From: Candidatus Poribacteria bacterium
GTDB taxonomy: Bacteria > Poribacteria > WGA-4E > GCA-2687025
Assembly: GCA_963665845.2 (NCBI GenBank)
Contig: OY762492.1
Location: 832,001 to 896,000 of the forward strand
Direction of reading: 5' to 3'
Length of the DNA: 64,000 bases
Under the pieces are notes generated by a model. The model saw only the letters and a program-made list of their open reading frames with translations, was not told the origin of the DNA and searched no databases. This document shows positions 1-64,000 of this stretch, one piece after another; within the stretch, counting starts at the first letter, position 1; every line of letters starts with the position of its first letter. The position numbers were made by a program, and so were the translations under genes.

Positions 1-3000
1 GATTTCCGTTCACATCCCGCGCCAGAATGGTCACATAAAACGGACCCTGTCGGTTTGTCTCGCCGGGGTCTGCGGCGGGCGTCGGCGCGGGAATAGGAAT
101 GAGCGCCTGCGAAGCGGCGCTGTCGCCGACAACGGCGGCGGGGCGAAGGTCAGGCGGAAGCGGATCGGAAAGCGGCGCCGCCGTCACATAAAGAACATAC
201 GCCTCAAAGTCAGGCTCCGGCGGACCGGGCGTCCATGTCGCCAGAAGGCGTCCGCCTTGATCGTTCGGCGCGTCTTCGGCGGCGGCGTTCGACGGTCCGG
301 CGGGGCGGATATTGTCGACCGCCGCTGCAGGTCCGGCGGTCGATTCGCCGGCGAGAAGAGCGCTCTCGTTCTGCGCCGAGTCGATCGCAACGACCGCGGC
401 GTAATAGTCCGCGTTGTTGATGGGCGCGTCCAGATCCAGCGCGTAGGAGCCTCCGCCGCCTTCCGCCGCATGCTTCGCCGCAGGTATCAGCCCTCGGACG
501 CTGTGAATCGGAAACGTTTCGCGGTACACATAAAAACGGCGGATGTCGCGCGCGTCGCCGCTCCATTCCCAGGTCAAGTTCAAAACGTTCCCTTGATCGT
601 TCGGCGCGTCCGCTATGCGCAGCGCCATGACGGGCGCCGGCGCGACAGCGTCTAAGGTAACGCGGCGCGCCGCCGTCAACGAGGCGCGGTTGCCGTTCGC
701 GTCTTCAAGGCGCCCTGTCACCGTTTGATCAATGAGATGATCGTCCTCCTGAACCGCGTATTCGCCGACATACAGCCCGTCGAACGGCTCCATATCGGCG
801 CCCGCCCCGTCGTCAAACATGAGAATGCCGCGCCTTGCCGTTCCGATGTCGAAGGACGCCTTGCCCCCAGGTTCCCCTTGAAGTTGAACCGTCAAGAGAG
901 CGCCTTTAGCGAGCGGCTGATCAGCGTCATGCGAGACGGAGTCGATGCGGGGCGGAACGGTGTCGATCGCCGCGGGGAACGGCGCCGCCAGCGACGCTTC
1001 GTTCCCTGCCGCGTCGACAAGAACGACCGTGACAACGGCGGCTTCAGCGTTGTCGTTTGGAAAAATCGCCGCGGAGCCTGTGTAAAAACCTTCCGCCGTC
1101 TCCGTCATCGGGATGTCTTCGCGGACGCCTTCGATATGAAAGCGGGCGTCGGCGCCAGGTTCCCCCTCCGCCTCGACGGTCAAAACGCCGCCCGCGCCGA
1201 GAGCCGAGACGCCGTCATGCCGAACGCTGTACACGGCGGGGGGAGTCGTGTCGATGTCGATCGGGGCGGGCGTCTCTCGGCTTGCTAAGTTTCCGACAGC
1301 GTCCTCCACATAAACCGTCGCCGTTCCGTTTGTCATGTTGTCGCCGGGGCGCGCTTCGTAAGCGCCTTCATACAACCCTGGCTGTTCTTCGTTTTCGGTG
1401 AGAACAACGACCGCCTCAAAAACGCCGTCAGTAAGTATCGCATACGCCGCCGCGCCGGTCTCGGAACGGACGGAGATGTCGACCCGTTCGCCCGCGCGCA
1501 GCGGCTTCTCGGCGTTGTGCCGGGCGCCGAAAATGGCGGGCGGTTTTGTGTCGATTGTAACGCGCCGATCCATCGGCAGCTCCGCCTCGAAACGCAGCGC
1601 GGGAGAGTCGGACGAAATGCGAACGATGAGCGGCGCGTTCTCGGCGTTGTCGCCTTGTTGAACCTCGTAGGAACCGATGTAGTTTCCGTCCCCGTTCTCC
1701 TGAAGCGAAAACTGAACGGCGGTACCTTCTATGAAAGCGGACGCGCTCCAGCCGGGCGGCGCGGTCATGGCGGCGCTCAAGGTTCCGCCGATCCCGATCG
1801 GCTCGAACCCGTCATGGTCGGCGCGTTCGATCCAGTAAGCGGCGAGTCGATACGGCGCCGGCTGACTGGCGGAGACGCGCAGATAAAGCGAGCGCGCGTC
1901 GGCGGGAATCCACGCGGCATGCGCGTTCAACGGAAAGCCGACCTGCCCGTTTTCCTCTGACAGCGGCTCAAGACGCGCCTCCCCCTCCAACGCGGCGAGA
2001 ACGCCGTAGCCCGCCGACGCATCAACCGATAGGCGGAACCAGTCCTCGTCTGATTTGCCCCATACCGCCCCTTCCGTTTCGGCGTTCAACGGCAGGGAGA
2101 GGGCTAATTGGGGATTGCCGTTCGGCTCTTGTTCGCGCCGTTTTTCGTCGGGCGCGGGACGCTGCTCAATGCGAATCTGGTACGGCGAACCGCCTATTCC
2201 AACCGCCTTGATGTAATACGCGCCTGCGGCAAGGCTGGACGGCGGCGTTTGCGCCGTTCCGTTCAGCTCGCCAAACGGCTCAAGCTGTCCGTCTATTTCT
2301 TGGTAAAATTCTATCTGTCCTGAGGCGGCGGCGACCGTCCATAGACGCTCTTCGCCGTCCGTTGCGTCCCATCGAAACCAGTCCTCGTCGTTCGGCTGAG
2401 TCGCCGCGCCGGATATTTCTACGGTCTCGCCGGATACGGCGTTTGCCCGCAGGGGCGTTCCGTTCGGCTCCATCTCCCATACGGCATCGGGCGTCGGTCG
2501 GCTTTGGGAGAGGGCGATCTCATACTGTCCAGGGTCGCCGTCAATGCGGACGAGCAGTTCGCCAGGGGGAAGTCCAGCGGCGGCGTAGGCGTGCGGGTCG
2601 GCGTTTCCGTCGGCGGAGATCTGCGCCGCGGCCTCCTCTTCAGCCAACGAAAACGGCAAAAAGAGCGTCGCGCGCGTCTGTCCGGCGGCGCGCCGCGTGA
2701 GACGCATGCCCGCCGGCCCCGCTTCCGAAAGCTGAAAGCGGAACCAGTCGGCGCCGCCTTCTTCTAGATCGCCGGCGATCTCGGCGCCGAACGGAGCGGG
2801 CTGGGCGTCGGCGGGGGAACTGTTCGGCTCCCGTTCCCGCGTCTGTATCGGGTCAAATGTGAAACGGCGCGCCGCGGGCGGAAGGCTCCCGTCCGCAGGC
2901 TCCACCGTAAAAAGATGTTCGCCGGGGGGCAGGTCGACCAGCAGCGCCTCGTTGGAAGTTGTGTATTGATAGGCGCCTTCGTCCACCTTAAAACGAAAGC

Positions 3001-6000
3001 CGCGAATCGGCTTCCCGTCCGCAAAACGCGACCATCGAAACGCCGCGGAGCCTGTATGCACAGCCCCGAACGGACCCGACAGAATGCGCAGACCGCCGTT
3101 GTCGACAGGGGGCGGGTTCGGAATGGAGCGGGTCGGGCCGACAACGCTTATCGGCGCGAGGCGCGACTCGTTGCCGGCGCGGTCGACCGCTGTGACGGCG
3201 GCGTACAGATCCGCGCCGTCGATGGGGGTCGGGACGCTCGCCGCGGTGAGGCGCCGGTCAGGCAGCTGCGCCGCGGCGGCTCCCTGTTCAGATGCCGTTT
3301 TAGACAGGTCGAACGGCGTCCGCGACAGATAGACGCGGTATTCCAAAAAATCGGGCGCGGGGGACGCTTCCCAAGCGGCTGTCAGATAGCCGCCGTCGTC
3401 GCCTGGACGGTCAAGGGCGCGGGAAAGGCGGACGGGCGGCGGGGGCAGGTTGTCTAAAGGCGCCGCCGGACCGGCGACCGAACCGCCTTCGTCAAAACGC
3501 AACGCCGAAAGGTTGCCCGCCTCATCCTCCGCGGCGACCGCCGCATAATAGGCGCCAGGCGACTCCGTCAACACAAGAGCGGGAGGGCTGTCGGTCAACG
3601 CCGCCGCCTCCTCCATTAAACGTATATCCACGATTGGATCCCGCGACAGATAAATGCGGTATTGAGACGCGCCGATGGACGCCTGCCAGTTGACAAGCAG
3701 CGCGCCGCCCTCGTCGCCCGGCGCGTCTTCAACCGACGCGCCCAGAACGGCGGCAGGCGGATCCGCGTCCAGACGGACAGGGCGCTCCGAGGTTCGCTCC
3801 GCCGTCTTGCCGTTGGAGAGGCGCAATTCCGCCTTGACGCGGCCGTCTTCCAGCAGGTCGCCGTCCATCGGCGCGTATGTCCCAGTGTAGACGCCCGGCT
3901 CCGTTTCCAGCATCGGAATGGGGCCGCGGTAGGTCTCTCCGTCGGCGCCGATGAGCGAGAAGGCGGCGTCCGCGTTTGGGCTGCCTTCCAGCGCGGCATG
4001 CAGCTCGTCGCCGACGCGCATCGGATGGACGGGCGCGTTATGCGTCAACCGCTCAATGAACGGGTAAGCGGCGTCGAATGCAAGGTCGTAGGGCGTTTGC
4101 GCCTCGGCGGCGTTTCCTGCGGCGTCGGTCAATACAGCGCGAACCGCCGCGTTTTCAACGATTTCCCCCGGCGCGGCGGCGTATTCTCCGACATAAACCC
4201 CGCTGCCTGCAGGCTCTTCAAACAGCGGCAGATCGGTTCGAAACGGCGCGTCGGGAAGAAGGATGGAGAACATGCCGAAGACGCCCGATTCGCCCCGCGC
4301 CTCGACGCGCACCGTTTCGCCGTCGACCGACGCCTGAACCGAGTCGATGCGCGGCGGAACCGTATCGATGCGCAGCGGCTGTACGACAGGATAAACGGCG
4401 GAGTTTCCCGCGGCGTCTTTGGCGGTAACGCGGATATATCCTTCGTCCGTTTGATCATGCGGCTGAATAACAATTTCAGCTTCGTAGGCGCCGGGTTCCG
4501 TTTCGTTTTGGTTAAAAAGGAAACCGCCGCGGATGACGGAGCCGTCTTTCCGCGCTAGGCTTGCCTCTAGGGCGAGGTTCGGTTCGCCTTCGGCGCGCAG
4601 CGTCAAGAGGCCGCCCGCTTTGAGCGGCTTGGAGGCGTTGTGCCAGACGCGGTCTAGTCGGGGCGGTATGCCGTCTACCGAGAATTGCCCTGGGAAGAAG
4701 GCTGCCGCTGCGGCGCCGTCCATTTCAAGGCGCGCTTGGAGCCGTAGGTTTTCCCCTGCGGCGCCTTCAGGTATCGCCATCTCCGCCTCGTACGCTCCGC
4801 CGCCGATGTCTGTCATCAGAACTGGGGGAACGGCGGCGCCGTCGATTTCAACCCAAACGCGCCCTCCAGAACGCCATCTCAAATACGGGCGGAGAACGGC
4901 GCCGGCGGGCAGCGTCTCCCCCGCAGGGCGGTCTGCGTCAACGCGCATCTCGTATAGAAAAAACGGGGTCAGCGCATACGGCTCATACGCCGCGCCGGTC
5001 GATTCGGCGGCGATCCAGTACTCGCCCTGCGCCAGCTCTGCCTGCAGTTTCCCGCTTGTAGACTCTGTCAGAACGCCCCCCGACCTGTCCATCAGCCGCA
5101 GCGACGCCGGCGCCGACAACGGACCTTTAAAAGAAAGCGCCAAAATTCCGTTCGACGGCGCCTCGAACCGATAAACATCCACATCGCCGGGGAAGCTGAA
5201 CGTCCCGCGCGCCGTCCCGCCGACCTGTATCTCGCCGGCGGAGGCGGGCGTTCCGTTCGGCTCCATTTCAAGCGTTTCGTCGTTTGCCGGCGTTTCAAGT
5301 TTGAGCGCGATCAGATACGGCGCGGGCTTTTCTTCTGGCGGATGATGAACGCGAAGCGTCCATTCTCCGAACGCCGCGCCTGTTTGCGCCGCTTCCGCCT
5401 GCCGATTTGCCGGCGCCGCCGGGAGACGCGCGGCAAGGCGCGACGGATCAGCCGAGCCGCCGGCGTAAGCGTCCAGAACCGCCCCGCCCGACGCGCCGAG
5501 CCGGTAAAAACCGAGACGCAAACGCCGCGGCGAAGGGATGTCCAGAACCGCGCGAACCGCCGCGTCCGTATCGCCTAAAATAAGCGCGGACGGCTCCCGT
5601 TCGCTCAACCGAACCGGCGCGCTGTTCTCGTCCGCCCGGTAGATTCCGTCGGGCAGCGCCATGACAGACGCCGTGAGACGATACGCGGCTCCGCCTTCCA
5701 CGCGCACATGCCAGCCGCTTCGTCTGGACGCAAACGCAAAGGCGAGCGTTCCGCTGTTGTCCGCCGTTCCCTCAAAAGCGGGAACCCAAGCCGCCTCGTC
5801 CAACGGCGTTGAGCCTTCATAGATGAGAACGCGCCCCGGCGGCCCGTTTTCCTGTCGATACAGTACATGTACGACAGCGCGCGCGTTTCCCGTGTCGATG
5901 CGGAACCAGTCGGAATCGCCTGAATCGTCCGCGGGGACGGCGGACGCGATACCGTTTGGTAAAAGCGGCGCTTCCTGCGGCGTTCCCCCTGGCTGCGCCG

Positions 6001-6370
6001 TCTCTTGAAGACCGCCGTACTCGGCGCGGAAATACCATACCGCGGGCGTCGGGTCTTCCTGCGCATTCACATCCACCGCCGCGACCGAAACGGCATGGGC
6101 GCCATGCTCGATTCCGTAAAGCGCGAGGCGGTTTTGAAACGTTAAAAACGGCTCCCCGCCGTCGATGCGGACGCGGTATGCGGCGACAGGTTGATCCAGC
6201 CGGTCGGGCATTCCCGCCCATTCAAACAGGGCGTCCGGACTGCGCAGAACCTCCGTCGGTCCCGCCGCCGGGAACGTGTCCGGCGGGGCGGACGCTCCCG
6301 CGCATACGCATAGCGCGCACAAAAGAAGCGCGGCGGCGTTTAAAGGCGCAAGACGAACGTCACGGCGCAA
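1..6370 (-). CDS. Very large (>2,100 aa) secreted/surface repeat protein with PPC-like and Ig-like repeats; 3' end runs off the window
   Basis: Absent from the ORF track because it has no stop inside the window. Putative TTG at 6370 gives MRRDVRLAPLNAAALLLCALCVCAGASAPPDT (signal-peptide-like). The same frame reads GPFYVTILARDVNGN at the window edge and the track lists no ORF terminating in this frame. Repeated ExEPNG..DxDW/VYRF and IDTxPP..D..GN motifs. Start codon uncertain. Confidence 0.85.
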   Translation of the reverse strand, partial: MRRDVRLAPLNAAALLLCALCVCAGASAPPDTFPAAGPTEVLRSPDALFEWAGMPDRLDQPVAAYRVRIDGGEPFLTFQNRLALYGIEHGAHAVSVAAVDVNAQEDPTPAVWYFRAEYGGLQETAQPGGTPQEAPLLPNGIASAVPADDSGDSDWFRIDTGNARAVVHVLYRQENGPPGRVLIYEGSTPLDEAAWVPAFEGTADNSGTLAFAFASRRSGWHVRVEGGAAYRLTASVMALPDGIYRADENSAPVRLSEREPSALILGDTDAAVRAVLDIPSPRRLRLGFYRLGASGGAVLDAYAGGSADPSRLAARLPAAPANRQAEAAQTGAAFGEWTLRVHHPPEEKPAPYLIALKLETPANDETLEMEPNGTPASAGEIQVGGTARGTFSFPGDVDVYRFEAPSNGILALSFKGPLSAPASLRLMDRSGGVLTESTSGKLQAELAQGEYWIAAESTGAAYEPYALTPFFLYEMRVDADRPAGETLPAGAVLRPYLRWRSGGRVWVEIDGAAVPPVLMTDIGGGAYEAEMAIPEGAAGENLRLQARLEMDGAAAAAFFPGQFSVDGIPPRLDRVWHNASKPLKAGGLLTLRAEGEPNLALEASLARKDGSVIRGGFLFNQNETEPGAYEAEIVIQPHDQTDEGYIRVTAKDAAGNSAVYPVVQPLRIDTVPPRIDSVQASVDGETVRVEARGESGVFGMFSILLPDAPFRTDLPLFEEPAGSGVYVGEYAAAPGEIVENAAVRAVLTDAAGNAAEAQTPYDLAFDAAYPFIERLTHNAPVHPMRVGDELHAALEGSPNADAAFSLIGADGETYRGPIPMLETEPGVYTGTYAPMDGDLLEDGRVKAELRLSNGKTAERTSERPVRLDADPPAAVLGASVEDAPGDEGGALLVNWQASIGASQYRIYLSRDPIVDIRLMEEAAALTDSPPALVLTESPGAYYAAVAAEDEAGNLSALRFDEGGSVAGPAAPLDNLPPPPVRLSRALDRPGDDGGYLTAAWEASPAPDFLEYRVYLSRTPFDLSKTASEQGAAAAQLPDRRLTAASVPTPIDGADLYAAVTAVDRAGNESRLAPISVVGPTRSIPNPPPVDNGGLRILSGPFGAVHTGSAAFRWSRFADGKPIRGFRFKVDEGAYQYTTSNEALLVDLPPGEHLFTVEPADGSLPPAARRFTFDPIQTREREPNSSPADAQPAPFGAEIAGDLEEGGADWFRFQLSEAGPAGMRLTRRAAGQTRATLFLPFSLAEEEAAAQISADGNADPHAYAAAGLPPGELLVRIDGDPGQYEIALSQSRPTPDAVWEMEPNGTPLRANAVSGETVEISGAATQPNDEDWFRWDATDGEERLWTVAAASGQIEFYQEIDGQLEPFGELNGTAQTPPSSLAAGAYYIKAVGIGGSPYQIRIEQRPAPDEKRREQEPNGNPQLALSLPLNAETEGAVWGKSDEDWFRLSVDASAGYGVLAALEGEARLEPLSEENGQVGFPLNAHAAWIPADARSLYLRVSASQPAPYRLAAYWIERADHDGFEPIGIGGTLSAAMTAPPGWSASAFIEGTAVQFSLQENGDGNYIGSYEVQQGDNAENAPLIVRISSDSPALRFEAELPMDRRVTIDTKPPAIFGARHNAEKPLRAGERVDISVRSETGAAAYAILTDGVFEAVVVLTENEEQPGLYEGAYEARPGDNMTNGTATVYVEDAVGNLASRETPAPIDIDTTPPAVYSVRHDGVSALGAGGVLTVEAEGEPGADARFHIEGVREDIPMTETAEGFYTGSAAIFPNDNAEAAVVTVVLVDAAGNEASLAAPFPAAIDTVPPRIDSVSHDADQPLAKGALLTVQLQGEPGGKASFDIGTARRGILMFDDGAGADMEPFDGLYVGEYAVQEDDHLIDQTVTGRLEDANGNRASLTAARRVTLDAVAPAPVMALRIADAPNDQGNVLNLTWEWSGDARDIRRFYVYRETFPIHSVRGLIPAAKHAAEGGGGSYALDLDAPINNADYYAAVVAIDSAQNESALLAGESTAGPAAAVDNIRPAGPSNAAAEDAPNDQGGRLLATWTPGPPEPDFEAYVLYVTAAPLSDPLPPDLRPAAVVGDSAASQALIPIPAPTPAADPGETNRQGPFYVTILARDVNGN

Positions 6371-7982
6371 AACGCATCCATTCCAGAGACGCCTCAATAA
6401 ACTTGACAAACAGCGGATGCGGCGCGAGCGGGCGCGAACGGAATTCAGGGTGAAACTGCGACCCGACCATCCAAGGGTGGTCGGACGCCTCGGCGATTTC
6501 AACAAGCGACCCGTCCGGCGAAAGCCCGCTCCACACAAGCCCCGCCTCTTCCAGCCGCGCGCGGTAGGCGTTGTTCACCTCATACCTGTGGCGGTGCCGC
6601 TCTTCGATGCGGGTCTCTCCGTAGGCGGCGTGAGCGCGCGTATTGGGTTTGAGAACGCATGGGTACAGCCCCAGCCGCTGCGTTCCGCCTTTGTCGCCTT
6701 CGCGGTCCTGCGTTTCCATGAGATGGATGACGGGGTGCGGCGCGTTTTCGTCAAACTCGGCGCTGTTTGCGCCCGCGAGGCCGGCGCTCCGCGCCCGTTC
6801 AATGACCATGCACTGCAAGCCGAGGCACAAGCCGAGGTACGGCAGGCGGTTTTCACGCGCGTAACGGATGGCGCAAATCATGCCTTCGATGCCGCGGTAG
6901 CCGTATCCGCCGGGGACGAGCATTCCGCCGACGCCTTCAAATCGGCTCGACAGATTGTCCGCTTCGGTCAGTTCGTCTGACTCGATCCAGCGGATTTGGA
7001 CGCGCGCTTCGTTGGCGATTCCGCCATGCTTCAGCGCCTCCTTGACGCTTAGGTAGGCGTCGCCATGCTCGGTGTATTTTCCGACGACCGCGATCTCGAC
7101 GGCGCGCTTCGGATTTTTGAGCCGACGCGTCATCGCCTCCCATTTGCCGCATTCAACCTGTTCCCGTTGCGGCAGGCGCATGCGTCGGACGACAAGGTCG
7201 CCGACGCCCTCGCGTTCAAAGAGCAGCGGCGCCTCTTCGATCTCCTCAACGTCGGAGGCTTCGATGACCGCTTCCACCGGGACGCCGCATGTGGAGGCGA
7301 TCTTGCGGCGTATCTCTTTCGACAGGTCAACCGAGGTTCTGCAGATCAGAACATCCGGCTGTATGCCGAGCGCGAGCAGGGCGCGGACGCTGTGCTGCGT
7401 CGGCTTCGTTTTCATTTCGCCCCATGGGGAGGCTTGCGCGATCGGAATCACATGCATGAAAAGCGTGTTTTCGACGCCGCGCTCAATGCGTATTTCCCGT
7501 ATCGCTTCCACGAAGGGCGGCGTTTCAAAGTCGCCGATGGTGCCGCCGATTTCAACAATCAGAATGTCGGAGCGGGTCTCGCTGAGGGCGTAGTAGATGC
7601 GCTCCTTGATCTCGTTGGTGATGTGCGGGATCAGCTGCACCGTTTCGCCGAGGTACTCTCCCGCCCGTTCTTTTTCGATGACCGCCTGATAGACGGCTCC
7701 GCTGGTGAAGTTGGAGTACTGCCTGCAGTCGACGCCGAGGAAGCGTTCATAGTTGCCGAGGTCTAGGTCCGTTTCGGCGCCGTCGTTGGTGACGAACACT
7801 TCGCCGTGCTGGAACGGGTTCATGGTTCCCGCGTCGACATTGACGTAGGGGTCGATTTTGAGCGCGTTGACGCGGTATCCCCTGCTGGTTAAGGCGCGTC
7901 CGAGCGAGGCGGTTGCAATGCCCTTTCCGATGGAGGACATGACGCCGCCCGTTACAAAGATCATTTTGCCTTCGCTTCTCAT
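6360..7982 (-). CDS. pyrG: CTP synthase
   Basis: IFVTGGVMSSIGKG, KIDPYVNVDAGTMNPFQHGEV, GLCLG catalytic Cys, SQFHPEF. Confidence 0.99.
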   Translation of the reverse strand: MRSEGKMIFVTGGVMSSIGKGIATASLGRALTSRGYRVNALKIDPYVNVDAGTMNPFQHGEVFVTNDGAETDLDLGNYERFLGVDCRQYSNFTSGAVYQAVIEKERAGEYLGETVQLIPHITNEIKERIYYALSETRSDILIVEIGGTIGDFETPPFVEAIREIRIERGVENTLFMHVIPIAQASPWGEMKTKPTQHSVRALLALGIQPDVLICRTSVDLSKEIRRKIASTCGVPVEAVIEASDVEEIEEAPLLFEREGVGDLVVRRMRLPQREQVECGKWEAMTRRLKNPKRAVEIAVVGKYTEHGDAYLSVKEALKHGGIANEARVQIRWIESDELTEADNLSSRFEGVGGMLVPGGYGYRGIEGMICAIRYARENRLPYLGLCLGLQCMVIERARSAGLAGANSAEFDENAPHPVIHLMETQDREGDKGGTQRLGLYPCVLKPNTRAHAAYGETRIEERHRHRYEVNNAYRARLEEAGLVWSGLSPDGSLVEIAEASDHPWMVGSQFHPEFRSRPLAPHPLFVKFIEASLEWMRFAP

Positions 7983-8167
7983 GGTGGTTCCCCGCTTGAA
8001 CTGGATCGACTTTCCGCTCGTTAAGAGAACGCGCGCATGCCCGTTTGCGTTGCGATCTTAGCGTCCGGCGGTAAGGATACAGCATGCGGGGCTTGAGCGC
8101 AACGTTCGCATGACCTTGTGTCTTTATTTTGGACATGTCGGCATGACGTCTTACCGCTGTCTCCTTT

Positions 8168-8850
8168 TCATGACGCGTCCGCCGGCGGTTTTTCCTCCGC
8201 GTCCGCTTTCTTCTTTCTATGGTTTCGCCATATCTCTATCGCTGTTGCAAACAGGTTATGGAGAAAATGTGAGACCGCCGTCACCCAAAAGGCGGTCCAA
8301 AAGCTGTCCTGCAGCCAGAAAGCGAATGCGAATCCCCAATACATCCCGCCGTGTATCCCGACGCCAACCCCAGCCTCAATAGAATCTGCAAAATGATCCC
8401 ACGCAAACAGAAACGCAGAGACGGCAACCTGCGTTCCCAAGCCCAGCCCCATCCATTTGAAAGCGCCGATGACCAGCGCTTGAAACAGCAGCGTTTCAAC
8501 GACGGGCGCAAACAGCAAAAGACAAACGCTTCCTCAACCGAGCTCGCACCCTCAAAACGCCCTTTCTTTTTGGGCGCTTTGACCGACTTTCGAATGAGAA
8601 TTCGCGCAAACAAAAGTACAAAATTTACGGCTAGGCATTCTGATGTGATGAGCAGGCAGAACGGCCATGGCGAAAACCGTTCATACCGCCGCAGCCAGCC
8701 GACCGCCCACTCATGCTGATTGGTATGCCGACCCAGCCATGCAATCAACGCTGCCGCGGCAAGCGCCGCGCCGATCAACAGCGCCCGTCGGGGTCCGCTT
8801 TTTCCGCCTTTTTTGTCAACAGACGGTTCCGCGTTCTCATTCTCGCTCAA
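8168..8850 (-). pseudogene. CPBP/Abi (CAAX protease-like) intramembrane protease paralog, frameshifted near 8520
   Basis: Near-copy of 8989..9672 split over two ORFs (8281..8943, 8168..8518). One base is missing in a T-run: gtc tt ttg ctg versus ttt act tta ctg in the intact copy. Could be a sequencing error. Confidence 0.7.
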
Positions 8851-8988
8851 CGGGCGGCTCTTCCTGTTCGTTGTTGCGTTTCTGAAGGAAAGAAGGCGGG
8901 TTCTACTGAACATTACGTTTGCCGAAAACGGCGGCTCTGTCAAGAGAGAACGGCTAAAGCGGCGCAGAAACCGTCCGCTGTCTCCTTT

Positions 8989-9672
8989 TCATGACGCGTC
9001 CGCCGGCGGTTTTTCCTCCGCGTTTGCCTTCTTCTTTCTATGTTTTCGCCAGATAAGTATTGCGACTGGAAACAGGTTGTTGAGAAAATGCGAGACCGCC
9101 GTCACCCAAAAGGCGGTCCAAAAGCTGCCCTGCAGCCAGAAGGCGAATGTGAACCCAAAATACAGCCCGCCCGGGATCCCGGCGGCAACCCCCACTGCAA
9201 TAGACTCCGCAAAATGAATCGAAGCAAACAGAAACGCAGAGGCGGCAACCTGCGTTCCCATGCCCAGCCCCAGCCATTTGAGAGCGCCGATGATCAACGC
9301 CTGGAACAGCAGCGTTTCAACGACGGGCGCAAACAGTAAAGTAAAAAACGCGAGCTCGGCCGAGCTTTTATCCTCAAAGCGCGCCTTCTTTTTGGGCGCC
9401 TTGACCGCCTTTCGAATACGAGTGTGCGCGATTGACAAGGCAACGCTCACGGCTAAACCCTCTAATGTGATGAGCAGGCAGAACGACCATGGCGAAAACC
9501 TTTCATACCGCCGAAGCCAGCCGACCGCCCACTCATGCTGATTGGTATGCCGACCCAGCCATGCAATCAACGCTGCCGCGGTAAGCGCGGCGCCGATCAA
9601 CAGCGCCCGTCGGGGTCCGCTTTTCCCGTCGTTTTCATCAACTGACGGTTCCGCGTTTTCATTCTCGCTCAA
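8989..9672 (-). CDS. CPBP/Abi family intramembrane glutamic protease-like protein
   Basis: Multiple TM segments; APVVET (EE-like), LFASIH (FxxxH) and SHFLNN (HxxxN) motifs. Confidence 0.8.
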   Translation of the reverse strand: MSENENAEPSVDENDGKSGPRRALLIGAALTAAALIAWLGRHTNQHEWAVGWLRRYERFSPWSFCLLITLEGLAVSVALSIAHTRIRKAVKAPKKKARFEDKSSAELAFFTLLFAPVVETLLFQALIIGALKWLGLGMGTQVAASAFLFASIHFAESIAVGVAAGIPGGLYFGFTFAFWLQGSFWTAFWVTAVSHFLNNLFPVAILIWRKHRKKKANAEEKPPADAS

Positions 9673-11125
9673 CGGGCGGTTCCTCTTGTTCGCTTTTGCG
9701 TTTCTGTTCGGTACGCTCTACAAGTTTATATGCGGCGACCAGCGCCGCCCCCGGCAGATTATGCAGCGAATGGGCGACCGCCGTTACCCAAAACGCCGTC
9801 CAAAAAGATTCCCCCATCCAATGCGCAAACGCGAAGCCCAGATAGACGCCGCCCGGCAAACCTGCCGCGATGCCTGAACCTGCAGAATTGGTGAAATGAG
9901 CAAACGCAAACAGAGCCGCCGACGCCGCAGCCTGCGTTCCCAGATCCGCTCCAACAAGCCTCAACAGAAGGACGGGAGCCGCCTGCAGCGCAAACGTCTC
10001 ATAGATGGGCGCCTCCGCCAGCACATATGCAGCCCGCATGTTTTTGATTTCAAGGATCGGATCGATGTTCTCTTTTTTCGGTTGAGGGTCAATGTTCTCT
10101 TTTTTCGGTTGAGGCTCGCGCGTCTCTCCGCTCTCATGTTCTTCGTCGGGTTCAACAGGTTTGGGCGGCTTCATCCGAGCGCGCAGTTCAGACAACCTTT
10201 GCCGTAGGCGCGAGCGGTCCACAAATACCGCAATGGGCATTAGCAGCAGGCTCACAACGAGCGTCTCAAGCGCGAGCCATAAACAAAACGCCCACTGCCC
10301 ATGCTTGCTGTATCGCGCCGTTAGCCATTCAAACGCCCACGCAAACGAACCGCCGCTCAACAGGAACGCCAACAGGAGAACAGCCGCGACCGCCAGCAGC
10401 AGCCGCCAGTGCGGAGCCGCCTGTTTTGCGCCGTTCCGCGCCGCTAGACCGAGCGCTACGTAAAGCGTATTCAGCCCATGCGCCGACGCATGCAGCGCCA
10501 ACGCAAGCGCGAACGCGACCGCCCATGAAACGCCGGCGCCGTAGGCGAACGCGGTTGCCGCATACAGATTCTGCGTACCCCAAAACAGCCATGACCAGCT
10601 CCCGCGGCGGTGAAAAAACAGCGCGGACAGATAAACGGAAACGGCAATCTGTCCCACGGCGCCGATGTCGAAGCGGCTCAATAGAAACATCGGAACGGCT
10701 TGAAGCGCCGCCGCATAAAAAGCGGGCGCGGCGGCGAGGTCGATCAAAACATTTTTGACGGAGCGGCGGTTCGATGCCTGAAACGAGGCTTTTTTGCCAA
10801 GTCCAAAAAGACGCAGGACAGGAATCCAATTGCGCAGATTCGGAAGCGCCGCCTCGCGCCCGAAAAGGCGCAGAAGGGTCAAAAGCGCCGCGCCGACCGC
10901 AAACATCTCCACGGCGGCGCGCCAGCCGAAACCCCATGCGGACAGCTCCGCATATCTGTTCAGCCACACATCCGCCAGCCCGATCTTGTCAACAAACCGA
11001 CTCAACCAGACAAGCAGCCCCAAACCGACCAAGGCGGCTCCGACGCGCAGCAGGCGTTTGATCTTGTCCCTTGGCGGCGCCGCGCCGCCCTTCTCGTTCA
11101 TTTCTTGCCCTTTTCTCCCGCTCAA
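9659..11125 (-). CDS. Membrane protein with two CPBP-like domains, the N-terminal one degenerate
   Basis: C-terminal APIYET / LFAFAH / AHSLHN; N-terminal APAFYA / LFFH / HASAHG; duplicated PQPKKENID linker. Start may be the second Met. Confidence 0.75.
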   Translation of the reverse strand: MSGRKGQEMNEKGGAAPPRDKIKRLLRVGAALVGLGLLVWLSRFVDKIGLADVWLNRYAELSAWGFGWRAAVEMFAVGAALLTLLRLFGREAALPNLRNWIPVLRLFGLGKKASFQASNRRSVKNVLIDLAAAPAFYAAALQAVPMFLLSRFDIGAVGQIAVSVYLSALFFHRRGSWSWLFWGTQNLYAATAFAYGAGVSWAVAFALALALHASAHGLNTLYVALGLAARNGAKQAAPHWRLLLAVAAVLLLAFLLSGGSFAWAFEWLTARYSKHGQWAFCLWLALETLVVSLLLMPIAVFVDRSRLRQRLSELRARMKPPKPVEPDEEHESGETREPQPKKENIDPQPKKENIDPILEIKNMRAAYVLAEAPIYETFALQAAPVLLLRLVGADLGTQAAASAALFAFAHFTNSAGSGIAAGLPGGVYLGFAFAHWMGESFWTAFWVTAVAHSLHNLPGAALVAAYKLVERTEQKRKSEQEEPPVERE

Positions 11126-11211
11126 GCAGGTTCCTGGTTTTTATTAAGTGTAAACGAATTATCGGCGCATGGATTCCCTCCCCTTTTTTCATTCATGGGC
11201 GCGCCGCGTCC

Positions 11212-11309
11212 GATTCCCGCTTACGCGGGAATGACGAATAGCCCAATAACAGCGGTTGGGGCGCGGTTTCTGGACTCCCCCCTTGAAAAGAGGGGCTGGG
11301 GGGTTTTAG
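11212..11309. repeat. Intergenic REP-like elements, family A (GATTCCCGCTTACGCGGGAATGAC) and family B (CCCCCCTTGAAAAGAGGGGCTGGGGGG)
   Basis: Both palindromes recur many times in the window. Confidence 0.9.
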
Positions 11310-11394
11310 TTCCGTGCGCGGAATCACGATTAGCATAACTCGAACGGGATTTTCGTCGTCATCGCCTGTAGAGACTGCCCGCGGCGAGGCAAGC

Positions 11395-11423
11395 TTGACA
11401 CGCGCCGCCGCATCGTGTATCGT
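11395..11423 (+). promoter_or_regulatory. Putative sigma70 promoter of the sulfatase
   Basis: TTGACA-17bp-TATCGT upstream of ATG 11457. Confidence 0.6.
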
Positions 11424-11456
11424 CTTTACGCGGCATACCATAAAGGCGGGAGAAAA

Positions 11457-12842
11457 ATGGCGTCCTCCAAACCGAACATACTTGTTTTCCTGACAGACGA
11501 CCACGGCCAATGGGCGTTGCCAACCTACGGCAACTCCGAAATATCCGCCCCCAACATCGATTATCTAGCCGCCAACGGCGCCGTCATGGAGAACGGCTTC
11601 ACGCCTTCCCCCGTCTGTTCGCCCGCCCGCGCCAGCTTCTTTACAGGGCTGCTTCCGTCCCAGCATGGCGTTCATGACTGGCTGCGCGAATCGGAGCAGG
11701 CGCTGACGCATGACGGCATCGACAACAAAACGAACATCGCCGAGCTGCTTCAAGCGGACGGCTACCACACAGGGCTTGTCGGCAAATGGCACTGCGGCCG
11801 CTCCTCCGAGCCGAAGCGCGGATTCGACCGCTGGTTCAGCTATCAGGTCGCCCAGTATCCCCATTTCGGCGTCCAAAACTTCTCCGATCAAGGCGAGCAT
11901 GTCCAGCGCAAAGGGCATCAATCGGCGCTTTTGACCGACGAAGCGGCAGCCTTCCTGCGCGGCAGACCTCAAGACCGCCCCTTCTTTCTGTTTGTCGGAT
12001 ATGTCAACACGCACGGACCGCACCGCGACCAGCCCGAACGGCTTGTCGACCATTACCGCCGAAACGCGTCGTTCGATGACATACCGAAGGAGACCTTCGC
12101 CGAATGCCATGGGATTCGCGGGCGGCGCGTATGGCCGGCGGAAGATGTCTACCGCGAGGAGCTGGCGCAGTACTACGCCTCCGTCACGATGATCGATGAC
12201 CAGGTCGGGCGGGTTTTGGACGAGCTGGACGCGCAAGGCGCGATGGACGACACCTTGATCGTTTATACGGGCGACCATGGACATATGAATGGGCATCATG
12301 GGATGTTCAACAAAGGGAACGGAACCATCCCGCAAAATTTCATCGAGGAGTCGATACGCATTCCGTATATCGCCATGTGGCGCGGCGGGTTTGAGGCGGG
12401 GCAGCGGCGCGCGGAATCGGTTGACCTGTGCGACTGGATGCCGACGCTGCTGGACGCCGCCGGCATGGAAACGCCGGAGGAGATTCATACGCCTGGGCGT
12501 TCCTTTTTGCCGCTGCTAAAGGGAGAAGCGGTTGAATGGCGGGACGCGCAATTCTGCGAATACGGCAACGCCCGCATGATACGCGCTGACGGATACAAGC
12601 TGATACGGCGTTATCCTGGACCGAACGGACATTTTCCGGATGAGCTGTACGATCTCCAGAACGACCCGCGCGAGCGGGAGAACCGTATCGACAGGGCGGA
12701 GTATGCGGACATCGCGGCGCAGCTGACCGCCCGTTTGGACGCGCATTTTGAAACGTATGAAACGGCTGAATGCTCTGGGCGCGACATCGCCGCGCGTCCA
12801 AGATGCAACGCGAATGAGCCGTGGCGCCGCGCTGTTTCTTAA
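11457..12842 (+). CDS. Cys-type sulfatase
   Basis: PNILVFLTDD, CSPARAS..TG, GKWH, GDHG; start moved to MASSKPN. Confidence 0.95.
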   Translation: MASSKPNILVFLTDDHGQWALPTYGNSEISAPNIDYLAANGAVMENGFTPSPVCSPARASFFTGLLPSQHGVHDWLRESEQALTHDGIDNKTNIAELLQADGYHTGLVGKWHCGRSSEPKRGFDRWFSYQVAQYPHFGVQNFSDQGEHVQRKGHQSALLTDEAAAFLRGRPQDRPFFLFVGYVNTHGPHRDQPERLVDHYRRNASFDDIPKETFAECHGIRGRRVWPAEDVYREELAQYYASVTMIDDQVGRVLDELDAQGAMDDTLIVYTGDHGHMNGHHGMFNKGNGTIPQNFIEESIRIPYIAMWRGGFEAGQRRAESVDLCDWMPTLLDAAGMETPEEIHTPGRSFLPLLKGEAVEWRDAQFCEYGNARMIRADGYKLIRRYPGPNGHFPDELYDLQNDPRERENRIDRAEYADIAAQLTARLDAHFETYETAECSGRDIAARPRCNANEPWRRAVS

Positions 12843-12847
12843 GGAGA

Positions 12848-13915
12848 ATGATCATTCCGCGCATAGATGTTTTCAGAACGCGAATATGCCTCGGCGCATG
12901 CCTCATGGCGGGGCTGGCGTTCCTCTTTATGGGGTGCGATCAACTGCGCAGCCTGCTTGAGCCGGACGCCGCAACGGACGCGGAATGTGTAGAAGCAGGG
13001 CGCGTTCTCAAGGTCGGCTTTTACGCCGATTTCTCCCCTGTCAGCTACAGCGCCGACGCCGATCCGAACGCCGACGGTTTCAACGAGCATATGGGATATG
13101 AAGCGGATCTGCTGACCGCGCTTGAGGCGGTGGATGACCTGGGCGCGGCCTTCACCCGCAGCGGCATCGCTGAATGGCCGGGCATCTGGCTCAAATCGGC
13201 TGAGCCTGAATACGACCTGATCGGCGGCGGAATCACCATACTGGAGTCCAGGACGCGCGATGAAAACGGCGTCCCAAAGATCGCGTTCACATCGGGGCAT
13301 ATTGTATTTCGTCAATCGCTTTTAGTACGCGCTGAAGACGCCGACCGCCTTGCCTCGCATGCGGCGCTCACGTCCGATGTGCGCGTCGGCGTACTGGCCG
13401 CCACTACCGGCGAAGCGCGCCTGCTTCAACTCACTGGCATGGCGGACAGCGAAGGCGTTCTGACCAAAGGAACGCGCGTCTCAACGCCGAACGGAGAGGT
13501 TGAAGCGGACGGAACGGCCGAGTACATGATCACCGCCGCCCAGGCGTCGCCCAGTCTAGAAGGGCGTACCCACATCATCCCCGCCGCCGACCATATGCCG
13601 CAGGCGGCGTATTTCAGCGGCGACGCGGAATTGCTTGAAGCGCTGGCAGACGGAAGCATTGACGCCATCGCGCGCGGCGAAATCGGCAACCGCGGCGCCT
13701 CCCATGTCTCCGACGGCGCCTTCGTTGTCACGGCGTTGGACGATCAGGTGGAATACGGCGGGTTCACGCTCGCGCTGGAGGATGCCGACCTGCTCGCCTG
13801 CATAGACGAACGGCTCCGTTTTTTGACGGACGGAGGCAATATCGGTTATGGGGAATGGCTAGAGAACCCGAAGATCTTCCTTGAGCGCGCTGCAATGTGG
13901 AACGCGAAAAAATAA
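12848..13915 (+). CDS. Lipoprotein, amino-acid ABC-type (family 3) substrate-binding protein
   Basis: AAGGAG before ATG; lipobox LFMGC; LKVG..FSPVSY, GYEADL, GITILESR, L.DGSIDA. Confidence 0.8.
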   Translation: MIIPRIDVFRTRICLGACLMAGLAFLFMGCDQLRSLLEPDAATDAECVEAGRVLKVGFYADFSPVSYSADADPNADGFNEHMGYEADLLTALEAVDDLGAAFTRSGIAEWPGIWLKSAEPEYDLIGGGITILESRTRDENGVPKIAFTSGHIVFRQSLLVRAEDADRLASHAALTSDVRVGVLAATTGEARLLQLTGMADSEGVLTKGTRVSTPNGEVEADGTAEYMITAAQASPSLEGRTHIIPAADHMPQAAYFSGDAELLEALADGSIDAIARGEIGNRGASHVSDGAFVVTALDDQVEYGGFTLALEDADLLACIDERLRFLTDGGNIGYGEWLENPKIFLERAAMWNAKK

Positions 13916-13952
13916 GCGGGCGCATGTCAGCAAAAGCCCGCGCCCCTCATCC

Positions 13953-14420
13953 TGTCATTCCCGCCCCTGCGGTAAAACGCGCGGGAATCTTAGGCGACGC
14001 AGACGACCTGCATATTCGTCATCCCCGTCCATTCTACACGCTGTCATTCCCGCGCAAGCGGGAATCCAGAGGCGCCGCAGACGACATCCGCGTTCACCTC
14101 AAACGTTCATCCTACCCGCCGTCATTCCCGCGTAAGCGGGAATCCAGAGTCTTCTTGCGGCGCTGAAAACCCCCCTAGCCCCCCTTTTCAATGGGGGAAC
14201 GGCCAGCGACGCACAAGCGGGAATCCAGAGGCGCCGCAGTCGACATCCGCGTTCACCTTAAACGTCCATCCTACCCGCCGTCATTCCCGCGTAAGCGGGA
14301 ATCTTAAGGCACACCAGCCGCCGGGCGCGCCTAAAACCCCCCCAGCCCCTTTTTTCAAGGGGGAACGATGCGCCCGCCGATCGTCATCCCGCCCCTGCGA
14401 TAAAACGCGCGGGAATCCAG
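13953..14420. repeat. Cluster of REP-like repeats (about 6 family A, 2 family B)
   Basis: GTCATTCCCGCG[CT]AAGCGGGAATC at ~14043, 14121 and 14280, variants at ~13954 and 14383; CCCCCTTTTCAAnGGGGG at ~14180 and 14345; duplicated linker gacatccgcgttcacct..cctacccgcc. Confidence 0.9.
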
Positions 14421-14527
14421 AGTTCATCCAGACAGCTTCCGCAGGGAAGGAGTTTTTTAAAACAACATACCCGCCCCATAGGATTTGGAGCGGGCGTTTT
14501 CAGGATGCGGAAGGAATCGAAACCGCC

Positions 14528-15232
14528 TTAGCTGGTTTCTTTATTCCGTTTCGCTTTCGGGTTCATTTTCGACTGAATCGCCGCGCCGAGAGCATGCAGA
14601 GCCGCTGCCGCGTCGTCGGTCGACCCTGTATGAACGATATTCGTTCCGTTCTCCGTATGCTGAACAGACGTCTCAATGTTTTTCCGCTGCAGATACAGCC
14701 GCGCCGCGGTCGGCGTGAGGCGTCCGCCGCGCGCCGCCAACTTAGCGAGATGCGGTTTGCCCTTGCTCATCTCATGGCGCATTTCGGCATGCGCTTGGAC
14801 GATCGGGACCCGCTCTTCGTTCTCGGTTGCGATGCGGAGCTCAAATCCGTCGTCGGTCAGATGAACGGAGCGCGACACATCTCGCATGCCGCGCCTGCGC
14901 CGTTCATGTCCATGGCGTCCGCGGCGTTCGGGTCGTCCTCGCCGCGCGCCGCTTCTTGAACCTCGGCGCGCATCGCTTCGGCGTTCGGGTCGTCCTCGCC
15001 GCGCGCCGCTTCTTGAACCTCGGCGCGCATCGCTTCGGCGTTCAGGGCGTCCGCGCCTTTCATGTCCTGGTCTTCCGCGCCGTTCATGGCGTTTCGGACC
15101 TCGCCGCGCGCCGCTTCGGCGTTCTGGTCGCCCTCGCCGTTCATGGCGTTTCGGACCTCGCCGGCTGTTTCCTCGTTCTGTTTCTTTTCTCAACATTTCC
15201 TCCGTTGATTTTGCTTCGCCGCCGCTCCGCAT
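14528..15232 (-). CDS. Hypothetical protein with Arg/Gly-rich tandem repeats and a globular C-terminal domain
   Basis: RRGRPERRSDARRGSRSGA repeats (57-bp DNA unit at 14922, 14979, 15036); ordinary-composition C-terminus; real start probably MLRK near 15196 (GGAGG upstream). Confidence 0.7.
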   Translation of the reverse strand: MRSGGEAKSTEEMLRKETERGNSRRGPKRHERRGRPERRSGARRGPKRHERRGRPGHERRGRPERRSDARRGSRSGARRGRPERRSDARRGSRSGARRGRPERRGRHGHERRRRGMRDVSRSVHLTDDGFELRIATENEERVPIVQAHAEMRHEMSKGKPHLAKLAARGGRLTPTAARLYLQRKNIETSVQHTENGTNIVHTGSTDDAAAALHALGAAIQSKMNPKAKRNKETS

Positions 15233-15274
15233 GCTTTCATGCGTTTGGGCGGCTTCTTTTGTCTTTCAATCATC

Positions 15275-15303
15275 TTAGACGCCGCCGCCCGCTAAAAGGT
15301 TGA
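15275..15303 (-). promoter_or_regulatory. Putative ECF sigma promoter
   Basis: TCAAC-cttttag..(17)-CGTCTAA; matches the site at 32684. Confidence 0.6.
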
Positions 15304-15463
15304 GCGCATCTGGACGGCGCCTGCGGCGCCTAAGATTCCCGCTTACGCGGGAATGACAACATGGGGGCGCGGGAATGATGAGTTGGGGCGCGGCGCCGTT
15401 CCCTCTTGGGCGCGGTCTATGTTACACTGGATATATCACATAAAAAACGCGAAGGGCGCGAAA

Positions 15464-16219
15464 ATGCGTTTGAAAGGCAAAAGAGCCTTCATCACAGGAG
15501 CGGGAAGCGGCATCGGATGGGAGACGGCGCGGCGGATGGTCTCGGAAGGGGCGCAAGCCGCTCTCGTCAGCCTCCCGTCAGACGAAGTGGAACGCAAAGC
15601 GAAGCGGCTGCGCCCCTCCGCCGTAGGTCTCTCCGCGGATGTCTCGGACGAAGCGCAGGTGAAACATGCGGTCGAAGCGGCTGTCAAAGCGTTCGGCGGC
15701 ATCGATATACTGGCCGCCTGCGCCGGCATTCAGCTCCATGTTGAAGACCGCGATCTCCATACGCTCCAATCGGAAACGTGGGACAGAACGCACAATGTGA
15801 ATTACCGCGGCGTCTTTTTGACGGTCAAGCATGTCTTAAATGAGATGGTTAAATCGGGGGGCGGAGGCTCCATTGCGATCGTCTCCTCCGTCACAGGTTT
15901 GAGCGGTTTTTCAGCAAACCCCGCCTATTTGAGCGGCAAGCATGGCTTGATCGGTTTGAGTCGGTATACCGCCGTCCATTACGGCAAATACGGGATTCGC
16001 TGCAACGCGGTCTGCCCAGGCGCGCTGGAACGGACGCCGAACCATGAGAAGCATCCCAACCCGAAGGGGCGCGCCGAGCGTTTTGAGGCGCGCGTTCCCC
16101 TTGGACGCCTCGGCGCGCCGGCGGAGATTGCCAACGCGCTTGTTTTTCTGTCCAGCGACGAAGCCTCCTACATCAGCGGCGCCTGCTTAACGATAGACGG
16201 CGGACTCTCCGCCGCGTAA
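15464..16219 (+). CDS. SDR family oxidoreductase
   Basis: TGAGSGIG, YLSGK (YxxxK), IRCNAVCPG, IDGG. Confidence 0.95.
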   Translation: MRLKGKRAFITGAGSGIGWETARRMVSEGAQAALVSLPSDEVERKAKRLRPSAVGLSADVSDEAQVKHAVEAAVKAFGGIDILAACAGIQLHVEDRDLHTLQSETWDRTHNVNYRGVFLTVKHVLNEMVKSGGGGSIAIVSSVTGLSGFSANPAYLSGKHGLIGLSRYTAVHYGKYGIRCNAVCPGALERTPNHEKHPNPKGRAERFEARVPLGRLGAPAEIANALVFLSSDEASYISGACLTIDGGLSAA

Positions 16220-16248
16220 AGGAGACCTCCCCGCCCAGGCTTCTGAAC

Positions 16249-17139
16249 TCAAAGATATTGGCGCAGCCGCGACGCATGCGGGCGCTGGCGGATGCTGTTG
16301 AAGGCGGCAACTTCCAGCTGGCGCACCCGTTCGCGCGACAGCCCCACCTCTTGCCCGACTTCGCGCAGGCTGCGCGCCCCGCCGTCGTCCAGCCCGTAGC
16401 GAAGACGGACGACGCGCGCCGTTCGCGGGTCCAACTCGGACAGCACCGATTCAAGCTCCTCCCGTTTCATCTTCTCCTCGGCGATGGCGTCGGGGCGGCG
16501 CCGGCTCTCGTCCTCAATCGTTTCATACAGCGGCCGCCCGCAGTCGCCCGCTTTGGCGTCCAGCGACACGGTCTCGCTTTCGGCGCCCAACGCCCGCTTC
16601 ACCTGATCATGCGTCAATCCGCTCGCGGACGACAGCGCCTCTATCGATTCCTCTCCGCTGTTTTGATGCCGGCGAATCTGGCGCCGCCACTCCTGCAGGT
16701 AGGTCGGCACGCGCACCGCGCGCGCCTGATTTGCGACCGCGAGACCCATCCGCTGCCGTATCCACATGGCGGCGTAGGAGCTGAACGGAACGCCGCGCCG
16801 CCAGTCGAACGTTTCGATGGCGCGAAGGATGCCCATGGAACCTTCCTGTATCAGATCCAGCGTATCGACGCCTCGGTTGCGGTACTTTTTTGAAATGGAG
16901 GCGGCAAGACGCAGGTTTCGCCGCGCGATTTCGTCGCGCGCGCGTTTCTCTTCAGCCTCAATCCGTTGAACGACCGCGCGGGGGCGTCCCTGTTTCTCCG
17001 CCTGCCGGCGCGCTTTCCGAAGCATGTCAAGCCGACGGAAAAGGGCGGTCTCCTGCTCCCTTGTCAACAAAGGCGTTTTGCCAATCTCTTTCAGGTATGC
17101 TTCCAGAGCCGTTCCGCTGGGTCGTTTCAAATTGGACAT
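16249..17139 (-). CDS. Alternative sigma70-family factor (RpoD/RpoS-like, no region 1.1)
   Basis: YLKEIGKTPLLT (region 1.2), DLIQEG..FSSYAAMWIRQ (region 2), SLREVG..SRERVRQLE (region 4). Confidence 0.93.
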   Translation of the reverse strand: MSNLKRPSGTALEAYLKEIGKTPLLTREQETALFRRLDMLRKARRQAEKQGRPRAVVQRIEAEEKRARDEIARRNLRLAASISKKYRNRGVDTLDLIQEGSMGILRAIETFDWRRGVPFSSYAAMWIRQRMGLAVANQARAVRVPTYLQEWRRQIRRHQNSGEESIEALSSASGLTHDQVKRALGAESETVSLDAKAGDCGRPLYETIEDESRRRPDAIAEEKMKREELESVLSELDPRTARVVRLRYGLDDGGARSLREVGQEVGLSRERVRQLEVAAFNSIRQRPHASRLRQYL

Positions 17140-17181
17140 CTCTTTTTCTCCACGCTTTTTACGCCGCTTCCCCCTCCTTTA

Positions 17182-17198
17182 AGCAAAAAGCGTGCCAA
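17182..17198 (-). promoter_or_regulatory. sigma54 (-24/-12) promoter of the sigma70 gene
   Basis: TTGGCACGCTTTTTGCT matches the TGGCACG-N4-TTGCW consensus, about 40 bp upstream of the start. Confidence 0.88.
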
Positions 17199-17268
17199 CT
17201 TAGGCGGCGGGGCGGCTCGCGCCGTATGCGGCTTTGCGCCCTTATCGGCGGACAGGCAGACGAAAAAG

Positions 17269-17306
17269 TGTCGCGTTTTTGATACAGGTGTATCGTTTAT
17301 GGACGA
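17269..17306. promoter_or_regulatory. Candidate tandem upstream activator sites
   Basis: TGTCGCGTTTTTGATACA and TGTATCGTTTATGGACGA, 20 bp apart, 70-110 bp upstream of the -24 box. Confidence 0.5.
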
Positions 17307-17320
17307 AAGGCGCCGCGCGC

Positions 17321-18751
17321 TTACGATTCTCTTTTGAGCTGATGCGCCTTGATCTTGCGGTGAAGAACGGAGCGGCTGATCTGCAGTCTCTCTGCCGCTT
17401 GAGTCACGTTGCCGTTGGCGCGTTCCATCGCGCATCGGATCATATACTTTTCAAATTCAGCCGACGCTTCCGAGAGCGGCATCTGCGCCAGCATCCGCAG
17501 ATAGCTGTTCGTTTCCCTGTCCGCCCTCTCCTCCAGCGCTTCCTCCTGATCCCAAAAATCGGGCGGGAAGTCGTCGCACCGTATCAGCACCCCGCCGCAC
17601 TGCAGCGCCGCCGCTTCAACAGCGTTGCGCAGCTCGCGGATATTGCCGCCCCATACGCGCGTCATCAGCCGCGGCAGCACATCCTTGTCAAAACCGAACA
17701 CATGCTTTTTCAGCTTCTGGCAATGCCGCATCAAAAAGAACTCGGCGAGCATCGGTATGTCGTCGCGCCGTTCGCGCAGGGGCGGAACCCGTATCGTGAC
17801 GGCGCGTATGCGGTAGTACAGGTCGCGGCGCAGCTTGCCGCTTCGCGCCGACTCCTCCAGCGGTTGATTCGTCGCCGCCACAATTCGAACGTCGCAGCGG
17901 GTCAGCCGCCCTCCGACGCGCTGTATCTCGCCTTTTTCTAAGGCGCGCAGCAGTTTCGGCTGCGCCTCCAGCGACATATCCCCGATCTCATCCAGAAAAA
18001 GCGTCCCGCCCTCCGCCTCCATGAATTTTCCCTCGCGCGCGTCCACATCGGTCGCGACGCGCCGGTCAATGCCGAACAGCTCCGCCTCCACCAGCTCATC
18101 CGGTATGGCGCTGCAGTTGATCGCAATGAACGGCTTGTCGGCGCGGGGGCTGCACTTGTGAATCGCCTCGGCGACCAGCTCCTTTCCGGAGCCGCTTTCG
18201 CCCACAATCAGAACGGTGGAATCGGTCGGGGCGACCCGTCCGACCGTGGTCGTCAATTCAATCATAGCGGCGCTGGATCCGACCATGGTCGTCAATTCGG
18301 AGGAGTGGTCGCGCATCGGCGCTTCATCGGCGTCCAATCGGCGCTCGGCGGAAATGGCGCGCACAACCCGCACCAGCCGCTCGTAATCGATCGGCTTGAT
18401 GATATAGTCGCGCGCTCCCGTGAGGCTGGCGCGCAGCGACGTGTCCGCCGAACTATGCCCCGTGATAATGATCACATCGGCGGGCTTAGCGCCCTTCTTC
18501 GCCTCCTGCAGCGCCTTCAACCCGCCCAGCTTGTCGCGCGCGCCGTCCCGGTCGGGCATCCACAGGTCCGCGATGACAATGTCGTACGGCTCCTCGGCAT
18601 ACCTGATTTTATCCAGCGTCTCATCCCTGTCGTATGCCGCGTCCACCTTGACCGACAGGTCCGACTCCATGAGCAGCTGCTGCGCGATGTAGCGGCAGGT
18701 GTCTCGGTTGTCGTCCGAGACGAGTATGCGGATCGGCTGATCGCTTGACAT
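17321..18751 (-). CDS. NtrC-family sigma54 enhancer-binding response regulator (REC-AAA+-HTH)
   Basis: REC domain (DD, DLWMP, KP), GESGSGKE, GTLFLDEIG, WGGNIREL, Fis-type HTH. Confidence 0.95.
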   Translation of the reverse strand: MSSDQPIRILVSDDNRDTCRYIAQQLLMESDLSVKVDAAYDRDETLDKIRYAEEPYDIVIADLWMPDRDGARDKLGGLKALQEAKKGAKPADVIIITGHSSADTSLRASLTGARDYIIKPIDYERLVRVVRAISAERRLDADEAPMRDHSSELTTMVGSSAAMIELTTTVGRVAPTDSTVLIVGESGSGKELVAEAIHKCSPRADKPFIAINCSAIPDELVEAELFGIDRRVATDVDAREGKFMEAEGGTLFLDEIGDMSLEAQPKLLRALEKGEIQRVGGRLTRCDVRIVAATNQPLEESARSGKLRRDLYYRIRAVTIRVPPLRERRDDIPMLAEFFLMRHCQKLKKHVFGFDKDVLPRLMTRVWGGNIRELRNAVEAAALQCGGVLIRCDDFPPDFWDQEEALEERADRETNSYLRMLAQMPLSEASAEFEKYMIRCAMERANGNVTQAAERLQISRSVLHRKIKAHQLKRES

Positions 18752-18871
18752 ACGCTTCCCCTCAACTGCCCCCTATCTTAAACCATTCGGAGGATGGGGG
18801 CAAGTATGAAAAACAGGCGCGATTCGGTATCATGCAGGCGTTTCAACTCCTTCGGCAAGGTTCACCGCTCC

Positions 18872-19969
18872 ATGCGACTCAAAACGGTATGCATTTTATT
18901 CGCGGCGGCGCTCGGTTTCTCCCTCGGCGCCGAGGCGCAAACGTACACGATTCAGCCCGGCGACAGCCTGCGCATCCTGATCTTGAACAGACCCGAATAC
19001 ACACAGGAGGTGACCGTCGGGCCGGACGGAATGCTGCCGTATTTTTTAGTCGGCTCCATCGACACAAAAGGAATGACGCTTGAGGCGCTTCAAGAGCGAA
19101 TCGCGGAGGGGTTGTCGAAACATTTCAGCGATCCGCAGGCGATTGTGGTTCCGACGCCGCGCAGTTACGGGGTTTATGTCGGAGGGCAGGTTGCGAACCC
19201 CGGTTTTCATACGGCGCCGGAGCCTGAAATCGATCTTCGGCGGGCGGTCATCTTGGCGGGCGGACCGTTGCCGGACAGCGCCAATCTCAAAAACGCGCTG
19301 CTGTACCGCGCGGACGGCGAGACGGCCGCATACGACCTGACACGGTACGCGCAGCCCCCGCCGACGGTGAAAAACGGCGACGCCGTCTATATTCCGCCTA
19401 AAACGCGCATATTGGTGTCGGGCAATGTTCAAAAACCGGACGTCTATTATGTGGACGCGCCGCCGACCGCCGCGTTTGCGCTGGCGCTGGCGGGCGGACC
19501 GATGGAAGACCGCGCCGCCCTGGACCGACTCGTCATCCTGCGTTCAGACGGCGTCAGCGAAACGATCAGCCTGTCGGAGCATTTTTGGAACGACGACCCA
19601 GAAACGCTGCCGCGCCTGCAGTCCGGCGACGCGCTGTTTGTGCCGTACGCTTACGCGGCGGAGGAGATCAGCGTCATTGGATATGTCCGCGCGCCTGGCT
19701 TATATAAGGTGCGCGGACCGATACCGGTCGGACGCGCGCTGGCGCTCTCCGGCGGGGCGGATGTCGCCAAAGCGGATATGAACTCCGCTGAAATACAACG
19801 GCTGGACGGCTCCTGGGAGAAGGTGGACCTGCGGACCGAGGCGACCAGCGTTTTAGTCCATCCCGGCGAAACGGTGCGCGTCCGCAAGCGGTTTCAAGTG
19901 AACTGGTCATTCGTTCTCAGCGCCGTCACAACAGGGGTACTTCTCGCGCGCTTTATTCAAAACAACTAA
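18872..19969 (+). CDS. Polysaccharide export (Wza-like) protein with SLBB repeats
   Basis: Signal peptide, YTIQPGD, VGPDG, three V.G.V..PG..LAGG SLBB units. Confidence 0.85.
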   Translation: MRLKTVCILFAAALGFSLGAEAQTYTIQPGDSLRILILNRPEYTQEVTVGPDGMLPYFLVGSIDTKGMTLEALQERIAEGLSKHFSDPQAIVVPTPRSYGVYVGGQVANPGFHTAPEPEIDLRRAVILAGGPLPDSANLKNALLYRADGETAAYDLTRYAQPPPTVKNGDAVYIPPKTRILVSGNVQKPDVYYVDAPPTAAFALALAGGPMEDRAALDRLVILRSDGVSETISLSEHFWNDDPETLPRLQSGDALFVPYAYAAEEISVIGYVRAPGLYKVRGPIPVGRALALSGGADVAKADMNSAEIQRLDGSWEKVDLRTEATSVLVHPGETVRVRKRFQVNWSFVLSAVTTGVLLARFIQNN

Positions 19970-19979
19970 GGGGAACGAG

Positions 19980-20642
19980 ATGCCTGAAACCGCGCCGCTC
20001 ATCTACTGGGATGTGGACACGCAGAACGATTTTATGCTGCCGGACGGGAAGTTGTACATTCAAGGCGCCGAGACGATCCTGCCGAACCTCGCCCGTCTCA
20101 CGCAAAGGGCGCGCGGCGCGGGGCGCGTCGTCGTCGGCTCTGTAGATTGGCATCAACCCTCCGACCCCGAACTGTCGGACGACCCCGATTTCAAAGAGAC
20201 CTTTCCGCCCCACTGCCTCGCCGGTACCGACGGCGCCGAAAAGGTGAAGGCGACGGCGCCCCTCAACCCGCTCTGGATACCGAACGACCCGCAGGAGCCG
20301 TCCGCGCTTCAGGAGGCTGTCCGCGCGCATACGGCAAACGGCGGAGAAGCGTATCTGCAGAAAAGCCGCTTCGATGTGTTCACAAACCCGAACGCAGAGG
20401 CTGTGCTGGACGCGCTCCACCCGGCGCGGATACTGCTTTACGGCGTCGCGCTGGATGTGTGCGACGCGCATGCGATTGAAGGTTTGTTGAAGCGGGGCGG
20501 CATACAGATTTATCTCGCGCTGGACGCGACGCGCGCCATCAACCCTGACGAGGGGGAGCGTCTTGTGAAAGACTGGCGGCGGCGCGGCGTCCGGATCGTG
20601 TCGACGGAGGAGGCGGCGTCGGGCGCGCTGGACGGCGCCTAA
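19980..20642 (+). CDS. pncA: Nicotinamidase/pyrazinamidase-like cysteine hydrolase
   Basis: DVDTQNDF, DWH, FPPHC..GT.GA, GVALDVC. Confidence 0.8.
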   Translation: MPETAPLIYWDVDTQNDFMLPDGKLYIQGAETILPNLARLTQRARGAGRVVVGSVDWHQPSDPELSDDPDFKETFPPHCLAGTDGAEKVKATAPLNPLWIPNDPQEPSALQEAVRAHTANGGEAYLQKSRFDVFTNPNAEAVLDALHPARILLYGVALDVCDAHAIEGLLKRGGIQIYLALDATRAINPDEGERLVKDWRRRGVRIVSTEEAASGALDGA

Positions 20643-20665
20643 ATCGAACGGGCGGGAGACAGGCG

Positions 20666-20956
20666 ATGGCATGGAAACGGACAGAGTCGCATGAGGTCGG
20701 CGGGTACGAGTTTCACTGGTTCACCGACGAGGAGCGCTGGATCGCCGCCGTTTGGAGCGCGGGAGAGTCGCCCGCCGAGCCGTCGCATACGGACATTCCG
20801 CGCGCGTTGACAGTTCTCCGCCCGCCCCTTTCCGGCAAGGAGGAGCTGCGCGGTTTGTGCATGCGTTTTGTGGAGAACATACCTTACCGCATCCGCGCGA
20901 TCCGCGGCAAAACAACCGCTTTGCGCCGGCTCGGCATGGAGGACATCGACCTTTGA
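20666..20956 (+). CDS. Small hypothetical protein
   Basis: RBS-like GGAG, co-oriented and tightly packed between pncA and the Rieske gene. Confidence 0.65.
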   Translation: MAWKRTESHEVGGYEFHWFTDEERWIAAVWSAGESPAEPSHTDIPRALTVLRPPLSGKEELRGLCMRFVENIPYRIRAIRGKTTALRRLGMEDIDL

Positions 20957-20967
20957 GGCGCTTGCTC

Positions 20968-21321
20968 ATGCGCGCGGCGCGCCTTTTACGGCATATTCTG
21001 TTAAAGCGCGAGGGACCGACCTGGATCGACATCGGCGCGGCGGCGGATTTTCCGTTCAACGCGGCGCGGGTGGTCGTTCGGCGCGGCGTTCCGCTCGCCG
21101 TGTTTCATGACGAAACAGGCATCTCGATCATCGGCGACATCTGCCCGCATATGGGGGCGTCGTTGAGCGAAGGGACGCTCTATCCCGACGGAAGCGTGGA
21201 ATGTCCGGCGCACCGCATGCGCTTTCATCTTAAAACAGGCGCATGTTCCATCGGTCCAGTCTATTCGGCGCGCGTCTTTCGGTTTAGGTTCCGCGGGGGA
21301 CGGCTCGAAGCGTTTCTATAA
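20968..21321 (+). CDS. Rieske [2Fe-2S] ferredoxin
   Basis: CPHMG..LSEG..ECPAH..F.LKTG; start uncertain (20953 or 20968). Confidence 0.88.
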   Translation: MRAARLLRHILLKREGPTWIDIGAAADFPFNAARVVVRRGVPLAVFHDETGISIIGDICPHMGASLSEGTLYPDGSVECPAHRMRFHLKTGACSIGPVYSARVFRFRFRGGRLEAFL

Positions 21322-21337
21322 CTCCGCCGCCCTTCCG

Positions 21338-22786
21338 TCATTTTCCTGCGACAAGGGCGCGCGCCGCCGCCTGCATCGCCTCCATGCCGCGCGCGCTCGG
21401 CGCGTCCAGATAGCAGCGCACCAGCGGCTCCGTCCCAGACGCGCGCACCGCGATAAACCCCCCGTTCTCCAGAACAAACTTATGCCCGTCGATTCGAACG
21501 ACCCGCTCCACCTGAAACTCCCCAATCCGCTCCGGCGGCGACGACTCCAAGCCGCCCAGCAGCTCCGCCTTCCGCTCCTCGGACAGCTCCAGATCAAGCC
21601 TGTCCACATGCCTTTCCCCGACCCGTTCAAATAGCTCGCGCAGCTGCTCGCCCATCGATTTGCCGCGCGAGGCGACCATCTCGGCGAGGAGAAGGCAGGC
21701 GATCACACCGTCCTTTTCAGGCGTATGCCCGCGCATCGTCATGCCGCTGCTCTCCTCTCCGCCTAAAACGAAGCGGTCGGGGGACGCCAGCATCTCGGCG
21801 CCGATATACTTGAATCCCGTCCCTGTCTCCACCGTCTCGACGCCGCGGGCTTGCGCCGCCGCGTCCAGCAGGTGCGATGTCGGAACGCTCCGCACAACGA
21901 AGCCGCTCCATCCGCGCGACTCGATCAGATAGTCCGCCATGACGCCCAGGATATGATTCGCATGAAGGTAGGAGCCGTCCGCGTCGATCACGCCGAAACG
22001 GTCGGCGTCGCCGTCCACCGCCAGCCCGATGTCCGCGTTGACCGAGCGGACAAGTCGGCTCAGTTCGGTCAAGTTGTCGCCGCTCGGTTCGGGGCGTCCG
22101 CCGTCGAAGCCTGGGTTGGAACCTGTGCGCAAGGCGGTTACTTCACAGCCTGCCTCTACCAAGAGCCGCGGCAGATAGTCGCGCCCCGACCCGTAAAAAG
22201 CGTCCGCCGCGACGGTCAACTTCGCTTTCCGTATCGCCTCTACATCAATCAGCGAGAACAGATGATCGCGGTACGACTCATACGGGTCGACCCGTTCAAT
22301 GCCGCCTTCCGCCGCTGCCGCTTCAAAACGGGAAGCGGACGGGTAGCGCGCCTCTGGACGGCTCTCCTCCATGAGCGCGTTTGCCGTTTCAGCGATGCGC
22401 GCCGTCAGCTCGTTGGAGGCGGGCGCGCCGTCGGCGGGGGAGTATTTCATGCCGTTATACTGCGGCGGGTTGTGGCTCGCGGTGATGACAAGCCCGCCGT
22501 CCAGCCCAAGCGAACGGGTCATGAACGACACGACGGGGGTCGGAATCGGAGCGTCGGGAAGGAGAACGGAGGCGCCGTTTCGAACGAAAGTGAGAGCGGC
22601 GGTTCGGGCGAACGCGTCAGACAGAAAGCGTCCGTCGTATCCGACAGCGAAGCGCGGCGCCTGTCCGCCGGCGTCCTCCGCCGCGACGCGCGCGATCGCT
22701 TCCGCGACGATTTCAACGTTGCGGAAGGTGAAATCCTCCGCGATAATCGCGCGCCAACCGGATGTCCCAAACCGAATGCGTCCCAT
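21338..22786 (-). CDS. Phosphoglucomutase/phosphomannomutase family protein
   Basis: FGTSGWR, TASHNP, DGDADR, GGEESSG, RASGTEP. Confidence 0.96.
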   Translation of the reverse strand: MGRIRFGTSGWRAIIAEDFTFRNVEIVAEAIARVAAEDAGGQAPRFAVGYDGRFLSDAFARTAALTFVRNGASVLLPDAPIPTPVVSFMTRSLGLDGGLVITASHNPPQYNGMKYSPADGAPASNELTARIAETANALMEESRPEARYPSASRFEAAAAEGGIERVDPYESYRDHLFSLIDVEAIRKAKLTVAADAFYGSGRDYLPRLLVEAGCEVTALRTGSNPGFDGGRPEPSGDNLTELSRLVRSVNADIGLAVDGDADRFGVIDADGSYLHANHILGVMADYLIESRGWSGFVVRSVPTSHLLDAAAQARGVETVETGTGFKYIGAEMLASPDRFVLGGEESSGMTMRGHTPEKDGVIACLLLAEMVASRGKSMGEQLRELFERVGERHVDRLDLELSEERKAELLGGLESSPPERIGEFQVERVVRIDGHKFVLENGGFIAVRASGTEPLVRCYLDAPSARGMEAMQAAARALVAGK

Positions 22787-22865
22787 GATGCTCTCCTGCC
22801 GATAAATCTGCCGTCACTTTTTAAGTAGTACGCTCATACGGGGATATTTGCGGCGCCGCGTCCGA

Positions 22866-22955
22866 TTCCCCCCTTGAAAAGGGGGGCTAGGGGGGTTTAA
22901 AGGACGGGCGCGGCGGTTGCGATGCCTTAAGATTCCCGCTTACGCGGGAATGACG
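22866..22955. repeat. REP-like family B and family A elements
   Basis: CCCCCCTTGAAAAGGGGGGCTAGGGGG and GATTCCCGCTTACGCGGGAATGAC. Confidence 0.9.
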
Positions 22956-23000
22956 GCATGGATTGGCCGGCTGTCGCGCAAAAATGAATGTCATTGCTTG

Positions 23001-23492
23001 TTAGGTACTGCCCTTTTTCATTTGGCGCGGGAATCGTATTGCCGCGGCGATCTCTGTCGTGGAGCGCGTCTCAATATGCGGCGCGAGAACGACCTTGCCG
23101 CCCCCCTTCTCTACGGCTTCGCGCTCAACGATCTGCTCTATGGAGTAGTCGCCGCCTTTGACATGGATGTCAGGGCGGAGCGCCTGTATCATGGCGATGG
23201 GCGTATCCTCCTCAAAGACGACGGCGAACGCCACAGGCTTGAGCGCGCCAATCAGCTCGGCGCGTTCGTTGTCGGGAAGAAACGGGCGCGGCGCGCCTTT
23301 CAGCCGGCGCGTCGACTCGTCGCTGTTCACCCCGACAATGAGCATGTCCCCCAGCGACCGCGCATGGCGCAGATACCGAACATGCCCGACATGGAGAAGA
23401 TCGAAGCAGCCGTTCGTTGTGACGATCGTTTGTCCGTTTTGACGCGCCCTCCGCGCCTCTTCCGCCGCCTCTTCCAGGGTCAAGACGCTCAT
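23001..23492 (-). CDS. rfaE2: D-glycero-beta-D-manno-heptose-1-phosphate adenylyltransferase (RfaE domain II)
   Basis: TNGCFDLLHVGH, GVNSDES.RRLKG, PDIHVKGGDY, STT. Confidence 0.9.
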   Translation of the reverse strand: MSVLTLEEAAEEARRARQNGQTIVTTNGCFDLLHVGHVRYLRHARSLGDMLIVGVNSDESTRRLKGAPRPFLPDNERAELIGALKPVAFAVVFEEDTPIAMIQALRPDIHVKGGDYSIEQIVEREAVEKGGGKVVLAPHIETRSTTEIAAAIRFPRQMKKGST

Positions 23493-23787
23493 TCGCCGCT
23501 CTCCGTCTGGCGGCGCTGCCATCCCCAATCGATCCCGCCTTCGTAAAACCGCTCTGGGTTTTCAACCGCCCAGATCTGTTTTAAGAAGGTTCCCGACAAA
23601 CCGTCATTCCCGCGTAAGCGGGAATCTAGAGGCGGGGCAGAAACCGTCCGCCTTTGTCTGCCGCTATGCCTAAACTGAAACGTCAAGGTCTCGTTCACTC
23701 TTCTCTCTCCGCCTGTCGGCGCTGCCATCCCCAATCGATCCCGCCGTCGTAAAACCGCTCTGGATTTTCAACCGCCCATATCTGTTT
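23479..23787. repeat. Diverged direct duplication of the selenoprotein 3' end / rfaE2 start junction, with a family A REP between the copies
   Basis: KQIWAVENPERFY[ED]GGIDWGWQRRQ is encoded twice about 206 bp apart; REP at ~23603-23626. Confidence 0.9.
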
Positions 23788-24861
23788 ACGGATGATGTAG
23801 TTTTTCGGGTCCAGTTTGAGCGCCGCTTTCATCTGCTCGGCGGCTTCCTCTTTTCTGTTCAGTTGAAGGAGCAGCTTGGCGTATCGGAAACGGCGGGATG
23901 CGTCCTGCGCGTCCAGTTCCACGGCGCGTTCGTAGGCGTTCAAGGCGCGCTCCGCCTCTCCCTCCCGTTCATACAGCTCGGCGCGCAGCGTGTGAAACGC
24001 GGCGTCGTACGGCAAAGCCAGCGACAGCGCCTCAACCGCCTTGAGCGAGGTTTCATGCGCAGGGTCAGGCTTTTTAAGCGGCGCGCCGATCGGTTTTTTC
24101 GCCCACTCTTCCGCCTGTTGTTGAGACGCCTTCCCGACAAACCTGCCTTTTTCATCGATGAGCAGCGTGTTCGGAACCGCCCTTAGCCCAAACAGCTCTC
24201 CCAGCAGGTTGTTCGCGTCAATCAGGTTCACATATTCCGCGCCTGCTGCTTCGATATAGCGCCGCGCCGCTTCGGCTCCCTGTATGTCGATGGCGGCGGC
24301 GATGACGATGAAGTTGTTGTCGCGGCGCTTATCATATAACGCTTGCCAACCTGGCAAGTTGTCCCGGCACCCTCACCAGCTCGCCCAGGTGTAGAGCGCG
24401 ATCCGTTTGCCGATCAAGCTGGAGAGGCGGATCATCTCGCCGTCCAGGTCGGGCAGGGCGATGTCCGGCATCCGTTCGCCCGGTTGAATGGAGCGGGTCG
24501 GCGCCGCCCCCGGCAAGAGAGCCGGCGCCTCCGCGGTCTCGTCCCAACCGAAATGCGCGTTCAGCAGCTCCGGCAAACGGGACGCCGACGCATAGAGGCC
24601 GCGCTCGGTTTGGAGAACGCGCCGGTCGCTTCCGTCTAAAAATATGTTGACGCAGAACTGGTTGATGCAGATGTTGACGCTTCCGTCGGGGAGCGGCTCT
24701 AGTTTGGCGTTGAAGGCGTCCGCGGCGGGTTGAAGCGGAACATACGCCGCGGCGCCGAACCGCCGGATGTCCAGCTCTAGGGCGGTTCCGTTCGCGTGGA
24801 TGCGCAGTTCGTCTGCCTGCGCGCATGCGGCGAGGGCGATCAGGGCGGCGTATATCGTCAT
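23695..24861 (-). CDS. Selenocysteine-containing redoxin (ResA/TlpA-like, WASWUGC) with an N-terminal extra domain and C-terminal TPRs, ~388 aa
   Basis: ORFs 24373..24861 and 23695..24357 are in frame across a TGA at 24375-24373, reading LYTWASW*GCRDNLPGWQ at the thioredoxin-fold active-site position. Confidence 0.88.
24342..24358 (-). promoter_or_regulatory. Bacterial SECIS-like hairpin
   Basis: CTTGCCA-GGT-TGGCAAG; the apical G lies about 22 nt 3' of the UGA. Confidence 0.75.
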
Positions 24862-24905
24862 GCGTCTTACCTGCGCTTCGGTTTAAAATAGGAGGTTCTG
24901 CCGCG

Positions 24906-24934
24906 ATCTTAGCGCCGACCGCGCCGGGATGCAA
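24906..24934 (-). promoter_or_regulatory. Putative sigma70 promoter of the selenoprotein-rfaE2 unit
   Basis: TTGCAT-17bp-TAAGAT. Confidence 0.6.
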
Positions 24935-25094
24935 CCGCCTTCCCTCCGACCTTACCCTTAGAGTTAGGATAATTCTGGTTGTGAACGCGGACGGCGCCTG
25001 CGGCATCTAAGATTCCCGCTTGCGCGGGAATGACGGGCTGATTGGCGCGCCTTTTCCCATAAGACGGAATGACGGACCGGCAGGCGGATTGAGG

Positions 25095-27530
25095 CTAGAA
25101 ACGCATCGACAAGCCGATGAGCGGAATAATCGGGAGCTGGTAGATTTTTTCTTCGGCTGAATAATCGTCGTTGTAGCTGATGTCGAGAACGTTGCGGCGG
25201 TAAAGCGCGTTCAAGACTTCCAGATACGCCCCGATCTCCGCCCCCGCCAGCGTCCAGTTGCGGGAAGCCCGCACATCCAGACGGCTATAGTAAGGCAGCC
25301 GCGCCGAGTTGGTCGCGCCGTACACCGGCTCGTACCGATACCCGCCTGCGCCGTCTATAGCAAGGTTCGCGTCCACAACAGGCGTATAAGGCAGCCCCGT
25401 CGCATAATGCCATTTGAACCCGATCTCCCACTTCGGGCTGGGCGCCAGAACGGCGGCGACTGTCGCGACATGCGTCTGGTCAAAACTGAACAGCCGCTCT
25501 TCCTCGTCGGGGCTGTCTTTGCGGGCGGAGCGCCCGTAGGCGTAGCTGAACCAGCCGAGGAGTTTTTCGGACGGGCTGTATTTGGCAAACAGCTCCACGC
25601 CGCGCGCCGTCCCTGTCCCTTGGTTGATGTAGATGTCCACCGGGTCGGAGATGGCGAGGCCGCTTTGCCGCTTCTGGTACGCCGCCGCCTTGATTTTCAG
25701 CGATTCTCCGATCTGCCGTTCCGCTTCGGCGATGAAATGAACGGCGCGGCGCGATTTCAGCCCCGAGTTCCCCCACGGCTCCAGTATCTGATACGGCTCC
25801 GGGCTTTGGCTGTACAACCCCCATGCGAGCCGCAGCGACGATTCGTCCGACGGCGCGTAGGAGAGGCTGAGGCGCGGGTCAAGGTTCACATCGCGCGTGA
25901 GGTTGAAACGCTGTATGCGCGCGCCGACGGTCGCTTTGACCGTGTCGGACAGCGAGGCGGTGTCCTTGAGATAGGCGGAGAGCCGGATCATCGGCTGGGT
26001 CGACTCGGCGCGTATCTTTTCGGCATCGACAAAATCGGGCGCCTCGGAGCCTTCGTCCGGCGGACGCGCGAAGAAGGAGCTGACGCTGGAGGTTCCCGCG
26101 TACATTTCAGCCCCCGCTTCAATCAGATGCGCGTCGTTCAGCGGATATACAAGGTCTTCCCGAAGCGTCCACATGTTCTGGTTTATTTTCAGAAAAAAGC
26201 CCTGCCCGATGGTGAAATCGAACGCGAACAGGTTCTGCGCCAATGTCGTGTCCAGAACGCCGCCGTTCTCTAAGCGGCTTTCAAGCGTCGCGCCGCGCCC
26301 GGCGAAGCTGTACTTGTAGCGCAGATCGCCCGCCAGCTCCGGGTCTTCAGTTACATCCTCATCTTTCAGGAACAGCTGCATGAAATCCTGCGAGCCGAAG
26401 GCGGACACCCGTAAAAACTGCGTCGGCGACAGGTCGTACTCCGCGCCCGTTTGATAATCCCAGAAGCGCGGAAACGCGGTGATCGTGTCGATGTTCAGAA
26501 CTTTGGGAAGTATCAGGTCGTAGTAGCTGCGCCGACCCGCCAGATACGCCGTCCCGTCCGCGCCCAGCGGCGTCGACAGAAACCATTCCGACAGCAGCAG
26601 ATTCAGGTTCGATTTCAGCCCGGCGCTCCGCTTCTCCAGCCGTCTCGGCGCAATTTCAATGACCGCCTGCGCCTCGCCGTATTCGGCTCCGAAGCCGCCC
26701 GCATGCACATCGATGCGGTCGATGATTTCGCTGCTGATGGTTGAGATAAGCCCGCCGAAATGGTACGGGTACCCTAGCGCAATGCGGTCAAAGTAGTATT
26801 TGTTTTCTTCAGAGCTTCCGCCGCGTATGTACAGTTCGCCGCTTAGGTCGTTCGCGGTGGCGACGCCCGGCATGGAGCGGAGCGCCCGGAGGGCGTCGCC
26901 TCCTGTGCCGGGGAGGCGTCGTATGTCGGCGCCGCTGATGGTCGCCTTGCCAGGTTTTATGACAGGCGGGCGCGTTCGGACGCCGGGGTCCAGATCCGGC
27001 GCCGCCGTCCGTTCGGCGCTGATCCGCTCCCGTTCGGGCGGATTGAGCCGCGCGGCGGGAAGGCTTGAAGTTGTCAAGAGAGCGGGCGTTTGCGAGGGGC
27101 GCATCGCCGGCGGATTCGCCGTCATGGGTTTGAATTCGGGCGGATCGGGCTGGCTCGCAGGCGGCGCGGCGCGCAAAGCGGCAGGCTCCCGTAGAAGCTG
27201 CGCCGTTTCAACGATCCCCCCGCCGCCGTCTCCGTACGCCGGGGCAATCTGAATGACCCCGACCCCGTCCTGCCGCGAGCCGTAGAGCAGCTGCGCCGGC
27301 GCGCCGCTTCGAACAGCCGCCTCCATCTTCGTTTTTGGCAGTTCAGGGCGGTCGCGCCGCATGGACGGCTTCCGTTTTTTTTCTTCAGTAAGAACGATCT
27401 CCGGCGCCTCCGTGTCCAGCATTTTCACCCGCTCAATGATGAAGGTGAGCGCCAGAAAGACGCCGATGATGAGATGCGCCGCGAGCGACAGAAGAAAGGC
27501 TGCGCTGCTTCGTTTGCGCCGCATGTTCAT
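25095..27530 (-). CDS. TonB-dependent receptor with an N-terminal TonB-like TM helix and Pro-rich linker
   Basis: Plug motif (IRRLPG..DALRAL..MPGV..LYIRGG), beta-barrel strand pattern, RLDVR, LN and C-terminal F; N-terminal SLAAH helix. Confidence 0.9.
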   Translation of the reverse strand: MNMRRKRSSAAFLLSLAAHLIIGVFLALTFIIERVKMLDTEAPEIVLTEEKKRKPSMRRDRPELPKTKMEAAVRSGAPAQLLYGSRQDGVGVIQIAPAYGDGGGGIVETAQLLREPAALRAAPPASQPDPPEFKPMTANPPAMRPSQTPALLTTSSLPAARLNPPERERISAERTAAPDLDPGVRTRPPVIKPGKATISGADIRRLPGTGGDALRALRSMPGVATANDLSGELYIRGGSSEENKYYFDRIALGYPYHFGGLISTISSEIIDRIDVHAGGFGAEYGEAQAVIEIAPRRLEKRSAGLKSNLNLLLSEWFLSTPLGADGTAYLAGRRSYYDLILPKVLNIDTITAFPRFWDYQTGAEYDLSPTQFLRVSAFGSQDFMQLFLKDEDVTEDPELAGDLRYKYSFAGRGATLESRLENGGVLDTTLAQNLFAFDFTIGQGFFLKINQNMWTLREDLVYPLNDAHLIEAGAEMYAGTSSVSSFFARPPDEGSEAPDFVDAEKIRAESTQPMIRLSAYLKDTASLSDTVKATVGARIQRFNLTRDVNLDPRLSLSYAPSDESSLRLAWGLYSQSPEPYQILEPWGNSGLKSRRAVHFIAEAERQIGESLKIKAAAYQKRQSGLAISDPVDIYINQGTGTARGVELFAKYSPSEKLLGWFSYAYGRSARKDSPDEEERLFSFDQTHVATVAAVLAPSPKWEIGFKWHYATGLPYTPVVDANLAIDGAGGYRYEPVYGATNSARLPYYSRLDVRASRNWTLAGAEIGAYLEVLNALYRRNVLDISYNDDYSAEEKIYQLPIIPLIGLSMRF

Positions 27531-27559
27531 GCTTCGTTCCTTGCCTCCGTTGCGTCGGT

Positions 27560-28774
27560 TTAGTCGTCGGCGGCGCGCGGGTCGCCCTTGAGCGTGATGA
27601 TCGGCTCCAGCGTGTGGACAGGCTCAATCAGGTCGGTCTGCCGCTGGATCACCTCATGAATGTTTTTATAGGACTGCGGCGCCTCGTCCACATATCCGCG
27701 GGCGGGGCGCGTGTAGGTGTGCGCGAGCGCGTTTTCATAGTCGTTCTGGTCGATGGTCTTCCGCGCCTTCGTCCTGGACATAACGCGCCCGGAGCCATGC
27801 GAGCATGAGCGGAAGCTGTCGGGGTTGCCGCGCCCTTTTACAATGTAGGACGGCGTTCCCATAGAGCCTGGGATGATGCCGATCTCGCCGTCTTGGGCGG
27901 AGGTGGCGCCTTTTCGGTGAACGACGACGCTCTCGCCGCCATGGTTTTCGATGCGGGCGAAATTGTGGTGGATATTGACGCCGCGCCCGCGCACATCCGC
28001 TTCGGCGCTTTCGCCCTTAAACAGCTCAAAAAACTGTTCAACGGCGCGCTCCAGCATGCGCCAGCGGTTCTCAAGGGCGAAGCGCACCGCCCAGCCCATG
28101 TCATGCAGATAGTCGTCGAACAGGCGGCTGTCCGCGCGCAGATAGGCGAGATGGGTCGGATATTTCGTCCTGGAACGCGCCAGCAGCGCCTCCGCCTGGC
28201 GGTTGTAATGCTCGGCGATGCGGTAGCCCGTGTGCCGGGAGCCGGAATGTACCATGAACCATACGCGTCCGTTTTCGTCCGTTTGCGCCTCCACAAAATG
28301 GTTGCCGCCGCCGAGCGTTCCGAGCTGAAGACGCGCTCTTTGTTCAAGATAGGTTTGAACGGGCTTGGCGCGCAGGTCAATATTGAACCCGTTCCAGGGC
28401 TGTTTCTTTTTAAACCAGTTGAAGCCGACCGGTATCGTTTGGAGCGCCGCTTTTTCCCATGTCCGCCAGAATTGCGGTTCGCCGCCGTCTATTTCGTTCA
28501 GCCGCTCTCGGCGTACGCCCGTGTTGTAGGCGCTGATGCCGCAGCCGATGTCGACGCCGACGATGTTCGGGACGACCGCGTCCTTCGCCGGCACAACGCT
28601 GCCGATGACGGCTCCCTTGCCGAGATGGACATCCGGCATGACCGCGATATGCTGATGGATAAACGGCAGCCCGCCCATCTGATGCAGCTGCTTCTGTGAC
28701 AATGTTTCGATCTCTTCAAGGTTGTCGACCCAGACCTTGATGAGCGTTCCGCCGCTTGTTCTGAATTCGACCAT
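27560..28774 (-). CDS. rtcB: RtcB RNA ligase
   Basis: MPDVH.G, GVDIGCG, GTLGGGNHF, HSGSR, HHN, HRKGA, IPGSMG, SHGSGR, DEAP. Confidence 0.96.
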   Translation of the reverse strand: MVEFRTSGGTLIKVWVDNLEEIETLSQKQLHQMGGLPFIHQHIAVMPDVHLGKGAVIGSVVPAKDAVVPNIVGVDIGCGISAYNTGVRRERLNEIDGGEPQFWRTWEKAALQTIPVGFNWFKKKQPWNGFNIDLRAKPVQTYLEQRARLQLGTLGGGNHFVEAQTDENGRVWFMVHSGSRHTGYRIAEHYNRQAEALLARSRTKYPTHLAYLRADSRLFDDYLHDMGWAVRFALENRWRMLERAVEQFFELFKGESAEADVRGRGVNIHHNFARIENHGGESVVVHRKGATSAQDGEIGIIPGSMGTPSYIVKGRGNPDSFRSCSHGSGRVMSRTKARKTIDQNDYENALAHTYTRPARGYVDEAPQSYKNIHEVIQRQTDLIEPVHTLEPIITLKGDPRAADD

Positions 28775-28933
28775 GCCGTTCTCCGCGCTCTTGAGTTGCC
28801 CGCTTCTCTAATCATAACATAAAAAGGGGCGTATCGACAGCGGACGCGGCGTTTTAAGTTGGGATGCGGCGCAAAAAGCCTTTCTATTGGTAAAAAGGCT
28901 TCGATTGCAGCGCATTATTTCGCGCCATCGGTT

Positions 28934-29929
28934 TCAACTGAAACGGAGAATTTTGACGTCCGCTTGTTCAGCTTTTTCGATCTGCGGATCGGAGATGTTG
29001 TATCCTGCAACCGAAGCGAACGCCCGCTTTCCCAGTACGCGCTGTATGATGTCGGCCGATTTGGCGGCGCGTTCAATATCGTCGTCGTTGATGGTAGCGG
29101 AGATTTCAAGCGCGACCCAGACCTCATCGTGTTCGCCGTTCCATGTGAACGCCTTGAGTATAAGGTCTGTATTCCATATGCGCGCATATTCTTCCTCTGT
29201 CAAACGCCCCTCATCTTTCGCGTCATCCAGGTCCTCCATAAGATTCCTGTCCATGTCGTGCAGGACGCTCCACAAAATCGTATGGCGGCGAAGATTCCAT
29301 TTTGTGCGGAGACGCGCGCCGATTTTTTTCGGCATCATCCTTTCCAGATCGTTGCCCCAAAGATGATCCGTTCGGCTTTCCACCGCCTTTGTTCGGCTTT
29401 CTATCGCCTCTGTTCGGCTTTCCACCGCCTTTACGTGGTTTTCCACCGCCTTCAGTTGATTTTGAATCGGTAAAAGAAAGGCGCCGAGCTCCTGCAGCCG
29501 CATAAATTCCGCTTCAAGCGTTTCTATCTTGGCTAAAGCGCGGCGCATCGGCTCCCGTATCCTTGCCAACGCTTCGTTTTGCGCCGCCGATCGTACCGTC
29601 GTATACACATTTTCCGCCGCCTTAAACTCTTCCCACAGCCGCAACTTTTCATCTGGAGCAACCGCCGGGTCCAGCTTTGCGCCCGCATACGCTTCCCTCT
29701 TGACATCCATCTCCGCGCGCGCCGCTACCACCCTTGCATTTTGATCCGCCTCCGCGTTGATCATCCGATCCAGCTCGCCCGTTTCGGCTTTCTCCAAAAG
29801 CGCAGCCGTCTCTCGATCATATTCCTCGCGGGCGTTTTCTAAAGCCTTTTTAATGCGGTCAAAACGCGCTCGAAAGTCCTCCGGGTCTTCAATCAGCCAC
29901 ATGGCGCTTTCCCAGTCGTCCCGCTGCAT
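28934..29929 (-). CDS. Coiled-coil hypothetical protein with a PD-(D/E)XK-like C-terminal domain
   Basis: Helical N-terminus, KAVESRT heptads, TDLIL..VALEIS..DIERA; start set at MQRDD because the longer ORF extends into the MITE. Confidence 0.7.
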   Translation of the reverse strand: MQRDDWESAMWLIEDPEDFRARFDRIKKALENAREEYDRETAALLEKAETGELDRMINAEADQNARVVAARAEMDVKREAYAGAKLDPAVAPDEKLRLWEEFKAAENVYTTVRSAAQNEALARIREPMRRALAKIETLEAEFMRLQELGAFLLPIQNQLKAVENHVKAVESRTEAIESRTKAVESRTDHLWGNDLERMMPKKIGARLRTKWNLRRHTILWSVLHDMDRNLMEDLDDAKDEGRLTEEEYARIWNTDLILKAFTWNGEHDEVWVALEISATINDDDIERAAKSADIIQRVLGKRAFASVAGYNISDPQIEKAEQADVKILRFS

Positions 29930-29975
29930 CTTCCGCTCCAAACCCAGCCCCTTTAATAAAGTATAGCATAGAACT

Positions 29976-30143
29976 CTGACCTCACGTCTTAAGTTGGGAC
30001 ATGTCGGCATGGGAACGCGGACGTCTTCTGCAACGCCTCTAGATTCCCGCTTACGCGGGAATGACGGTTTGGTTAGCGGCGCCTTTTTCCCATGAATAGA
30101 GCGATCGTCAGTTCAAATGTCCCAACTTTCAGCATGAGGTCAG
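29976..30143. mobile_element. MITE-like element (~168 bp) with ~27-bp terminal inverted repeats and an internal family A palindrome
   Basis: CTGACCTCACGTCTTAAGTTGGGACAT ... ATGTCCCAACTTTCAGCATGAGGTCAG; TAGAAC on both sides (one extra base on the left); homologous to 56066..56232; a partial copy follows at 30149-30243. Confidence 0.8.
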
Positions 30144-30273
30144 TAGAACTGACCTTATGTCTTAGTTGGGACATGCCGGCATGACGTCTTACCGCAAAGG
30201 CGGACGTCGTTTGCGGCGCCTCTGGATTCCCGCTTGCGCGGAAGGAAGAGGAGCGCTATATTAATTATAACGT

Positions 30274-30810
30274 ATGAAAACAAAACGTCTGAAACCCAAA
30301 TCGACCGCCCTTCTGCTCATCGACGCGCAGGAGCGGATCATGCCCGCGATGCATGACCCCGTACGCGCCCTGAACGGAATGCGGGTTGCGGTTCTGGCGG
30401 CATTGAAGCTCGGTCTGCCGGTGCGCGTGACGGAGCAATACCCGAAGGGGCTTGGACGGACGATGCCGAAGCTGATCGACGCTCTCGGCGAAGCATATCA
30501 GCCCATCGAAAAAACGCGCTTCTCGGCGGGAGACGCCATGCGGGGCGTTGAAACTGAAAGCGTTCTTCTGTGCGGAATCGAAGCCCACGTGTGCGTCTTG
30601 CAGACGGCTCTAGACCTGATCGACGCGGGCTATCATGCGTTTACGCTGGTGGACGCGGTCGACTCCCGCTCACCGCAAAACAAGCGCCTCGGACTGGAGC
30701 GGATGCGCCAGAGCGGAGCTGTCCTTCTGTCGACCGAAACGGCGCTGTTTGAGCTGATGCAAGACGCGCGGCATCCGCGGTTCAAGGAGCTGCAGGGGTT
30801 GATCAAGTGA
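30274..30810 (+). CDS. Isochorismatase-family (YcaC-like) hydrolase
   Basis: IDAQER, TEQYPKGLG.T, K.RFS, GIEAHVCVLQT. Confidence 0.92.
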   Translation: MKTKRLKPKSTALLLIDAQERIMPAMHDPVRALNGMRVAVLAALKLGLPVRVTEQYPKGLGRTMPKLIDALGEAYQPIEKTRFSAGDAMRGVETESVLLCGIEAHVCVLQTALDLIDAGYHAFTLVDAVDSRSPQNKRLGLERMRQSGAVLLSTETALFELMQDARHPRFKELQGLIK

Positions 30811-30845
30811 GCGCAGGACGTTTTACCGCATGGGGCAGCGCAGGA

Positions 30846-31711
30846 TGAACCTAGACCAGTTTTACGCCTATCCGCCCGGCGCGTTTTTGCCGGGGACGCA
30901 GATCGAAATACGCGGCAAGGCTGCCGCTCTGGGAAAGGCGCGGTCGGCGCTGTTCGATTTTGACGGAACCATCTCGCTCATACGCTCCGGCTGGCAGGAT
31001 GTGATGGTTCCGATGATGGTCGAAACGCTTCAAGAAGCAAGCGGCGGCGAACCGCCCGACGCGCTGGAGCGGCTTGTCCGCGAGTTTGTCGACAAACTGA
31101 CCGGCAAGCAAACCATTTTTCAGATGATGCGCCTCGCCGAAGAGGTGAAAAAACGGGGCGGAGAACCCTTAGAGCCTCTGGAGTATAAACGCCGATATAA
31201 CGACCTGCTCATGGAGCGCATCGGAAAACGGCGCGAAGCGCTGAAAGACGGAACGGCGCGCCCAGAAGACCTGACAATGCCGCGCGCCGCCGAACTGCTG
31301 GAGCGGTTGAGAGCGCGCGGCATCTCCCTGTACCTTGCAAGCGGCACCGATTACGAGTATGTTTGCGAGGAGGCGGAGATGCTTGGCGTCGCGGACTATT
31401 TTGACGGCGGCGTCTACGCGGCGCAGGAGCGCGTCGAAGACTTTTCAAAAGCGCAGGTCATACGCCAGATGCTGCGCGAACATGCATTGAGCGGACCGGA
31501 GCTGCTCTCCTTCGGCGACGGCTATGTGGAGATACTGAACGCGAAGGAGGCCGGCGGGCTGGCGGTCGGCGTCGCCTCGGACGAGGTCGGAAAAGTGAAC
31601 GTGAACGAATGGAAACGCAACAGGCTCATACAGGCGGGCGCCGATCTGATTGTCCCGGGCTATGCGGAGATGGAGCGGATGCTGGCGTATCTACTGGACG
31701 GGGAGAGATGA
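30846..31711 (+). CDS. HAD-superfamily hydrolase
   Basis: FDFDGT, LASGT, FSK, FGDG..E; start at 30830 or 30846. Confidence 0.9.
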
Positions 31712-32739
31712 CCCCTTACCCCAAATTTGACCGTTCGCGCATTGTGTTGAAGCCGTTGAGCGAGCGGGCGCATGACCTAGACCTGTCGGCGTTGGCGGAT
31801 CTGGAAGAGCCTATCGAGACGTTGGACGCCGCGTCCGAGGCGAAGATGGAGCGGGTCGCCCGGCGGATGATTCAAGCGCGCGAGATCGGCGCCGCATCGA
31901 TGCTCATGATGGGCGCGCATGTTCTGCGGGCGGGCGTTCAGCGTCATCTGATCGACCTGATGGAGCGCGGGCTGCTGACGCATATCGCCATGAACGGCGC
32001 CGGCCCAATCCATGACTTTGAATTCGCGCTCATCGGCGCGACGACCGAGAGCGTCGCCCGGTATATCCAGACAGGAGAATTCGGGCTATGGCGCGAAACG
32101 GGGCTTATCAACGAACTCGCGGCGCAGGCGGCAAAAGAGGGCGTCGGACTCGGCGAGGCGGTCGGACGCGAGATCGCCGAGGGCGCGTATCCGCATAAAG
32201 AGATCAGCGTTCTGGCGGCGGCGTATCGGCTCGGCGTCCCGGCGACGGTTCATATCGGCGTAGGGTACGACATCATCCATGAGCATCCGAACGCGGACGG
32301 GGCGGCTCTCGGCGCGGCGTCGTATACGGATTTTTTGATTGCGGCGCGTTCGGTCGAGAACCTTGAAGGCGGCGCGCTGCTCAATTTTGGAACGGCGGTG
32401 ATGGGTCCGGAGGTGTTTTTGAAGGCGCTGGCGATGGCTCGCAACGCCGCGGCGCAGGAGGGGCGGCGCATCGAACGGTTCACAACGCTGGTATGCGACC
32501 TTCTGCCGCTGGAGGAGGATGTGTCGTCCGAAGCGCCGAAGAGCGACCCGCGCTACTATTTTCGACCGTGGAAGACGCTGCTGTCGCGCACTGTAGCGGG
32601 TCGGGGGGAAGGCGTTTACGTTCAGGGCGACCATCGGCGGACGCTGCCGGCGCTGCGGCGGGCGGTCGGCGCCGTAGAAAAAATGAACGCTTTAGGCGCA
32701 AAGGCGTCTAATAGAATAGAAAGCGGAGAAACTGCGTAA
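31708..32739 (+). CDS. Conserved hypothetical protein, deoxyhypusine-synthase-like fold (tentative)
   Basis: ATGA overlap with the HAD gene; MGAHV, AMNGAG.IHDFE, HIGVGYDIIHEHP, GTAVMGPEVFLKAL. Confidence 0.7.
   Translation: MTPYPKFDRSRIVLKPLSERAHDLDLSALADLEEPIETLDAASEAKMERVARRMIQAREIGAASMLMMGAHVLRAGVQRHLIDLMERGLLTHIAMNGAGPIHDFEFALIGATTESVARYIQTGEFGLWRETGLINELAAQAAKEGVGLGEAVGREIAEGAYPHKEISVLAAAYRLGVPATVHIGVGYDIIHEHPNADGAALGAASYTDFLIAARSVENLEGGALLNFGTAVMGPEVFLKALAMARNAAAQEGRRIERFTTLVCDLLPLEEDVSSEAPKSDPRYYFRPWKTLLSRTVAGRGEGVYVQGDHRRTLPALRRAVGAVEKMNALGAKASNRIESGETA
32684..32711 (+). promoter_or_regulatory. Putative autoregulatory ECF sigma promoter
   Basis: TGAAC-16bp-CGTCTAA, 40 bp before the ECF gene and inside the 3' end of the upstream CDS. 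Confidence 0.7.
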
Positions 32740-32750
32740 GAGAGGACGGC

Positions 32751-33344
32751 GTGGAAACCTGGGCTGAAACCATAACCGCTGAAATGACCGATTCGGAGCG
32801 GGGCGCGGCGTCGGAAACGGCGCTGGAGCTGCTCGAATTTGTGGAGAAGCGGCGCGAACGGGTGTACCGCATCGCCCGGCGAATGAGCAGCAGCCATGAG
32901 GCGGCGGACGATATTGTTCAGGAGGCGTTCCTGCGCGCGTTCCGTTCGCTGCGCCGTTTTCGACGCAACTCTTCAGTGGAGACCTGGCTGACGCGCATCG
33001 TCATCAATGTTGCAATCAGCCATTCCCGCAAGGAGAAGCGGATGTCGCAGTTTTTGGAAAGGTTTCGCGCGCGTTCCTGTCCCGACTCGCCGGCGACGCC
33101 TCTGGAGCGGCTGGAGGCGATGGAGGCTCGCGAGCAGGTTCAGGCGGCGGTCGCGGCATTGCCGGCGGGTCAACGCGCCGTCATTGTGTTGACCGAGCTG
33201 GAAGGCATGAGCTGCGTCAAGGCGGCGGAAATTTTGAAAATACCGGTCGGGACCGTGCGTTCCCGACGCCATCATGCGCGTGAAAAATTGCGCAGGCGCC
33301 TGGCTCCGTATGCGCTTGGCAAACCATGGAAAGGGCGGTCATGA
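32751..33344 (+). CDS. ECF RNA polymerase sigma factor
   Basis: AADDIVQEAF..TWL.RI.IN (sigma2); L..LEGMS..AAEIL.IPVGTVRSR (sigma4). Confidence 0.95.
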   Translation: METWAETITAEMTDSERGAASETALELLEFVEKRRERVYRIARRMSSSHEAADDIVQEAFLRAFRSLRRFRRNSSVETWLTRIVINVAISHSRKEKRMSQFLERFRARSCPDSPATPLERLEAMEAREQVQAAVAALPAGQRAVIVLTELEGMSCVKAAEILKIPVGTVRSRRHHAREKLRRRLAPYALGKPWKGRS

Positions 33345-34027
33345 ATCGAAGCGGAGAACGGTTGAATTTGTCGGCGGAGGACGCGGCGCGCATGGCGCGC
33401 ATCGCGTCGGTGTCGCCTCCTCCGCTGGGTTATCTGGAGTCGCTCCCGATGCGCGTGCTGGAGCGGTTTGAACAAGAACGGCGCGCTCGCCGGCGCCGAT
33501 ACATCGGGGCGGGATTGTCGGCGGCTCTGCTGCTGATGGGCGTTTGGATGTACGCGGATCGGTTCAACGGCGCGGAGAGCGCCGGGGAGACGACTCTTGC
33601 CGAGAACATCCCGGCGCAGATAGAGAGCCTGTCCGATGAACAGGTGAGCCGCTTGCCGGCGAAGGCGTCTCCGCGCCTCCTGGAAAGCGGCGTAAAAGAG
33701 GAGAGCGGCGGTAAAGAGCGCGCCTTGACGCATACCGAGTCGGCGCCGGCGCCGCCGCGCGCGCTGGAAGGCGCCGTCGTGAAGGGCATGGAACGCGCCA
33801 GCCCCGCCGCGGCGGAACTGAACGGCGTCGCGCCTCTAGAATGGCCGTCGGAACCGCCGGCTGCGGCGGAACGGCTGGTCGCGCTGCTGGAACGGCGCCA
33901 AGCCTCCTTCGTCCGCGGACGGCGCAGCATGCTGTTGACGCGGGACGACGACGACGACTCCTTCGCCCCGTTTAGAACGGTCGCCTCGCCGACCGACGAG
34001 GTAAGGCTTCCACAATTGAACATTTAG
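33341..34027 (+). CDS. Putative single-TM anti-sigma factor
   Basis: ATGA-coupled to the ECF gene; RRARRRR followed by one TM helix and a low-complexity extracytoplasmic tail. Confidence 0.65.
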   Translation: MNRSGERLNLSAEDAARMARIASVSPPPLGYLESLPMRVLERFEQERRARRRRYIGAGLSAALLLMGVWMYADRFNGAESAGETTLAENIPAQIESLSDEQVSRLPAKASPRLLESGVKEESGGKERALTHTESAPAPPRALEGAVVKGMERASPAAAELNGVAPLEWPSEPPAAAERLVALLERRQASFVRGRRSMLLTRDDDDDSFAPFRTVASPTDEVRLPQLNI

Positions 34028-34116
34028 CAATGGACATGGAATTTTAAGTCGAAAGAGAGTATCATACAGACAGAACGGGCGCGGTCCGTTGAACTGGAAA
34101 TGAAAGGGCATTCGCA

Positions 34117-37100
34117 ATGAACGACAAAGTTCTCGTTGGCGTTGGCATCGCGGCGCTGCTTGGCGTGCTGTTTTTTCCAAGCGGCAGTTCGCAGAAGGTG
34201 CAGACCCTCTACGAAGAGGCGGAGCAGTACTTAGTGAACGAACGCTACCCCGAAGCGATTCAAAAATATGAAGAATCGCTCGAGGAAGCGGAAAAAGGCT
34301 TCGTCAAAACCGAGGTGATCGACCCGGACTACAAGACGCTGGCAAAATACAAGATCGCCCACGCATACGCGCAGCAGGCGGAAAAAACCGGCAACGTGGC
34401 GGAATACGACAGCGCGCTGAGCATCCTGGAGGAGATCTACCAAACCGCGACGGTCAACAAGCACCGGGAAGGCATCGTCTTCCTGTGGGGGTACGTCCTC
34501 ATGAAAACGGAGCGGCTGGAGGAGGCGGAACCGAAGTTTCGGGAGCTGATCCAAAACTTCCCCGGCAGCCTGTTCCATGAAAACGCATGGTACTCCATCG
34601 GGCAGCTGAACTACGAACTGAAGGACTTCGACAAGGCGAGAGACGCCTACCGCCAGATCGTCGACAGCTTCCCGAACTCCGACTTCCGCGACGACTCCCA
34701 GTACCGCATTGCGGTGACCTACTTTGAAGACCAGAACTACGATCAGTCGTTCCGCGAATTCGACGCGATGACGCCGGAGGATTTCCAAGGCTCGCCGCTC
34801 CTGGCGGAAGCCAGCTACAAGGCGGCGTACTCGCTGCTGCAGCTGGACAGGCTTGAAGAGGCGATCGACCGGTACAACCGCTTTGTGGCGGACTATCCCG
34901 ATTCGATCTTCCGCACCGGCGCGCACTTCGACCTTGGGACGATCTACACGCGCCAGGGCGACTTCGACAACGCCATCCAGAACTACCAGCTGGCGATTGA
35001 AAACACCGACAACATGACGCTGAAAGCCGAGATTCAGTACGAAATCGGCGACAACTACATGGACGCGGAAAGGTACCTGGAAGCCGCCTCGGAGTACCAG
35101 AAGGTTGTTGAAACCTACCCCGAATCGGAGTATGTGGACGCGGCGCGTTTCGGCGTCGGGGAAGCCTACATGAGCGAGGCGGGCAACAACACCAAAGCGG
35201 GCGGCGAACCCGACACGCAGAATTTCGAACGCGCCGTTCAAGGCTACATGAGCGTCCTGAATGAGCATCCAACCTCCGACTACCGATCCCACTCCACCTA
35301 CCAGATCGCCGAAGCGAATTACGAGATGAAGCGGTACGAGGAGGCTCTCGTCTGGTTCCGTCGGACGCAGGAAGATTTCCCGGACGATCCGCTGGCTCCC
35401 CATTCCCTTTACGCCGAGCTGTGGTGCTTGAGCGAACTGGGGCGTTTTGACGAGGTGCTGACGCGCGGGCGCTCCTTCATTGACGCGAACGCCGACAACG
35501 AGGACTTTGACATTCAAGCCGCCGAGATTCAGACGAAGCTGGGCGACATTATGTTTGAGCAGAACGAGTTTCTGGTCGCCGCGGGCGAGTATGAACGCGC
35601 CGCCGCGTATCCGCACCTGCCGAAGTTTTACGCGACGCGGCTGCGCTCTCTTTACCAGATTGGCGTCTGCTACTTCCAGCACGCGGACAAGTCGGGCGAC
35701 AAGAGCTTCTTCCCCAAGGCGCTGCCGGCGCTGAATGAAGCGATCGAGAAGTTCACGGTCAAAGACCCTGACCCGGACAACACAGGCTTTAACCTGGACT
35801 ACGAATTCCCAGAGCGGATCGCCCTGGTGGAAAACTCCGTTTTGAGCAAGGCGCATGTGCATGAGAAACTTGAGCAGTGGGCGGAAGCGCGCGCCGCGTA
35901 TACGCTCATCCCGGCGCCGACCGAAGAATCGCCGAGCGAAAACTACGGCAGGGCGCAGGTGCTGTCGGCGGAAAGCTTTGAAAAAGAAGGCAATATCGAC
36001 GAGGCGATCAACCTGTACCGCGCCGTTAGCGAGAACGGCTCCCTAGACGAAACATGGCAGTCGCTCGGCGCCATCCGCTTGGCGGACCTGCTGCGCGACC
36101 AGAAGCGGTGGGCGGAAGCGGCGACAGCGTACGGAAACGTCGTGGAGCGGTACCCGTCCAGCCAGCATGCGGGCGCGTCGCAGTATCTGCAGGGCGTCAG
36201 CTTTTACTCGATTGAGCCGCGGACGGACGAGAACTTGAAAGCGTCCGTGACAGCGTTCCAAGCGGTCATCGCGCAGTGGCCGGACGATGTGAACGCCCCT
36301 GACGCGCTGTACGGCGTCGCCCTGTCGCAAAAGGCGCTGGCGGAGTCGGAAAGCGGTTCGTGGGAAGATGTGCTGGCGTCGGTCAATCAGCTGACGGAAG
36401 CGTACGGCTCGCGGACCGACGCGCGGTCGCAAAAAGCGGTCAATTCGGGCAACCTGCTGCGCGTTCTGGCGCAGGAGAACCTGGGTCAAGCCTCGGTCGA
36501 TGAGATTGTCGCGAGCTTGCGTCAGGTGGCGCAGAGCGACACGGCAGACACTCCGACGCGCGTCACGGCGCAGCTGAAGATCGGAAACCTGCTGTTTGAA
36601 AACGGGCGCTTGGAGGATGCGGTGAACGAATACCGCTCCCTCGGCGAAATGTTCCCCGACAGCGATCAGGCGCCGCTCGGACTGTACCAGGCGGCGGTGA
36701 GCGCGTTCAAGAGCGGCGAAGAGTTGAGCGAAAAAGAGGACCCGGAGGCGGCGTCCAGATACAAGCAGGCGGCGGAGTTGACAGCGCAGGCGCTGGCATA
36801 CGCCGACAAGCTGGACAACACGATGCTTGTCAAGATCAACTACACGCGCGGCTCCGCTTTACAGCAGTCGGGTCAGCCGCAGGAGGCGATACAGGCGCTC
36901 CAAGCGGTGATAGCGCTGAAGGACAGCGTCGAAGACCCGGCGCTGGTGGAAGCGGCGTACACGAAGCTGGCGCAAATGTACCGCAGCCTTGGGCAGTATC
37001 AGGAGGCGTCGGCGGAGTATGAGCGCCTTGCCGCGGCGGCGACCAATCCGCTCATTCGTCTGCAGTCGTTCATGGCGCTGGCGAACATTCTTGAGGAAAA

Positions 37101-38922
37101 TCTGAACGATTCCGCGGGCGCGCTGAGGAATTATCAAGCGGCGTCCTCTATCAAGATCGAGAGCGATTTCATCGCGCAGGCGCTCTACCGGACGGGTCTC
37201 ATTCAGGCAGACCTGGCGGCAGCCGCGAAAGGCGCCGGAGACGACGAGGCGGCGAAGACATACGCCGAGCAGGCGATCGTCACCTTTGAACGGTTAGCCT
37301 CCGATTTTGAGCGGAGCGACAACAGCCAGGTGAAACTGATGGTCGCCGACGCGGGCGTGCGTTCCTCCGACCTGTACACGCTGGCGGGGCGCGATCTGTC
37401 AGGCGCCATCGACGAAGCGCTGGCGGCGCGCGACCGCGCCGTAGAAGCGGGCGACGCGGAGCAGAAGGTTCAAGCGCAATACCAGGTGGCGAACCTGCGC
37501 AACCGTTACGCAAATCAGATCCGCTCCTCAGGCGATCCGAACGCGCAGGATGTGGTCATTCTCTCCAACGGAAACCGACGTCAGGGCTACATCGACGTCT
37601 CAAGCGGCGGCATCTACAGCAACGGGTCGCTGTCGCTGGGCGTTCTGGAAGAGGGAACCTTGAATCTGAACTTCAGCCCGATTTCCCGAAGCGATATTTC
37701 GGATGTGGAGCTGTCGTATAAGACGGCGGCGCGCCTGTCCGCGCAGGATTATCTGAAGGCGGTTGAGTTTGCGGAGCCGCTTGATGCGGCTTCCAGCCAG
37801 TCGGCGATGTTCGCGGGATACGCGCTGTATCAGGCGGGCGTCATCTCCTACTCGCTGCGCGGTCCGCGCGATCTTCCGTTGACAGTGGACGCGCTGCCGC
37901 GCTTCGTCGCGCTGGTCGACAGCGGCAAGATGGAGAAAAACGATGAGGAGCTGCAGGACGCGCTCTACTACCTCGGCGTCGCCTACTACGACCTCGCCCG
38001 GGCGAACGATATGGACCCCGCTCGGTTTGCGGAATCGGCGAAGGCGCTTCAATCGCTGGTCGACCGGTATCCGAGCCACGAGGAGGCGGGTCTGTGGCAG
38101 TATCAGGTGGGCGAAGCGCATTACGCGGCGCAGCGTTTTGACGACGCGCTGAAATCGTATATTCAGATGGCAGACCGCTATCCGAATCACGAGAGCGCGC
38201 CGGAGGCTCTTTACTCGGCCGCGGCTTGCCAGCAGCAGCTGAATCAGCCGGACGGCATGATGGCTTCGTACAGACGCCTTGTGAACAGATACTCGAACCA
38301 TAAGCGTTCGCTGGACGCCTTCATCACGCTTGCGAACCATACGTTCAACGAATCGCTGGCATTGAACGAAGCGGTACCGGAGCAGAGGGACGAGAAACTG
38401 AAGATGCTGGAAGAAGCGCTGACGATGTACCGTAAGGTGGCGGAGTCGGATCTGTCGGAACCGGCACAGGCGGGCAGGGCGAGGACCTTCGTCAAAGACA
38501 CCGAGGAGTACATCGCTTCCATTCGCATCGATCCGCTGGACGAGGCGTACGCCAGGGCGGGGCGCAACGTTGAGGCGCTCGGTCCGGCGATGGCTAATCT
38601 GGAAACGTTTGCGTCCGAGTATCCGGACACGAAGCAGGCGGTCATCGCTTGGACGCGCCTTGGAGACGGCAATATGATCATTGCGGAGGCGGCTGCGGCC
38701 GCGGGAGATACCGACCGCGAGATCGAGCATTATGAAAAAGCTCTGCAGTTTTTCATCAATGTGCGCAGGCGGTATGTGGACGCGCAGGGCGTTGAAATGA
38801 CGCCGGCGGATCCGAACATGGAACGCGCTCTGACCTACGCCAACCGAAAAATTGTGGACATTCAGCGGTATGTCCAATCGGTTCGGAAGGCGCGTGAGGC
38901 GAATTCCCCCGAATCGGAATGA
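34117..38922 (+). CDS. Giant (1601 aa) membrane-anchored tetratricopeptide-repeat protein
   Basis: N-terminal hydrophobic helix; many BamD/YbgF-type TPRs (A.Y.IG..Y..A...Y..V...YP.S). Confidence 0.95.
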   Translation: MNDKVLVGVGIAALLGVLFFPSGSSQKVQTLYEEAEQYLVNERYPEAIQKYEESLEEAEKGFVKTEVIDPDYKTLAKYKIAHAYAQQAEKTGNVAEYDSALSILEEIYQTATVNKHREGIVFLWGYVLMKTERLEEAEPKFRELIQNFPGSLFHENAWYSIGQLNYELKDFDKARDAYRQIVDSFPNSDFRDDSQYRIAVTYFEDQNYDQSFREFDAMTPEDFQGSPLLAEASYKAAYSLLQLDRLEEAIDRYNRFVADYPDSIFRTGAHFDLGTIYTRQGDFDNAIQNYQLAIENTDNMTLKAEIQYEIGDNYMDAERYLEAASEYQKVVETYPESEYVDAARFGVGEAYMSEAGNNTKAGGEPDTQNFERAVQGYMSVLNEHPTSDYRSHSTYQIAEANYEMKRYEEALVWFRRTQEDFPDDPLAPHSLYAELWCLSELGRFDEVLTRGRSFIDANADNEDFDIQAAEIQTKLGDIMFEQNEFLVAAGEYERAAAYPHLPKFYATRLRSLYQIGVCYFQHADKSGDKSFFPKALPALNEAIEKFTVKDPDPDNTGFNLDYEFPERIALVENSVLSKAHVHEKLEQWAEARAAYTLIPAPTEESPSENYGRAQVLSAESFEKEGNIDEAINLYRAVSENGSLDETWQSLGAIRLADLLRDQKRWAEAATAYGNVVERYPSSQHAGASQYLQGVSFYSIEPRTDENLKASVTAFQAVIAQWPDDVNAPDALYGVALSQKALAESESGSWEDVLASVNQLTEAYGSRTDARSQKAVNSGNLLRVLAQENLGQASVDEIVASLRQVAQSDTADTPTRVTAQLKIGNLLFENGRLEDAVNEYRSLGEMFPDSDQAPLGLYQAAVSAFKSGEELSEKEDPEAASRYKQAAELTAQALAYADKLDNTMLVKINYTRGSALQQSGQPQEAIQALQAVIALKDSVEDPALVEAAYTKLAQMYRSLGQYQEASAEYERLAAAATNPLIRLQSFMALANILEENLNDSAGALRNYQAASSIKIESDFIAQALYRTGLIQADLAAAAKGAGDDEAAKTYAEQAIVTFERLASDFERSDNSQVKLMVADAGVRSSDLYTLAGRDLSGAIDEALAARDRAVEAGDAEQKVQAQYQVANLRNRYANQIRSSGDPNAQDVVILSNGNRRQGYIDVSSGGIYSNGSLSLGVLEEGTLNLNFSPISRSDISDVELSYKTAARLSAQDYLKAVEFAEPLDAASSQSAMFAGYALYQAGVISYSLRGPRDLPLTVDALPRFVALVDSGKMEKNDEELQDALYYLGVAYYDLARANDMDPARFAESAKALQSLVDRYPSHEEAGLWQYQVGEAHYAAQRFDDALKSYIQMADRYPNHESAPEALYSAAACQQQLNQPDGMMASYRRLVNRYSNHKRSLDAFITLANHTFNESLALNEAVPEQRDEKLKMLEEALTMYRKVAESDLSEPAQAGRARTFVKDTEEYIASIRIDPLDEAYARAGRNVEALGPAMANLETFASEYPDTKQAVIAWTRLGDGNMIIAEAAAAAGDTDREIEHYEKALQFFINVRRRYVDAQGVEMTPADPNMERALTYANRKIVDIQRYVQSVRKAREANSPESE

Positions 38923-38954
38923 TCCGACCGCGCAAGCGGCAACGCATCATGAAC

Positions 38955-38992
38955 GAAAAAGGGGCGCTGTTTTGAGACGGCGCCCCTTTTTC
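38955..38992. terminator. Bidirectional intrinsic terminator
   Basis: AAAAAGGGGCGCTGT-loop-ACGGCGCCCCTTTTT between convergent genes. Confidence 0.85.
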
Positions 38993-39183
38993 ATTGACAT
39001 TTCTATAGGCGATGCGGCTAAAACCCCCCTAGCCCCCCTTTTCAAGGGGGGAATCTAGAGGCGCCGCCAACCGGATCGTCATTCCCGCGCAAGCGGGAAT
39101 CTAGAGGCGCTGCAAAAACCGTCCGCGTCCGTCCGCCGGCATGTCTCAACGCCTGCTATTTCTCTTACGCCGCAAAGGCGCGA

Positions 39184-40827
39184 TCAGCGAGTCGATTTTT
39201 CGTCCGTGAGCGGATAGACGACAAGCAAAATCTCTTGGTCGGTTCCGTTCTGTGTGAAGGGGGTCGTTCTACGAGTCCATCCGACGAAGCAGGGGGCGTT
39301 TTTGGGAATGAGAGCGTTTAGACGGGCTTCTCTCGCCCAGAACGCCAAAGCTCTGGACGGCGCCTCCAAACCGCTCCACAGAGCGCGCATGCTGCGCAGC
39401 GGCTGAAGCTCCCCCTCCCAGCGTTCGCCTGGGGGCAGCGGTCCGATCGGTCGAAGGCGCCCGTCAGCGACGACCGCCGCCCGTTCAAACTGAAGCGGCG
39501 TATGGTTGCGCACCCAGTATCGTTCGCCGCTCCCTTTGCCGCCGGCGATTTCCCCCACAAACGGCGTGAACGCTTCGCCCATCCAGAAGGTTGAATGCGC
39601 GCCGCTGGGCGAATAGTTGCGTATTTCGCCGCCGTTTGGACCTTCGCGCCGTTCGCCGCTTTTTTTTGGGTTTAAAGGAAGAACGCGCATCTCCGCCGGC
39701 AGCGCGATTCGGGAACGGCGCTTGTCGGTCGGCGGCGCCTCTATGACGCCGATCCACAGCGCCTCCTGCGTCTCTGGAAACGCGCGCGCCGCGCCCGACG
39801 CCAGCGGCGTCAGCAGCGGAGAACCGAACCGCGCGACGGACGGCGCCAAACTGACCGCCGCCCCAATCGCCAGTAGAAAAATCAACCACAGACGCGAGCG
39901 AAACCGAAGCGCCATCCCCCAAAAAAGAACGGCGCCAACGACCCAAACGGACGCGCCAAGCGCAAACCGCCTCCCGTTCAACGCGGCGCTGCGGCGGCTG
40001 TCGGACGCATGCATCCGCTCCGACAGCCGCTGTAGGTATTCCTCTCCTTCGTCTAGACGGGGGCTGATTTCAACCTCGCTCCAAAGATGCGGACCTAGCC
40101 CGTCATAACGCCCGACGCTTCCTAAACCGACCTGACGCCATCCCGCGCTTGCGGGAAGCAGATCCTCCCAAAACGCCGGGAGACGCCCGCGCGTTGAATC
40201 GTCCAGGACGACCGCAAGCGTCCCGCCCCGCCAGATCCATCGGCGCAGCGCCGTCTCTTGTTGAGGGCGGAGGCGGTTGAGGGGGACATCTCCAGCGAAC
40301 CAAACCAGCGCGTCCACGCTTTTCCAGCCGACCCAGGATTCTGGGAAGCGGTCCGCCGCGCCCGTTTCAAACACTTTAGCGGCTTGGCCGTCCATTTGAA
40401 ACGCCGCATGAAACGCGCCGCGCCGCGCCGCAACCGCCAAGACGACAACGTCGATCTCGTTCGCGTTCGGTTGAAATTCCAGGGGGAAGACGCGCTCGTT
40501 TCCGTCGCCGTTGATGAGCGTCAGCGAGCCGCCTGCGCCGACGGCGGAAACGCGGGCTGCCGATTCCCATACCAGAGATCCGCCCGCCGGTATGAACATC
40601 GCGCGCGCCGCGCTCATTCCGCCGAGAGAGACGCGCGCCTCCCCCTCAAACGGCTCCCCAAACGAAGAGACGATCAGCTCAAAACGGTTCCATTCGCCCG
40701 CGCGGACAATCCCGCCGACGCCGATCTCATAGCTCTCTAGGCGCGTTTCGGCGTTCAGGCTCAAGGCGGCGCATGCCATGACAACATAAAGCGGAAGCGC
40801 AAGGCGGCGCGCCCTGTTCACCCCCAT
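39184..40827 (-). CDS. Hypothetical membrane protein
   Basis: Signal peptide, W..VDALVW..LRRW..GGTL domain, two TM helices, C-terminal beta domain; overlaps the upstream sulfatase-like gene. Confidence 0.75.
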   Translation of the reverse strand: MGVNRARRLALPLYVVMACAALSLNAETRLESYEIGVGGIVRAGEWNRFELIVSSFGEPFEGEARVSLGGMSAARAMFIPAGGSLVWESAARVSAVGAGGSLTLINGDGNERVFPLEFQPNANEIDVVVLAVAARRGAFHAAFQMDGQAAKVFETGAADRFPESWVGWKSVDALVWFAGDVPLNRLRPQQETALRRWIWRGGTLAVVLDDSTRGRLPAFWEDLLPASAGWRQVGLGSVGRYDGLGPHLWSEVEISPRLDEGEEYLQRLSERMHASDSRRSAALNGRRFALGASVWVVGAVLFWGMALRFRSRLWLIFLLAIGAAVSLAPSVARFGSPLLTPLASGAARAFPETQEALWIGVIEAPPTDKRRSRIALPAEMRVLPLNPKKSGERREGPNGGEIRNYSPSGAHSTFWMGEAFTPFVGEIAGGKGSGERYWVRNHTPLQFERAAVVADGRLRPIGPLPPGERWEGELQPLRSMRALWSGLEAPSRALAFWAREARLNALIPKNAPCFVGWTRRTTPFTQNGTDQEILLVVYPLTDEKSTR

Positions 40828-42140
40828 CGATCAGCGAATTTTTGGCGCCCCTGCTCTATGACAGGGTCCATCTTTCGGCCGAGGCGCGCCGTCTCGGATG
40901 CGATCCACTCCTCCAGCTCCGCCTCCATCGCGTCGGCGCGGTCGGGCTGCTCATCGGCGATGTTGCGCGTCTCCTTTGGATCATGAACGCGGTCGTACAG
41001 TTCGCGCGGCGGGGAGCCGTAAAAGTCGATGGAGCGCGCCAAGATGAGGCGGGCGTCCGGCTTTCGGAGCGTCCATTTTGCCTGCCAGGTGCATTCTGAA
41101 GCGATGACGCGCTCCGGCTCCTCATACGGCGGCAACTGCGTCAAGGACGGGTCAATGGTCGAAAGCAAACTTTGACCGTCCATGGCGGGATGCGGCTTGA
41201 CGCCGACCGCGTCTAAGATTGTCGGCGCGGCGTCTATCGTTTGAACGGCGGAATCGATTCTCACTCCCGACGGAAGACGCCCCGGCGCCCGCAGGATAAA
41301 CGGAACGCGCATGTTTTCATCAAACAAGCCATGATGGTCGTACCAGATTCCATGTTCGCCGAGGCATTCGCCATGGTCGCCCATCAACACGACCAGCGTG
41401 TTCTCCGCTTGACCTGAAGCGTCTAAGGCGGAGAGAAGCGCGTTGACTCCGTCGTCGGCGTAGCGGACGCTGCCGTCGTAGAGCGCGCGGATATATTCTG
41501 GGTCGGCGATGCGCCCCTCCGGAAGTTTTAGCCATGTGTCCCGCCACCGCTGCCCCAGCGGATGTTTCCACAACGGCTCCAGCGCCTCGTTGCGCGGGTC
41601 GGTCGCCGTCGCTTCGTCGCCTTCATAAAACATCGTTCGGTACCGCTTCGGCGGAAAATAGGGCGTGTGCGGATCCCAGTAATGCACAAAAAGGAAAAAA
41701 CGCTCCGAACTGCATTGATTCAAAAACTCCACGGCGCGGCGGTTCTGCTGCTCGCAGGTAACGGACAGGCGAAGCGGACGGCGGAGCGACGGGTCGATGT
41801 AAAACTCGTACCCTTTATGGAACCATGGCTTTGAATGGGCGAGGTTGTCGACGGCGCATGTCGTCCATCCCGCCTTTAAAAGAAGCTCCGGCATGAGCGG
41901 AACGCCGCGCGGCAAGACGGCTGACCCGCCGTTCGCCACAATCCCATGCGACATCGGATGCATGCCTGTGTAAATCGTGGTGAAGGAGGGCTGCGTCGGT
42001 ATGGCTGAACAGATCATCTGCTCAAACAGGACGCCCTCCGCCGCCAGCTCATCCATGGCGGGGGTGGTGCGCCGTTCATACCCGTAGCAGCTCATCTGTT
42101 GAGCGCGCAGCGTGTCGATGGCGATCATCAATATGTTCAT
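40818..42140 (-). CDS. Sulfatase-like hydrolase/transferase with a non-canonical TxPSF signature
   Basis: NILMIAIDTLRA, PTQPSFTTIYTG, HYWDPHTPY, GDHGE. Confidence 0.9.
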   Translation of the reverse strand: MNILMIAIDTLRAQQMSCYGYERRTTPAMDELAAEGVLFEQMICSAIPTQPSFTTIYTGMHPMSHGIVANGGSAVLPRGVPLMPELLLKAGWTTCAVDNLAHSKPWFHKGYEFYIDPSLRRPLRLSVTCEQQNRRAVEFLNQCSSERFFLFVHYWDPHTPYFPPKRYRTMFYEGDEATATDPRNEALEPLWKHPLGQRWRDTWLKLPEGRIADPEYIRALYDGSVRYADDGVNALLSALDASGQAENTLVVLMGDHGECLGEHGIWYDHHGLFDENMRVPFILRAPGRLPSGVRIDSAVQTIDAAPTILDAVGVKPHPAMDGQSLLSTIDPSLTQLPPYEEPERVIASECTWQAKWTLRKPDARLILARSIDFYGSPPRELYDRVHDPKETRNIADEQPDRADAMEAELEEWIASETARLGRKMDPVIEQGRQKFADRWG

Positions 42141-42150
42141 GACGTTTCCT

Positions 42151-43377
42151 TTATGAATCGCCGGACAGCCCGTATTGCTGATGCAGGGCGCGCGCCGCGT
42201 CGTCGGCTCGATCCAGCTCAATGACGCAGGAGACCTTGATCTCGGAAGTGGCGATCATCTGTATGTTGATGCCTTGATTCGCCAGCGCTTCGAACATCTG
42301 CGCGGCGACGCCGGAATGGCTCTGCATGCCGATGCCAACAATCGACACCTTGGCGATGTTCTCGTCTGACAGCGCCTCTTCCGCCCCGATCTCTTGGCAG
42401 ATGTCCGCGATGGCGGCCGTCGTCTTATGCAGGTCGGTTCGCGGCACGGTGAAGGAGATGTCGGAACGCCCGTCTCGGCTCACATTTTGAATGATCATGT
42501 CGATCACGATGCCCGCCTTGCCGAGTATGCCGAAGATGGCCGCGGCGACTCCCGGCTCGTCCGGAACGCCGATGAGCGAGATCTTCGCCTGATTCTTGTC
42601 CGCGGCGACGCCGCTCACCACAAACTGCTCCATGTCTAACGCTTGCGTGTCGTTCACCACCAATGTTCCCTCGTCTTGTTTGAACGTTGACCGGACGCGC
42701 AGGGGCGTCTGGTATTTCCATGCCAGTTCGACCGCTCTTGAGTGCAGCACCTTTGCGCCGAGGCTTGCCAGTTCGACCATCTCTTCGTAGGAGATCGCTG
42801 GGAGCCGCCGGGCGTCCGGGACGACGCGCGGGTCTGCCGTATAAACGCCGTCCACGTCGGTGAAGATGTCGCACACCTCGGCGCCCAGAGCGGCGGCCAC
42901 CGCGACAGCCGTTGTGTCAGAACCGCCCCGACCCAGCGTTGTGATCTGTCCGTCGATGGAGGCGCCTTGAAAACCCGCGACGATGACCGCGTTGCCCTTC
43001 TCCAGCTCGGCGCGAATGCGATCCTCTTTGACCGCCTTGATCCGAGAGCGGCTGAAGGAGCCGTCTGTCAAAATGCCGACCTGCGGGCCGGTGAACGAAA
43101 CGGCGCCATGCCCCATCGACTGTATCGCCATCGCCAACAGCGCGATCGACTGCTGTTCGCCTGTCGCCAGCAGCATGTCCATCTCCCTGTCGGGCGGGTT
43201 GTCGACCACCTGTTTTGCCAGCGCGATCAGGTTGTCGGTCGTTTTTCCCATCGCGGAAACGATCGCTACCATGTCGTTGCCCGCCGCTTTGGTGTCGATA
43301 ATTCGGCGGGCGACGGCGCGTATTTTTTCTACATCGGCGACCGAGGAGCCGCCGTATTTTTGAACAATCAGTCCCAT
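42151..43377 (-). CDS. lysC: Aspartate kinase
   Basis: VQKYGGSSV, TTLGRGGSDTTA, DVDGVYTADPR, two ACT domains. Confidence 0.97.
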   Translation of the reverse strand: MGLIVQKYGGSSVADVEKIRAVARRIIDTKAAGNDMVAIVSAMGKTTDNLIALAKQVVDNPPDREMDMLLATGEQQSIALLAMAIQSMGHGAVSFTGPQVGILTDGSFSRSRIKAVKEDRIRAELEKGNAVIVAGFQGASIDGQITTLGRGGSDTTAVAVAAALGAEVCDIFTDVDGVYTADPRVVPDARRLPAISYEEMVELASLGAKVLHSRAVELAWKYQTPLRVRSTFKQDEGTLVVNDTQALDMEQFVVSGVAADKNQAKISLIGVPDEPGVAAAIFGILGKAGIVIDMIIQNVSRDGRSDISFTVPRTDLHKTTAAIADICQEIGAEEALSDENIAKVSIVGIGMQSHSGVAAQMFEALANQGINIQMIATSEIKVSCVIELDRADDAARALHQQYGLSGDS

Positions 43378-43384
43378 AGATAGA

Positions 43385-43972
43385 TCATGCTCCGCTTTCG
43401 TTGACGGTCATTTGAAGAAAATGCTGATGGATGCGTCGGTCGCTTGTCAATTCAGGATGAAAGGAGCTGGCGAGCAGGTTTCCCTCCTGGACAAGTACGG
43501 CGCGCCCGTCCAGTTCCGCCAAACGCCGCACATGCGGCTCCGCCGCCTCAATAACGGGCGCGCGGATAAAGACGCCGGGGAACGGCTCTCCGCCGAGGCT
43601 CGGCATCTCGATGGGCGATTCAAAGCTGTCCACCTGTCTGCCGTAGGCGTTGCGCCGTACGCGGATGTTCATCAGCCCAAGACGCGGCTGTTCGCTGTCG
43701 GCGATCTGTTTCGCCATGAGAATCATGCCAGCGCATGCGCCGTAAATCGGCATGCCTTCGGCGGCGCGTTTTTGTACCGCCTCGATCAAGCCGAACTTGT
43801 TCATGAGAATGCCGATGGTTGTGCTTTCGCCGCCGGGGAGGATGAGTCCGTCCAGCCGCTCCGTTTCTTCAGGGGTACGGACTCGCTCCGCGCGGGCGCC
43901 GCATTCGGTCAGCGCCTTCATATGCGGCTCCACCGCCCCCTGCATGCTCATGACTCCGATTCTCAACGCCAT
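43385..43972 (-). CDS. pdxT: PLP synthase glutaminase subunit
   Basis: LPGGESTT, GACAGMI, RNAYGRQVDSF, FHPE. Confidence 0.97.
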   Translation of the reverse strand: MALRIGVMSMQGAVEPHMKALTECGARAERVRTPEETERLDGLILPGGESTTIGILMNKFGLIEAVQKRAAEGMPIYGACAGMILMAKQIADSEQPRLGLMNIRVRRNAYGRQVDSFESPIEMPSLGGEPFPGVFIRAPVIEAAEPHVRRLAELDGRAVLVQEGNLLASSFHPELTSDRRIHQHFLQMTVNESGA

Positions 43973-43984
43973 CTTGAAACGCCC

Positions 43985-44869
43985 TTACCAGCCCCGAACG
44001 GCGAGCCTTTCTTCCTGGGGCATGGAACGCACATCCAGCCCCTTCATCGGTTCGCCTAAGCCTTCCGATATTTCCGCCAGCTTTTCGGGATCGTTGTAGA
44101 AGGTTACCGCCTCCACGATCTTATGGGCGCGCGTTTCCGGGTCGTCCGATTTGAAAATGCCGGATCCGACAAAGACCGCCTCGGCGCCCAGCTGCATCAT
44201 GAGCGCGGCGTCCGCCGGCGTCGCCACGCCGCCCGCCGAGAAGTTGGGGACGGGCAGCTTGCCCGTTTCCGCCGCCTGCTCAACCAGCTCAAACGGCGCG
44301 CCGAGCTGTTTCGCTTCCGCCATCAGCTCGTCTTTGCGCATGCCTTTCAGCTTGCGCAGCCCGCCTGTCACGGCGCGCATATGCCGCACCGCCTCAACAA
44401 TATCGCCGGAGCCTGCCTCGCCCTTGGTGCGTATCATGGCGGCGCCTTCGCCGATGCGCCGCAGCGCTTCTCCCAGGTCTCTACAGCCGCACACAAACGG
44501 CGCGTCAAACTCGCGCTTGTCGATATGATGCGCCTCGTCCGCCGGCGTCAACACCTCGCTTTCGTCGATGAAATCGACGTCGAGCGCCTGCAGAATTTGC
44601 GCCTCCACAAAATGCCCGATGCGGCATTTCGCCATGACCGGTATCGTCACAGCCGCCATGATTCGTTTGACGCGCGCCGGGTCGGACATCCGCGCGACGC
44701 CGCCGTCGCGCCGTATATCCGCCGGGACGCGCTCCAGCGCCATCACGGCGGCGGCTCCCGCTTCCGCGGCGATTTTTGCCTGATCCTCGTTGACGACATC
44801 CATGATGACGCCGTTTTTCAACATCTCCGCAAGACCGACCTTCGTTTCCCAAGTCGATTTTTCCGCCAT
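43985..44869 (-). CDS. pdxS: PLP synthase lyase subunit
   Basis: [40 protein letters not shown]. Confidence 0.98.
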
Positions 44870-46099
44870 CTATCTGTCCTTTCCTGCGCTAGACGCGCCT
44901 AAAAACCAGTCCATCCATTCATGACCCACGGCAAACCGCCGTCCCTCCGCTCCCGCCGCTTCCGTATAAACCTCCGTTGCGTCCGCCTCAATGCCTTGCC
45001 CGCATGCCGCAAACGGAACGGCGCCGCGCGCATGCTTTCGCGTCGAAACCGCCGTAACATGATCGGGCAGCGCGGCGGCGCGGACATTGCCGCGCGCGCG
45101 GGCGTATTCCATGACGCGCGACGCGATCTCGCGGTCAATCGCCTCTATCGCCTCGATCTTCGCTTCGGCGCTGCCCATATGCGCCGCCTCGTCCGGCGCC
45201 TCAACATGAATATACACGAAATCGACCGAATCGTCCCCATCTAAAGACGCGAGCGCGTACTCCGCCTTCCCCGCGTAATTCGTGTCTAAAAACCCTGTGA
45301 TGCCCGGCACTTTCAACACTTCAAGCCCCGCATACCGCGCAATGCCGCGCACCAGATCCACCGCGGAGACAGCGGCGCCGTTCAACCCGTATTTTTCGGG
45401 ATAGGTCGGCATCGCCGGCGCCTTGCCCTGACCCCATAGCCATATGCTGTTGGCAGGCTCTTTTCCGCTGTCAACGCGCTCCTTGTTGATCGGATGTTCC
45501 TGCAGTATTTCCCAGGACCTTTCAATCCAGCCGCGCAGCGTTTCGGATCCCGCGCCTGACGGGTAATGCTTGCGAAACGGATCGCCCATGATGTCATGCG
45601 GCGGGGTCGTCTCCGCGGGGTCTAACTTGTCAGACGCGAGGAGAAGGTGGCGGTATTGAACGCCGGGATACAGCGCCGCCTCGCTTCCAAGCGCCTCTTG
45701 AACCGCCGCAATCAGCTCCGCCGCCTCTTCGGAGGAGATATGCCCCGCGCTGTAATCTTTCATCAGGCGGTTCTCTAGCGTCACAAGGTTGCATCGAAAC
45801 GCGGTTTGATCGGAGGGTATCTCGACATTCATCGCCGCCGCTTCCAGAGGCGCCCTGCCGGTCAGATACTGCTCAGGATCGTATCCAAGAACGGCGAGAT
45901 TGCCGACATCGCTCCCAGGCGGAAGGGAGTCGGGGATCAGGTCAACCAGCCCGACCGTTCCGCTTTCGGCGATGGCGTCCATATGCGGCGTCCGCGCGGC
46001 TTCCAGGGGCGTTTTGCCGTCCAGCGATTCCAGCGGATCGTCCGCCATGCCGTCGCACAGGATGACGATATATTTTGTGTCGGGCATCGCTTTTTTCAT
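44870..46099 (-). CDS. apgM: Cofactor-independent phosphoglycerate mutase, archaeal type (proposed homoserine kinase subfamily)
   Basis: DGMAD, KTPLE.A.TP, PGSDV, GRAPLEA, HVEAPDEAAH, DH.T. Confidence 0.88.
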   Translation of the reverse strand: MKKAMPDTKYIVILCDGMADDPLESLDGKTPLEAARTPHMDAIAESGTVGLVDLIPDSLPPGSDVGNLAVLGYDPEQYLTGRAPLEAAAMNVEIPSDQTAFRCNLVTLENRLMKDYSAGHISSEEAAELIAAVQEALGSEAALYPGVQYRHLLLASDKLDPAETTPPHDIMGDPFRKHYPSGAGSETLRGWIERSWEILQEHPINKERVDSGKEPANSIWLWGQGKAPAMPTYPEKYGLNGAAVSAVDLVRGIARYAGLEVLKVPGITGFLDTNYAGKAEYALASLDGDDSVDFVYIHVEAPDEAAHMGSAEAKIEAIEAIDREIASRVMEYARARGNVRAAALPDHVTAVSTRKHARGAVPFAACGQGIEADATEVYTEAAGAEGRRFAVGHEWMDWFLGASSAGKDR

Positions 46100-47178
46100 G
46101 TTGAAAAAATCTCCTCGATGACCGCGTCCATTCTTGCGGGAATCACCTTCGGCTTTCTAGATTCCTGAACGGCTCGCTCTGGGTCTTTTAGCCCATGCCC
46201 CGTCAACACGCAGACGACGATTTCGTCTGGGCTGAAGTAGCCGCGCTTGCCGAGCTGGAGAACGCCCGCCACGGAGATGGCCGACGCCGGTTCCACAAAG
46301 ACCCCCTCTTCGCCCGCCAACAATCGGTACGCTTCCAAAATCTGTTTGTCGCTTACTTTGTCGATCAAGCCGCCGGATTCGTCCCTTGCTCTTACGGCGC
46401 GCTTCCAGCTGGCGGGATTTCCGATCTTGATCGCCGAGGCGACCGTTTCAGGCTTATCTACGGGCGCGCCGTCCACAATCGGCGCCGCCTTCGCCGCCTG
46501 AAAACCAAGCATTTTGGGAAGCGAATCGATGACTCCGTCTCCATGGTATTCCCGATAACCTTTCCAATACGCGGTGATATTTCCCGCGTTGCCGACAGGG
46601 AGAGCGTGATAGTCGGGCGCGCGTCCCAGCTGGTCGCAGATCTCAAACGCGCCGGTTTTTTGCCCTTCGATGCGGTGCGGGTTCAACGAATTCACCAGCG
46701 CGATGGGATGCGACTCGGAGACAGCGCGCACCAGCTCCAACGCCCTATCGAAGCCGCCCTCAATGGAAAGCAGCGCCGCCTGATGGATGACCGCCTGGGC
46801 AGTTTTGCCGAAGGCGATCTCTCCCTGCGGGACTAAAACTGCGCAGGCGATCCCGGCGCGCGCCGCATAAGCCGCCGCGGAGGCGGATGTGTTGCCGGTG
46901 GAGGCGCAGATGACCGCCTTCGCCCCGTTCTCTGCCGCCTTTGAAAGCGCGACTGTCATGCCCCTGTCTTTAAAGGAGCTGGTCGGGTTCAACCCCTCCA
47001 TCTTTAAAAAGACGCGCGCTCCGCCGAGGCGCTTCGACAGACTCGGCGCCGGCGTCAACGGCGTCGCGCCCTCTAGGAGCGTCACGACCGGCGTCGTTTC
47101 CGTCACGGGAAGCCGATCGCGGTAATGCTCAATGACGCCCTGCCAGGTCAAATACGGCGATGCCATGGGAACTTTCAT
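46096..47178 (-). CDS. thrC: Threonine synthase
   Basis: EGLNPTSSFKDRG, CASTGNT, PVGNAGN, EPASA, TGHGLKDP. Confidence 0.97.
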   Translation of the reverse strand: MKVPMASPYLTWQGVIEHYRDRLPVTETTPVVTLLEGATPLTPAPSLSKRLGGARVFLKMEGLNPTSSFKDRGMTVALSKAAENGAKAVICASTGNTSASAAAYAARAGIACAVLVPQGEIAFGKTAQAVIHQAALLSIEGGFDRALELVRAVSESHPIALVNSLNPHRIEGQKTGAFEICDQLGRAPDYHALPVGNAGNITAYWKGYREYHGDGVIDSLPKMLGFQAAKAAPIVDGAPVDKPETVASAIKIGNPASWKRAVRARDESGGLIDKVSDKQILEAYRLLAGEEGVFVEPASAISVAGVLQLGKRGYFSPDEIVVCVLTGHGLKDPERAVQESRKPKVIPARMDAVIEEIFST

Positions 47179-47188
47179 AAAACGACTC

Positions 47189-48517
47189 TTACAACTCCGT
47201 CTCAACGCGAATCGAGACCGCCGGCTGCCGTACGCACGGCAGATCGTTGATCTCATGAAGAGCCGCGCGAATGCCGCTCTCCGCCGCCAGATGCGTCAGC
47301 AGTATCAGCGGAACGGTACCCTCGCTCGTCGGGGTCGGCTCTTTCTGCGACACAGCGGCGATGCTGACGCCATGCCTGCCCAGCGCGGCGGCGATCTCGG
47401 CGAGAACGCCTGGGCGGTCCTCCGCTTCAAGTCGGATATACCGGCGCGAGCATGCCGATTTCAGCGCTTTTTGCGCCTCCGTTTTGGAGTCGGCTGAGGG
47501 AGGAACATCGCCGCGCCAGCAGAGCGGAATCTCCGCCGGCGCGTTCGCCGCAAGGTCGCGCGCCGCGTCCAGCAGATCCGCCACGACCGCGCTCGCCGTC
47601 GGAAGTTTCCCCGCGCCTTGACCCAAAAACAGCGCCGGACCGACCGCGTCCCCCACCACGGCGACCGCGTTGTAGGCGTCCTGAACGTTCGCCAGCACGC
47701 TTGTTTCGGGGATCATGGTCGGATGCGCCTGAACGCTCACGCTGTCGTCCAACCGGCGCGAAATGCCCAGCAGTTTGACGACATAACCCATCTCTTTGGC
47801 GCATTCCAGGTCTTGAGGTTGAATGCCCCGTATGCCTTCAAATTGAACATGCTGCGCGTCGACTCGATACCCGTACGCAAGCGAGGAGAGGATGGCGATC
47901 TTATGCGCCGTGTCATGCCCGTCCACGTCGAAGGTCGGGTCCGCTTCGGCGTAGCCCAGCTCCTGCGCCTTTTGGAGAGCCGTTTCATACGGCTGCCCGT
48001 TGTTGGACATCTGCGTCAAGATGTAGTTGCAGGTGCCGTTTAAAATGCCGTAGACGCTTTCGATGCGGTTTGCCGCCAGACTTTCTCGGAGCGCCTTGAT
48101 GATCGGAATGCCGCCGGCGACGCTCGCTTCAAAGTAGATGCCGACTCCGCTTTGCTGCGCGGCGTCAAACAGCTCCTGCCCTTTCAGCGCGATGATCGCT
48201 TTGTTGGCGGTGACGAGACGCTTGCCCTGCTGAAGCGCCGTGAGAGCGTACGCTTTCGCCTCGTCCACGCCGCCCATGACCTCCACGACGATGTCGATGT
48301 CGCTGCGGCGCGAGAGAGCCAGCGCGTCGTCTGTGAGCAGATGAGAGGGTACCTCCGACCCGCGCGGTTTAGACAGATCCCGCACGGCGGCGCCCGCCAG
48401 CTCAATGGGGCGCCCTAGCTCATGTTGAAGACGCTTCGCATGCCGGCGCAAAATATGTACGACGCCGGCGCCGACAGTGCCAAGCCCAATTAAACCAACC
48501 CGTATCGACCGCTGCAT
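47189..48517 (-). CDS. hom: Homoserine dehydrogenase with ACT domain
   Basis: GLGTVG, VTANK, EASVAGGIP, GILNGT, AEADPT.DV.G.D, DRPGVL. Confidence 0.97.
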   Translation of the reverse strand: MQRSIRVGLIGLGTVGAGVVHILRRHAKRLQHELGRPIELAGAAVRDLSKPRGSEVPSHLLTDDALALSRRSDIDIVVEVMGGVDEAKAYALTALQQGKRLVTANKAIIALKGQELFDAAQQSGVGIYFEASVAGGIPIIKALRESLAANRIESVYGILNGTCNYILTQMSNNGQPYETALQKAQELGYAEADPTFDVDGHDTAHKIAILSSLAYGYRVDAQHVQFEGIRGIQPQDLECAKEMGYVVKLLGISRRLDDSVSVQAHPTMIPETSVLANVQDAYNAVAVVGDAVGPALFLGQGAGKLPTASAVVADLLDAARDLAANAPAEIPLCWRGDVPPSADSKTEAQKALKSACSRRYIRLEAEDRPGVLAEIAAALGRHGVSIAAVSQKEPTPTSEGTVPLILLTHLAAESGIRAALHEINDLPCVRQPAVSIRVETEL

Positions 48518-48542
48518 ATTTTCGCCTCGCCTGAACGCTAAA

Positions 48543-48571
48543 ACTATAGCGCCGATACGAGCCGCCGGCAA
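48543..48571 (-). promoter_or_regulatory. Putative sigma70 promoter of the hom operon
   Basis: TTGCCG-17bp-TATAGT. Confidence 0.65.
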
Positions 48572-48690
48572 TAGCAGCTGTTCGACCTTACGTCTTACCG
48601 CAAGGGCGGACGGTTTTGGGCTGGACTTTAGACTCCCCCTTGAAAAGGGGGGCTGGGGGGGTTTTTAGCCGCGCGGGGCTTTGACGCTTC

Positions 48691-48722
48691 AAAAGAGAGG
48701 GGCTGTCGTTTCAGCCCCTCTT
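48691..48722. terminator. Intrinsic terminator of the 49220 lipoprotein gene
   Basis: AGAGGGGCTG-loop-CAGCCCCTCT with a T-tract on the minus strand. Confidence 0.75.
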
Positions 48723-48734
48723 GTTGGAATGCGT

Positions 48735-49220
48735 TTATTCTTCTTTGGAGATCGTGATCGGAATCATCTCGCTCCATGTGGAGACATCGAACGAGGAGCG
48801 GGAGCCTTCCTCGTCCACGCTGATGACGCGCGAGATGGCGGTCACCACCAGATGCAGCGCCTCCACATTGAGGCTGCCGTCGTCCAGAGAGGACGGCGCC
48901 TTCCAGTCGATCGAGAACGGTCCGTTGACCGAGCCTTGCGTTTCGCCGATTAACTTGCCGCGGCCGGTCATATTCACCCAGCTGAACCGTAGGTCTTCCG
49001 CGCGCACGGCGCCGACCGTTGCCGATATGGTGATTCGGTCGCCTGGCGCCGCCGTTTCTTGACTCACATGGACAGACGCTTTCACCTCAATGTCGCCGCC
49101 GCCTATCGGTTGCGCTGCATCTGTCGTCGGGTCGGTCGGCGTGGACGGGCTGCTGCATCCGAGAGCCAGCATGCCAGCCGCCGCTAGAGCCATAATTCCA
49201 AGCCATGCTTTTTTCATCAT
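48735..49220 (-). CDS. Hypothetical lipoprotein
   Basis: Lipobox LALGC, Ser/Thr/Pro tether, beta-rich domain. Confidence 0.8.
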   Translation of the reverse strand: MMKKAWLGIMALAAAGMLALGCSSPSTPTDPTTDAAQPIGGGDIEVKASVHVSQETAAPGDRITISATVGAVRAEDLRFSWVNMTGRGKLIGETQGSVNGPFSIDWKAPSSLDDGSLNVEALHLVVTAISRVISVDEEGSRSSFDVSTWSEMIPITISKEE

Positions 49221-49455
49221 CCGCTCCTGTTTGCGTATGGATCAAAGAAACTCATGCAGGTAAACGCCGTTTCCACGCCGGATGTTCCATTAATTCGCGC
49301 GGCGCTTTAAACGCGATTCGGGAATGGCGGTCTGGTTCGCGGGGCTTTGCCCGTGCATGCGTCCGATTTAAAAGGCTTCCCAGAGCAAACTGTATTTGCG
49401 ATTCGCCATGAAATGTGTTAGAATAAAGTAAAATGGCAACACACCAGAGGCGGCT

Positions 49456-50589
49456 ATGCGTAGACTTTTTCGGATTGCATCGATTGCGGCGTTCGCGGCG
49501 TTTCTAGCGTCCAGCGCGGGCGCGCTTCAACCCTCGCAGCATGGCAGCGAGGCAATGCGTTACCTTTCCGCTCTTCATCCCGACGAGCAAGCTCTGCTTG
49601 TTATCGACATCGCCGGCTTTGAAGGCACCGGAATTCTTGACCTGCTCCAAGAAGAGCTGCTCAAAATGCCGGGGATCGGAGACATTCTTCTTGGGACGAA
49701 CAGCCATATCCATGAGCTTGTTCAAAAGGCGTATCTCTCTCTTCCCGACCTCCGCGCGCTGGACTTCGAAGCGGGCATTGAAATGCCGTTGATGCTGCTG
49801 GAAACGGACCTGCCCAAGAACATGATTCGGGATCTTTTCAGCGGCATGGGGGAGGAGGCGCCGAAGCGCATTGAGGCGGAAAACGCCGTTCTGTGGGTGT
49901 TTCGAGACGAGGAAGGCGACCATGCGCTCGCCGAGCTGCCAAACGGGCTGATCGGTTTAGGCAACCTGCCGACCGTACAGAAGATGTCAAGAATGGCCGC
50001 CGGCAAGGAGAATCAAGAGGCGCAAACGCCCGCCAAATACGGACCGGCGCTTCAAATGTACTATGACGCTCAATCGCCCGAAGCGGCGGCGGCGGGGCAT
50101 ACGCTCGTCTGGATAGGCGCGGCGCATTTGGGCAAGTTGTACCCCCCTGAACTGGCGCATTCCGGCTTTCCGTATCTGCCTCAAACCGCTTCGATGCGGT
50201 TTTTGAGAACGCCGACAGACTCCTATAAAGCGACTTTTGGCGCCTACTGGGCGGAGACTCTCGGTGCGCATGTTGCGAAACTAAACTACACCGCGACGGT
50301 TCATCCGGAAAACATGCTTGATTTCCTCTCCAAGATACTGCCGCAAGGCGTCTACACCGCCGAGGGCGTCATCGATTACGATCCCGATATGGCGGAGCTG
50401 CGGGAGGGTCTAGAGGAGCTGCGCGCGTTTATTGACCGCAACCCCGACATGGATGAAATCGTTTTTGAAATCGACATCTCGCTGGATGAAGGCGGCGCGA
50501 CCGTTGAAGCCGAATCGAGCGGCGAGATGATGGATGAGATCGTTCGGTCGATCAAAGAAGAAATGCAAAAATCGCCTGAAGAATACTAG
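49456..50589 (+). CDS. Hypothetical secreted protein
   Basis: Signal peptide (AGA), 377-aa acidic ORF, TTGCGA-17bp-TAGAAT upstream. Confidence 0.8.
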   Translation: MRRLFRIASIAAFAAFLASSAGALQPSQHGSEAMRYLSALHPDEQALLVIDIAGFEGTGILDLLQEELLKMPGIGDILLGTNSHIHELVQKAYLSLPDLRALDFEAGIEMPLMLLETDLPKNMIRDLFSGMGEEAPKRIEAENAVLWVFRDEEGDHALAELPNGLIGLGNLPTVQKMSRMAAGKENQEAQTPAKYGPALQMYYDAQSPEAAAAGHTLVWIGAAHLGKLYPPELAHSGFPYLPQTASMRFLRTPTDSYKATFGAYWAETLGAHVAKLNYTATVHPENMLDFLSKILPQGVYTAEGVIDYDPDMAELREGLEELRAFIDRNPDMDEIVFEIDISLDEGGATVEAESSGEMMDEIVRSIKEEMQKSPEEY

Positions 50590-50593
50590 GAGG

Positions 50594-52450
50594 ATGCCTC
50601 CCGTGAATCGTTTGCTTGCTCTCGCCGCCGCTGCCGCCGTATGTTTTTCAGCCGCCGCAGAAGACGCGCGGCAGATCTCGCCCAAGCACAATGTGCTGGA
50701 AGAATCGCCCGCCGGCGCGCTCATTCAGATTGGAGCGTCGATCGGAAAATTTGAGCTGACTACTCTGGACGGAAAAACCGCCCAGTTCGGTATCGGCTCC
50801 CCCTCTCTTGTCGTCTTTACGTCCACGAGCTGCCCTGTGGCGAAGCGTTACACGACCCGTTTGAACCGCCTTTACGAGGCGTATAAGGATCGGGTTCAGA
50901 TCGCCGTTGTCTTCTCAAACGAGGGAGAAACGGCGCAAGCCGCGCGCAAACATGCGGAGGAGTTTGGGTTTCAAGTTCCTGCCGTTATGGACGGAAGCGG
51001 AGCTTTAGCGCGCCGCTTCGGCGCCTCCATGACGCCGCAGGCGTTTGCGCTGGACAAGGAGGGGCGGCTCAAATACCGCGGCGCCGTTGACGACGACCGT
51101 ATCGAAACGCGCGTCAAGCAGCATTATGTCCGCGACGCGCTGGACGATCTGATTGCCGGGCGCGACCCGATTATCGCCGAAACCGCCGCCTTCGGATGCA
51201 CCCTCCGCGCGGCTAAGGCTCCAAAGTCGACGGCGGTGACCTACGCTGAACATATCGCGCCGATTATGCAGCAGCGTTGCCAGGGCTGCCATCGAACAGG
51301 CGAAGTGGCGCCGTTCACGCTGTTGAGCTACAACGACGCGAAAACATGGGCGGCGGAGATCGCCTACTACACCAAAGCGCGTCTCATGCCGCCGTGGAAA
51401 CCGGCGCCGGGCATCGGCGATTTTAAACACAGCCGGCGCATGTCCGACGAAGAGCTGGACCTGATTGCCAAATGGGTTGAGGCGGGCGCGCCGGCGGGCG
51501 ACCTGTCCAAAGCGCCGAAAGCGCTCAAATTCCCTGAAGGATGGGTTCTGGGCGAGCCGGACTATGTGGTTCAGATGGAGCGGGAATATCTTGTCGGTCC
51601 TGAAGGCGAAGACGAATACCGCCATTTTGTGATCCCGACCGACTTTGAGACCGATATGTATGTCCAAGCGGTCGACCTGGAACCGGGCAACCGCCAGACG
51701 GTGCATCATGTCATCATCTATCTGGATGTGAACGGGGAAGCGCGGAAACTGGACGCCCAGCAGGAAGGGTACGGATACGCCACCTCCGGCGGAGGCGCGG
51801 GCTTTGATGTGTCCGGAACGCTCGGCGGATGGGCGCCCGGCGTGACGCCGACCGTACTGCCGGACGGCGTCGCCTACCTTCTGCCGAAAGGCGCCGACAT
51901 CATCCTGCAGGTGCATTACTACCGCACCGGCAAGCCTGAACGCGACCTGTCTAAAGCGGGCTTGTACTTCTCCAAAACGCCCAACCCGGCGCCGCTGCGC
52001 ACCGGAAGCGCCATCAACACGGAGTTTGAAATACCGCCGGGCGCCAAAAACCATTCCGTCGCGGCGACCGAGCAGATCAAACAGGACATCATCCTGTTCG
52101 GCGTCGGACCGCATATGCATCTCCTCGGACGCGATATGAAGATGCATGCAAACCTGCCGGGCGGAGAAAAAATGGACCTGATCTACATCAGCGACTGGGA
52201 TTTCAACTGGCAGGACGCGTACCATTACAAGAAGCCGATCTTCTTGCCGGCAGGCTCCTCGATTGAGATTCTGGCGCACTTTGACAACTCGGCGGAAAAC
52301 CCGAACAACCCGAACGATCCGCCGATACCCGTTCGATGGGGCGAAAAAACGACCGACGAAATGGCGATCGGATTCTTTTACTATGTCCATGCGGACGAGT
52401 ACAAGAAGGAGACCGCGTCAGCCCCCTCCGAGCAGCTGGGCGAGAATTGA
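50594..52450 (+). CDS. Secreted redoxin + c-type heme + copper type II (PHM/DBM-like) monooxygenase-domain protein
   Basis: SCPV redoxin (YRGAVDD..FGC), CQGCH, VHH, QVHY, PHMH, WDFNWQ, DEM. Confidence 0.85.
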   Translation: MPPVNRLLALAAAAAVCFSAAAEDARQISPKHNVLEESPAGALIQIGASIGKFELTTLDGKTAQFGIGSPSLVVFTSTSCPVAKRYTTRLNRLYEAYKDRVQIAVVFSNEGETAQAARKHAEEFGFQVPAVMDGSGALARRFGASMTPQAFALDKEGRLKYRGAVDDDRIETRVKQHYVRDALDDLIAGRDPIIAETAAFGCTLRAAKAPKSTAVTYAEHIAPIMQQRCQGCHRTGEVAPFTLLSYNDAKTWAAEIAYYTKARLMPPWKPAPGIGDFKHSRRMSDEELDLIAKWVEAGAPAGDLSKAPKALKFPEGWVLGEPDYVVQMEREYLVGPEGEDEYRHFVIPTDFETDMYVQAVDLEPGNRQTVHHVIIYLDVNGEARKLDAQQEGYGYATSGGGAGFDVSGTLGGWAPGVTPTVLPDGVAYLLPKGADIILQVHYYRTGKPERDLSKAGLYFSKTPNPAPLRTGSAINTEFEIPPGAKNHSVAATEQIKQDIILFGVGPHMHLLGRDMKMHANLPGGEKMDLIYISDWDFNWQDAYHYKKPIFLPAGSSIEILAHFDNSAENPNNPNDPPIPVRWGEKTTDEMAIGFFYYVHADEYKKETASAPSEQLGEN

Positions 52451-53014
52451 TTCCAAACCCTTGCGCTGAAGGGCGCGCGGCATCGACTCGACGCCGCGCC
52501 CTTCAGCCTGCTTCGGCAGATACGGCAGATGAACGAAACCGACGCGCGTCTTTAAACCGAGCGACGACGCCGTATGCAAGCCCGCAAACAGAACCTCGTT
52601 GCAGCAGTAGGAGCCGGCGCTCAACGAAGCGCGCGCGGGAACGCCCTCCGAACGCAGCGCCTCAACCAGCCGCGTAACGGGGAAGGGGGAGAAGTAAGCG
52701 TCCGGCGCGCCCTGTATGACCGCCTCGTCTCGATGCTCTCCATGATCAAAGTAATTGACGCCGACCCGCTCCAGCGCCAGCGCGGACGATCCCGCCGCCA
52801 GCCCCGTCAACAGCGCGATCTCTGGCGCATCGCGTTTTATGAGCGACTGTATGCGTCGGCTCGCTTCTTTAAAAACGACCGGCAGAACATGCCCCTCTAT
52901 GCGCGCGTTCAGCGTATGGGACGCTGCAATCTCCAGCGCCAGCTCGCCGGACGGGTTCCGTTCATCCCCGCCGAACGGCTCAAAACCGGCAATCAGAACG
53001 CGCGGCGCGCTCAA
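52418..53014 (-). CDS. pcp: Pyroglutamyl-peptidase I
   Basis: GFEPFGG..NPS, LER, SAGSYCCN, GFVHLP; overlaps the convergent gene by 33 bp. Confidence 0.92.
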   Translation of the reverse strand: MSAPRVLIAGFEPFGGDERNPSGELALEIAASHTLNARIEGHVLPVVFKEASRRIQSLIKRDAPEIALLTGLAAGSSALALERVGVNYFDHGEHRDEAVIQGAPDAYFSPFPVTRLVEALRSEGVPARASLSAGSYCCNEVLFAGLHTASSLGLKTRVGFVHLPYLPKQAEGRGVESMPRALQRKGLESILAQLLGGG

Positions 53015-54006
53015 AACGTCTCCGGGTAGATGCGTATGGAGCCGGTGAAAATGCCGCCCGGCGGAAGAACGATGAGACCCGCCTCTATTCCCCGCGCCTC
53101 CAAATTCGCCGCGTCGGTCGGGCATGTGTACGGCTCTATGCAGAGCGAACGGCGGTTCGGCGGCGTGTATAAAACCAGCTCCCGAAACTCTTTGCCGCTT
53201 TCTAAGACGGTTCGGAGACGAATCGCGCGGTCCTCAATGAAGCAGCGGGAGACGCCGTTTTGTTCATGTTTAACCTGCGTGAAAAGGTCGTCGAACGACA
53301 TGCCTTCAAACGGCTGCCCTTTGCGCAGATCGAAGCTGCCGGAGACGGGCAGAATGCGTCCCGTCGGCAGCAGCTCCTCCAGCTCCCAGTAAGCGTCCGC
53401 GGGGACGAACGCGGCGCAGTCAGACGGGTCCGTCTCCTCTCCGATGGGGGCGGAGAAGTAGGGATGGAATCCGACGCCCATCGGCATGTCGTCGCCGCCG
53501 GCGTTCAGCGCCGAGAAGGTCAACTGCAGCGCCCCGCCCGCCAGCGTGTAACCCGTTGTCAAATGGAACGGAAACGGGTACTGCTCCAAAACGCCCTCGG
53601 CGCTCTCCGCGGCAAACGACATGGCGCAGGCGGCAAACTCCTCCCCCGCCTCCAACGACTGAATCGTCCATGGTCGGTTGTACACTAGCCCGTGGAGATG
53701 ATGGCCGGCGGCTTGGACATTCTCAAACTGATAAGTTTTGCCGCGGAATGTCCATGCTCCGTTTCGGACGCGGTTTGGGAACGGAAACAGGATCGGTATG
53801 CCGCGTCCGGTCGGGTTGTCGGCGGCGGTCTTCGGTTCTGCTTTTTCTAAAAGATGGACGGTGTCGCCGCCGCGCAGCAGATCGTACGCATAACAGTTCG
53901 CGCCGGCGGAGGGCAGGATGCGCGCGCGTTGACCCCGCGCCTCGTCCAGCAGCTCCACAACGGAGACGCCGCCCTCTTGCGTTTCGCGGGCGGAAAACGC
54001 GCTCAT
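53011..54006 (-). CDS. Aldose 1-epimerase family protein
   Basis: LFPFPNR, LHG, YPF, GFHPYF, FDD, CIEP. Confidence 0.92.
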   Translation of the reverse strand: MSAFSARETQEGGVSVVELLDEARGQRARILPSAGANCYAYDLLRGGDTVHLLEKAEPKTAADNPTGRGIPILFPFPNRVRNGAWTFRGKTYQFENVQAAGHHLHGLVYNRPWTIQSLEAGEEFAACAMSFAAESAEGVLEQYPFPFHLTTGYTLAGGALQLTFSALNAGGDDMPMGVGFHPYFSAPIGEETDPSDCAAFVPADAYWELEELLPTGRILPVSGSFDLRKGQPFEGMSFDDLFTQVKHEQNGVSRCFIEDRAIRLRTVLESGKEFRELVLYTPPNRRSLCIEPYTCPTDAANLEARGIEAGLIVLPPGGIFTGSIRIYPETF

Positions 54007-54782
54007 CGCGCCTTTTTCGGCGGTTCCAGCGCGCTTTGAACGCCCGGAAATTCATGCCAGATGTCCGTATAGCCGGCGAAACCCGGCGGCTCCAGACGCT
54101 TGCTGCGAACGCGGAAGATAGCGGCGTAACGAATGTTGGGAGAAGCGTTTGGGCAGGCGCCATGCATCATCTGATAATGCGCGAGAACGGCGTCGCCCGG
54201 CTCCCCCGTCACCATGACCCGCTTTTCAGGCAGCTCAAAGCGCGGCAGCCCGTTCGCCAGAACCTCATGCCCATGCTGTTTGAAGTGCGCCTCGTAAGCG
54301 GCGTGCGACTTCGGCCAGACGGTGAAATTGCCGCTGAACTCGTTGGGAACGTCCGAGAGATAAACGACCGCAAACATGGAGAAACCGCGCCGATAGCTGC
54401 CCTTCGGTTGACCGTTGCGTCCGTTGCCCAGCCCGTCCAGATGTCCGTTCGGCTCCCTGGGGTCCGCCATCGGCGGCATCGGGAATCGCAGGGCGATCTG
54501 TCCGCCGCGGATCTGATGAAACCCCTCCTTGCCCAAGAGCGAGCCGGCGGCGTCGTTCAACGGCGTTTTGTTGAACAGGTCGACGACAACCTCCGCGTTG
54601 CGCAGCTCGTCGCAATGCTGGCCGTCGCGGTTGCGGTCGGGTCGGTCGTCCCCCCTGCCGACATTGCCGACAGAGTGGTTGATCGCTCTCCGCGCCTTTT
54701 CGACCATGATCTTCGGAACGGCGCCCGGTATTTTCAACCAACCCTGCTCATGAAACTGCAATTTTTGCTGCCGCGTCAACAT
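54003..54782 (-). CDS. Phytanoyl-CoA dioxygenase (PhyH) family 2OG-Fe(II) oxygenase
   Basis: F.EQGW, HLD, VWPKSH, PGD..H...H, R. Confidence 0.88.
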   Translation of the reverse strand: MLTRQQKLQFHEQGWLKIPGAVPKIMVEKARRAINHSVGNVGRGDDRPDRNRDGQHCDELRNAEVVVDLFNKTPLNDAAGSLLGKEGFHQIRGGQIALRFPMPPMADPREPNGHLDGLGNGRNGQPKGSYRRGFSMFAVVYLSDVPNEFSGNFTVWPKSHAAYEAHFKQHGHEVLANGLPRFELPEKRVMVTGEPGDAVLAHYQMMHGACPNASPNIRYAAIFRVRSKRLEPPGFAGYTDIWHEFPGVQSALEPPKKAR

Positions 54783-54892
54783 AGCGATCTCCTGTTGCCT
54801 GTATGGACCCGCATGCTAGCGCCGATCTGGGCTGCGCGCAAGCGTCTCTTGTTCAAGACAGTCTCTATAGTCGATGAGGACATGCATTGCGC

Positions 54893-55012
54893 GCGGCTAA
54901 ACCCCCCCAGCCCCCCTTTTCAAGGGGGAGGCTAGAAACCCGCCAGCCCCCTTTTCAAGGGGGAGTCTAGAAACCCGCCAGCCCCCCTTTTCAAGGGGGA
55001 GTCTGGAAACGC
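54893..55012. repeat. Three tandem copies (~35 bp) of the family B palindrome
   Basis: CAGCCCCCCTTTTCAAGGGGGAG[GT]CT[AG]GAAAC three times. Confidence 0.9.
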
Positions 55013-55018
55013 CGCGCC

Positions 55019-56008
55019 CTATCCGCTGTCAGCGTCCAGCTCATCGAGAAGCGATTGGGCGTATCGGCGCAGCTCCACGTGGTTTTCGCTTGTCGGTCCG
55101 CTTTCTGGGATGAGCGCGTAACGCAGGAACGCCTTCTGGGCGTCCAACGGCGAGCCGACGCTGTGCCAACGCCCCTCCAGCTCAACAGCGAAAAGAGAGC
55201 CGTTTGCGGCGTTTTGTCGAAGAAGGGCGGTGAAATCCAGCTCCCGATGCACGGCGCCCTCCGCGCCGGCGAGAAAACGCATGTCGTCCGCCGAAATCGC
55301 ATACCGCCCCGCCACTGCCAGATAGGTTTCCTCTCCGTCGATCATGTTCGGAGAGGGGTCGGCAGGCTTCTCCTCCATGTCCAACACGCGGTACGCCGCC
55401 CTGCCGGTGAAACCGCTCGGCATCTCCATCGGTTCGCTTTCCACCAGAACGACGCCGAAGCGTCTCGCTTCTTCTTTTGACACTCTCTGAACGGCGGCGA
55501 CCGTTCCGCCGAGGCTTCTCCGCCCAGAGATCAGCTGCGCCATCGCCGGCGACGCCGCATGTACAATGTCATCCCCCAGGGCGACGCACGCGCCGTCAAA
55601 CTCTTCAGCAAAAAAAATATCCGCGGCCAGCGCGGTCGCGTCGCCGAAACCGCGCGGCTCCGTCTGAACGACGCACTCGGCGCGTTTGAAACGGGGAAGG
55701 GCGCGTATCTGCTCCATCTCCGCCGTCTTGCCCCGTTTCATAAGATACTCGGCAAAGTCGGGGTCCTGCCCGCATGGGTCCCAAAAACGCTGAACGGCGC
55801 GCGCCGCCTCCTCAGATGAAACGACCGCGGCAACATGCTCAATGCCGCTGCGTTCCGCTTCGCGCAGGATCGTTTCCAGTACCGTCGCCCCGTCAACGCC
55901 CGCGTTCACGAGCGCTTTCATCTTGGCGCCGTAGCCTGTCAAGGGCAGCGCGCGGGTCGCGTATCCGCCCGCCGCGATGATGAGCAAGTAGCCGCTAGAC
56001 CGAGTCAT
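55019..56008 (-). CDS. Divergent GalU-like sugar-phosphate nucleotidyltransferase
   Basis: AAGGYATRALPLT, VQTEPRGFGDA, LGDD, EEKP, GRY. Confidence 0.8.
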   Translation of the reverse strand: MTRSSGYLLIIAAGGYATRALPLTGYGAKMKALVNAGVDGATVLETILREAERSGIEHVAAVVSSEEAARAVQRFWDPCGQDPDFAEYLMKRGKTAEMEQIRALPRFKRAECVVQTEPRGFGDATALAADIFFAEEFDGACVALGDDIVHAASPAMAQLISGRRSLGGTVAAVQRVSKEEARRFGVVLVESEPMEMPSGFTGRAAYRVLDMEEKPADPSPNMIDGEETYLAVAGRYAISADDMRFLAGAEGAVHRELDFTALLRQNAANGSLFAVELEGRWHSVGSPLDAQKAFLRYALIPESGPTSENHVELRRYAQSLLDELDADSG

Positions 56009-56065
56009 CGTTCTCCTCCGCCCCCTTAGAATAGCGCCGTTCGAGCGCGAACGGAACCGCTTGAC

Positions 56066-56232
56066 CTGACCTTACGTCTTTAGTTGGGACATGCCGCTGT
56101 GCGAACGCGGACGTTGTCTGCGGCTCCTCTAGATTCCCGCTTACGCGGGAATGACGGTCTGGTTGGCGACGCTTTTCCCCATGAATAAAGGCTTTGGTCA
56201 TTTAGATGTCCCAACTTTACGCATGAGGTCAG
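56066..56232. mobile_element. MITE-like element (167 bp) with a 6-bp target-site duplication CTTGAC
   Basis: CTGACCTTACGTCTTTAGTTGGGACAT ... ATGTCCCAACTTTACGCATGAGGTCAG; CTTGAC at 56060-56065 and 56233-56238. Confidence 0.85.
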
Positions 56233-56303
56233 CTTGACGCCGAGCGCAAAGTTCGGCATGATGGGCAGAACGCTTTGAAACCTGAAGCCGCCGAGGAGAC
56301 GAT

Positions 56304-57698
56304 ATGGACCGCCGGTCTTTTTTGAAAACGCTTGGAGCCGCTTCTGCCGCCGCCCCGATGGCGAAAGCCGCCGCGCAGAACCCGCCGCCGCCCAACATTC
56401 TGTTTATTCTGCTGGACGACATGGGCTGGACGGACCTCGGCTGCTACGGAAGCGACCTGTACGAAACGCCCGCCATCGACCGCCTCGCCGAGGAGGGGAT
56501 GCGTTTCACCGACGCTTACGCCGCATGCACCGTCTGTTCGCCCTCCCGCGCCGCGGTGTTGACCGGCAACTACCCCGCCCGCATTCATCTCACCGACTGG
56601 ATCCATGGTCATGCGCGTCCAAAGGCGAAGCTGCTGCCGCCTGAATGGACGCATCATCTGCCGCTGGAAGAGCGCACCTTTGCGCGCGTCTTGAGAGAGA
56701 ACGGGTATGCGACGGCGCATGTCGGCAAGTGGCATCTCGGAAGCGAAGAGTATTGGCCGCTGGAGCATGGGTTCGATCTGAATATCGGCGGGTATGAGAA
56801 GGGGCAGCCGCCCTCCTATTTTTATCCGTACACGCGCCCTGGGTCGAACAACCCGCGCATACCGACGCTCAGCGGCGGAGAGGAGGGCGAGTATCTGACC
56901 GACCGGCTCGCCGACGAGGCGATACAGTTCATTGAACAGAACGCGAACCGCCCGTTCTGCCTCTATCTGTCCCATTACGCCGTCCATACGCCGATTCAAT
57001 CCAAAGAGAGGTGGACCGAGTACTACAGGGAGCGTGTCCAGGAGGGCGGACGGCATCAGAACCCTGCATACGCCGGGATGATTCACAGCGTGGACGAGGG
57101 CGTCGGACGGCTCATGGAGACGCTGGACAGGCTCAACATCGCCGACAACACGCTCGTCGTTTTCACAAGCGACAACGGCGGCTTGATGCGCATCACGACG
57201 AACGTTCCGCTTCGGGCGGGCAAAGGCTCCGCCTACGAAGGCGGGGTGCGGGTTCCGCTCATCGCGCGGTGGCCGGACGGCGTTCCGTCGGGAACCGTCT
57301 CCAGCGAGCCGGTGTCTGGGGTCGACTTTTTTCCGACCATCTTAGAGGCATGCGGCGCCGCTCCCGAATCGACGGACGGGCTGAGTCTCGCGCCGTTGTT
57401 TGACGACCCGTCTGCGCAGCTGGATCGGGACGGCGTCTACTGGCATTATCCGCACTACCACCCCGGCGGCGCGTCGCCCTACGGAACGGTGCGGGCGCGC
57501 GATTGGAAGCTGGTCGAGTTTTTTGAGGACAGCCGTACAGAGCTGTACCGCGTCGGGAACGATGTCGGCGAATCGGAAGACCTGTCCTCTAAGGAGGAAC
57601 GGCGCGCCGGCGACATGCTCGACATGCTGCAAGACTGGCGCGCCGCGGTGAAGGCGCAGCTGCCGGTTCCGAACCCGAATTACGAGCCGCCTGAATAG
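56304..57698 (+). CDS. Tat-exported Cys-type sulfatase
   Basis: DRRSFLK Tat motif, PNILFILLDD, CSPSRAA..TG, GKWH, SDNGG. Confidence 0.96.
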   Translation: MDRRSFLKTLGAASAAAPMAKAAAQNPPPPNILFILLDDMGWTDLGCYGSDLYETPAIDRLAEEGMRFTDAYAACTVCSPSRAAVLTGNYPARIHLTDWIHGHARPKAKLLPPEWTHHLPLEERTFARVLRENGYATAHVGKWHLGSEEYWPLEHGFDLNIGGYEKGQPPSYFYPYTRPGSNNPRIPTLSGGEEGEYLTDRLADEAIQFIEQNANRPFCLYLSHYAVHTPIQSKERWTEYYRERVQEGGRHQNPAYAGMIHSVDEGVGRLMETLDRLNIADNTLVVFTSDNGGLMRITTNVPLRAGKGSAYEGGVRVPLIARWPDGVPSGTVSSEPVSGVDFFPTILEACGAAPESTDGLSLAPLFDDPSAQLDRDGVYWHYPHYHPGGASPYGTVRARDWKLVEFFEDSRTELYRVGNDVGESEDLSSKEERRAGDMLDMLQDWRAAVKAQLPVPNPNYEPPE

Positions 57699-57715
57699 GC
57701 GAAGATCACGGCGCG

Positions 57716-58058
57716 GCGCTCGCCGTTCTGTTGGAGGCGAAAGCGTCCAGCCCGCCGACCCATGCGGTCATTCCCGCGTAAGCGGGAATCTTGAAGCCTC
57801 TATCGCCTCCAAATACGGTTTCCTGCAACGCGGTCGCTTTCGGGAACTGTCCAAGATTACGGCGATGCGCTCGCCGTTCTGTTGGAGGCGAAGGCGTCCA
57901 GTCCGCCGACCCAGGCTGTCATTCCCGCGTAAGCGGGAATCTTGAAGCGTCTATTGCCTCCAAAGACGGTTTCCTGCAACGCTGCCGCTTTCGGGAGCTG
58001 TCCAAGATTACGGCGATGCGCTCGCCGTTCTGTTGGAGGCGAAGGCGTCCAGTCCGCC
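57716..58058. repeat. 151-bp tandem repeat (about 2.3 copies) carrying family A REPs and overlapping the DsbD-like 3' end
   Basis: CGCCGTTCTGTTGGAGGCGAA at 57721, 57872 and 58023; REPs at ~57767 and 57918. Confidence 0.9.
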
Positions 58059-60404
58059 TTGAAGGAACGCCTTGAACTGCTCCGGGTCGCGCGTGAGTCC
58101 GTCGAAATGGTCAATCACCTCGTCGTCCGGCGAGATCAGGACGTAGAACGGCAGGGCGGTCGTCTGGAACCGCTCCTCCTGCATTTTGCGGTTGGCTCTG
58201 GACGCTTCGTCCCGTTTGTCTGTCCATATCTGCGCCCCGACATACTTATCCAGGAGCGCCGACACCTCTTTTTTGACAAAGATATTCTTTTCCATCCATC
58301 TGCAGTTGGTGCATGTGACGCCCGTGAAGTCGACAAAGACGGGGCGGTCGATCGCCTTCGCCTCGGCGAGCGCGTCTTCAAGCGATTCATGCCAGTTGTC
58401 ATGGACGGCGGTCGACGTTTGATCCTCTTTCATGGCGTAGTACGGCAGGAAGGCGTCCAGTTCGCCGAGCGGATTTCCCATGAGGCCTGTGAACAGATAA
58501 AGCGTCGCCGCAAAGAAGCTGATGGAGGAAATGAGCCGTATGGGACCGAGATGCTCAGGCGGAGCGTCCTGCGTCAGCTGTACCTTGCCGAGAAGATAGA
58601 TCGCGGCGACCAGCGCAATGGCGATCCAGATCGCCAGAAACAGCTCGCGGGGAAGCGCGCCCCATTCGAAGACAAGGTCGATATTGCTGATGAATTTGAG
58701 CGCCGCCGCCAGCTCCAGGAACCCCATCGTCGCCTTGACCGAGTTGAGCCAGCCGCCCGATTTTGGCAGAGAGGAGAGTATCTGCGGAAACAGCGCCAAA
58801 AAGAAGAACGGCGAGGAAAACGCCGCCGAGAAGCTGAGCATTCCGATCACCGCCCAAAAATACTCCCCCTGCGAAGCAGCGACCAGAACCGTCCCCACAA
58901 ACGGCACGGTGCATGTGAACGTGGTCAGCGAAAAGGTGAGACCCATCATGACGGTCGCCGCATGCCCGACCTTTTTATGCGAGCCGCCGAAAGCGTTGAG
59001 CAGCCAGTGCGGAACCGTGATTTCAAACGCGCCGAACAGGTTGAGCGCAAAGAAAATAAAGATTGCGGCGATGAGCAGGTTCACCCAGACGTTCGTCGCG
59101 AGGTTCTGAATCGAGGCGGCGCCGAAAAAGGCTGACAGAAGAACGCCAAGAGCCGTGAAGGTGACCATGATGCCGAGGCAGTAGATGGACGCCTGTCCGA
59201 CGCCTTGCCCGCGCGTCAAGCCCTCTTTTTTGGTGAAAAAGGAGACCGTAATCGGTATCATCGGAAAGACGCATGGCGTCAAGAGCGACAGGAATCCCAT
59301 CGACATGGCGAATCCGATGTATGCCAGGAGGCCTTCGGAACGCGCTTTGCCGAGCGCGCCCATGCTTCCGTCTTGCGCGGAACCCTGCGCCTGGGCGTAG
59401 ACGGATCTTGCGTCGCCCGTCTTGACGGTCAGCTCCATCTTTTGATCAATCGTTTTCGGCGTGAAACACTGCACGTCGTTGCAGGGCATGAAAACAAGGC
59501 GCGCCGTTAATTTTTGAACGCCAGGCTCCGTCTCTTTTGGGACCAACAGCGGCAGCGTGAAGACAGCCCGATCTTTGAAAGTGGCGATTTTCTTCTGATC
59601 GTCTTTTTTGGTCATCATGAGCGGCTCCGACTGCTCAACCGCCCCAGCCCGCTCTAGAGCGTCCATATCCTTGAGCGTGATATTGGTCGGCATCGGCCCG
59701 TCGTCAAGCGAGTAGATATACCACCCCTCCCGGATATCCGCTTCGATGCGCAGCAGCGCATACTCGCCGGCGCGCGCGGTTGACGGCTCAAATGAGGCGT
59801 TGATCTTCACAATGGGCGGCATCGGGCTTTCGGCGTACGCTTTGCGCGCCGCCCCCGCTTCGATGTTGAGGCTGGCTTTCGCTTGAGCGGTGTTGAGCGG
59901 AATGCATTGGAAGCTGTTGCATTTGGTGAAGCTGACGACAGCGGAGACGGTCTGCTCCCCAGGCTGCATGTTTTCAGGAACCCGCAGCGTCTGCGTGAAA
60001 ACCGCTTCGCCGCGGTAGATGCCGATCTGTTTCTCAAAGCCTTTGTCGTAGGCGACGATCGGAGTCGGAAAAAGGACAGAGTCGACCAGTTCAAACGCCC
60101 CTGGATGGATCTCTATTCGGGTCGGTTCGGGTTCAAACGCCTCTGAATCGATCTCTGTTTGGGTCGGTTCGGGCGGCGATTCTCCCTCCGAGTAGATGTA
60201 CCATCCGTCCTCGATCTCGGCTTTGACGCGCAGCTGGACATATTCGCCGGGCCGCGCGGGGGACGGTTTTATCTCTGCGGTGAGTCGGACGTTTTCATCT
60301 TCGCCGCCGCCGTCCAATCCGGGGATCGGAAGCTGCGCCGACGAATTTAAAACAAAGCAGACCGCCGCCGCGGCGATTGCGCCGATAAGCCGAATGTGCC
60401 GCAT
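58008..60404 (-). CDS. dsbD: DsbD-family thiol:disulfide interchange protein with two N-terminal domains
   Basis: Two GWYIYS..CN..QC domains, TPCVFPMIP, FTCTVPF, PKSGGWL, DFTGVTCTNC. Confidence 0.9.
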   Translation of the reverse strand: MRHIRLIGAIAAAAVCFVLNSSAQLPIPGLDGGGEDENVRLTAEIKPSPARPGEYVQLRVKAEIEDGWYIYSEGESPPEPTQTEIDSEAFEPEPTRIEIHPGAFELVDSVLFPTPIVAYDKGFEKQIGIYRGEAVFTQTLRVPENMQPGEQTVSAVVSFTKCNSFQCIPLNTAQAKASLNIEAGAARKAYAESPMPPIVKINASFEPSTARAGEYALLRIEADIREGWYIYSLDDGPMPTNITLKDMDALERAGAVEQSEPLMMTKKDDQKKIATFKDRAVFTLPLLVPKETEPGVQKLTARLVFMPCNDVQCFTPKTIDQKMELTVKTGDARSVYAQAQGSAQDGSMGALGKARSEGLLAYIGFAMSMGFLSLLTPCVFPMIPITVSFFTKKEGLTRGQGVGQASIYCLGIMVTFTALGVLLSAFFGAASIQNLATNVWVNLLIAAIFIFFALNLFGAFEITVPHWLLNAFGGSHKKVGHAATVMMGLTFSLTTFTCTVPFVGTVLVAASQGEYFWAVIGMLSFSAAFSSPFFFLALFPQILSSLPKSGGWLNSVKATMGFLELAAALKFISNIDLVFEWGALPRELFLAIWIAIALVAAIYLLGKVQLTQDAPPEHLGPIRLISSISFFAATLYLFTGLMGNPLGELDAFLPYYAMKEDQTSTAVHDNWHESLEDALAEAKAIDRPVFVDFTGVTCTNCRWMEKNIFVKKEVSALLDKYVGAQIWTDKRDEASRANRKMQEERFQTTALPFYVLISPDDEVIDHFDGLTRDPEQFKAFLQGGLDAFASNRTASASP

Positions 60405-60472
60405 ACCTCTATCCTCCTCCACTGCGTCGCTTAATATATTATAGCGCCTTTTGACGCGCGCCGTTTTCATCC

Positions 60473-60670
60473 GACCTCATGCGTCAAGTTGGGACCGCTG
60501 AACGACTAGAGCCGCCGCGGAAACCTGTCTGCGTTCTTCCGCTCATATGCCCCAACTAGAGACGTTATATAATGTAAGATGGTTGTATCCACAGGCGATA
60601 AAATTCATTGGTAGGGCGGGGTTTCTGGACTCCCCCCTTGAAAAGGGGGGCTGGGGGGTTTTAGCCGCGC
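60473..60670. repeat. Degenerate MITE ends and a family B element
   Basis: GACCTCATGCGTCAAGTTGGGAC, ATGCCCCAACTAGAGACGT, CCCCCCTTGAAAAGGGGGGCTGGGGGG. Confidence 0.7.
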
Positions 60671-60819
60671 CCGGAATAACGCGGCGCCGCGAATATCCCG
60701 TATGAGCGTACTGCCGGTCAGAATTAGGCGGTTGCGGAAGCCGCGTCTTTGCGCTATGATTGAAAGCGGCCGTTCTCTGAAGGAGGCGGCGTCATGACAT
60801 TTAAGAAAGGACGAAAGCG

Positions 60820-61998
60820 ATGTTTGCAAGACTGCGCGTTCTCAATCTCGCCGTTGCGGCGGTTGCGGCGGTCGCGATGACCGGCTGCGATCAACTGGTC
60901 AAAACGCTGGATCCAGACGCCGGCTCCAGCGACGCCTTGAAAATCGGCGTCATCCAGCCCAGCGGATATTTCGTCAGCTTTGCGCGCGGAGCAGAGTTGG
61001 CGCGTATGGAGCTGAACGCCGAAGGCGGCGTCTTAGGACGCCAGATCGAGTTCATCTACCGCGACAACCAGAAAGACTTGGTGTTTCCAACGCCCGAAAG
61101 CACGATTCAGGCGGCTGAAGAGCTGATTCAGGATGAAAAAGTGTTCGCTCTTTTAGGACCGACATTTTCAAGCAACGCGGTTCATCTGGCAAATATCGCT
61201 CAAGAGAGCCAGACGCCGATCTTGGTGAACGCCACCTCCGGCGCCGTGTCCGCTTCAAGCGAGTACATTTTTCTGGTCGCCGGGACGACAGGCTCTCAAG
61301 GCGACGGTCTCGCTAAGTTTGCGTTGTCGCCCGACAATTTGGGCGCCATGACAGCGGCGGCGCTTGTTCAAGAGGACGATCTCTACTCGGAGGTTCTGGC
61401 GGACGCCTTCGCCGCAAAGTTTGAGGAGCTGGGGGGAAGCGTCTTGGCGCGTGAAACCTATGAGGTCGGCAGCGCAACATTCGCCGGTCCGATTGAGCGG
61501 GCGTTGGCAGGCAACCCCGATGTCGTGCTGATGGCTGGCTTCGCCCCGGATGTTCCCCTCGCCATCAACGAGGCGCGGGAAGCGGGCTATGAAGGCGTCT
61601 TTCTGGGCGGAACCGGCTGGAACGACCCTGACCAGTTTTTCCATGCCCTGGAGGACAACTCGGTCTTGAACGGCTCCTTCTTCGCATCGAATTTCTCGGC
61701 GGACGCGCCGGGCGACAGCGTCCAGCGTTTTGTCGCGGGCTACCAAGCCGCGTACGGCACAACGCCCCCGGGTCAATCCTCAAAAGGGTACGACGCCATG
61801 AAACTGCTGGCGCAGGCGGTTGAAGCGGCGGGCAAGCTGGACGCGCCCGCTGTCCGAGACGCGCTTGCGGCGACGACCAATTATGAAGGCGCCACCGCGA
61901 TTGTACGCTATAATAAGGATCGGCAGCCTCTGAAAGAGATTGTCATTATGACAATTCAGGACGGAGAATCTAAATTTTACCAGTTACTTGCGCCTTAA
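60820..61998 (+). CDS. Lipoprotein, LivJ-like (type I) ABC substrate-binding protein
   Basis: Lipobox MTGC, GAELA..N..GG.LGR.IE, LGP.FS, GYDAM. Confidence 0.92.
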   Translation: MFARLRVLNLAVAAVAAVAMTGCDQLVKTLDPDAGSSDALKIGVIQPSGYFVSFARGAELARMELNAEGGVLGRQIEFIYRDNQKDLVFPTPESTIQAAEELIQDEKVFALLGPTFSSNAVHLANIAQESQTPILVNATSGAVSASSEYIFLVAGTTGSQGDGLAKFALSPDNLGAMTAAALVQEDDLYSEVLADAFAAKFEELGGSVLARETYEVGSATFAGPIERALAGNPDVVLMAGFAPDVPLAINEAREAGYEGVFLGGTGWNDPDQFFHALEDNSVLNGSFFASNFSADAPGDSVQRFVAGYQAAYGTTPPGQSSKGYDAMKLLAQAVEAAGKLDAPAVRDALAATTNYEGATAIVRYNKDRQPLKEIVIMTIQDGESKFYQLLAP

Positions 61999-62029
61999 AC
62001 GAAACCGCAAGACAACGAAAGGAACGAGC

Positions 62030-63460
62030 ATGAACGCAAAAATGCGGACGCTCATCGCAACGATCTCATCTCTCTTCCTCGCCGCGGCATTGACCAGCTG
62101 CGACGACATCGGAAACATCCTTGATCCTACCACGGACGCCCCTGCTCTGAAAATCGGCGTCATCCAGCCCTCTCAGTACTACATCAGCTTCTTTCAGGGG
62201 GCTGAACTTGCGCGGCAGGAGATCAACGCCGGCGGCGGCATCCTCGGCAGAAAGATTGAGTTCGTCGCGCGCGACAACCAAGGAACGAACATCTGGCCGA
62301 CGCCCGATAAAACGATTGAGGCGGCGCATGACCTGATCAACAATGAAGGCGTCGCGGCGATTCTTGGTCCGATTTTCTCCACCAACTCCATTGCGCTCGG
62401 AAACGCCCTGACCGAAGCGGGCGTCGCAACGCCGATGCTGCCGGCGGCAACATCGCCTGTTGTCACACAGACGCATTCGCATTTTGTGCTGACCGCGGCG
62501 AACAACCATCTCCACGCGACGGCTCTTGCCAATTTTGCGGCGTCGGAATTGGGCGTCGGCACGGTCGGCATTTCCCTGCAGGCAGGCGACGCGTACTCGG
62601 AAGTTGTGACGCGCGCGTTTGTGGACGCGACGCGCGGCGCGGGCGGCAGTGTCGGCTCTATCGCAAGCTACGAGGTTGGGTCGCGCGACTTTACGGCGCA
62701 GATTCAGGTGCTGATGGACGACAACCCAGACGCCATTTTCCTTCCCAGCTTCGCGCCTGAAGTTCCGCACTTCATTCAACAGGCGCGCGCGGCGGGCTAC
62801 GAAGGCCTCTTCATCGGCGCAGACGGATGGGACGACGCGGCGCAGTTCTACGGGACGCTGGACGACAACTCCGCGCTCAACGGCTCCTACTACACCACCA
62901 ACTACTTCCCCGGCGGAGACGATCCGATGGCGAACGATTTCGCCGCCGCTTACATGAGCGCCTACGGCATCATCGCCGACGGCATTGCCGCCAACGGATA
63001 CGACGCCATGCGGCTGCTCGCCGAAGCGATTGAAACCGCCGGCGGAGGCGGAACGCCCGAAGGAGACGGAGACGGCGCGGACGATCCCGTGGTCGGCGAG
63101 CCGGGCGACGGATCGGACGGCAACGGCGTTGATCTTCCGACGGTGTCCGTAGAGGTTCCCGGCGCCGACGCCATTCTCGATGCCCTGGTCGCGATTCAGG
63201 GCTACCGCGGCGCGACCGCCATCTCCCATTTCGATGAACATCGAATGGCTGTCAAAGACCTTGTCGTCTTGAAGATTGCAAACGGCATGCCCATGTTCCA
63301 CTCCATTTGGACAAATATGGAGGGCGGCGGAATCGACGACGGCGGAAACGGAGACGGCGGAGACAGCGGCGGAAACAGCGGAAACGGCGGAAACGGCGGA
63401 GGAGGAGACGACGGCGGCGGAGACGACGGCACAACCGCCATCGACAACCCCAACGGATAA
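62030..63460 (+). CDS. LivJ-like substrate-binding lipoprotein paralog with a Gly/Asp-rich insert and tail
   Basis: Lipobox LTSC; colinear with the 60820 protein. Confidence 0.92.
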   Translation: MNAKMRTLIATISSLFLAAALTSCDDIGNILDPTTDAPALKIGVIQPSQYYISFFQGAELARQEINAGGGILGRKIEFVARDNQGTNIWPTPDKTIEAAHDLINNEGVAAILGPIFSTNSIALGNALTEAGVATPMLPAATSPVVTQTHSHFVLTAANNHLHATALANFAASELGVGTVGISLQAGDAYSEVVTRAFVDATRGAGGSVGSIASYEVGSRDFTAQIQVLMDDNPDAIFLPSFAPEVPHFIQQARAAGYEGLFIGADGWDDAAQFYGTLDDNSALNGSYYTTNYFPGGDDPMANDFAAAYMSAYGIIADGIAANGYDAMRLLAEAIETAGGGGTPEGDGDGADDPVVGEPGDGSDGNGVDLPTVSVEVPGADAILDALVAIQGYRGATAISHFDEHRMAVKDLVVLKIANGMPMFHSIWTNMEGGGIDDGGNGDGGDSGGNSGNGGNGGGGDDGGGDDGTTAIDNPNG

Positions 63461-63487
63461 ATCGAAGGGGTCCGTCTAAACCATTCC

Positions 63488-63531
63488 AAGAGAGGCGGTA
63501 CGGCTGCTTCGCCGCTCCGCCTCTCTTTTTT
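63488..63531 (+). terminator. Intrinsic terminator
   Basis: AAGAGAGGCGG...CCGCCTCTCTTTTTT. Confidence 0.75.
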
Positions 63532-63598
63532 CTAATCGACCGCTTTACATTCGGAAACCTTGATCGACGAACGCCTGTCTCCAAAGAAGGAAATGCGC

Positions 63599-64000
63599 AT
63601 GAGAACTACGACGCAACGCAGAGCCGTATCAAAACGGCGGACATTCGCCGCAACGTTGGCGGCTGTCTTTCTCGCCGCGGGGCTGACAAGCTGCGACAAC
63701 CTCCTAGATGTTCTGGAACCTGACGTCACAGAACCCGCCCCCGCTCTGAAGATCGGCGTCATTCAACCGTCCCAGTTCTTCATCAGTTTCCTTCGCGGCG
63801 CTGAAATGGCGCGGCAAGAATTGAACGCCGGCGACGGAGCCGCCGGCATGCAGATTGAGTTCATCCTGCGCGACAACCAGGGATCGGACATCTTCCCGAC
63901 CGCAGAAAAAACGATTGAAGCCGCTTATGAGCTGATCAATAACGAAGGCGTTACCGCGATTCTGGGACCCATCTTATCGACCAACTCGGTCGCCCTCGGA
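63599..64000 (+). CDS. Third LivJ-like substrate-binding lipoprotein paralog (partial)
   Basis: MRTTTQRR..GLTSCDNLLDVLEPD..LKIGVIQPSQFFISFLRGAE; runs off the window. Confidence 0.92.
   Translation, partial: MRTTTQRRAVSKRRTFAATLAAVFLAAGLTSCDNLLDVLEPDVTEPAPALKIGVIQPSQFFISFLRGAEMARQELNAGDGAAGMQIEFILRDNQGSDIFPTAEKTIEAAYELINNEGVTAILGPILSTNSVALG

Follow-up and report, generated by a model that had tools for sequence, protein, structure and literature searches.

Members of the uncultured phylum Poribacteria possess a real, conserved cascade leading from sigma54 to an alternative sigma70, with a predicted activator lacking the GAFTGA motif and a probable input from a CHASE2 histidine kinase; in the genome under study this cascade is split and reduced. 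The window, a stretch of 64,000 nucleotides, corresponds to positions 832001-896000 of contig C1 (GCA_963665845.2, OY762492.1) in the marine Candidatus Poribacteria genome designated G000, and G001 is the second genome of the same genus. Few sigma54-to-sigma70 cascades are known, mostly in pathogens. The present one is kept across much of a phylum of sponge symbionts and marine bacteria, the gene regulation of which gains a defined promoter, enhancer, activator and kinase. No published description of the module was found in a literature search that covered mainly sources outside subscription journals.

The locus is best read as the output half of a Poribacteria-wide cascade, which would probably operate as follows. 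A signal would trigger the CHASE2 membrane kinase, which would phosphorylate an NtrC-type enhancer-binding protein (bEBP). The bEBP would bind the tandem enhancer that lies immediately beyond the bEBP gene, and would drive the sigma54 RNA polymerase at the -24/-12 element through a non-GAFTGA loop. The alternative sigma70 produced in this way would switch on its own gene set, supposedly with a changed -10 specificity. The scheme is built on the promoter, enhancer, gene order, rpoN, catalytic motifs, kinase ortholog and co-occurrence, all of which were observed. The features are listed in Table 1.

Table 1. Features of the cascade in G000 (positions counted from the first letter of the window, or on contig C1 where so marked)
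Feature	Position	Strand	Basis
Alternative (group-2-like) sigma70 gene, 296 aa	16249..17139	-	Pfam, clade support, region 2.4 table
sigma54 -24/-12 element TTGGCACG-CTTT-TTGCT	17182..17198	-	sequence, genome count, 22/23 orthologous loci
Promoter-proximal enhancer site TGTATC-N6-GCGACA (TGT-N12-ACA, perfect)	17269..17286	-	sequence; tandem in relatives
Distal degenerate enhancer site CGT-N11-ACA	17289..17305	-	sequence; conserved tandem
NtrC-family bEBP gene (REC-AAA+-HTH_8), 476 aa	17321..18751	-	Pfam, motif check, dN/dS
Recognition helix of Fis-type HTH, ISRSVLHRK; predicted enhancer binder	17354..17380	-	Pfam, sequence
Loop L1 codons ELFG-IDR-RVATDV	18044..18082	-	sequence, ortholog alignment
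CHASE2 kinase ortholog, 610 aa	C1:2458858-2460687		profile E 4e-151, next best 2e-52

On the minus strand, the bEBP gene is followed by 181 intergenic nucleotides and the sigma70 gene; the neighbouring genes on the two sides code for an SDR oxidoreductase and for a polysaccharide export protein. The original prediction had described the sigma70 gene as devoid of region 1.1, and this was borne out, as Pfam recognized only region 1.2 (residues 12-33), region 2, a weak region 3 and region 4. The product remains under the NCBIfam cut-offs of both RpoD and RpoS models (for RpoS, 180.8 vs 378.7 bits with TIGR02394 and 177.7 vs 394 bits with NF004207). With regions 1.2, 2, 3 and 4, no region 1.1, and a separate RpoD-clade gene in the genome (C1:3837963, a 562-aa frame), it can be called group-2-like. 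A 7.5-kb contig of run X2, which may be the source sample, matches positions 15329-19900 without difference, and the G001 locus has identical spacing and an upstream gene similar in size and orientation; an assembly error is therefore unlikely. The dN/dS values between G000 and G001 (0.12 for the bEBP, 0.23 for sigma and 0.21 for the CHASE2 kinase) all indicate purifying selection. Simple scans of the DNA between bEBP and sigma revealed neither an intrinsic terminator nor a sigma70-type promoter. Read-through from the bEBP gene into the sigma gene may occur, since no terminator was seen. RNA-run contigs of a related strain span most of the bEBP gene and, in part, the sigma and kinase genes; they miss the promoter, permit no reading of start, strand or level, and were excluded as evidence.

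A consensus TGGCACG-N4-TTGCT had been predicted ahead of the sigma70 gene, and both the sequence and the genome count confirm it. The site is intergenic and properly oriented, with a predicted transcription start near 17171, about 32 nt ahead of the ATG at 17139. Perfect TGGCACG-N4-TTGC[AT] occurs 9 times in the genome, against 0.04-0.10 expected on contig C1 under order-3/4 Markov models. In G000, glnA and an ammonium transporter gene, which are classic sigma54 targets, likewise have such a site ahead of them, in one case with a mismatch. The checks proposed along with the prediction, namely the presence of rpoN and the conservation of synteny and promoter in relatives, gave positive results. 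The rpoN gene is intact (C1:483096-484697; PF04552, 195 bits) and was found in 39 of the 41 genomes tested. The gene order is kept, and the -24/-12 site was found at 22/23 orthologous module loci, a count that includes the frameshifted G002 but neither the bEBP locus of G003 nor G013, where the locus is divided between the ends of two contigs. Among group 1/2 sigma genes, the site precedes 22/25 of the module, 7/43 others and 0/13 RpoD-clade rows; the three module sigmas without it are those of G013 (contig edge), G002 (frameshifted, with a GGGCAC-N5-GTGC variant) and G003. Control loci were scanned with slightly stricter patterns and a shorter window than module loci (450 vs 700 nt); on control terms, among the rows listed, the promoter was found at 20/23 module loci and 11/139 control loci.

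Two TGT-N12-ACA-like sites had also been predicted upstream of this promoter. The proximal one is perfect, whereas the distal one is degenerate and merely "like" the pattern; together they make an inner inverted repeat GATACA-CC-TGTATC. The NtrC-family gene does end just beyond them, as predicted, with its stop 15 nt ahead of the first site. TGT-N9/11/12-ACA is described as a known type of bEBP site (PMC4641369). The tandem is identical at 35/37 bases between G000 and G001. Relatives carry the element as an evident tandem of the form YGT-N12-ACA-G-TGT-N12-ACA, its period being 19 bp and its centre lying 90-350 bp ahead of the -24 element. A tandem score of at least 18 was reached at 18/23 module loci and 0/139 control bEBP loci, a contrast that is partly circular because the consensus was derived from the module loci; on control terms, among the rows listed, the figures are 15/23 and 1/139. 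The G000 enhancer alone is statistically unremarkable, which counts against the mechanism: its pair scores 16 of 24 on the class consensus, as do about 920 places on each strand. What speaks for the enhancer is that it is conserved, not that it is rare.

The sigma and bEBP genes are not neighbours in G003, and there the tandem together with TGGTAC-N5-GTGC stands before sigma, while nothing comparable to the tandem enhancer follows the bEBP gene. The tandem element thus belongs to the sigma promoter, as it accompanies sigma away from the bEBP. The inner half-sites agree within genomes at 32/42 positions vs 21 when shuffled, the kin genomes not being independent. Two genomes with a QQLHKK recognition helix carry TGTAAA half-sites and the G000 genus carries TGTATC. 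This pattern, seen among kin that are not independent, would fit binding by the adjacent HTH. A pattern drawn up with the tandem site already in view has a single match on contig C1, which suggests a dedicated activator; no second convincing bEBP enhancer was found in G000. The module site was present in 5/5 complete or near-complete relatives, which had 1-3 further one-mismatch matches each vs 0-3 for the reversed control.

It could be argued that the two neighbouring genes have nothing to do with each other and that the motifs next to them arose by chance. A single TGT-N12-ACA does occur in G000 at chance frequency (409 seen, 408 expected), and -24/-12-like strings arise within coding sequence from codon use. 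Gene order, promoter and enhancer are conserved in seven family-level groups, however, and this, together with the contrast to the control loci, largely refutes the explanation and leaves it next to no probability.

The bEBP predicted to act in the cascade has an intact phospho-acceptor D62, Walker A and B motifs, sensors I and II and arginine fingers. In its loop L1, RVATDV replaces GAFTGA, so that Thr is kept, Phe is changed to Ala and the loop is one residue shorter (16 residues vs 17 in 103/105 generic bEBPs). The loop lacks the sigma54-contacting Phe, and this counts against the mechanism. The bEBP is not classed as a canonical activator, its activator-like role being drawn from context, and sigma54 activation by it is an inference because GAFTGA is absent. 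In the PspF-sigma54 structure, the Phe contacts region I and follows the leucines there, and activators in which it has been exchanged are defective (PMC9770992); a survey classes Phe changes other than to Tyr as inactive (PMC3162934). The other seven bEBPs of G000, which has eight in total, carry GAFTGA, GAFTDA or GSFTGA loops, and their presence is a further point against the mechanism.

These features could arise if the sigma54 promoter were genuine but the RVATDV protein were a repressor or scaffold, a mixed-ring partner of a GAFTGA bEBP, or a regulator acting with sigma70 similar to VpsR, HupR and TyrR. The altered and shortened loop, the inactivity reported for such substitutions (PMC3162934) and the seven canonical bEBPs on hand would all be accounted for. 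Such a role is nevertheless unlikely, since the V-A-T-x-V core is invariant in 16/16 orthologs, which range from 41 to 95% identity, the ATPase motifs are preserved, the -24/-12 site is retained beside the bEBP across the class, the locus has no link to another bEBP, and the simple scan gave no sigma70-type promoter in the intergenic DNA.

The module bEBPs form one clade (SH-aLRT 98), beside two GVATGV/RVATGV proteins with moderate support (84-89), in a tree from which four proteins were dropped as not matching the Walker A pattern. The bEBP profile search gave 15 clusters at 637 bits or more, followed by a fall to 447, and the sole taxon-named member of the top clusters is from Poribacteria. 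The closest named relative of the bEBP is from Candidatus Poribacteria (locus L039, 95% identity). Scans of genomes and metagenome contigs yielded 160 loci, of which 2 were orthologous; the other 158 contained generic bEBPs and were used as controls, with a sigma70 match beside the bEBP at 0/158 of them.

The original prediction noted that no histidine kinase is adjacent to the locus. This is true of G000, where the nearest kinase is 158 kb off, but the kinase-free design it implied does not hold: in 13/13 relatives' loci scanned with Pfam, the bEBP gene is immediately preceded by the gene of a CHASE2 histidine kinase, which in G000 has been displaced. The G000 ortholog is 1.6 Mb from the bEBP-sigma locus, and of the 12 receiver-domain genes found in G000 none lies within 4 kb of it. 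It is intact and single copy, with the CHASE2 domain, four hydrophobic segments, H-box and ATPase. The bEBP and the kinase occur in the same 35/121 genomes. The marks of a CHASE2 two-component system, namely a CHASE2 domain, TM helices, H-box, HATPase and co-inheritance with the regulator, are all present, and the two proteins are a putative pair.

In the G000 genus, the module might be partly decoupled, the bEBP receiving its phosphate from acetyl phosphate or from a different kinase. The distance of the CHASE2 kinase would agree with this, as would the fact that neither G000 nor G001 yielded the barrel and FecR-like genes; G000 also contains one more orphan kinase (C1:3515547) and one more orphan bEBP of the REC type (C1:2964103). 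On the other hand, the CHASE2 kinase is full length and single copy with all its domains, evolves under a dN/dS of 0.21 and is retained in both genomes of the genus, so decoupling is quite improbable. Phosphorylation of the bEBP by the CHASE2 kinase remains the preferred reading.

In the relatives, the genes upstream of the kinase encode, in order, a WD40 protein, a Reg_prop/Ig protein, a barrel protein and a FecR-like protein. The WD40 and Reg_prop/Ig proteins each end in a FlgD_ig/T9SS-type sorting domain. The barrel protein of about 700 aa combines a PorV/FadL-type barrel (NF033709 below cut-off) with a GDCDD-containing tail, which is presumably transglutaminase-like. Its predicted model (pLDDT 80.7) resembles FadL as well as the T9SS translocon (6h3i, chain F). 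The FecR-like protein is a secreted protein of about 300 aa with a FecR-like start and a Cys-less copy of the barrel tail (hhalign 92.9%). The FecR label, which has an Atlas score of 0.82 and is carried by 12-29% of members, is no more than a lead, and a fold search with this protein returned nothing at E<=0.001. Genes for the barrel and the FecR-like protein are present in 33 of the 35 module genomes, and G000 still has 12 other PorV-family matches and 57 FlgD_ig matches.

Because the kinase follows T9SS-type, barrel and FecR-like genes in most relatives, the upstream signal most probably originates at the cell surface or in the envelope. In the G000 genus, where the kinase is found elsewhere and searches for the barrel and FecR-like genes gave nothing, the input has likely been simplified or rewired. 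A more extended relay, specific for the phylum, can be suggested tentatively and with rather less than even confidence. T9SS surface proteins and a PorV-like barrel with a periplasmic cysteine enzyme would pass the signal to a catalytically dead enzyme copy and the CHASE2 kinase, then to a bEBP activating sigma54 without the GAFTGA Phe, and finally to a sigma70 with a new -10 specificity. The G000 genus would be a natural deletion that kept the kinase-to-sigma core and shed the surface input. If so, this deletion makes non-GAFTGA activation and the direct ligand of the kinase testable. The split in the G000 genus shows which parts of the module are the indispensable core.

By family, the bEBP and the kinase were found in f1 (3/3), f2 (9/9), f3 (1/1), f6 (19/19) and f9 (2/3), plus G000, and were not found in f8, the largest family (0/82), f10 (0/2) or f11 (0/1). 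A profile search of five f8 genomes gave generic scores only. The search for sigma with a distant ortholog at a strict threshold found it in 31/121 genomes, with 0 in f8 and 0 in f1, the f1 sigmas being missed because these members are too diverged. The absence of matches in f8 suggests that the sigma may be dispensable in that family. In the sigma tree (68 group 1/2 sequences from 30 genomes), the G000 sigma and 24 orthologs form one clade, supported at 99/97 in the careful tree, which took in 35 of the 68 rows. A common origin with the second -24/-12-preceded sigma70 of G000 was rejected (AU p=0.008). A flagellar cascade was rejected as well: in five genomes considered, the module occurs both with flagellin (G005, G074) and without it (G000, G017).

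Region 4.2 of the sigma retains the RERxRQ of -35 recognition. In region 2.4, Gly occupies the T440-equivalent position in 19/21 parsed module sigmas; at the R441 equivalent, Arg is found in 42/42 other sigmas, and the four commonest residues of the module are Leu, Cys, Tyr and Gln (both positions in E. coli numbering). The G000 sigma itself has the Gly and is without the Arg. These alterations make a changed -10 specificity and a separate regulon likely, as judged from the protein sequence. The genes downstream of sigma vary among relatives. The best guess for the output is an envelope or surface-contact response, based on the T9SS-type and barrel genes upstream in relatives and on analogy with NsrA-CHASE2 signalling in Sinorhizobium meliloti (PMC13001267).

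The original prediction compared the cascade with the host-adaptation switch of Borrelia and proposed a lifestyle or developmental role. As to wiring, the comparison is upheld by rpoN, the conserved synteny and the promoter. A master switch of this kind would use the same wiring and differ in function only; its logic would be that of Rrp2-RpoN-RpoS (PMC11109971, PMC4014564), the phylum is reported to have sponge-associated and free-living members (PMC8546597), and the tandem site found once on C1 by the post hoc pattern would suit a dedicated activator. However, the module was not found in 82/82 f8 genomes despite rpoN in 16/17 of those tested, it occurs irrespective of flagellin, and the genes downstream of sigma are not conserved. 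The lifestyle or developmental part of the claim finds no support, and such a function is improbable. The surface-contact output remains the favoured guess.

HrpL of Pseudomonas syringae is an ECF sigma, and HrpR and HrpS have no receiver domain. The HrpR/HrpS-RpoN-HrpL system is similar to the present one in bEBP-dependent sigma54 transcription of a sigma factor gene (PMC3105312), and HrpRS are listed as having no signal domain (PMC3162934); unlike it, G000 has a single REC-bEBP and a group-2-like sigma. In Borrelia burgdorferi (Hk2-Rrp2-RpoN-RpoS), a REC-type bEBP and sigma54 likewise transcribe a region-1.1-less sigma70 from a -24/-12 site; there, nothing beyond a minimal -24/-12 promoter is needed, and the organism has no bEBP other than Rrp2 (PMC11109971, PMC4014564). 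G000, in contrast, has a conserved tandem enhancer, a bEBP gene abutting sigma, 8 bEBPs, the RVATDV loop, a CHASE2-type kinase and a sigma that does not reach the threshold of the RpoS model (180.8 vs 378.7 bits). The likeness to Borrelia holds for regulatory logic only. The Sinorhizobium meliloti NsrA-CyaD1/CyaD2/CyaK-Clr system links an outer-membrane beta-barrel to inner-membrane CHASE2 sensors (PMC13001267), which parallels the full cluster of the relatives. Its output is cAMP and Clr via CHASE2 cyclases (PMC13001267), whereas the Poribacteria module proceeds through a histidine kinase, bEBP, sigma54 and sigma70, and its barrel, not found in G000, is PorV/FadL-like with a transglutaminase-like tail.

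With respect to the loop, the closest parallel is Desulfovibrio vulgaris DVUA0100 (GVATGV), in which the Phe is replaced, the Thr is kept and a tie to predicted sigma54 promoters is reported (PMC4641369). Unlike it, the module bEBP is a response regulator and its first loop position is usually Arg. DVUA0100 was predicted to activate sigma54 promoters (PMC4641369), which speaks for the mechanism; that the precedent is itself a prediction counts against it. The module bEBP is a natural test of the rule that the GAFTGA Phe is needed for sigma54 remodelling. At least one genome survey retains only GAFTGA-bearing proteins (PMC12316311), and RVATDV-type activators would therefore escape it.

A second region-1.1-less sigma70 (L266) is encoded in the source genome G000 behind a -24/-12 site of its own. 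It belongs to a clade other than that of the module sigma (AU p=0.008) and has no bEBP gene adjacent to it; therefore, two separate sigma54-to-sigma70 cascades are likely in this genome. The near-perfect site is also found at the ortholog in G005 (L123). A single rpoN was counted in G000. In the compared genomes G019, G020, G023, G026, G028, G040 and G010, rpoN is accompanied by another rpoN-like gene, which is divergent and matches with E-values between about 1e-14 and 1e-25. At the module locus of G002 (L035), both the bEBP gene and the sigma gene are broken by frameshifts, which are possibly assembly errors.

More group 1/2 sigmas behind -24/-12 sites were noted in other lineages (L128 in G009, L155 in G011 and L150 in G003), the L150 sigma adjoining a GAFTGA bEBP.

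In families f2 and f6, TTGGCA(T/C)-N5-(A/G)TGC was found at the WD40 gene heading the full cluster in 10 of the 14 loci holding that gene (L161, L162, L166, L169, L256, L257, L258, L260, L262 and L264), with no clear enhancer upstream of these sites. The input genes of the full cluster may themselves be under sigma54 control. Among the tandem beta-propeller proteins of G000 (L265), the first shows a T9SS-like match at its C-terminus. PorV-family matches number 11-16 and FlgD_ig matches 34-114 per genome in five genomes, including f8, the largest family; Poribacteria appear to possess a T9SS-like export system. Flagellin-N matches form an unusually large set in G005 and G074 (14 in each) and were absent from G000, G017 and G027.

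About a dozen weak Sigma70_r2 matches lie in long frames (390-670 aa) of G000, some in tandem arrays, and two such frames are neighbours of the displaced CHASE2 kinase gene. These long frames are probably ECF sigma fusions. As for other ORFs of the window, the Arg/Gly-rich one had no Pfam match, and the three membrane proteins presumably resemble CPBP/Abi intramembrane proteases.

Coordinates of the additional features in G000 and in the window
Feature	Location	Strand	Evidence
Second region-1.1-less sigma70, 289 aa (L266)	G000:C1:3140003-3140957		Near-perfect -24/-12 site TTGGCACAATTCTTGCT in front
Three tandem beta-propeller proteins, ~750 aa each (L265)	G000:C1:950079-957054		TTGGCAT-N4-TTGC site before each
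Weak Sigma70_r2 frames	G000:C1:1716069-1725755, 2454271-2455927, others		Weak Sigma70_r2 matches
Three tandem, related membrane-protein ORFs	window 8281-11125	(-)	'ETLLFQA...H' motif
234-aa ORF, repeated Arg/Gly-rich units	window 14528-15232	(-)	ORF sequence

What the first reader, a model, noticed from the sequence alone, without database searches (positions are those of the whole stretch)
23695..24861. Hidden selenoprotein: WASW-U-GC redoxin fused to TPRs, with a SECIS-like hairpin
Seen: two track ORFs are in one frame across a single TGA, reading LYTWASW*GCRDNLPGWQ, and a 7-bp hairpin CTTGCCA-GGT-TGGCAAG has its loop G about 22 nt downstream. Established: TlpA/ResA redoxins have WAxWCxxC at this position, and bacterial SECIS elements lie just 3' of the UGA with an apical G. 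Inference: Sec readthrough gives a ~388-aa protein with compressed U-G-C spacing, a possible signal/lipoprotein leader (ALAAC), an extra N-terminal domain and C-terminal TPRs. An exported selenoprotein would be unusual.
Basis: partly seen in the sequence, partly recalled or inferred. Interest (0 to 1): 0.75.

Follow-up and report, generated by a model that had tools for sequence, protein, structure and literature searches.

The report
Exported selenoprotein of a known family
Two short predicted genes here form one reading frame across a TGA codon that very likely encodes selenocysteine, giving a thioredoxin-like redox protein of a family catalogued in 2008; the only modest twist is that this branch is predicted to be exported from the cell.

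Summary
Confirmed, but a known kind. Window 24861-23695 (minus strand) is one 388-codon frame with a single internal TGA at codon 163 (WASW-U-GC). The genome has tRNA-Sec, selA, selB and selD. All 30 ortholog loci read from the phylum keep the TGA, and 40 of 40 full-motif database homologs have Cys there. The hairpin meets the published bacterial SECIS model. It is no more stable than shuffles, but its stem is kept by paired synonymous changes (26 CTG/CAG, 4 TTG/CAA, none mixed). The protein belongs to the published 'UGC-containing Prx-like/TlpA' selenoprotein family. Its best NCBIfam match is NF041054 (WAxxUGC), at 161 bits against a cut-off of 300, so it lies in a sister clade. The N-terminal domain is shared with the long form of the family. 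The leader looks like an ordinary cleaved signal peptide, not a lipoprotein signal. Export is not unusual: periplasmic MccSep is published, and this genome has three more leader-bearing Sec redoxins. Most likely role: a periplasmic Sec-dependent disulfide reductase fed by DsbD (inferred, untested). This scan has noted the family before on other DNA.

The parts
23695..24861 (-). Whole gene: 388 codons plus TGA stop, one internal TGA read as Sec
   Evidence: model pLDDT 92.1, pTM 0.88
24814..24861 (-). Predicted signal peptide, residues 1-16 (hydrophobic 3-13, A-Q-A then D); short and without a basic n-region
   Evidence: hydrophobic leader in 30 of 30 orthologs against 0 of 36 full-length Cys homologs; no SignalP run
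24496..24813 (-). [quoted passage not shown]
   Evidence: PF07833 hit in 17 of 40 aligned members but not in this protein itself; best structural match 1d6u_A residues 7-84, Z 5.8, rmsd 3.0, 66 aligned
24085..24492 (-). TlpA/ResA/DsbE-type redoxin domain, residues 124-259, with invariant P230
   Evidence: PF00578 E 2e-13; 3gl3_A Z 18.8, rmsd 1.9, 134 aligned; ResA hits
24373..24375 (-). In-frame TGA, codon 163 (Sec), at the first-Cys position of WAxWCxxC; C165 follows at 24369-24367
   Evidence: alignment to 3kcm places a one-residue gap inside the motif
24342..24358 (-). SECIS upper hairpin: 7-bp stem, GGU loop starting 22 nt after UGA
   Evidence: bSECIS criteria from PMC13188914; covariation
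23800..24045 (-). TPR-like helical region, residues 273-354
   Evidence: TPR_8 two stretches, E 1.6e-9; helices in the model
23698..23799 (-). Conserved C-terminal cap (KQIW...W.WQ) that marks this clade

Best explanation
This is one gene across an in-frame TGA that is very likely read as selenocysteine, giving a predicted exported thioredoxin-fold protein that likely works as a periplasmic disulfide reductase of the TlpA/ResA type. Shown here: the single frame, the Sec machinery in the genome, conservation of the TGA and of the hairpin, Cys at this site in homologs, and family placement. Predicted: the fold; SelB with Sec-tRNA binds the GGU-loop hairpin 22 nt downstream and decodes the UGA; the 16-residue leader is cleaved by signal peptidase I. 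Inferred from TlpA/ResA chemistry (established knowledge, not tested here): the U163 selenolate attacks an oxidised client, C165 resolves it to a strained U-G-C selenenylsulfide, and the inner-membrane DsbD re-reduces it. The TPR region and its cap would select the client. The invariant C65/C70 pair of the N-terminal domain would be either a structural disulfide or a relay. The client is not identified.
For: tRNA-SeC; selA 563.8 bits against cut-off 267.9; selB 321.2 against 242.25; selD 349.5 against 125, itself with one TGA. The 96 best matches in 151 phylum genomes (95 genomes) all carry an in-frame TGA, and 30 of 30 loci read have it at this codon. Cys stands here in 40 of 40 motif-bearing database homologs; among motifs found in metagenome loci, 48 are TGA and 28 Cys. 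selA is found in 144 of 151 phylum genomes. SECIS stem: Leu/Gln codons are CTG/CAG 26 times and TTG/CAA 4 times, never mixed, against about 0.20 expected per gene from codon usage, while neighbouring third positions vary freely. Fold: DsbE/ResA, Z 18.5-18.8. Leader: hydrophobicity at least 2.2 in 30 of 30 orthologs and 0 of 36 full-length Cys homologs. DsbD with two DsbD_N stretches at window 58008-60470.
Against: No peptide or activity data. The hairpin is not unusually stable. The 30 orthologs are kin, mostly one family, and their start codons were picked by eye. The Sec-versus-Cys stem comparison is biased because Sec loci could only be found through the LPGWQ pattern. This protein's own leader is short and has no Lys/Arg. 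Neighbouring genes are not conserved across families, so nothing ties it to DsbD (34 kb away) or to a client. The direction of the reaction cannot be read from sequence, and the motif is U-x-C rather than C-x-x-C.
Confidence: 0.6

Rival explanations
1. Same exported selenoprotein, but it works as a disulfide isomerase or oxidase for secreted proteins, the TPR region holding misfolded clients.
For: A CGC motif is the active site of MauE, which forms disulfides in bacteria (bioRxiv 10.64898/2026.03.05.709764, passages). CXC isomerase activity in an engineered thioredoxin is recalled, not from a call. The protein has a client-binding-type helical region.
Against: The closest folds are DsbE/ResA-type proteins, generally reductases (established knowledge). 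MauE is a membrane protein of another fold. Leaderless homologs are presumably cytoplasmic.
Confidence: 0.17
2. Same selenoprotein, but it is a peroxide- or sulfoxide-removing enzyme (peroxiredoxin/GPx-like).
For: The best Pfam match is AhpC-TSA, with a weak GSHPx match. BCP/Prx folds score Z 16.6-17.0, within about 2 of the top. The family was first labelled 'Prx-like'.
Against: No Thr/Ser three residues before U163 (it is Ala), so the recalled PxxxTxxC motif is absent. The WAxW motif and the invariant Pro230 are of the TlpA type. The 2026 review relabels the family TlpA-like.
Confidence: 0.13
3. A true selenoprotein, but this genus's shortened leader anchors it as a lipoprotein at C13 or fails to export it.
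For: LAAC matches a lipobox pattern; the leader is only 16 aa and has no basic residue.
Against: A lipobox pattern is found only in this genus and at C9 of one other locus among the 31 loci listed; relatives have canonical A-x-A leaders that end near where D17 starts the domain. The requirement for a basic n-region and a later Cys is recalled from PROSITE.
Confidence: 0.07
4. The TGA is a real stop (pseudogene or two separate proteins), an assembly error, or Trp under another code.
For: A TTG start exists at 24357, and databases hold the 220-aa downstream piece as a protein. One relative's copy (L136) is frameshifted further down.
Against: The break falls inside the active-site motif of one fold; the TGA is conserved across the phylum; homologs have Cys, not Trp; TGA ends 350 of 771 long open frames in this genome; contigs agree with the assembly.
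Confidence: 0.03

Closest known systems
[quoted passage not shown]
   Same: PF00578 domain, W-U-G-C motif followed by LPGWQ, Sec/Cys pairs; the published GOS sequences show the same motif and helical C-terminus.
   Different: The GOS supplement has 33 WUGC strings and no KQIW, so this clade's C-terminal cap is not among them. None of the passages read mentions a signal peptide.
NCBIfam NF041054 WAxxUGC_long, 'ResA-like WAxxUGC motif-containing protein'
   Same: Exact WAxxUGC motif; best NCBIfam match, E 4.6e-47, profile positions 50-324 of 354; same three-part layout.
   Different: 161 bits against a cut-off of 300. The five other KQIW-clade proteins tested score 152-166, while 12 proteins from the other clade score 252-535. 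A quick tree separates the 17 KQIW rows with support 100. This protein has a leader and one more TPR unit than most members.
TlpA / ResA / CcmG(DsbE) extracytoplasmic thiol-disulfide oxidoreductases
   Same: Fold of residues 124-259 (Z 18.5-18.8, rmsd about 2 A), WAxW motif, conserved Pro loop, predicted export.
   Different: U-G-C in place of C-x-x-C; added N-terminal PF07833-like domain and C-terminal TPRs; far below the NCBIfam cut-offs for ResA, TlpA and StoA.
MccSep of Geobacter sulfurreducens (bioRxiv 10.1101/2025.11.18.688581)
   Same: A bacterial selenoprotein with a signal peptide; there, cleavage and periplasmic location were shown by experiment.
   Different: A multiheme cytochrome; cited only as precedent for export.

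Membership tests
UGC-containing Prx-like/TlpA selenoproteins (PMC2398784; PMC13188914) | AhpC-TSA / TlpA thioredoxin-fold domain | tested here: met
   PF00578 50.7 bits against cut-off 26; structure search
UGC-containing Prx-like/TlpA selenoproteins (PMC2398784; PMC13188914) | U-G-C motif at the redox site, with Cys-containing homologs | tested here: met
UGC-containing Prx-like/TlpA selenoproteins (PMC2398784; PMC13188914) | bSECIS: loop 3-9 nt, stem 4-16 bp, G in first two loop positions, 16-37 nt spacing, energy at most -7.5 kcal/mol | tested here: met
   loop 3, stem 7, GG, 21 nt between UGA and loop, -9.1 to -9.8 kcal/mol; bSECISearch itself not run
UGC-containing Prx-like/TlpA selenoproteins (PMC2398784; PMC13188914) | selA, selB, selC, selD in the genome | tested here: met
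UGC-containing Prx-like/TlpA selenoproteins (PMC2398784; PMC13188914) | Selenium present in the made protein | not testable with these tools
   needs MS or 75Se labelling; the family is listed as predicted only
NCBIfam NF041054 WAxxUGC_long | WAxxUGC motif | tested here: met
   WASW-U-GC
NCBIfam NF041054 WAxxUGC_long | Score at or above the curated cut-off of 300 bits | tested here: not met
   161 bits; clade members 152-166
TlpA/ResA/CcmG oxidoreductases | TlpA-type thioredoxin fold | tested here: met
   (predicted model)
TlpA/ResA/CcmG oxidoreductases | C-x-x-C active site | tested here: not met
   U-G-C; one-residue gap against 3kcm
TlpA/ResA/CcmG oxidoreductases | Extracytoplasmic location | tested here: inconclusive
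   conserved hydrophobic leader; no SignalP run, no experiment
TlpA/ResA/CcmG oxidoreductases | Reduced by DsbD/CcdA; disulfide reductase activity | not testable with these tools
   DsbD present, not adjacent
Bacterial lipoproteins (signal peptidase II) | Conserved lipobox Cys after a basic n-region | tested here: not met
   C13, no Lys/Arg in residues 1-8, not conserved outside the genus; rule recalled
Peroxiredoxins | PxxxT/SxxC peroxidatic motif (recalled) | tested here: not met
   residue three before U163 is Ala160
[quoted passage not shown] | Profile or fold match for residues 17-122 | tested here: inconclusive
   no hit in this protein; 17 of 40 aligned members hit at E up to 0.05, best 2.1e-8; top structural match Z 5.8, below the level the tool calls reliable; no Foldseek hit at E 0.001

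The most novel reading that the evidence does not exclude
Poribacteria run a selenium-based periplasmic redox network. This protein is a two-centre enzyme in which the invariant C65/C70 pair of a cell-envelope-type N-terminal domain relays electrons between DsbD and a strained U-G-C selenenylsulfide. It works beside at least three other exported Sec redoxins, which would make it the first tractable model for what a UxC thioredoxin does outside the cytoplasm.
Probability: 0.2. Interest if true: 0.55.

Novelty: new variant of a known kind. Interest (0 to 1): 0.28.

Why it matters
Mainly an annotation fix: databases hold the downstream half as a 'tetratricopeptide repeat protein', although at least 95 of 151 sampled phylum genomes carry the TGA-containing gene. 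The family has been listed since 2008 but remains predicted only, so its chemistry is open. The leader-bearing, TPR-extended clade offers natural Sec and Cys versions with the same layout (this gene against L046 and L047) for testing what Sec adds to a U-x-C site. It also suggests that Poribacteria spend selenium on envelope redox control.

Tried and rejected
Rfam scan of the window: no match. Hairpin energy against shuffles: not significant. Loose genome-wide SECIS filter: 286 hits, mostly chance, so not used as support. Gene neighbourhood in the window and 10 fetched regions: no partner conserved across families; within family f4 the gene follows a conserved 612-670 aa ORF (3 of 3 f4 genomes of genera g6/g9 with that flank, plus L132), not scanned against a library. 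Foldseek on the N-terminal domain alone: nothing at E 0.001. The careful tree did not finish; the quick tree (SH-aLRT only, midpoint root, 84 rows, 15 of the 30 phylum loci used) is not used for direction of change. RNA run X19 has relative-strain contigs on the gene at depth under 5, which does not show transcription. Literature: 'WAxxUGC' 0 papers; 'UGC-containing' with 'selenoprotein' 3 papers; exported/periplasmic selenoprotein phrases, 1 irrelevant paper; Poribacteria with selenocysteine, 3 papers seen as listing only. These searches cover the open-access library only. An atlas look-up for the N-terminal domain gave no result, so distant look-alikes of that domain remain unexamined. No complex prediction with DsbD was run. 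Genomes without a selA hit but with the TGA gene (G072, G119, G142, G146, G149) are fragmented; selB was found in G072 and G149. Family f5 (2 genomes) showed no gene, selA or selB; with two genomes this is only suggestive.

Full report
Observation. The feature lies on the minus strand. Two ORFs, 24861..24373 (162 aa) and 24357..23695 (220 aa), share a frame. With TGA read as Sec they give 388 aa with one internal TGA at codon 163, in the context LYTWASW-U-GCRDNLPGWQ. The hairpin CTTGCCA-GGT-TGGCAAG is at 24358-24342, with the loop starting 22 nt after the TGA. Contigs from runs X1 and X3 match 23606-25035 with no difference; they may be the window's own source, so they exclude an assembly slip but are not independent.

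Is TGA Sec here? The genome has tRNA-SeC and selA, selB and selD above their curated cut-offs; selD itself has an in-frame TGA. TGA ends 350 of 771 long open frames, so the genome does not read it as Trp. The closest titled relative is a Candidatus Poribacteria record, 89% identical. In 151 genomes of the phylum, the 96 best matches, from 95 genomes, all contain an in-frame TGA (528 weaker matches were not listed). In the 30 loci returned and read, the TGA is at this codon 30 times. selA was found in 144 of the 151. Of 45 database homologs, 40 carry the motif, all with W-C-G-C; 2 are the downstream half of this gene's close relatives and 3 are unrelated TPR proteins. In 79 metagenome loci my pattern found 48 TGA and 28 Cys motifs; 5 loci gave no match to the pattern and 2 gave two.

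SECIS. The hairpin meets all four constraints of the bacterial model as given in PMC13188914 (passages). Against this, it is no more stable than shuffled sequence, and a loose filter finds 286 such sites in the genome, so shape alone proves little. The useful evidence is synonymous. The outer pair of the core stem joins the first base of the Leu codon to the third base of the Gln codon. In 30 orthologs these are CTG/CAG 26 times and TTG/CAA 4 times, never mixed. Codon usage in the same genes predicts a matched pair about 0.20 of the time, and third positions of neighbouring Gly, Arg and Pro codons take all four bases. The 5-bp core is perfect in 48 of 48 metagenome Sec genes and 8 of 28 Cys genes, or 8 of 14 among Cys genes that keep L-P-x-W-Q (counted by eye; Fisher p 5e-5). 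That comparison is biased, because Sec genes could only be found through the LPGWQ pattern, and kin are not independent. Three other Sec redoxin genes in this genome have a 3-nt loop at the same distance from the UGA.

Anatomy. AlphaFold2 gives a confident three-part model (pLDDT 92.1, pTM 0.88). Residues 124-259 match DsbE/ResA proteins (3gl3_A Z 18.8, rmsd 1.9, 134 aligned; 2f9s_A Z 18.5). Alignment to 3kcm puts U163 on the first Cys and C165 on the second, with one residue missing between them. Residues 273-354 are TPR-like, followed by a conserved KQIW cap. [quoted passage not shown] The domain is not an addition: leaderless Cys homologs have it, and C65 and C70 are invariant in 61 of 61 aligned domains (39 of these rows were pre-selected for having two Cys in that region).

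Leader. The best 11-residue hydrophobicity in the first 35 residues is at least 2.2 in 30 of 30 phylum orthologs and in 0 of 36 full-length Cys homologs; 4 shorter proteins were left out, one scoring 2.21. Starts were chosen by eye. Several relatives show classical A-x-A ends. A lipobox pattern occurs only in this genus and at C9 in one other locus. I read the leader as a signal peptidase I type; this gene's version is short and uncharged, so export is less sure here than in relatives. Leader-like N-termini also occur outside the phylum set, in Sec (L074, L080, L115) and Cys (L046, L047, L116) homologs; L074 passes the NF041054 cut-off.

Mechanism. The most likely reading is a periplasmic TlpA-like reductase in which the U163 selenolate attacks a client disulfide, C165 resolves it, and DsbD re-reduces the enzyme. 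A DsbD with two N-domains lies at window 58008-60470. This rests on fold and general knowledge of the TlpA/ResA family. No client or partner is shown: the neighbours (TonB-dependent receptor upstream, cytidylyltransferase-like gene downstream) are shared only within the genus. Isomerase/oxidase and peroxidase roles remain open.

Comparison with what is known. PMC2398784 (passages and supplement search) lists 'Prx-like (UGC-containing)' with 46 Sec sequences. [quoted passage not shown] NCBIfam NF041054 carries the motif in its name; this protein scores 161 against a cut-off of 300, so it is not filed there. A quick tree puts it in a 17-row clade with support 100, apart from the rows that pass the cut-off. 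Downstream fragments with the same cap are named from SAR202, Chloroflexota and Thermomicrobiales, so the clade is not confined to Poribacteria. Export of a selenoprotein has experimental precedent in MccSep (bioRxiv 10.1101/2025.11.18.688581, passages). I found no paper describing a leader-bearing UGC clade, but the library lacks most subscription journals, and I could not see the representative accessions or bioRxiv supplements. Earlier notes of this scan report the same family in other genomes as shorter genes of about 237 codons; I had placed the family before reading them.

Verdict. A real, mis-annotated selenoprotein gene (about 0.97), probably exported (about 0.85), in a sister clade of a named NCBIfam family and within a family published in 2008. 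New variant of a known kind; interest 0.28.

Noticed in passing
window 23486-23581 and 23692-23787: The last 96 nt of the gene region are repeated 206 nt downstream (90% identical), with a palindromic repeat between the copies. The downstream copy reads like the end of the relative's gene and runs into the next gene's start. A contig of run X5 skips the 206 nt, so the duplication looks strain-specific.
   Followed up: partly
window 22928-22956, 23602-23630, 25008-25036: A REP-like palindrome flanks the gene; one exact pattern for it matches 572 times on contig C1, both strands counted.
   Followed up: partly
G000:C1 minus strand, TGA at 2983206, 2982679 and 549172: Three more probable selenoprotein genes: redoxin-like U-x-x-C (VFYRG.[WF]-U-P..C), two in tandem, all with hydrophobic leaders (two lipobox-like) and the same GCAGCTC-GTG-GAGCTGC hairpin. 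Not scanned against family libraries.
   Followed up: partly
window 58008-60470 minus: 820-aa DsbD with two DsbD_N stretches, the membrane domain and a C-terminal thioredoxin-like domain.
   Followed up: partly
G000:C3:1436-3984: A second selA (in two pieces, different frames) and a partial selB on a 15.8-kb contig: a strain variant, duplicate or assembly fragment.
   Followed up: no
L130 (G035:C5 about 1756200-1761000): Two near-identical copies of the ortholog about 3.7 kb apart with a 396-aa ORF between them that looks transposase-related by eye.
   Followed up: no
L136 (G072:C1:3300-5492): The ortholog keeps the TGA and motif but is frameshifted about 60 codons later; selA was not found in this fragmented genome, selB was.
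   Followed up: partly
L063 and L105: Each holds two Cys-type paralogs of the family close together.
   Followed up: no

Follow-up and report, generated by a model that had tools for sequence, protein, structure and literature searches.

One of the closest known systems to the protein discussed here is the canonical Ton system, formed by ExbB-ExbD-TonB together with receptors such as E. coli BtuB, FepA and FhuA or P. aeruginosa PfeA. The passages of PMC8928145 and PMC10666116 that treat the TonB helix give Ser16 and His20 as required for function, and those of PMC10666116 on the linker report that a disordered TonB linker still transmits force, H20A abolishing this. How TonB opens the gate is debated in the part of PMC5413942 concerned with gating, where pulling, rotation and linker shortening are all considered. 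The same part describes for BtuB that a channel opens when the box end of the plug is pulled, and argues that unfolding of the whole plug has to be preceded by rupture of the normal non-covalent TonB contact.

The described relatives nearest in design are the TMH-SHLS-linker-vWA force transducers, which are predicted to dock laterally on the motor according to the section of PMC12204202 devoted to helix-linker-vWA transducers; that section describes no fusion of an anchor to a receptor. For Poribacteria, the transcription results in PMC5087111 report a highly transcribed exbB/exbD cluster, and in that portion of the paper a receptor-anchor fusion is not mentioned. A full-text search of the literature, covering few subscription papers, turned up no account of a TonB-anchored receptor.

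Here we analyze such a protein, encoded in a stretch of 64,000 nt from a Candidatus Poribacteria genome (the window). The features of the gene are as follows.

25095..27530, minus strand: whole gene, 811 aa, the TonB N-terminal half and a TonB-dependent transporter in one ORF (ORF list, Pfam, alignment)
27538..27548, minus strand: likely ribosome-binding site, AAGGA 7 nt before ATG1, with GGAGG just upstream (sequence)
27435..27509, minus strand: residues 8-32, TonB-type transmembrane helix (S15, H19, L26) after a basic N-terminus, predicted to be an uncleaved signal-anchor (sequence, alignment)
27384..27404, minus strand: residues 43-49, PEIVLTE, at the position of a D-box (ExbD-binding strand), S+28; a weak fit (pattern and position as given in the D-box passages of PMC10907165)
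26946..27434, minus strand: residues 33-195, Pro-rich linker derived from the TonB periplasm-spanning domain, with diverged sequence and conserved length (sequence comparison)
26970..26993, minus strand: residues 180-187, LDPGVRTR, position of a decayed TonB box (box profile)
26670..26942, minus strand: residues 197-287, plug domain (Pfam PF07715, E 2e-9; model)
25098..26621, minus strand: residues ~304-811, 22-strand beta-barrel ending in Phe (Pfam PF00593, AlphaFold, Foldseek)

Domains and predicted structure

In a Pfam search, the 811-aa ORF shows two domains above cut-off, the plug at residues 197-287 (38.3 bits vs. a cut-off of 23.9) and the TonB barrel at residues 359-762, and no TonB_C, CarboxypepD_reg or signalling domain. 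TonB_C (PF03544) has no match in P0005, P0006, P0011, P0270 and P0271 either, and NCBIfam reports nothing above cut-off for the query. The original prediction, made from the DNA alone, that this chain works without a TonB C-terminal domain is right as far as the absence of that domain is concerned.

The AlphaFold model based on an alignment (132 sequences) is limited to residues 171-811, with the linker mostly outside, and it has pLDDT 93.9 and pTM 0.92, falling below pLDDT 50 in residues 171-183. The modelled plug sits inside a barrel of 22 strands, counted manually from the DSSP list, and the chain ends in Phe, so that the predicted order of a plug and then a barrel with a terminal Phe is borne out by Pfam and by the model. 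The best Foldseek matches of this model are FepA, PfeA and PqqU, at TM ~0.7 and 13-16% identity; as matches they are generic and do not point to a substrate. A single-sequence AlphaFold model of the full protein has pLDDT 34 and is informative for the N-terminal helix only, where residues 11-30 reach pLDDT ~80. A search of the ESM Atlas with residues 1-300 returned only plug clusters, below 0.9.

N-terminal anchor, linker and start codon

The query starts with a basic stretch, about seven residues before the helix, and continues with an uncharged stretch of 25 aa (8-32) in which S15, H19 and L26 are all present, as had been noticed from the sequence. The fourth SHLS position is F30 and not Ser; Ser is found there in 0 of the 7 TonBs examined in the phylum. 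A crude scan for AxA or VxA after the hydrophobic stretch 8-32 finds none in the query, a scan that also missed sites in several true signal peptides; in some other fused members (P0006, P0007) it reports AxA-like triplets inside or after the helix. The possibility of a real downstream start was raised at the outset, and we observe that none of 8 alternative start codons, at residues 35-152, would provide a hydrophobic signal, and hence a signal peptide.

The region after the helix had been described as a basic, Pro-rich linker of about 150 aa. Pro-rich it is, with 24 Pro in the 159 residues from 34 to 192 (15%), while its basic character is only mild, 24 K+R vs. 19 D+E, with a basic patch at 51-61. 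At ~160 residues, the linker is within the range of 100-300 given for the TonB periplasm-spanning domain in the pages of PMC10666116 that deal with it.

Conservation and occurrence of the fused form

A hydrophobic SxxxH start is found in 10 of 120 listed homologous clusters, all full-length and coming from four sources. Inspecting the first 40 clusters by eye, we find besides those 10 two N-terminally truncated calls (P0009 and P0014), and the rest look signal-peptide-led, mostly with CarboxypepD_reg. Gene callers can hide the fused architecture: P0009 differs very little from the anchored protein of L007, but its called start lies just before the plug. A search of 50%-identity representatives gave 20,039 matches, and the best 150 of them include one further fused protein, P0121. 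In an alignment of nine fused proteins (A1), with identity to the query down to 39%, S15 and H19 are invariant and the linker is nearly unalignable. Whether SxxxH is conserved was central to the original prediction, and the motif is kept in every full-length fused homologue.

The named homologues belong to Candidatus Poribacteria, and a match is present in 147 of the 151 phylum genomes searched. Five of the eight genomes of the family carry the fused form with intact frames (G000, G008, G104, G132, and G152, where it occurs twice); G100 has the unfused form, G153 has a contig-end fragment of a close homologue only, and in G151, which is 64% complete, there is no match. Compared with the G008 orthologue, dN/dS is 0.26 for residues 1-60, 0.46 for the linker, and 0.20 for both plug and barrel, rough values based on small counts. 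The plug and the barrel are intact and under purifying selection. The fused architecture is real and conserved.

Some sequencing data also touch the gene. One contig of the read data spans the whole gene without differences; since it may stem from the project that produced the assembly, we do not treat it as independent. The coverage from an RNA run is limited to portions of plug and barrel, the anchor being absent, and we do not count it as evidence of expression.

Origin of the anchor

The closest unfused relatives, at five loci (L039, L040, L087, L088, L072), have an intact tonB, with TonB_C above cut-off, directly upstream of a signal-peptide receptor. The two genes overlap by ATGA (stop/start) in L039 (G100), are separated by 20 bp in L040 (G135), and in L072 (G153) the tonB adjoins a more distant receptor. 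Among 83 further loci, with flanks of mostly 3 kb and some shorter, a TonB C-terminal match lies in the flanks of 3, and one of these 3 repeats a pair from the count above. The tonB-receptor pairing is confined to one part of the receptor family. Used as a query, the G100 TonB has matches in 2 of the 8 family genomes, and in 0 of the 5 that have the fusion. With an HMM built from the N-termini of fused proteins, the G100 TonB comes out on top of 10 test proteins (E 1e-12), and when 14,248 ORFs are ranked, one of the TonBs of the query's own genome leads the other ORFs (E 1e-7).

As an example of a fusion caught early, in L089 residues 1-162 are 57% identical to the TonB of L087 (E 4e-55), and the remainder is 70-74% identical to the receptors of L087 and L088. 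At the junction, immediately ahead of the TonB box, the TonB part runs on into the receptor without interruption. This recent fusion is confirmed by two full-length 815-aa clusters from different sources (P0270, P0271), and in all three the identity to the unfused TonB is 56-57% up to the junction. The unfused tonB-receptor pairs and a recent fusion with a visible junction show that the anchor of the query derives from a tonB gene, which is found directly upstream of the receptor in unfused relatives. Joining the two genes removed the C-terminal domain of TonB as well as the receptor's signal peptide and N-terminal extension. An evolutionary series is in hand, going from a tonB-receptor operon to a fresh fusion that keeps the box, and to old fusions in which the box is lost.

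To place the fusions, a tree was built from plug and barrel, using 30 rows, a quick IQ-TREE run with LG+G4 and SH-aLRT support only; the outgroup rows P0127, P0128, P0134 and P0139 dropped out at the cutting step, and L089 fills 42% of the alignment columns. The fused rows and the tonB-adjacent ones all fall together on a single branch (SH-aLRT 99), on which the 11 fused rows occupy three positions. Group A contains the query, group B is the sister of the unfused receptor of G100, and group C goes with L087 and L088. A single fused clade is rejected (p-AU 1.5e-35). Group C is clearly a separate origin. Groups A and B are probably separate origins as well, because the N-terminus of group B is most similar to the TonB encoded ahead of the receptor that is its own sister (E 3e-11). 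The alternative is that groups A and B go back to one fusion event and that the gene was later split again in G100, which we judge less likely because the C-terminal domain, the signal peptide and the box would all have to be regained. The fusion arose more than once, in two or three separate lineages according to the tree.

These results also bear on whether the gene could be an assembly chimera, or a functionless product of a chance deletion between tonB and receptor. All records are metagenome-derived, which speaks in favor of such an origin, but the frames are intact in five of the eight family genomes (and twice in one of them), the clusters come from several sources, dN/dS is below 0.5 in every part of the gene, and the tree has the fusion originating repeatedly. 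An artefact or a dying gene is thereby largely refuted, and we find it scarcely credible; the chimera foreseen in the original prediction is countered by the recurrence of the fusion across many assemblies and sources.

Tether length, TonB box and D-box

The length of the tether, counted from the SxxxH serine up to the plug, has converged on 186-191 residues, a range that holds for 17 of 17 full-length fused proteins, and in five unfused TonBs the Ser is 171-179 residues from the start of the C-terminal domain. (Of the 120 homologues, 5 had no match to a plug start and are not part of the counts.) The last 130 linker residues have only 18-24% identity between groups. The shared tether length is inherited in part from similar TonB lengths, and the joins could have fallen elsewhere.

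We scored TonB boxes using a profile of 43 distinct boxes from unfused relatives, for which the leave-one-out median is 17.5 bits; 5 of 106 proteins gave no box and are excluded from the box counts. The best window of the query scores -7.3 bits against that median, and at the box position the query has G and R where unfused relatives show V/I. In groups A and B, 15 of 15 proteins score from -11 to +0.8, and the maximum of the linker background is 0.8. Group C keeps a box-like strand, LREVVVY, scoring 6.2, 0.8 and 0.8 bits. Five unfused sisters score 12.2, 11.3, 8.9, 7.3 and -1.4 bits; the profile is imperfect, as the value of -1.4 belongs to the unfused L088, and 2 of the 43 training boxes are under 5. 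The order of unfused, then fresh fusion, then old fusion in box score fits the decay of a disused site. Thus, where the original prediction proposed looking for a TonB box, there is none recognizable in the query, and the box is decayed in the older fusions and recognizable in the recent one. With its box-like strand kept, the recent fusion might still work with a separate TonB acting in trans.

A strand resembling the D-box is present at S+27 to S+29, with the full 5/5 pattern in 10 of 14 fused proteins; the query and the two closest orthologues tested have 3/5. Windows with 5/5 also arise by chance in these linkers, in 0-2 of 7 windows per protein. The position is that of the E. coli TonB D-box, which is in the S+27 to S+29 region according to the part of PMC10907165 on this element.

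If the helix were an export signal only, removed either through an atypical signal peptidase site or by some protease of the periplasm, the product would be a receptor with a long tail. The AxA-like triplets of P0006 and P0007 would suit such processing, and barrel proteins normally leave the inner membrane before assembly. But an export signal has no need for an invariant Ser and His, nor for a D-box-like strand and a fixed spacing of 186-191 residues in three lineages, and the older forms, once cleaved, would have no box through which to be energized. We regard a processed precursor as distinctly improbable.

Genome setting

In the 3.98-Mb genome, which is 90% complete, there are 10 receptor genes and three complete TonBs, as well as an exbB-exbD-exbD cluster (one ExbB and two adjacent ExbD) and a second exbB. 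By eye, the other 9 of the 10 receptors have signal-peptide-like starts and box-like strands. The fused gene is located between rtcB and a selenoprotein gene, and its neighbors change between genera, differing among G000/G008, G104, G132, G152 and the metagenome loci. Neither in the window nor in the related loci that were read is exbB or exbD found next to the fused gene, and no sigma/anti-sigma pair is kept beside it in the related loci.

This last result concerns a trans-envelope sensor, in which an outside ligand would move the plug, and the tether would relay this to the motor, or to some other partner in the inner membrane, while hardly any transport takes place. A covalent link could indeed carry a signal either way. 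Yet only ~7 residues precede the helix, there is no signalling domain, and a conserved sigma/anti-sigma pair is missing beside the gene in related loci; such a sensor is in our view very improbable.

There are five further SxxxH anchors in the genome, three with vWA heads and two with DUF4159. These heads indicate that the anchor is a reused module in this organism, and, not being transport heads, that the motif marks association with the motor rather than transport as such. A more serious alternative is that the anchor remains in the inner membrane and parks the receptor at the motor or bridges the membranes, with a separate TonB opening the plug or the barrel acting as a weakly gated channel. 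The non-transport heads are in agreement with it, and so are the box retained in the recent fusion, the three complete TonBs kept by the genome and the weak D-box fit of the query. On the other hand, decay of the box to background level, seen in all 15 of the older fused proteins, takes away the site at which a TonB in trans would dock, and the plug and barrel have stayed intact under purifying selection. A tether that does not gate its own plug seems to us rather unlikely.

Proposed mechanism

The reading we favor, and hold to be reasonably probable, agrees with the original prediction, none of whose refuting outcomes was observed: one polypeptide likely bridges the two membranes, binds the ExbB/ExbD motor and uses it to pull on its own plug through a covalent tether. 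The steps are taken from homology and from work in E. coli. The helix would act as an uncleaved Sec signal-anchor that leaves the N-terminus in the cytoplasm, and BAM would fold the barrel into the outer membrane while the chain is still tethered, the linker then spanning the periplasm between the inner-membrane helix and the barrel. S15 and H19 would dock on ExbB, and ExbD would capture the strand at ~S+28. Proton-driven movement of the motor would pass along the linker, unfold the N-terminal part of the plug and admit a solute. As a TonB-box contact can no longer slip off, force would need to be limited at the motor end or through slack in the linker. The lack of the safety of a breakable contact in a covalent tether is both a prediction of the model and a difficulty for it. 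A precedent for an inner-membrane-tethered barrel assembled by BAM was not found in the literature search.

The stronger version of this proposal is that the Ton contact has repeatedly become a single chain integral to both membranes, with a barrel assembled while tethered, a plug opened by ExbB/ExbD via a covalent link of fixed length, and three origins in the receptor family. We would put this slightly above an even chance.

A natural one-chain version of Ton would remove the transient docking step and give a fixed load path, in which the length, stiffness and release of the tether could be varied within a single gene. If the proposal is true, the TonB C-terminal domain and the TonB box are a dispensable coupling. 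And if the anchor is retained, we would have a beta-barrel protein with an inner-membrane anchor, which bears on how substrates are handed over from Sec to BAM.

Comparison with known systems

With the canonical Ton system, the query has in common the plug and 22-strand barrel, a TonB-type helix with the Ser/His/Leu spacing, a Pro-rich linker, and ExbB/ExbD in the genome. The difference is that the energizer and the transporter are one chain, and a covalent link replaces a transient contact. Compared to a canonical receptor, the query is without a recognizable TonB box, and its N-terminus is homologous to TonB anchors; compared to a canonical TonB, it is without the C-terminal domain.

The unfused Poribacteria orthologues (P0010, P0012, P0015-P0120) belong to the same barrel family at 42-51% identity, but they have a cleavable-type signal peptide, mostly a CarboxypepD_reg extension, and an intact box of the LEEVEVTG type. 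In the wider family there is another way of having a piece of TonB at the N-terminus of a receptor. In the 23 proteins picked for a scan of that family, TonB_C is above cut-off in 10, and fusions such as P0140, P0161, P0174 and others combine signal peptide, TonB_C, CarboxypepD_reg and receptor. These carry the opposite half of TonB, the docking domain without the anchor. Where their start is complete, they seem to begin with a signal peptide, so they would not bridge the membranes.

Finally, the TMH-SHLS-linker-vWA force transducers, as presented in the section of PMC12204202 devoted to them, share with the query a TonB/TolA-type anchor and a linker that carry a head other than the TonB C-terminal domain. 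In the query, however, the head is a transporter integral to the outer membrane, which would place the chain itself in both membranes.

Receptor relatives of the fused protein

In distant members of the receptor family, including the clusters P0138, P0140, P0160, P0161, P0165, P0174, P0201, P0208, P0227 and P0228 among others, a TonB C-terminal domain precedes the receptor, and in most of them a signal-peptide-like start lies ahead of that domain. This arrangement is the complementary half-fusion to the anchor-bearing receptor. For P0009, which differs very little from the anchored protein at locus L007, and for P0014, the database start calls are internal, and the anchor is thereby dropped.

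Other anchors and the main ExbB

The SxxxH anchor with a Pro-rich linker is found in five further proteins of the same genome (G000), two with a DUF4159 head and three with a vWA head. Ahead of its membrane part, the main ExbB has a CarboxypepD_reg domain and a start resembling a signal peptide; directly upstream of it is a small CarboxypepD_reg protein. The ExbB fusion is already remarked on in PMC5087111.

Features elsewhere in the genome
G000:C1:1612066, 3724561, 3321233, 2247491, 1014357: SxxxH anchors with DUF4159 or vWA heads (L170-L174)
G000:C1:2375527-2377250 (L034:4528-6251): main ExbB

Neighborhood of the fused gene

Features of the window
14857-15144, -: short ORF of repeated acidic units, GEDDPNAEAMRAEVQEAAR-like
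23695-24861, -: putative ResA-like WAxxUGC selenoprotein with TPR tail, 388 aa, two adjacent ORFs joined
28934-30010, -: 358-aa protein, coiled-coil-like by eye, upstream of rtcB
34117-38922, +: protein of 1601 aa, rich in TPR repeats, hydrophobic segment at the N-terminus
about 23606-23625 and 25012-25031: short inverted repeat ATTCCCGC-N-GCGGGAAT

If the TGA at 24375-24373 is Sec, the two adjacent ORFs form a single frame, each half of which matches NF041054 (NCBIfam) below the cut-off. The 1601-aa protein has a homologue close to the fused gene in another genome of the family (G132); the 358-aa protein has no Pfam match. A search of contig C1 returned 806 matches to the inverted repeat, which we presume to resemble REP or dRS3-type repeats.
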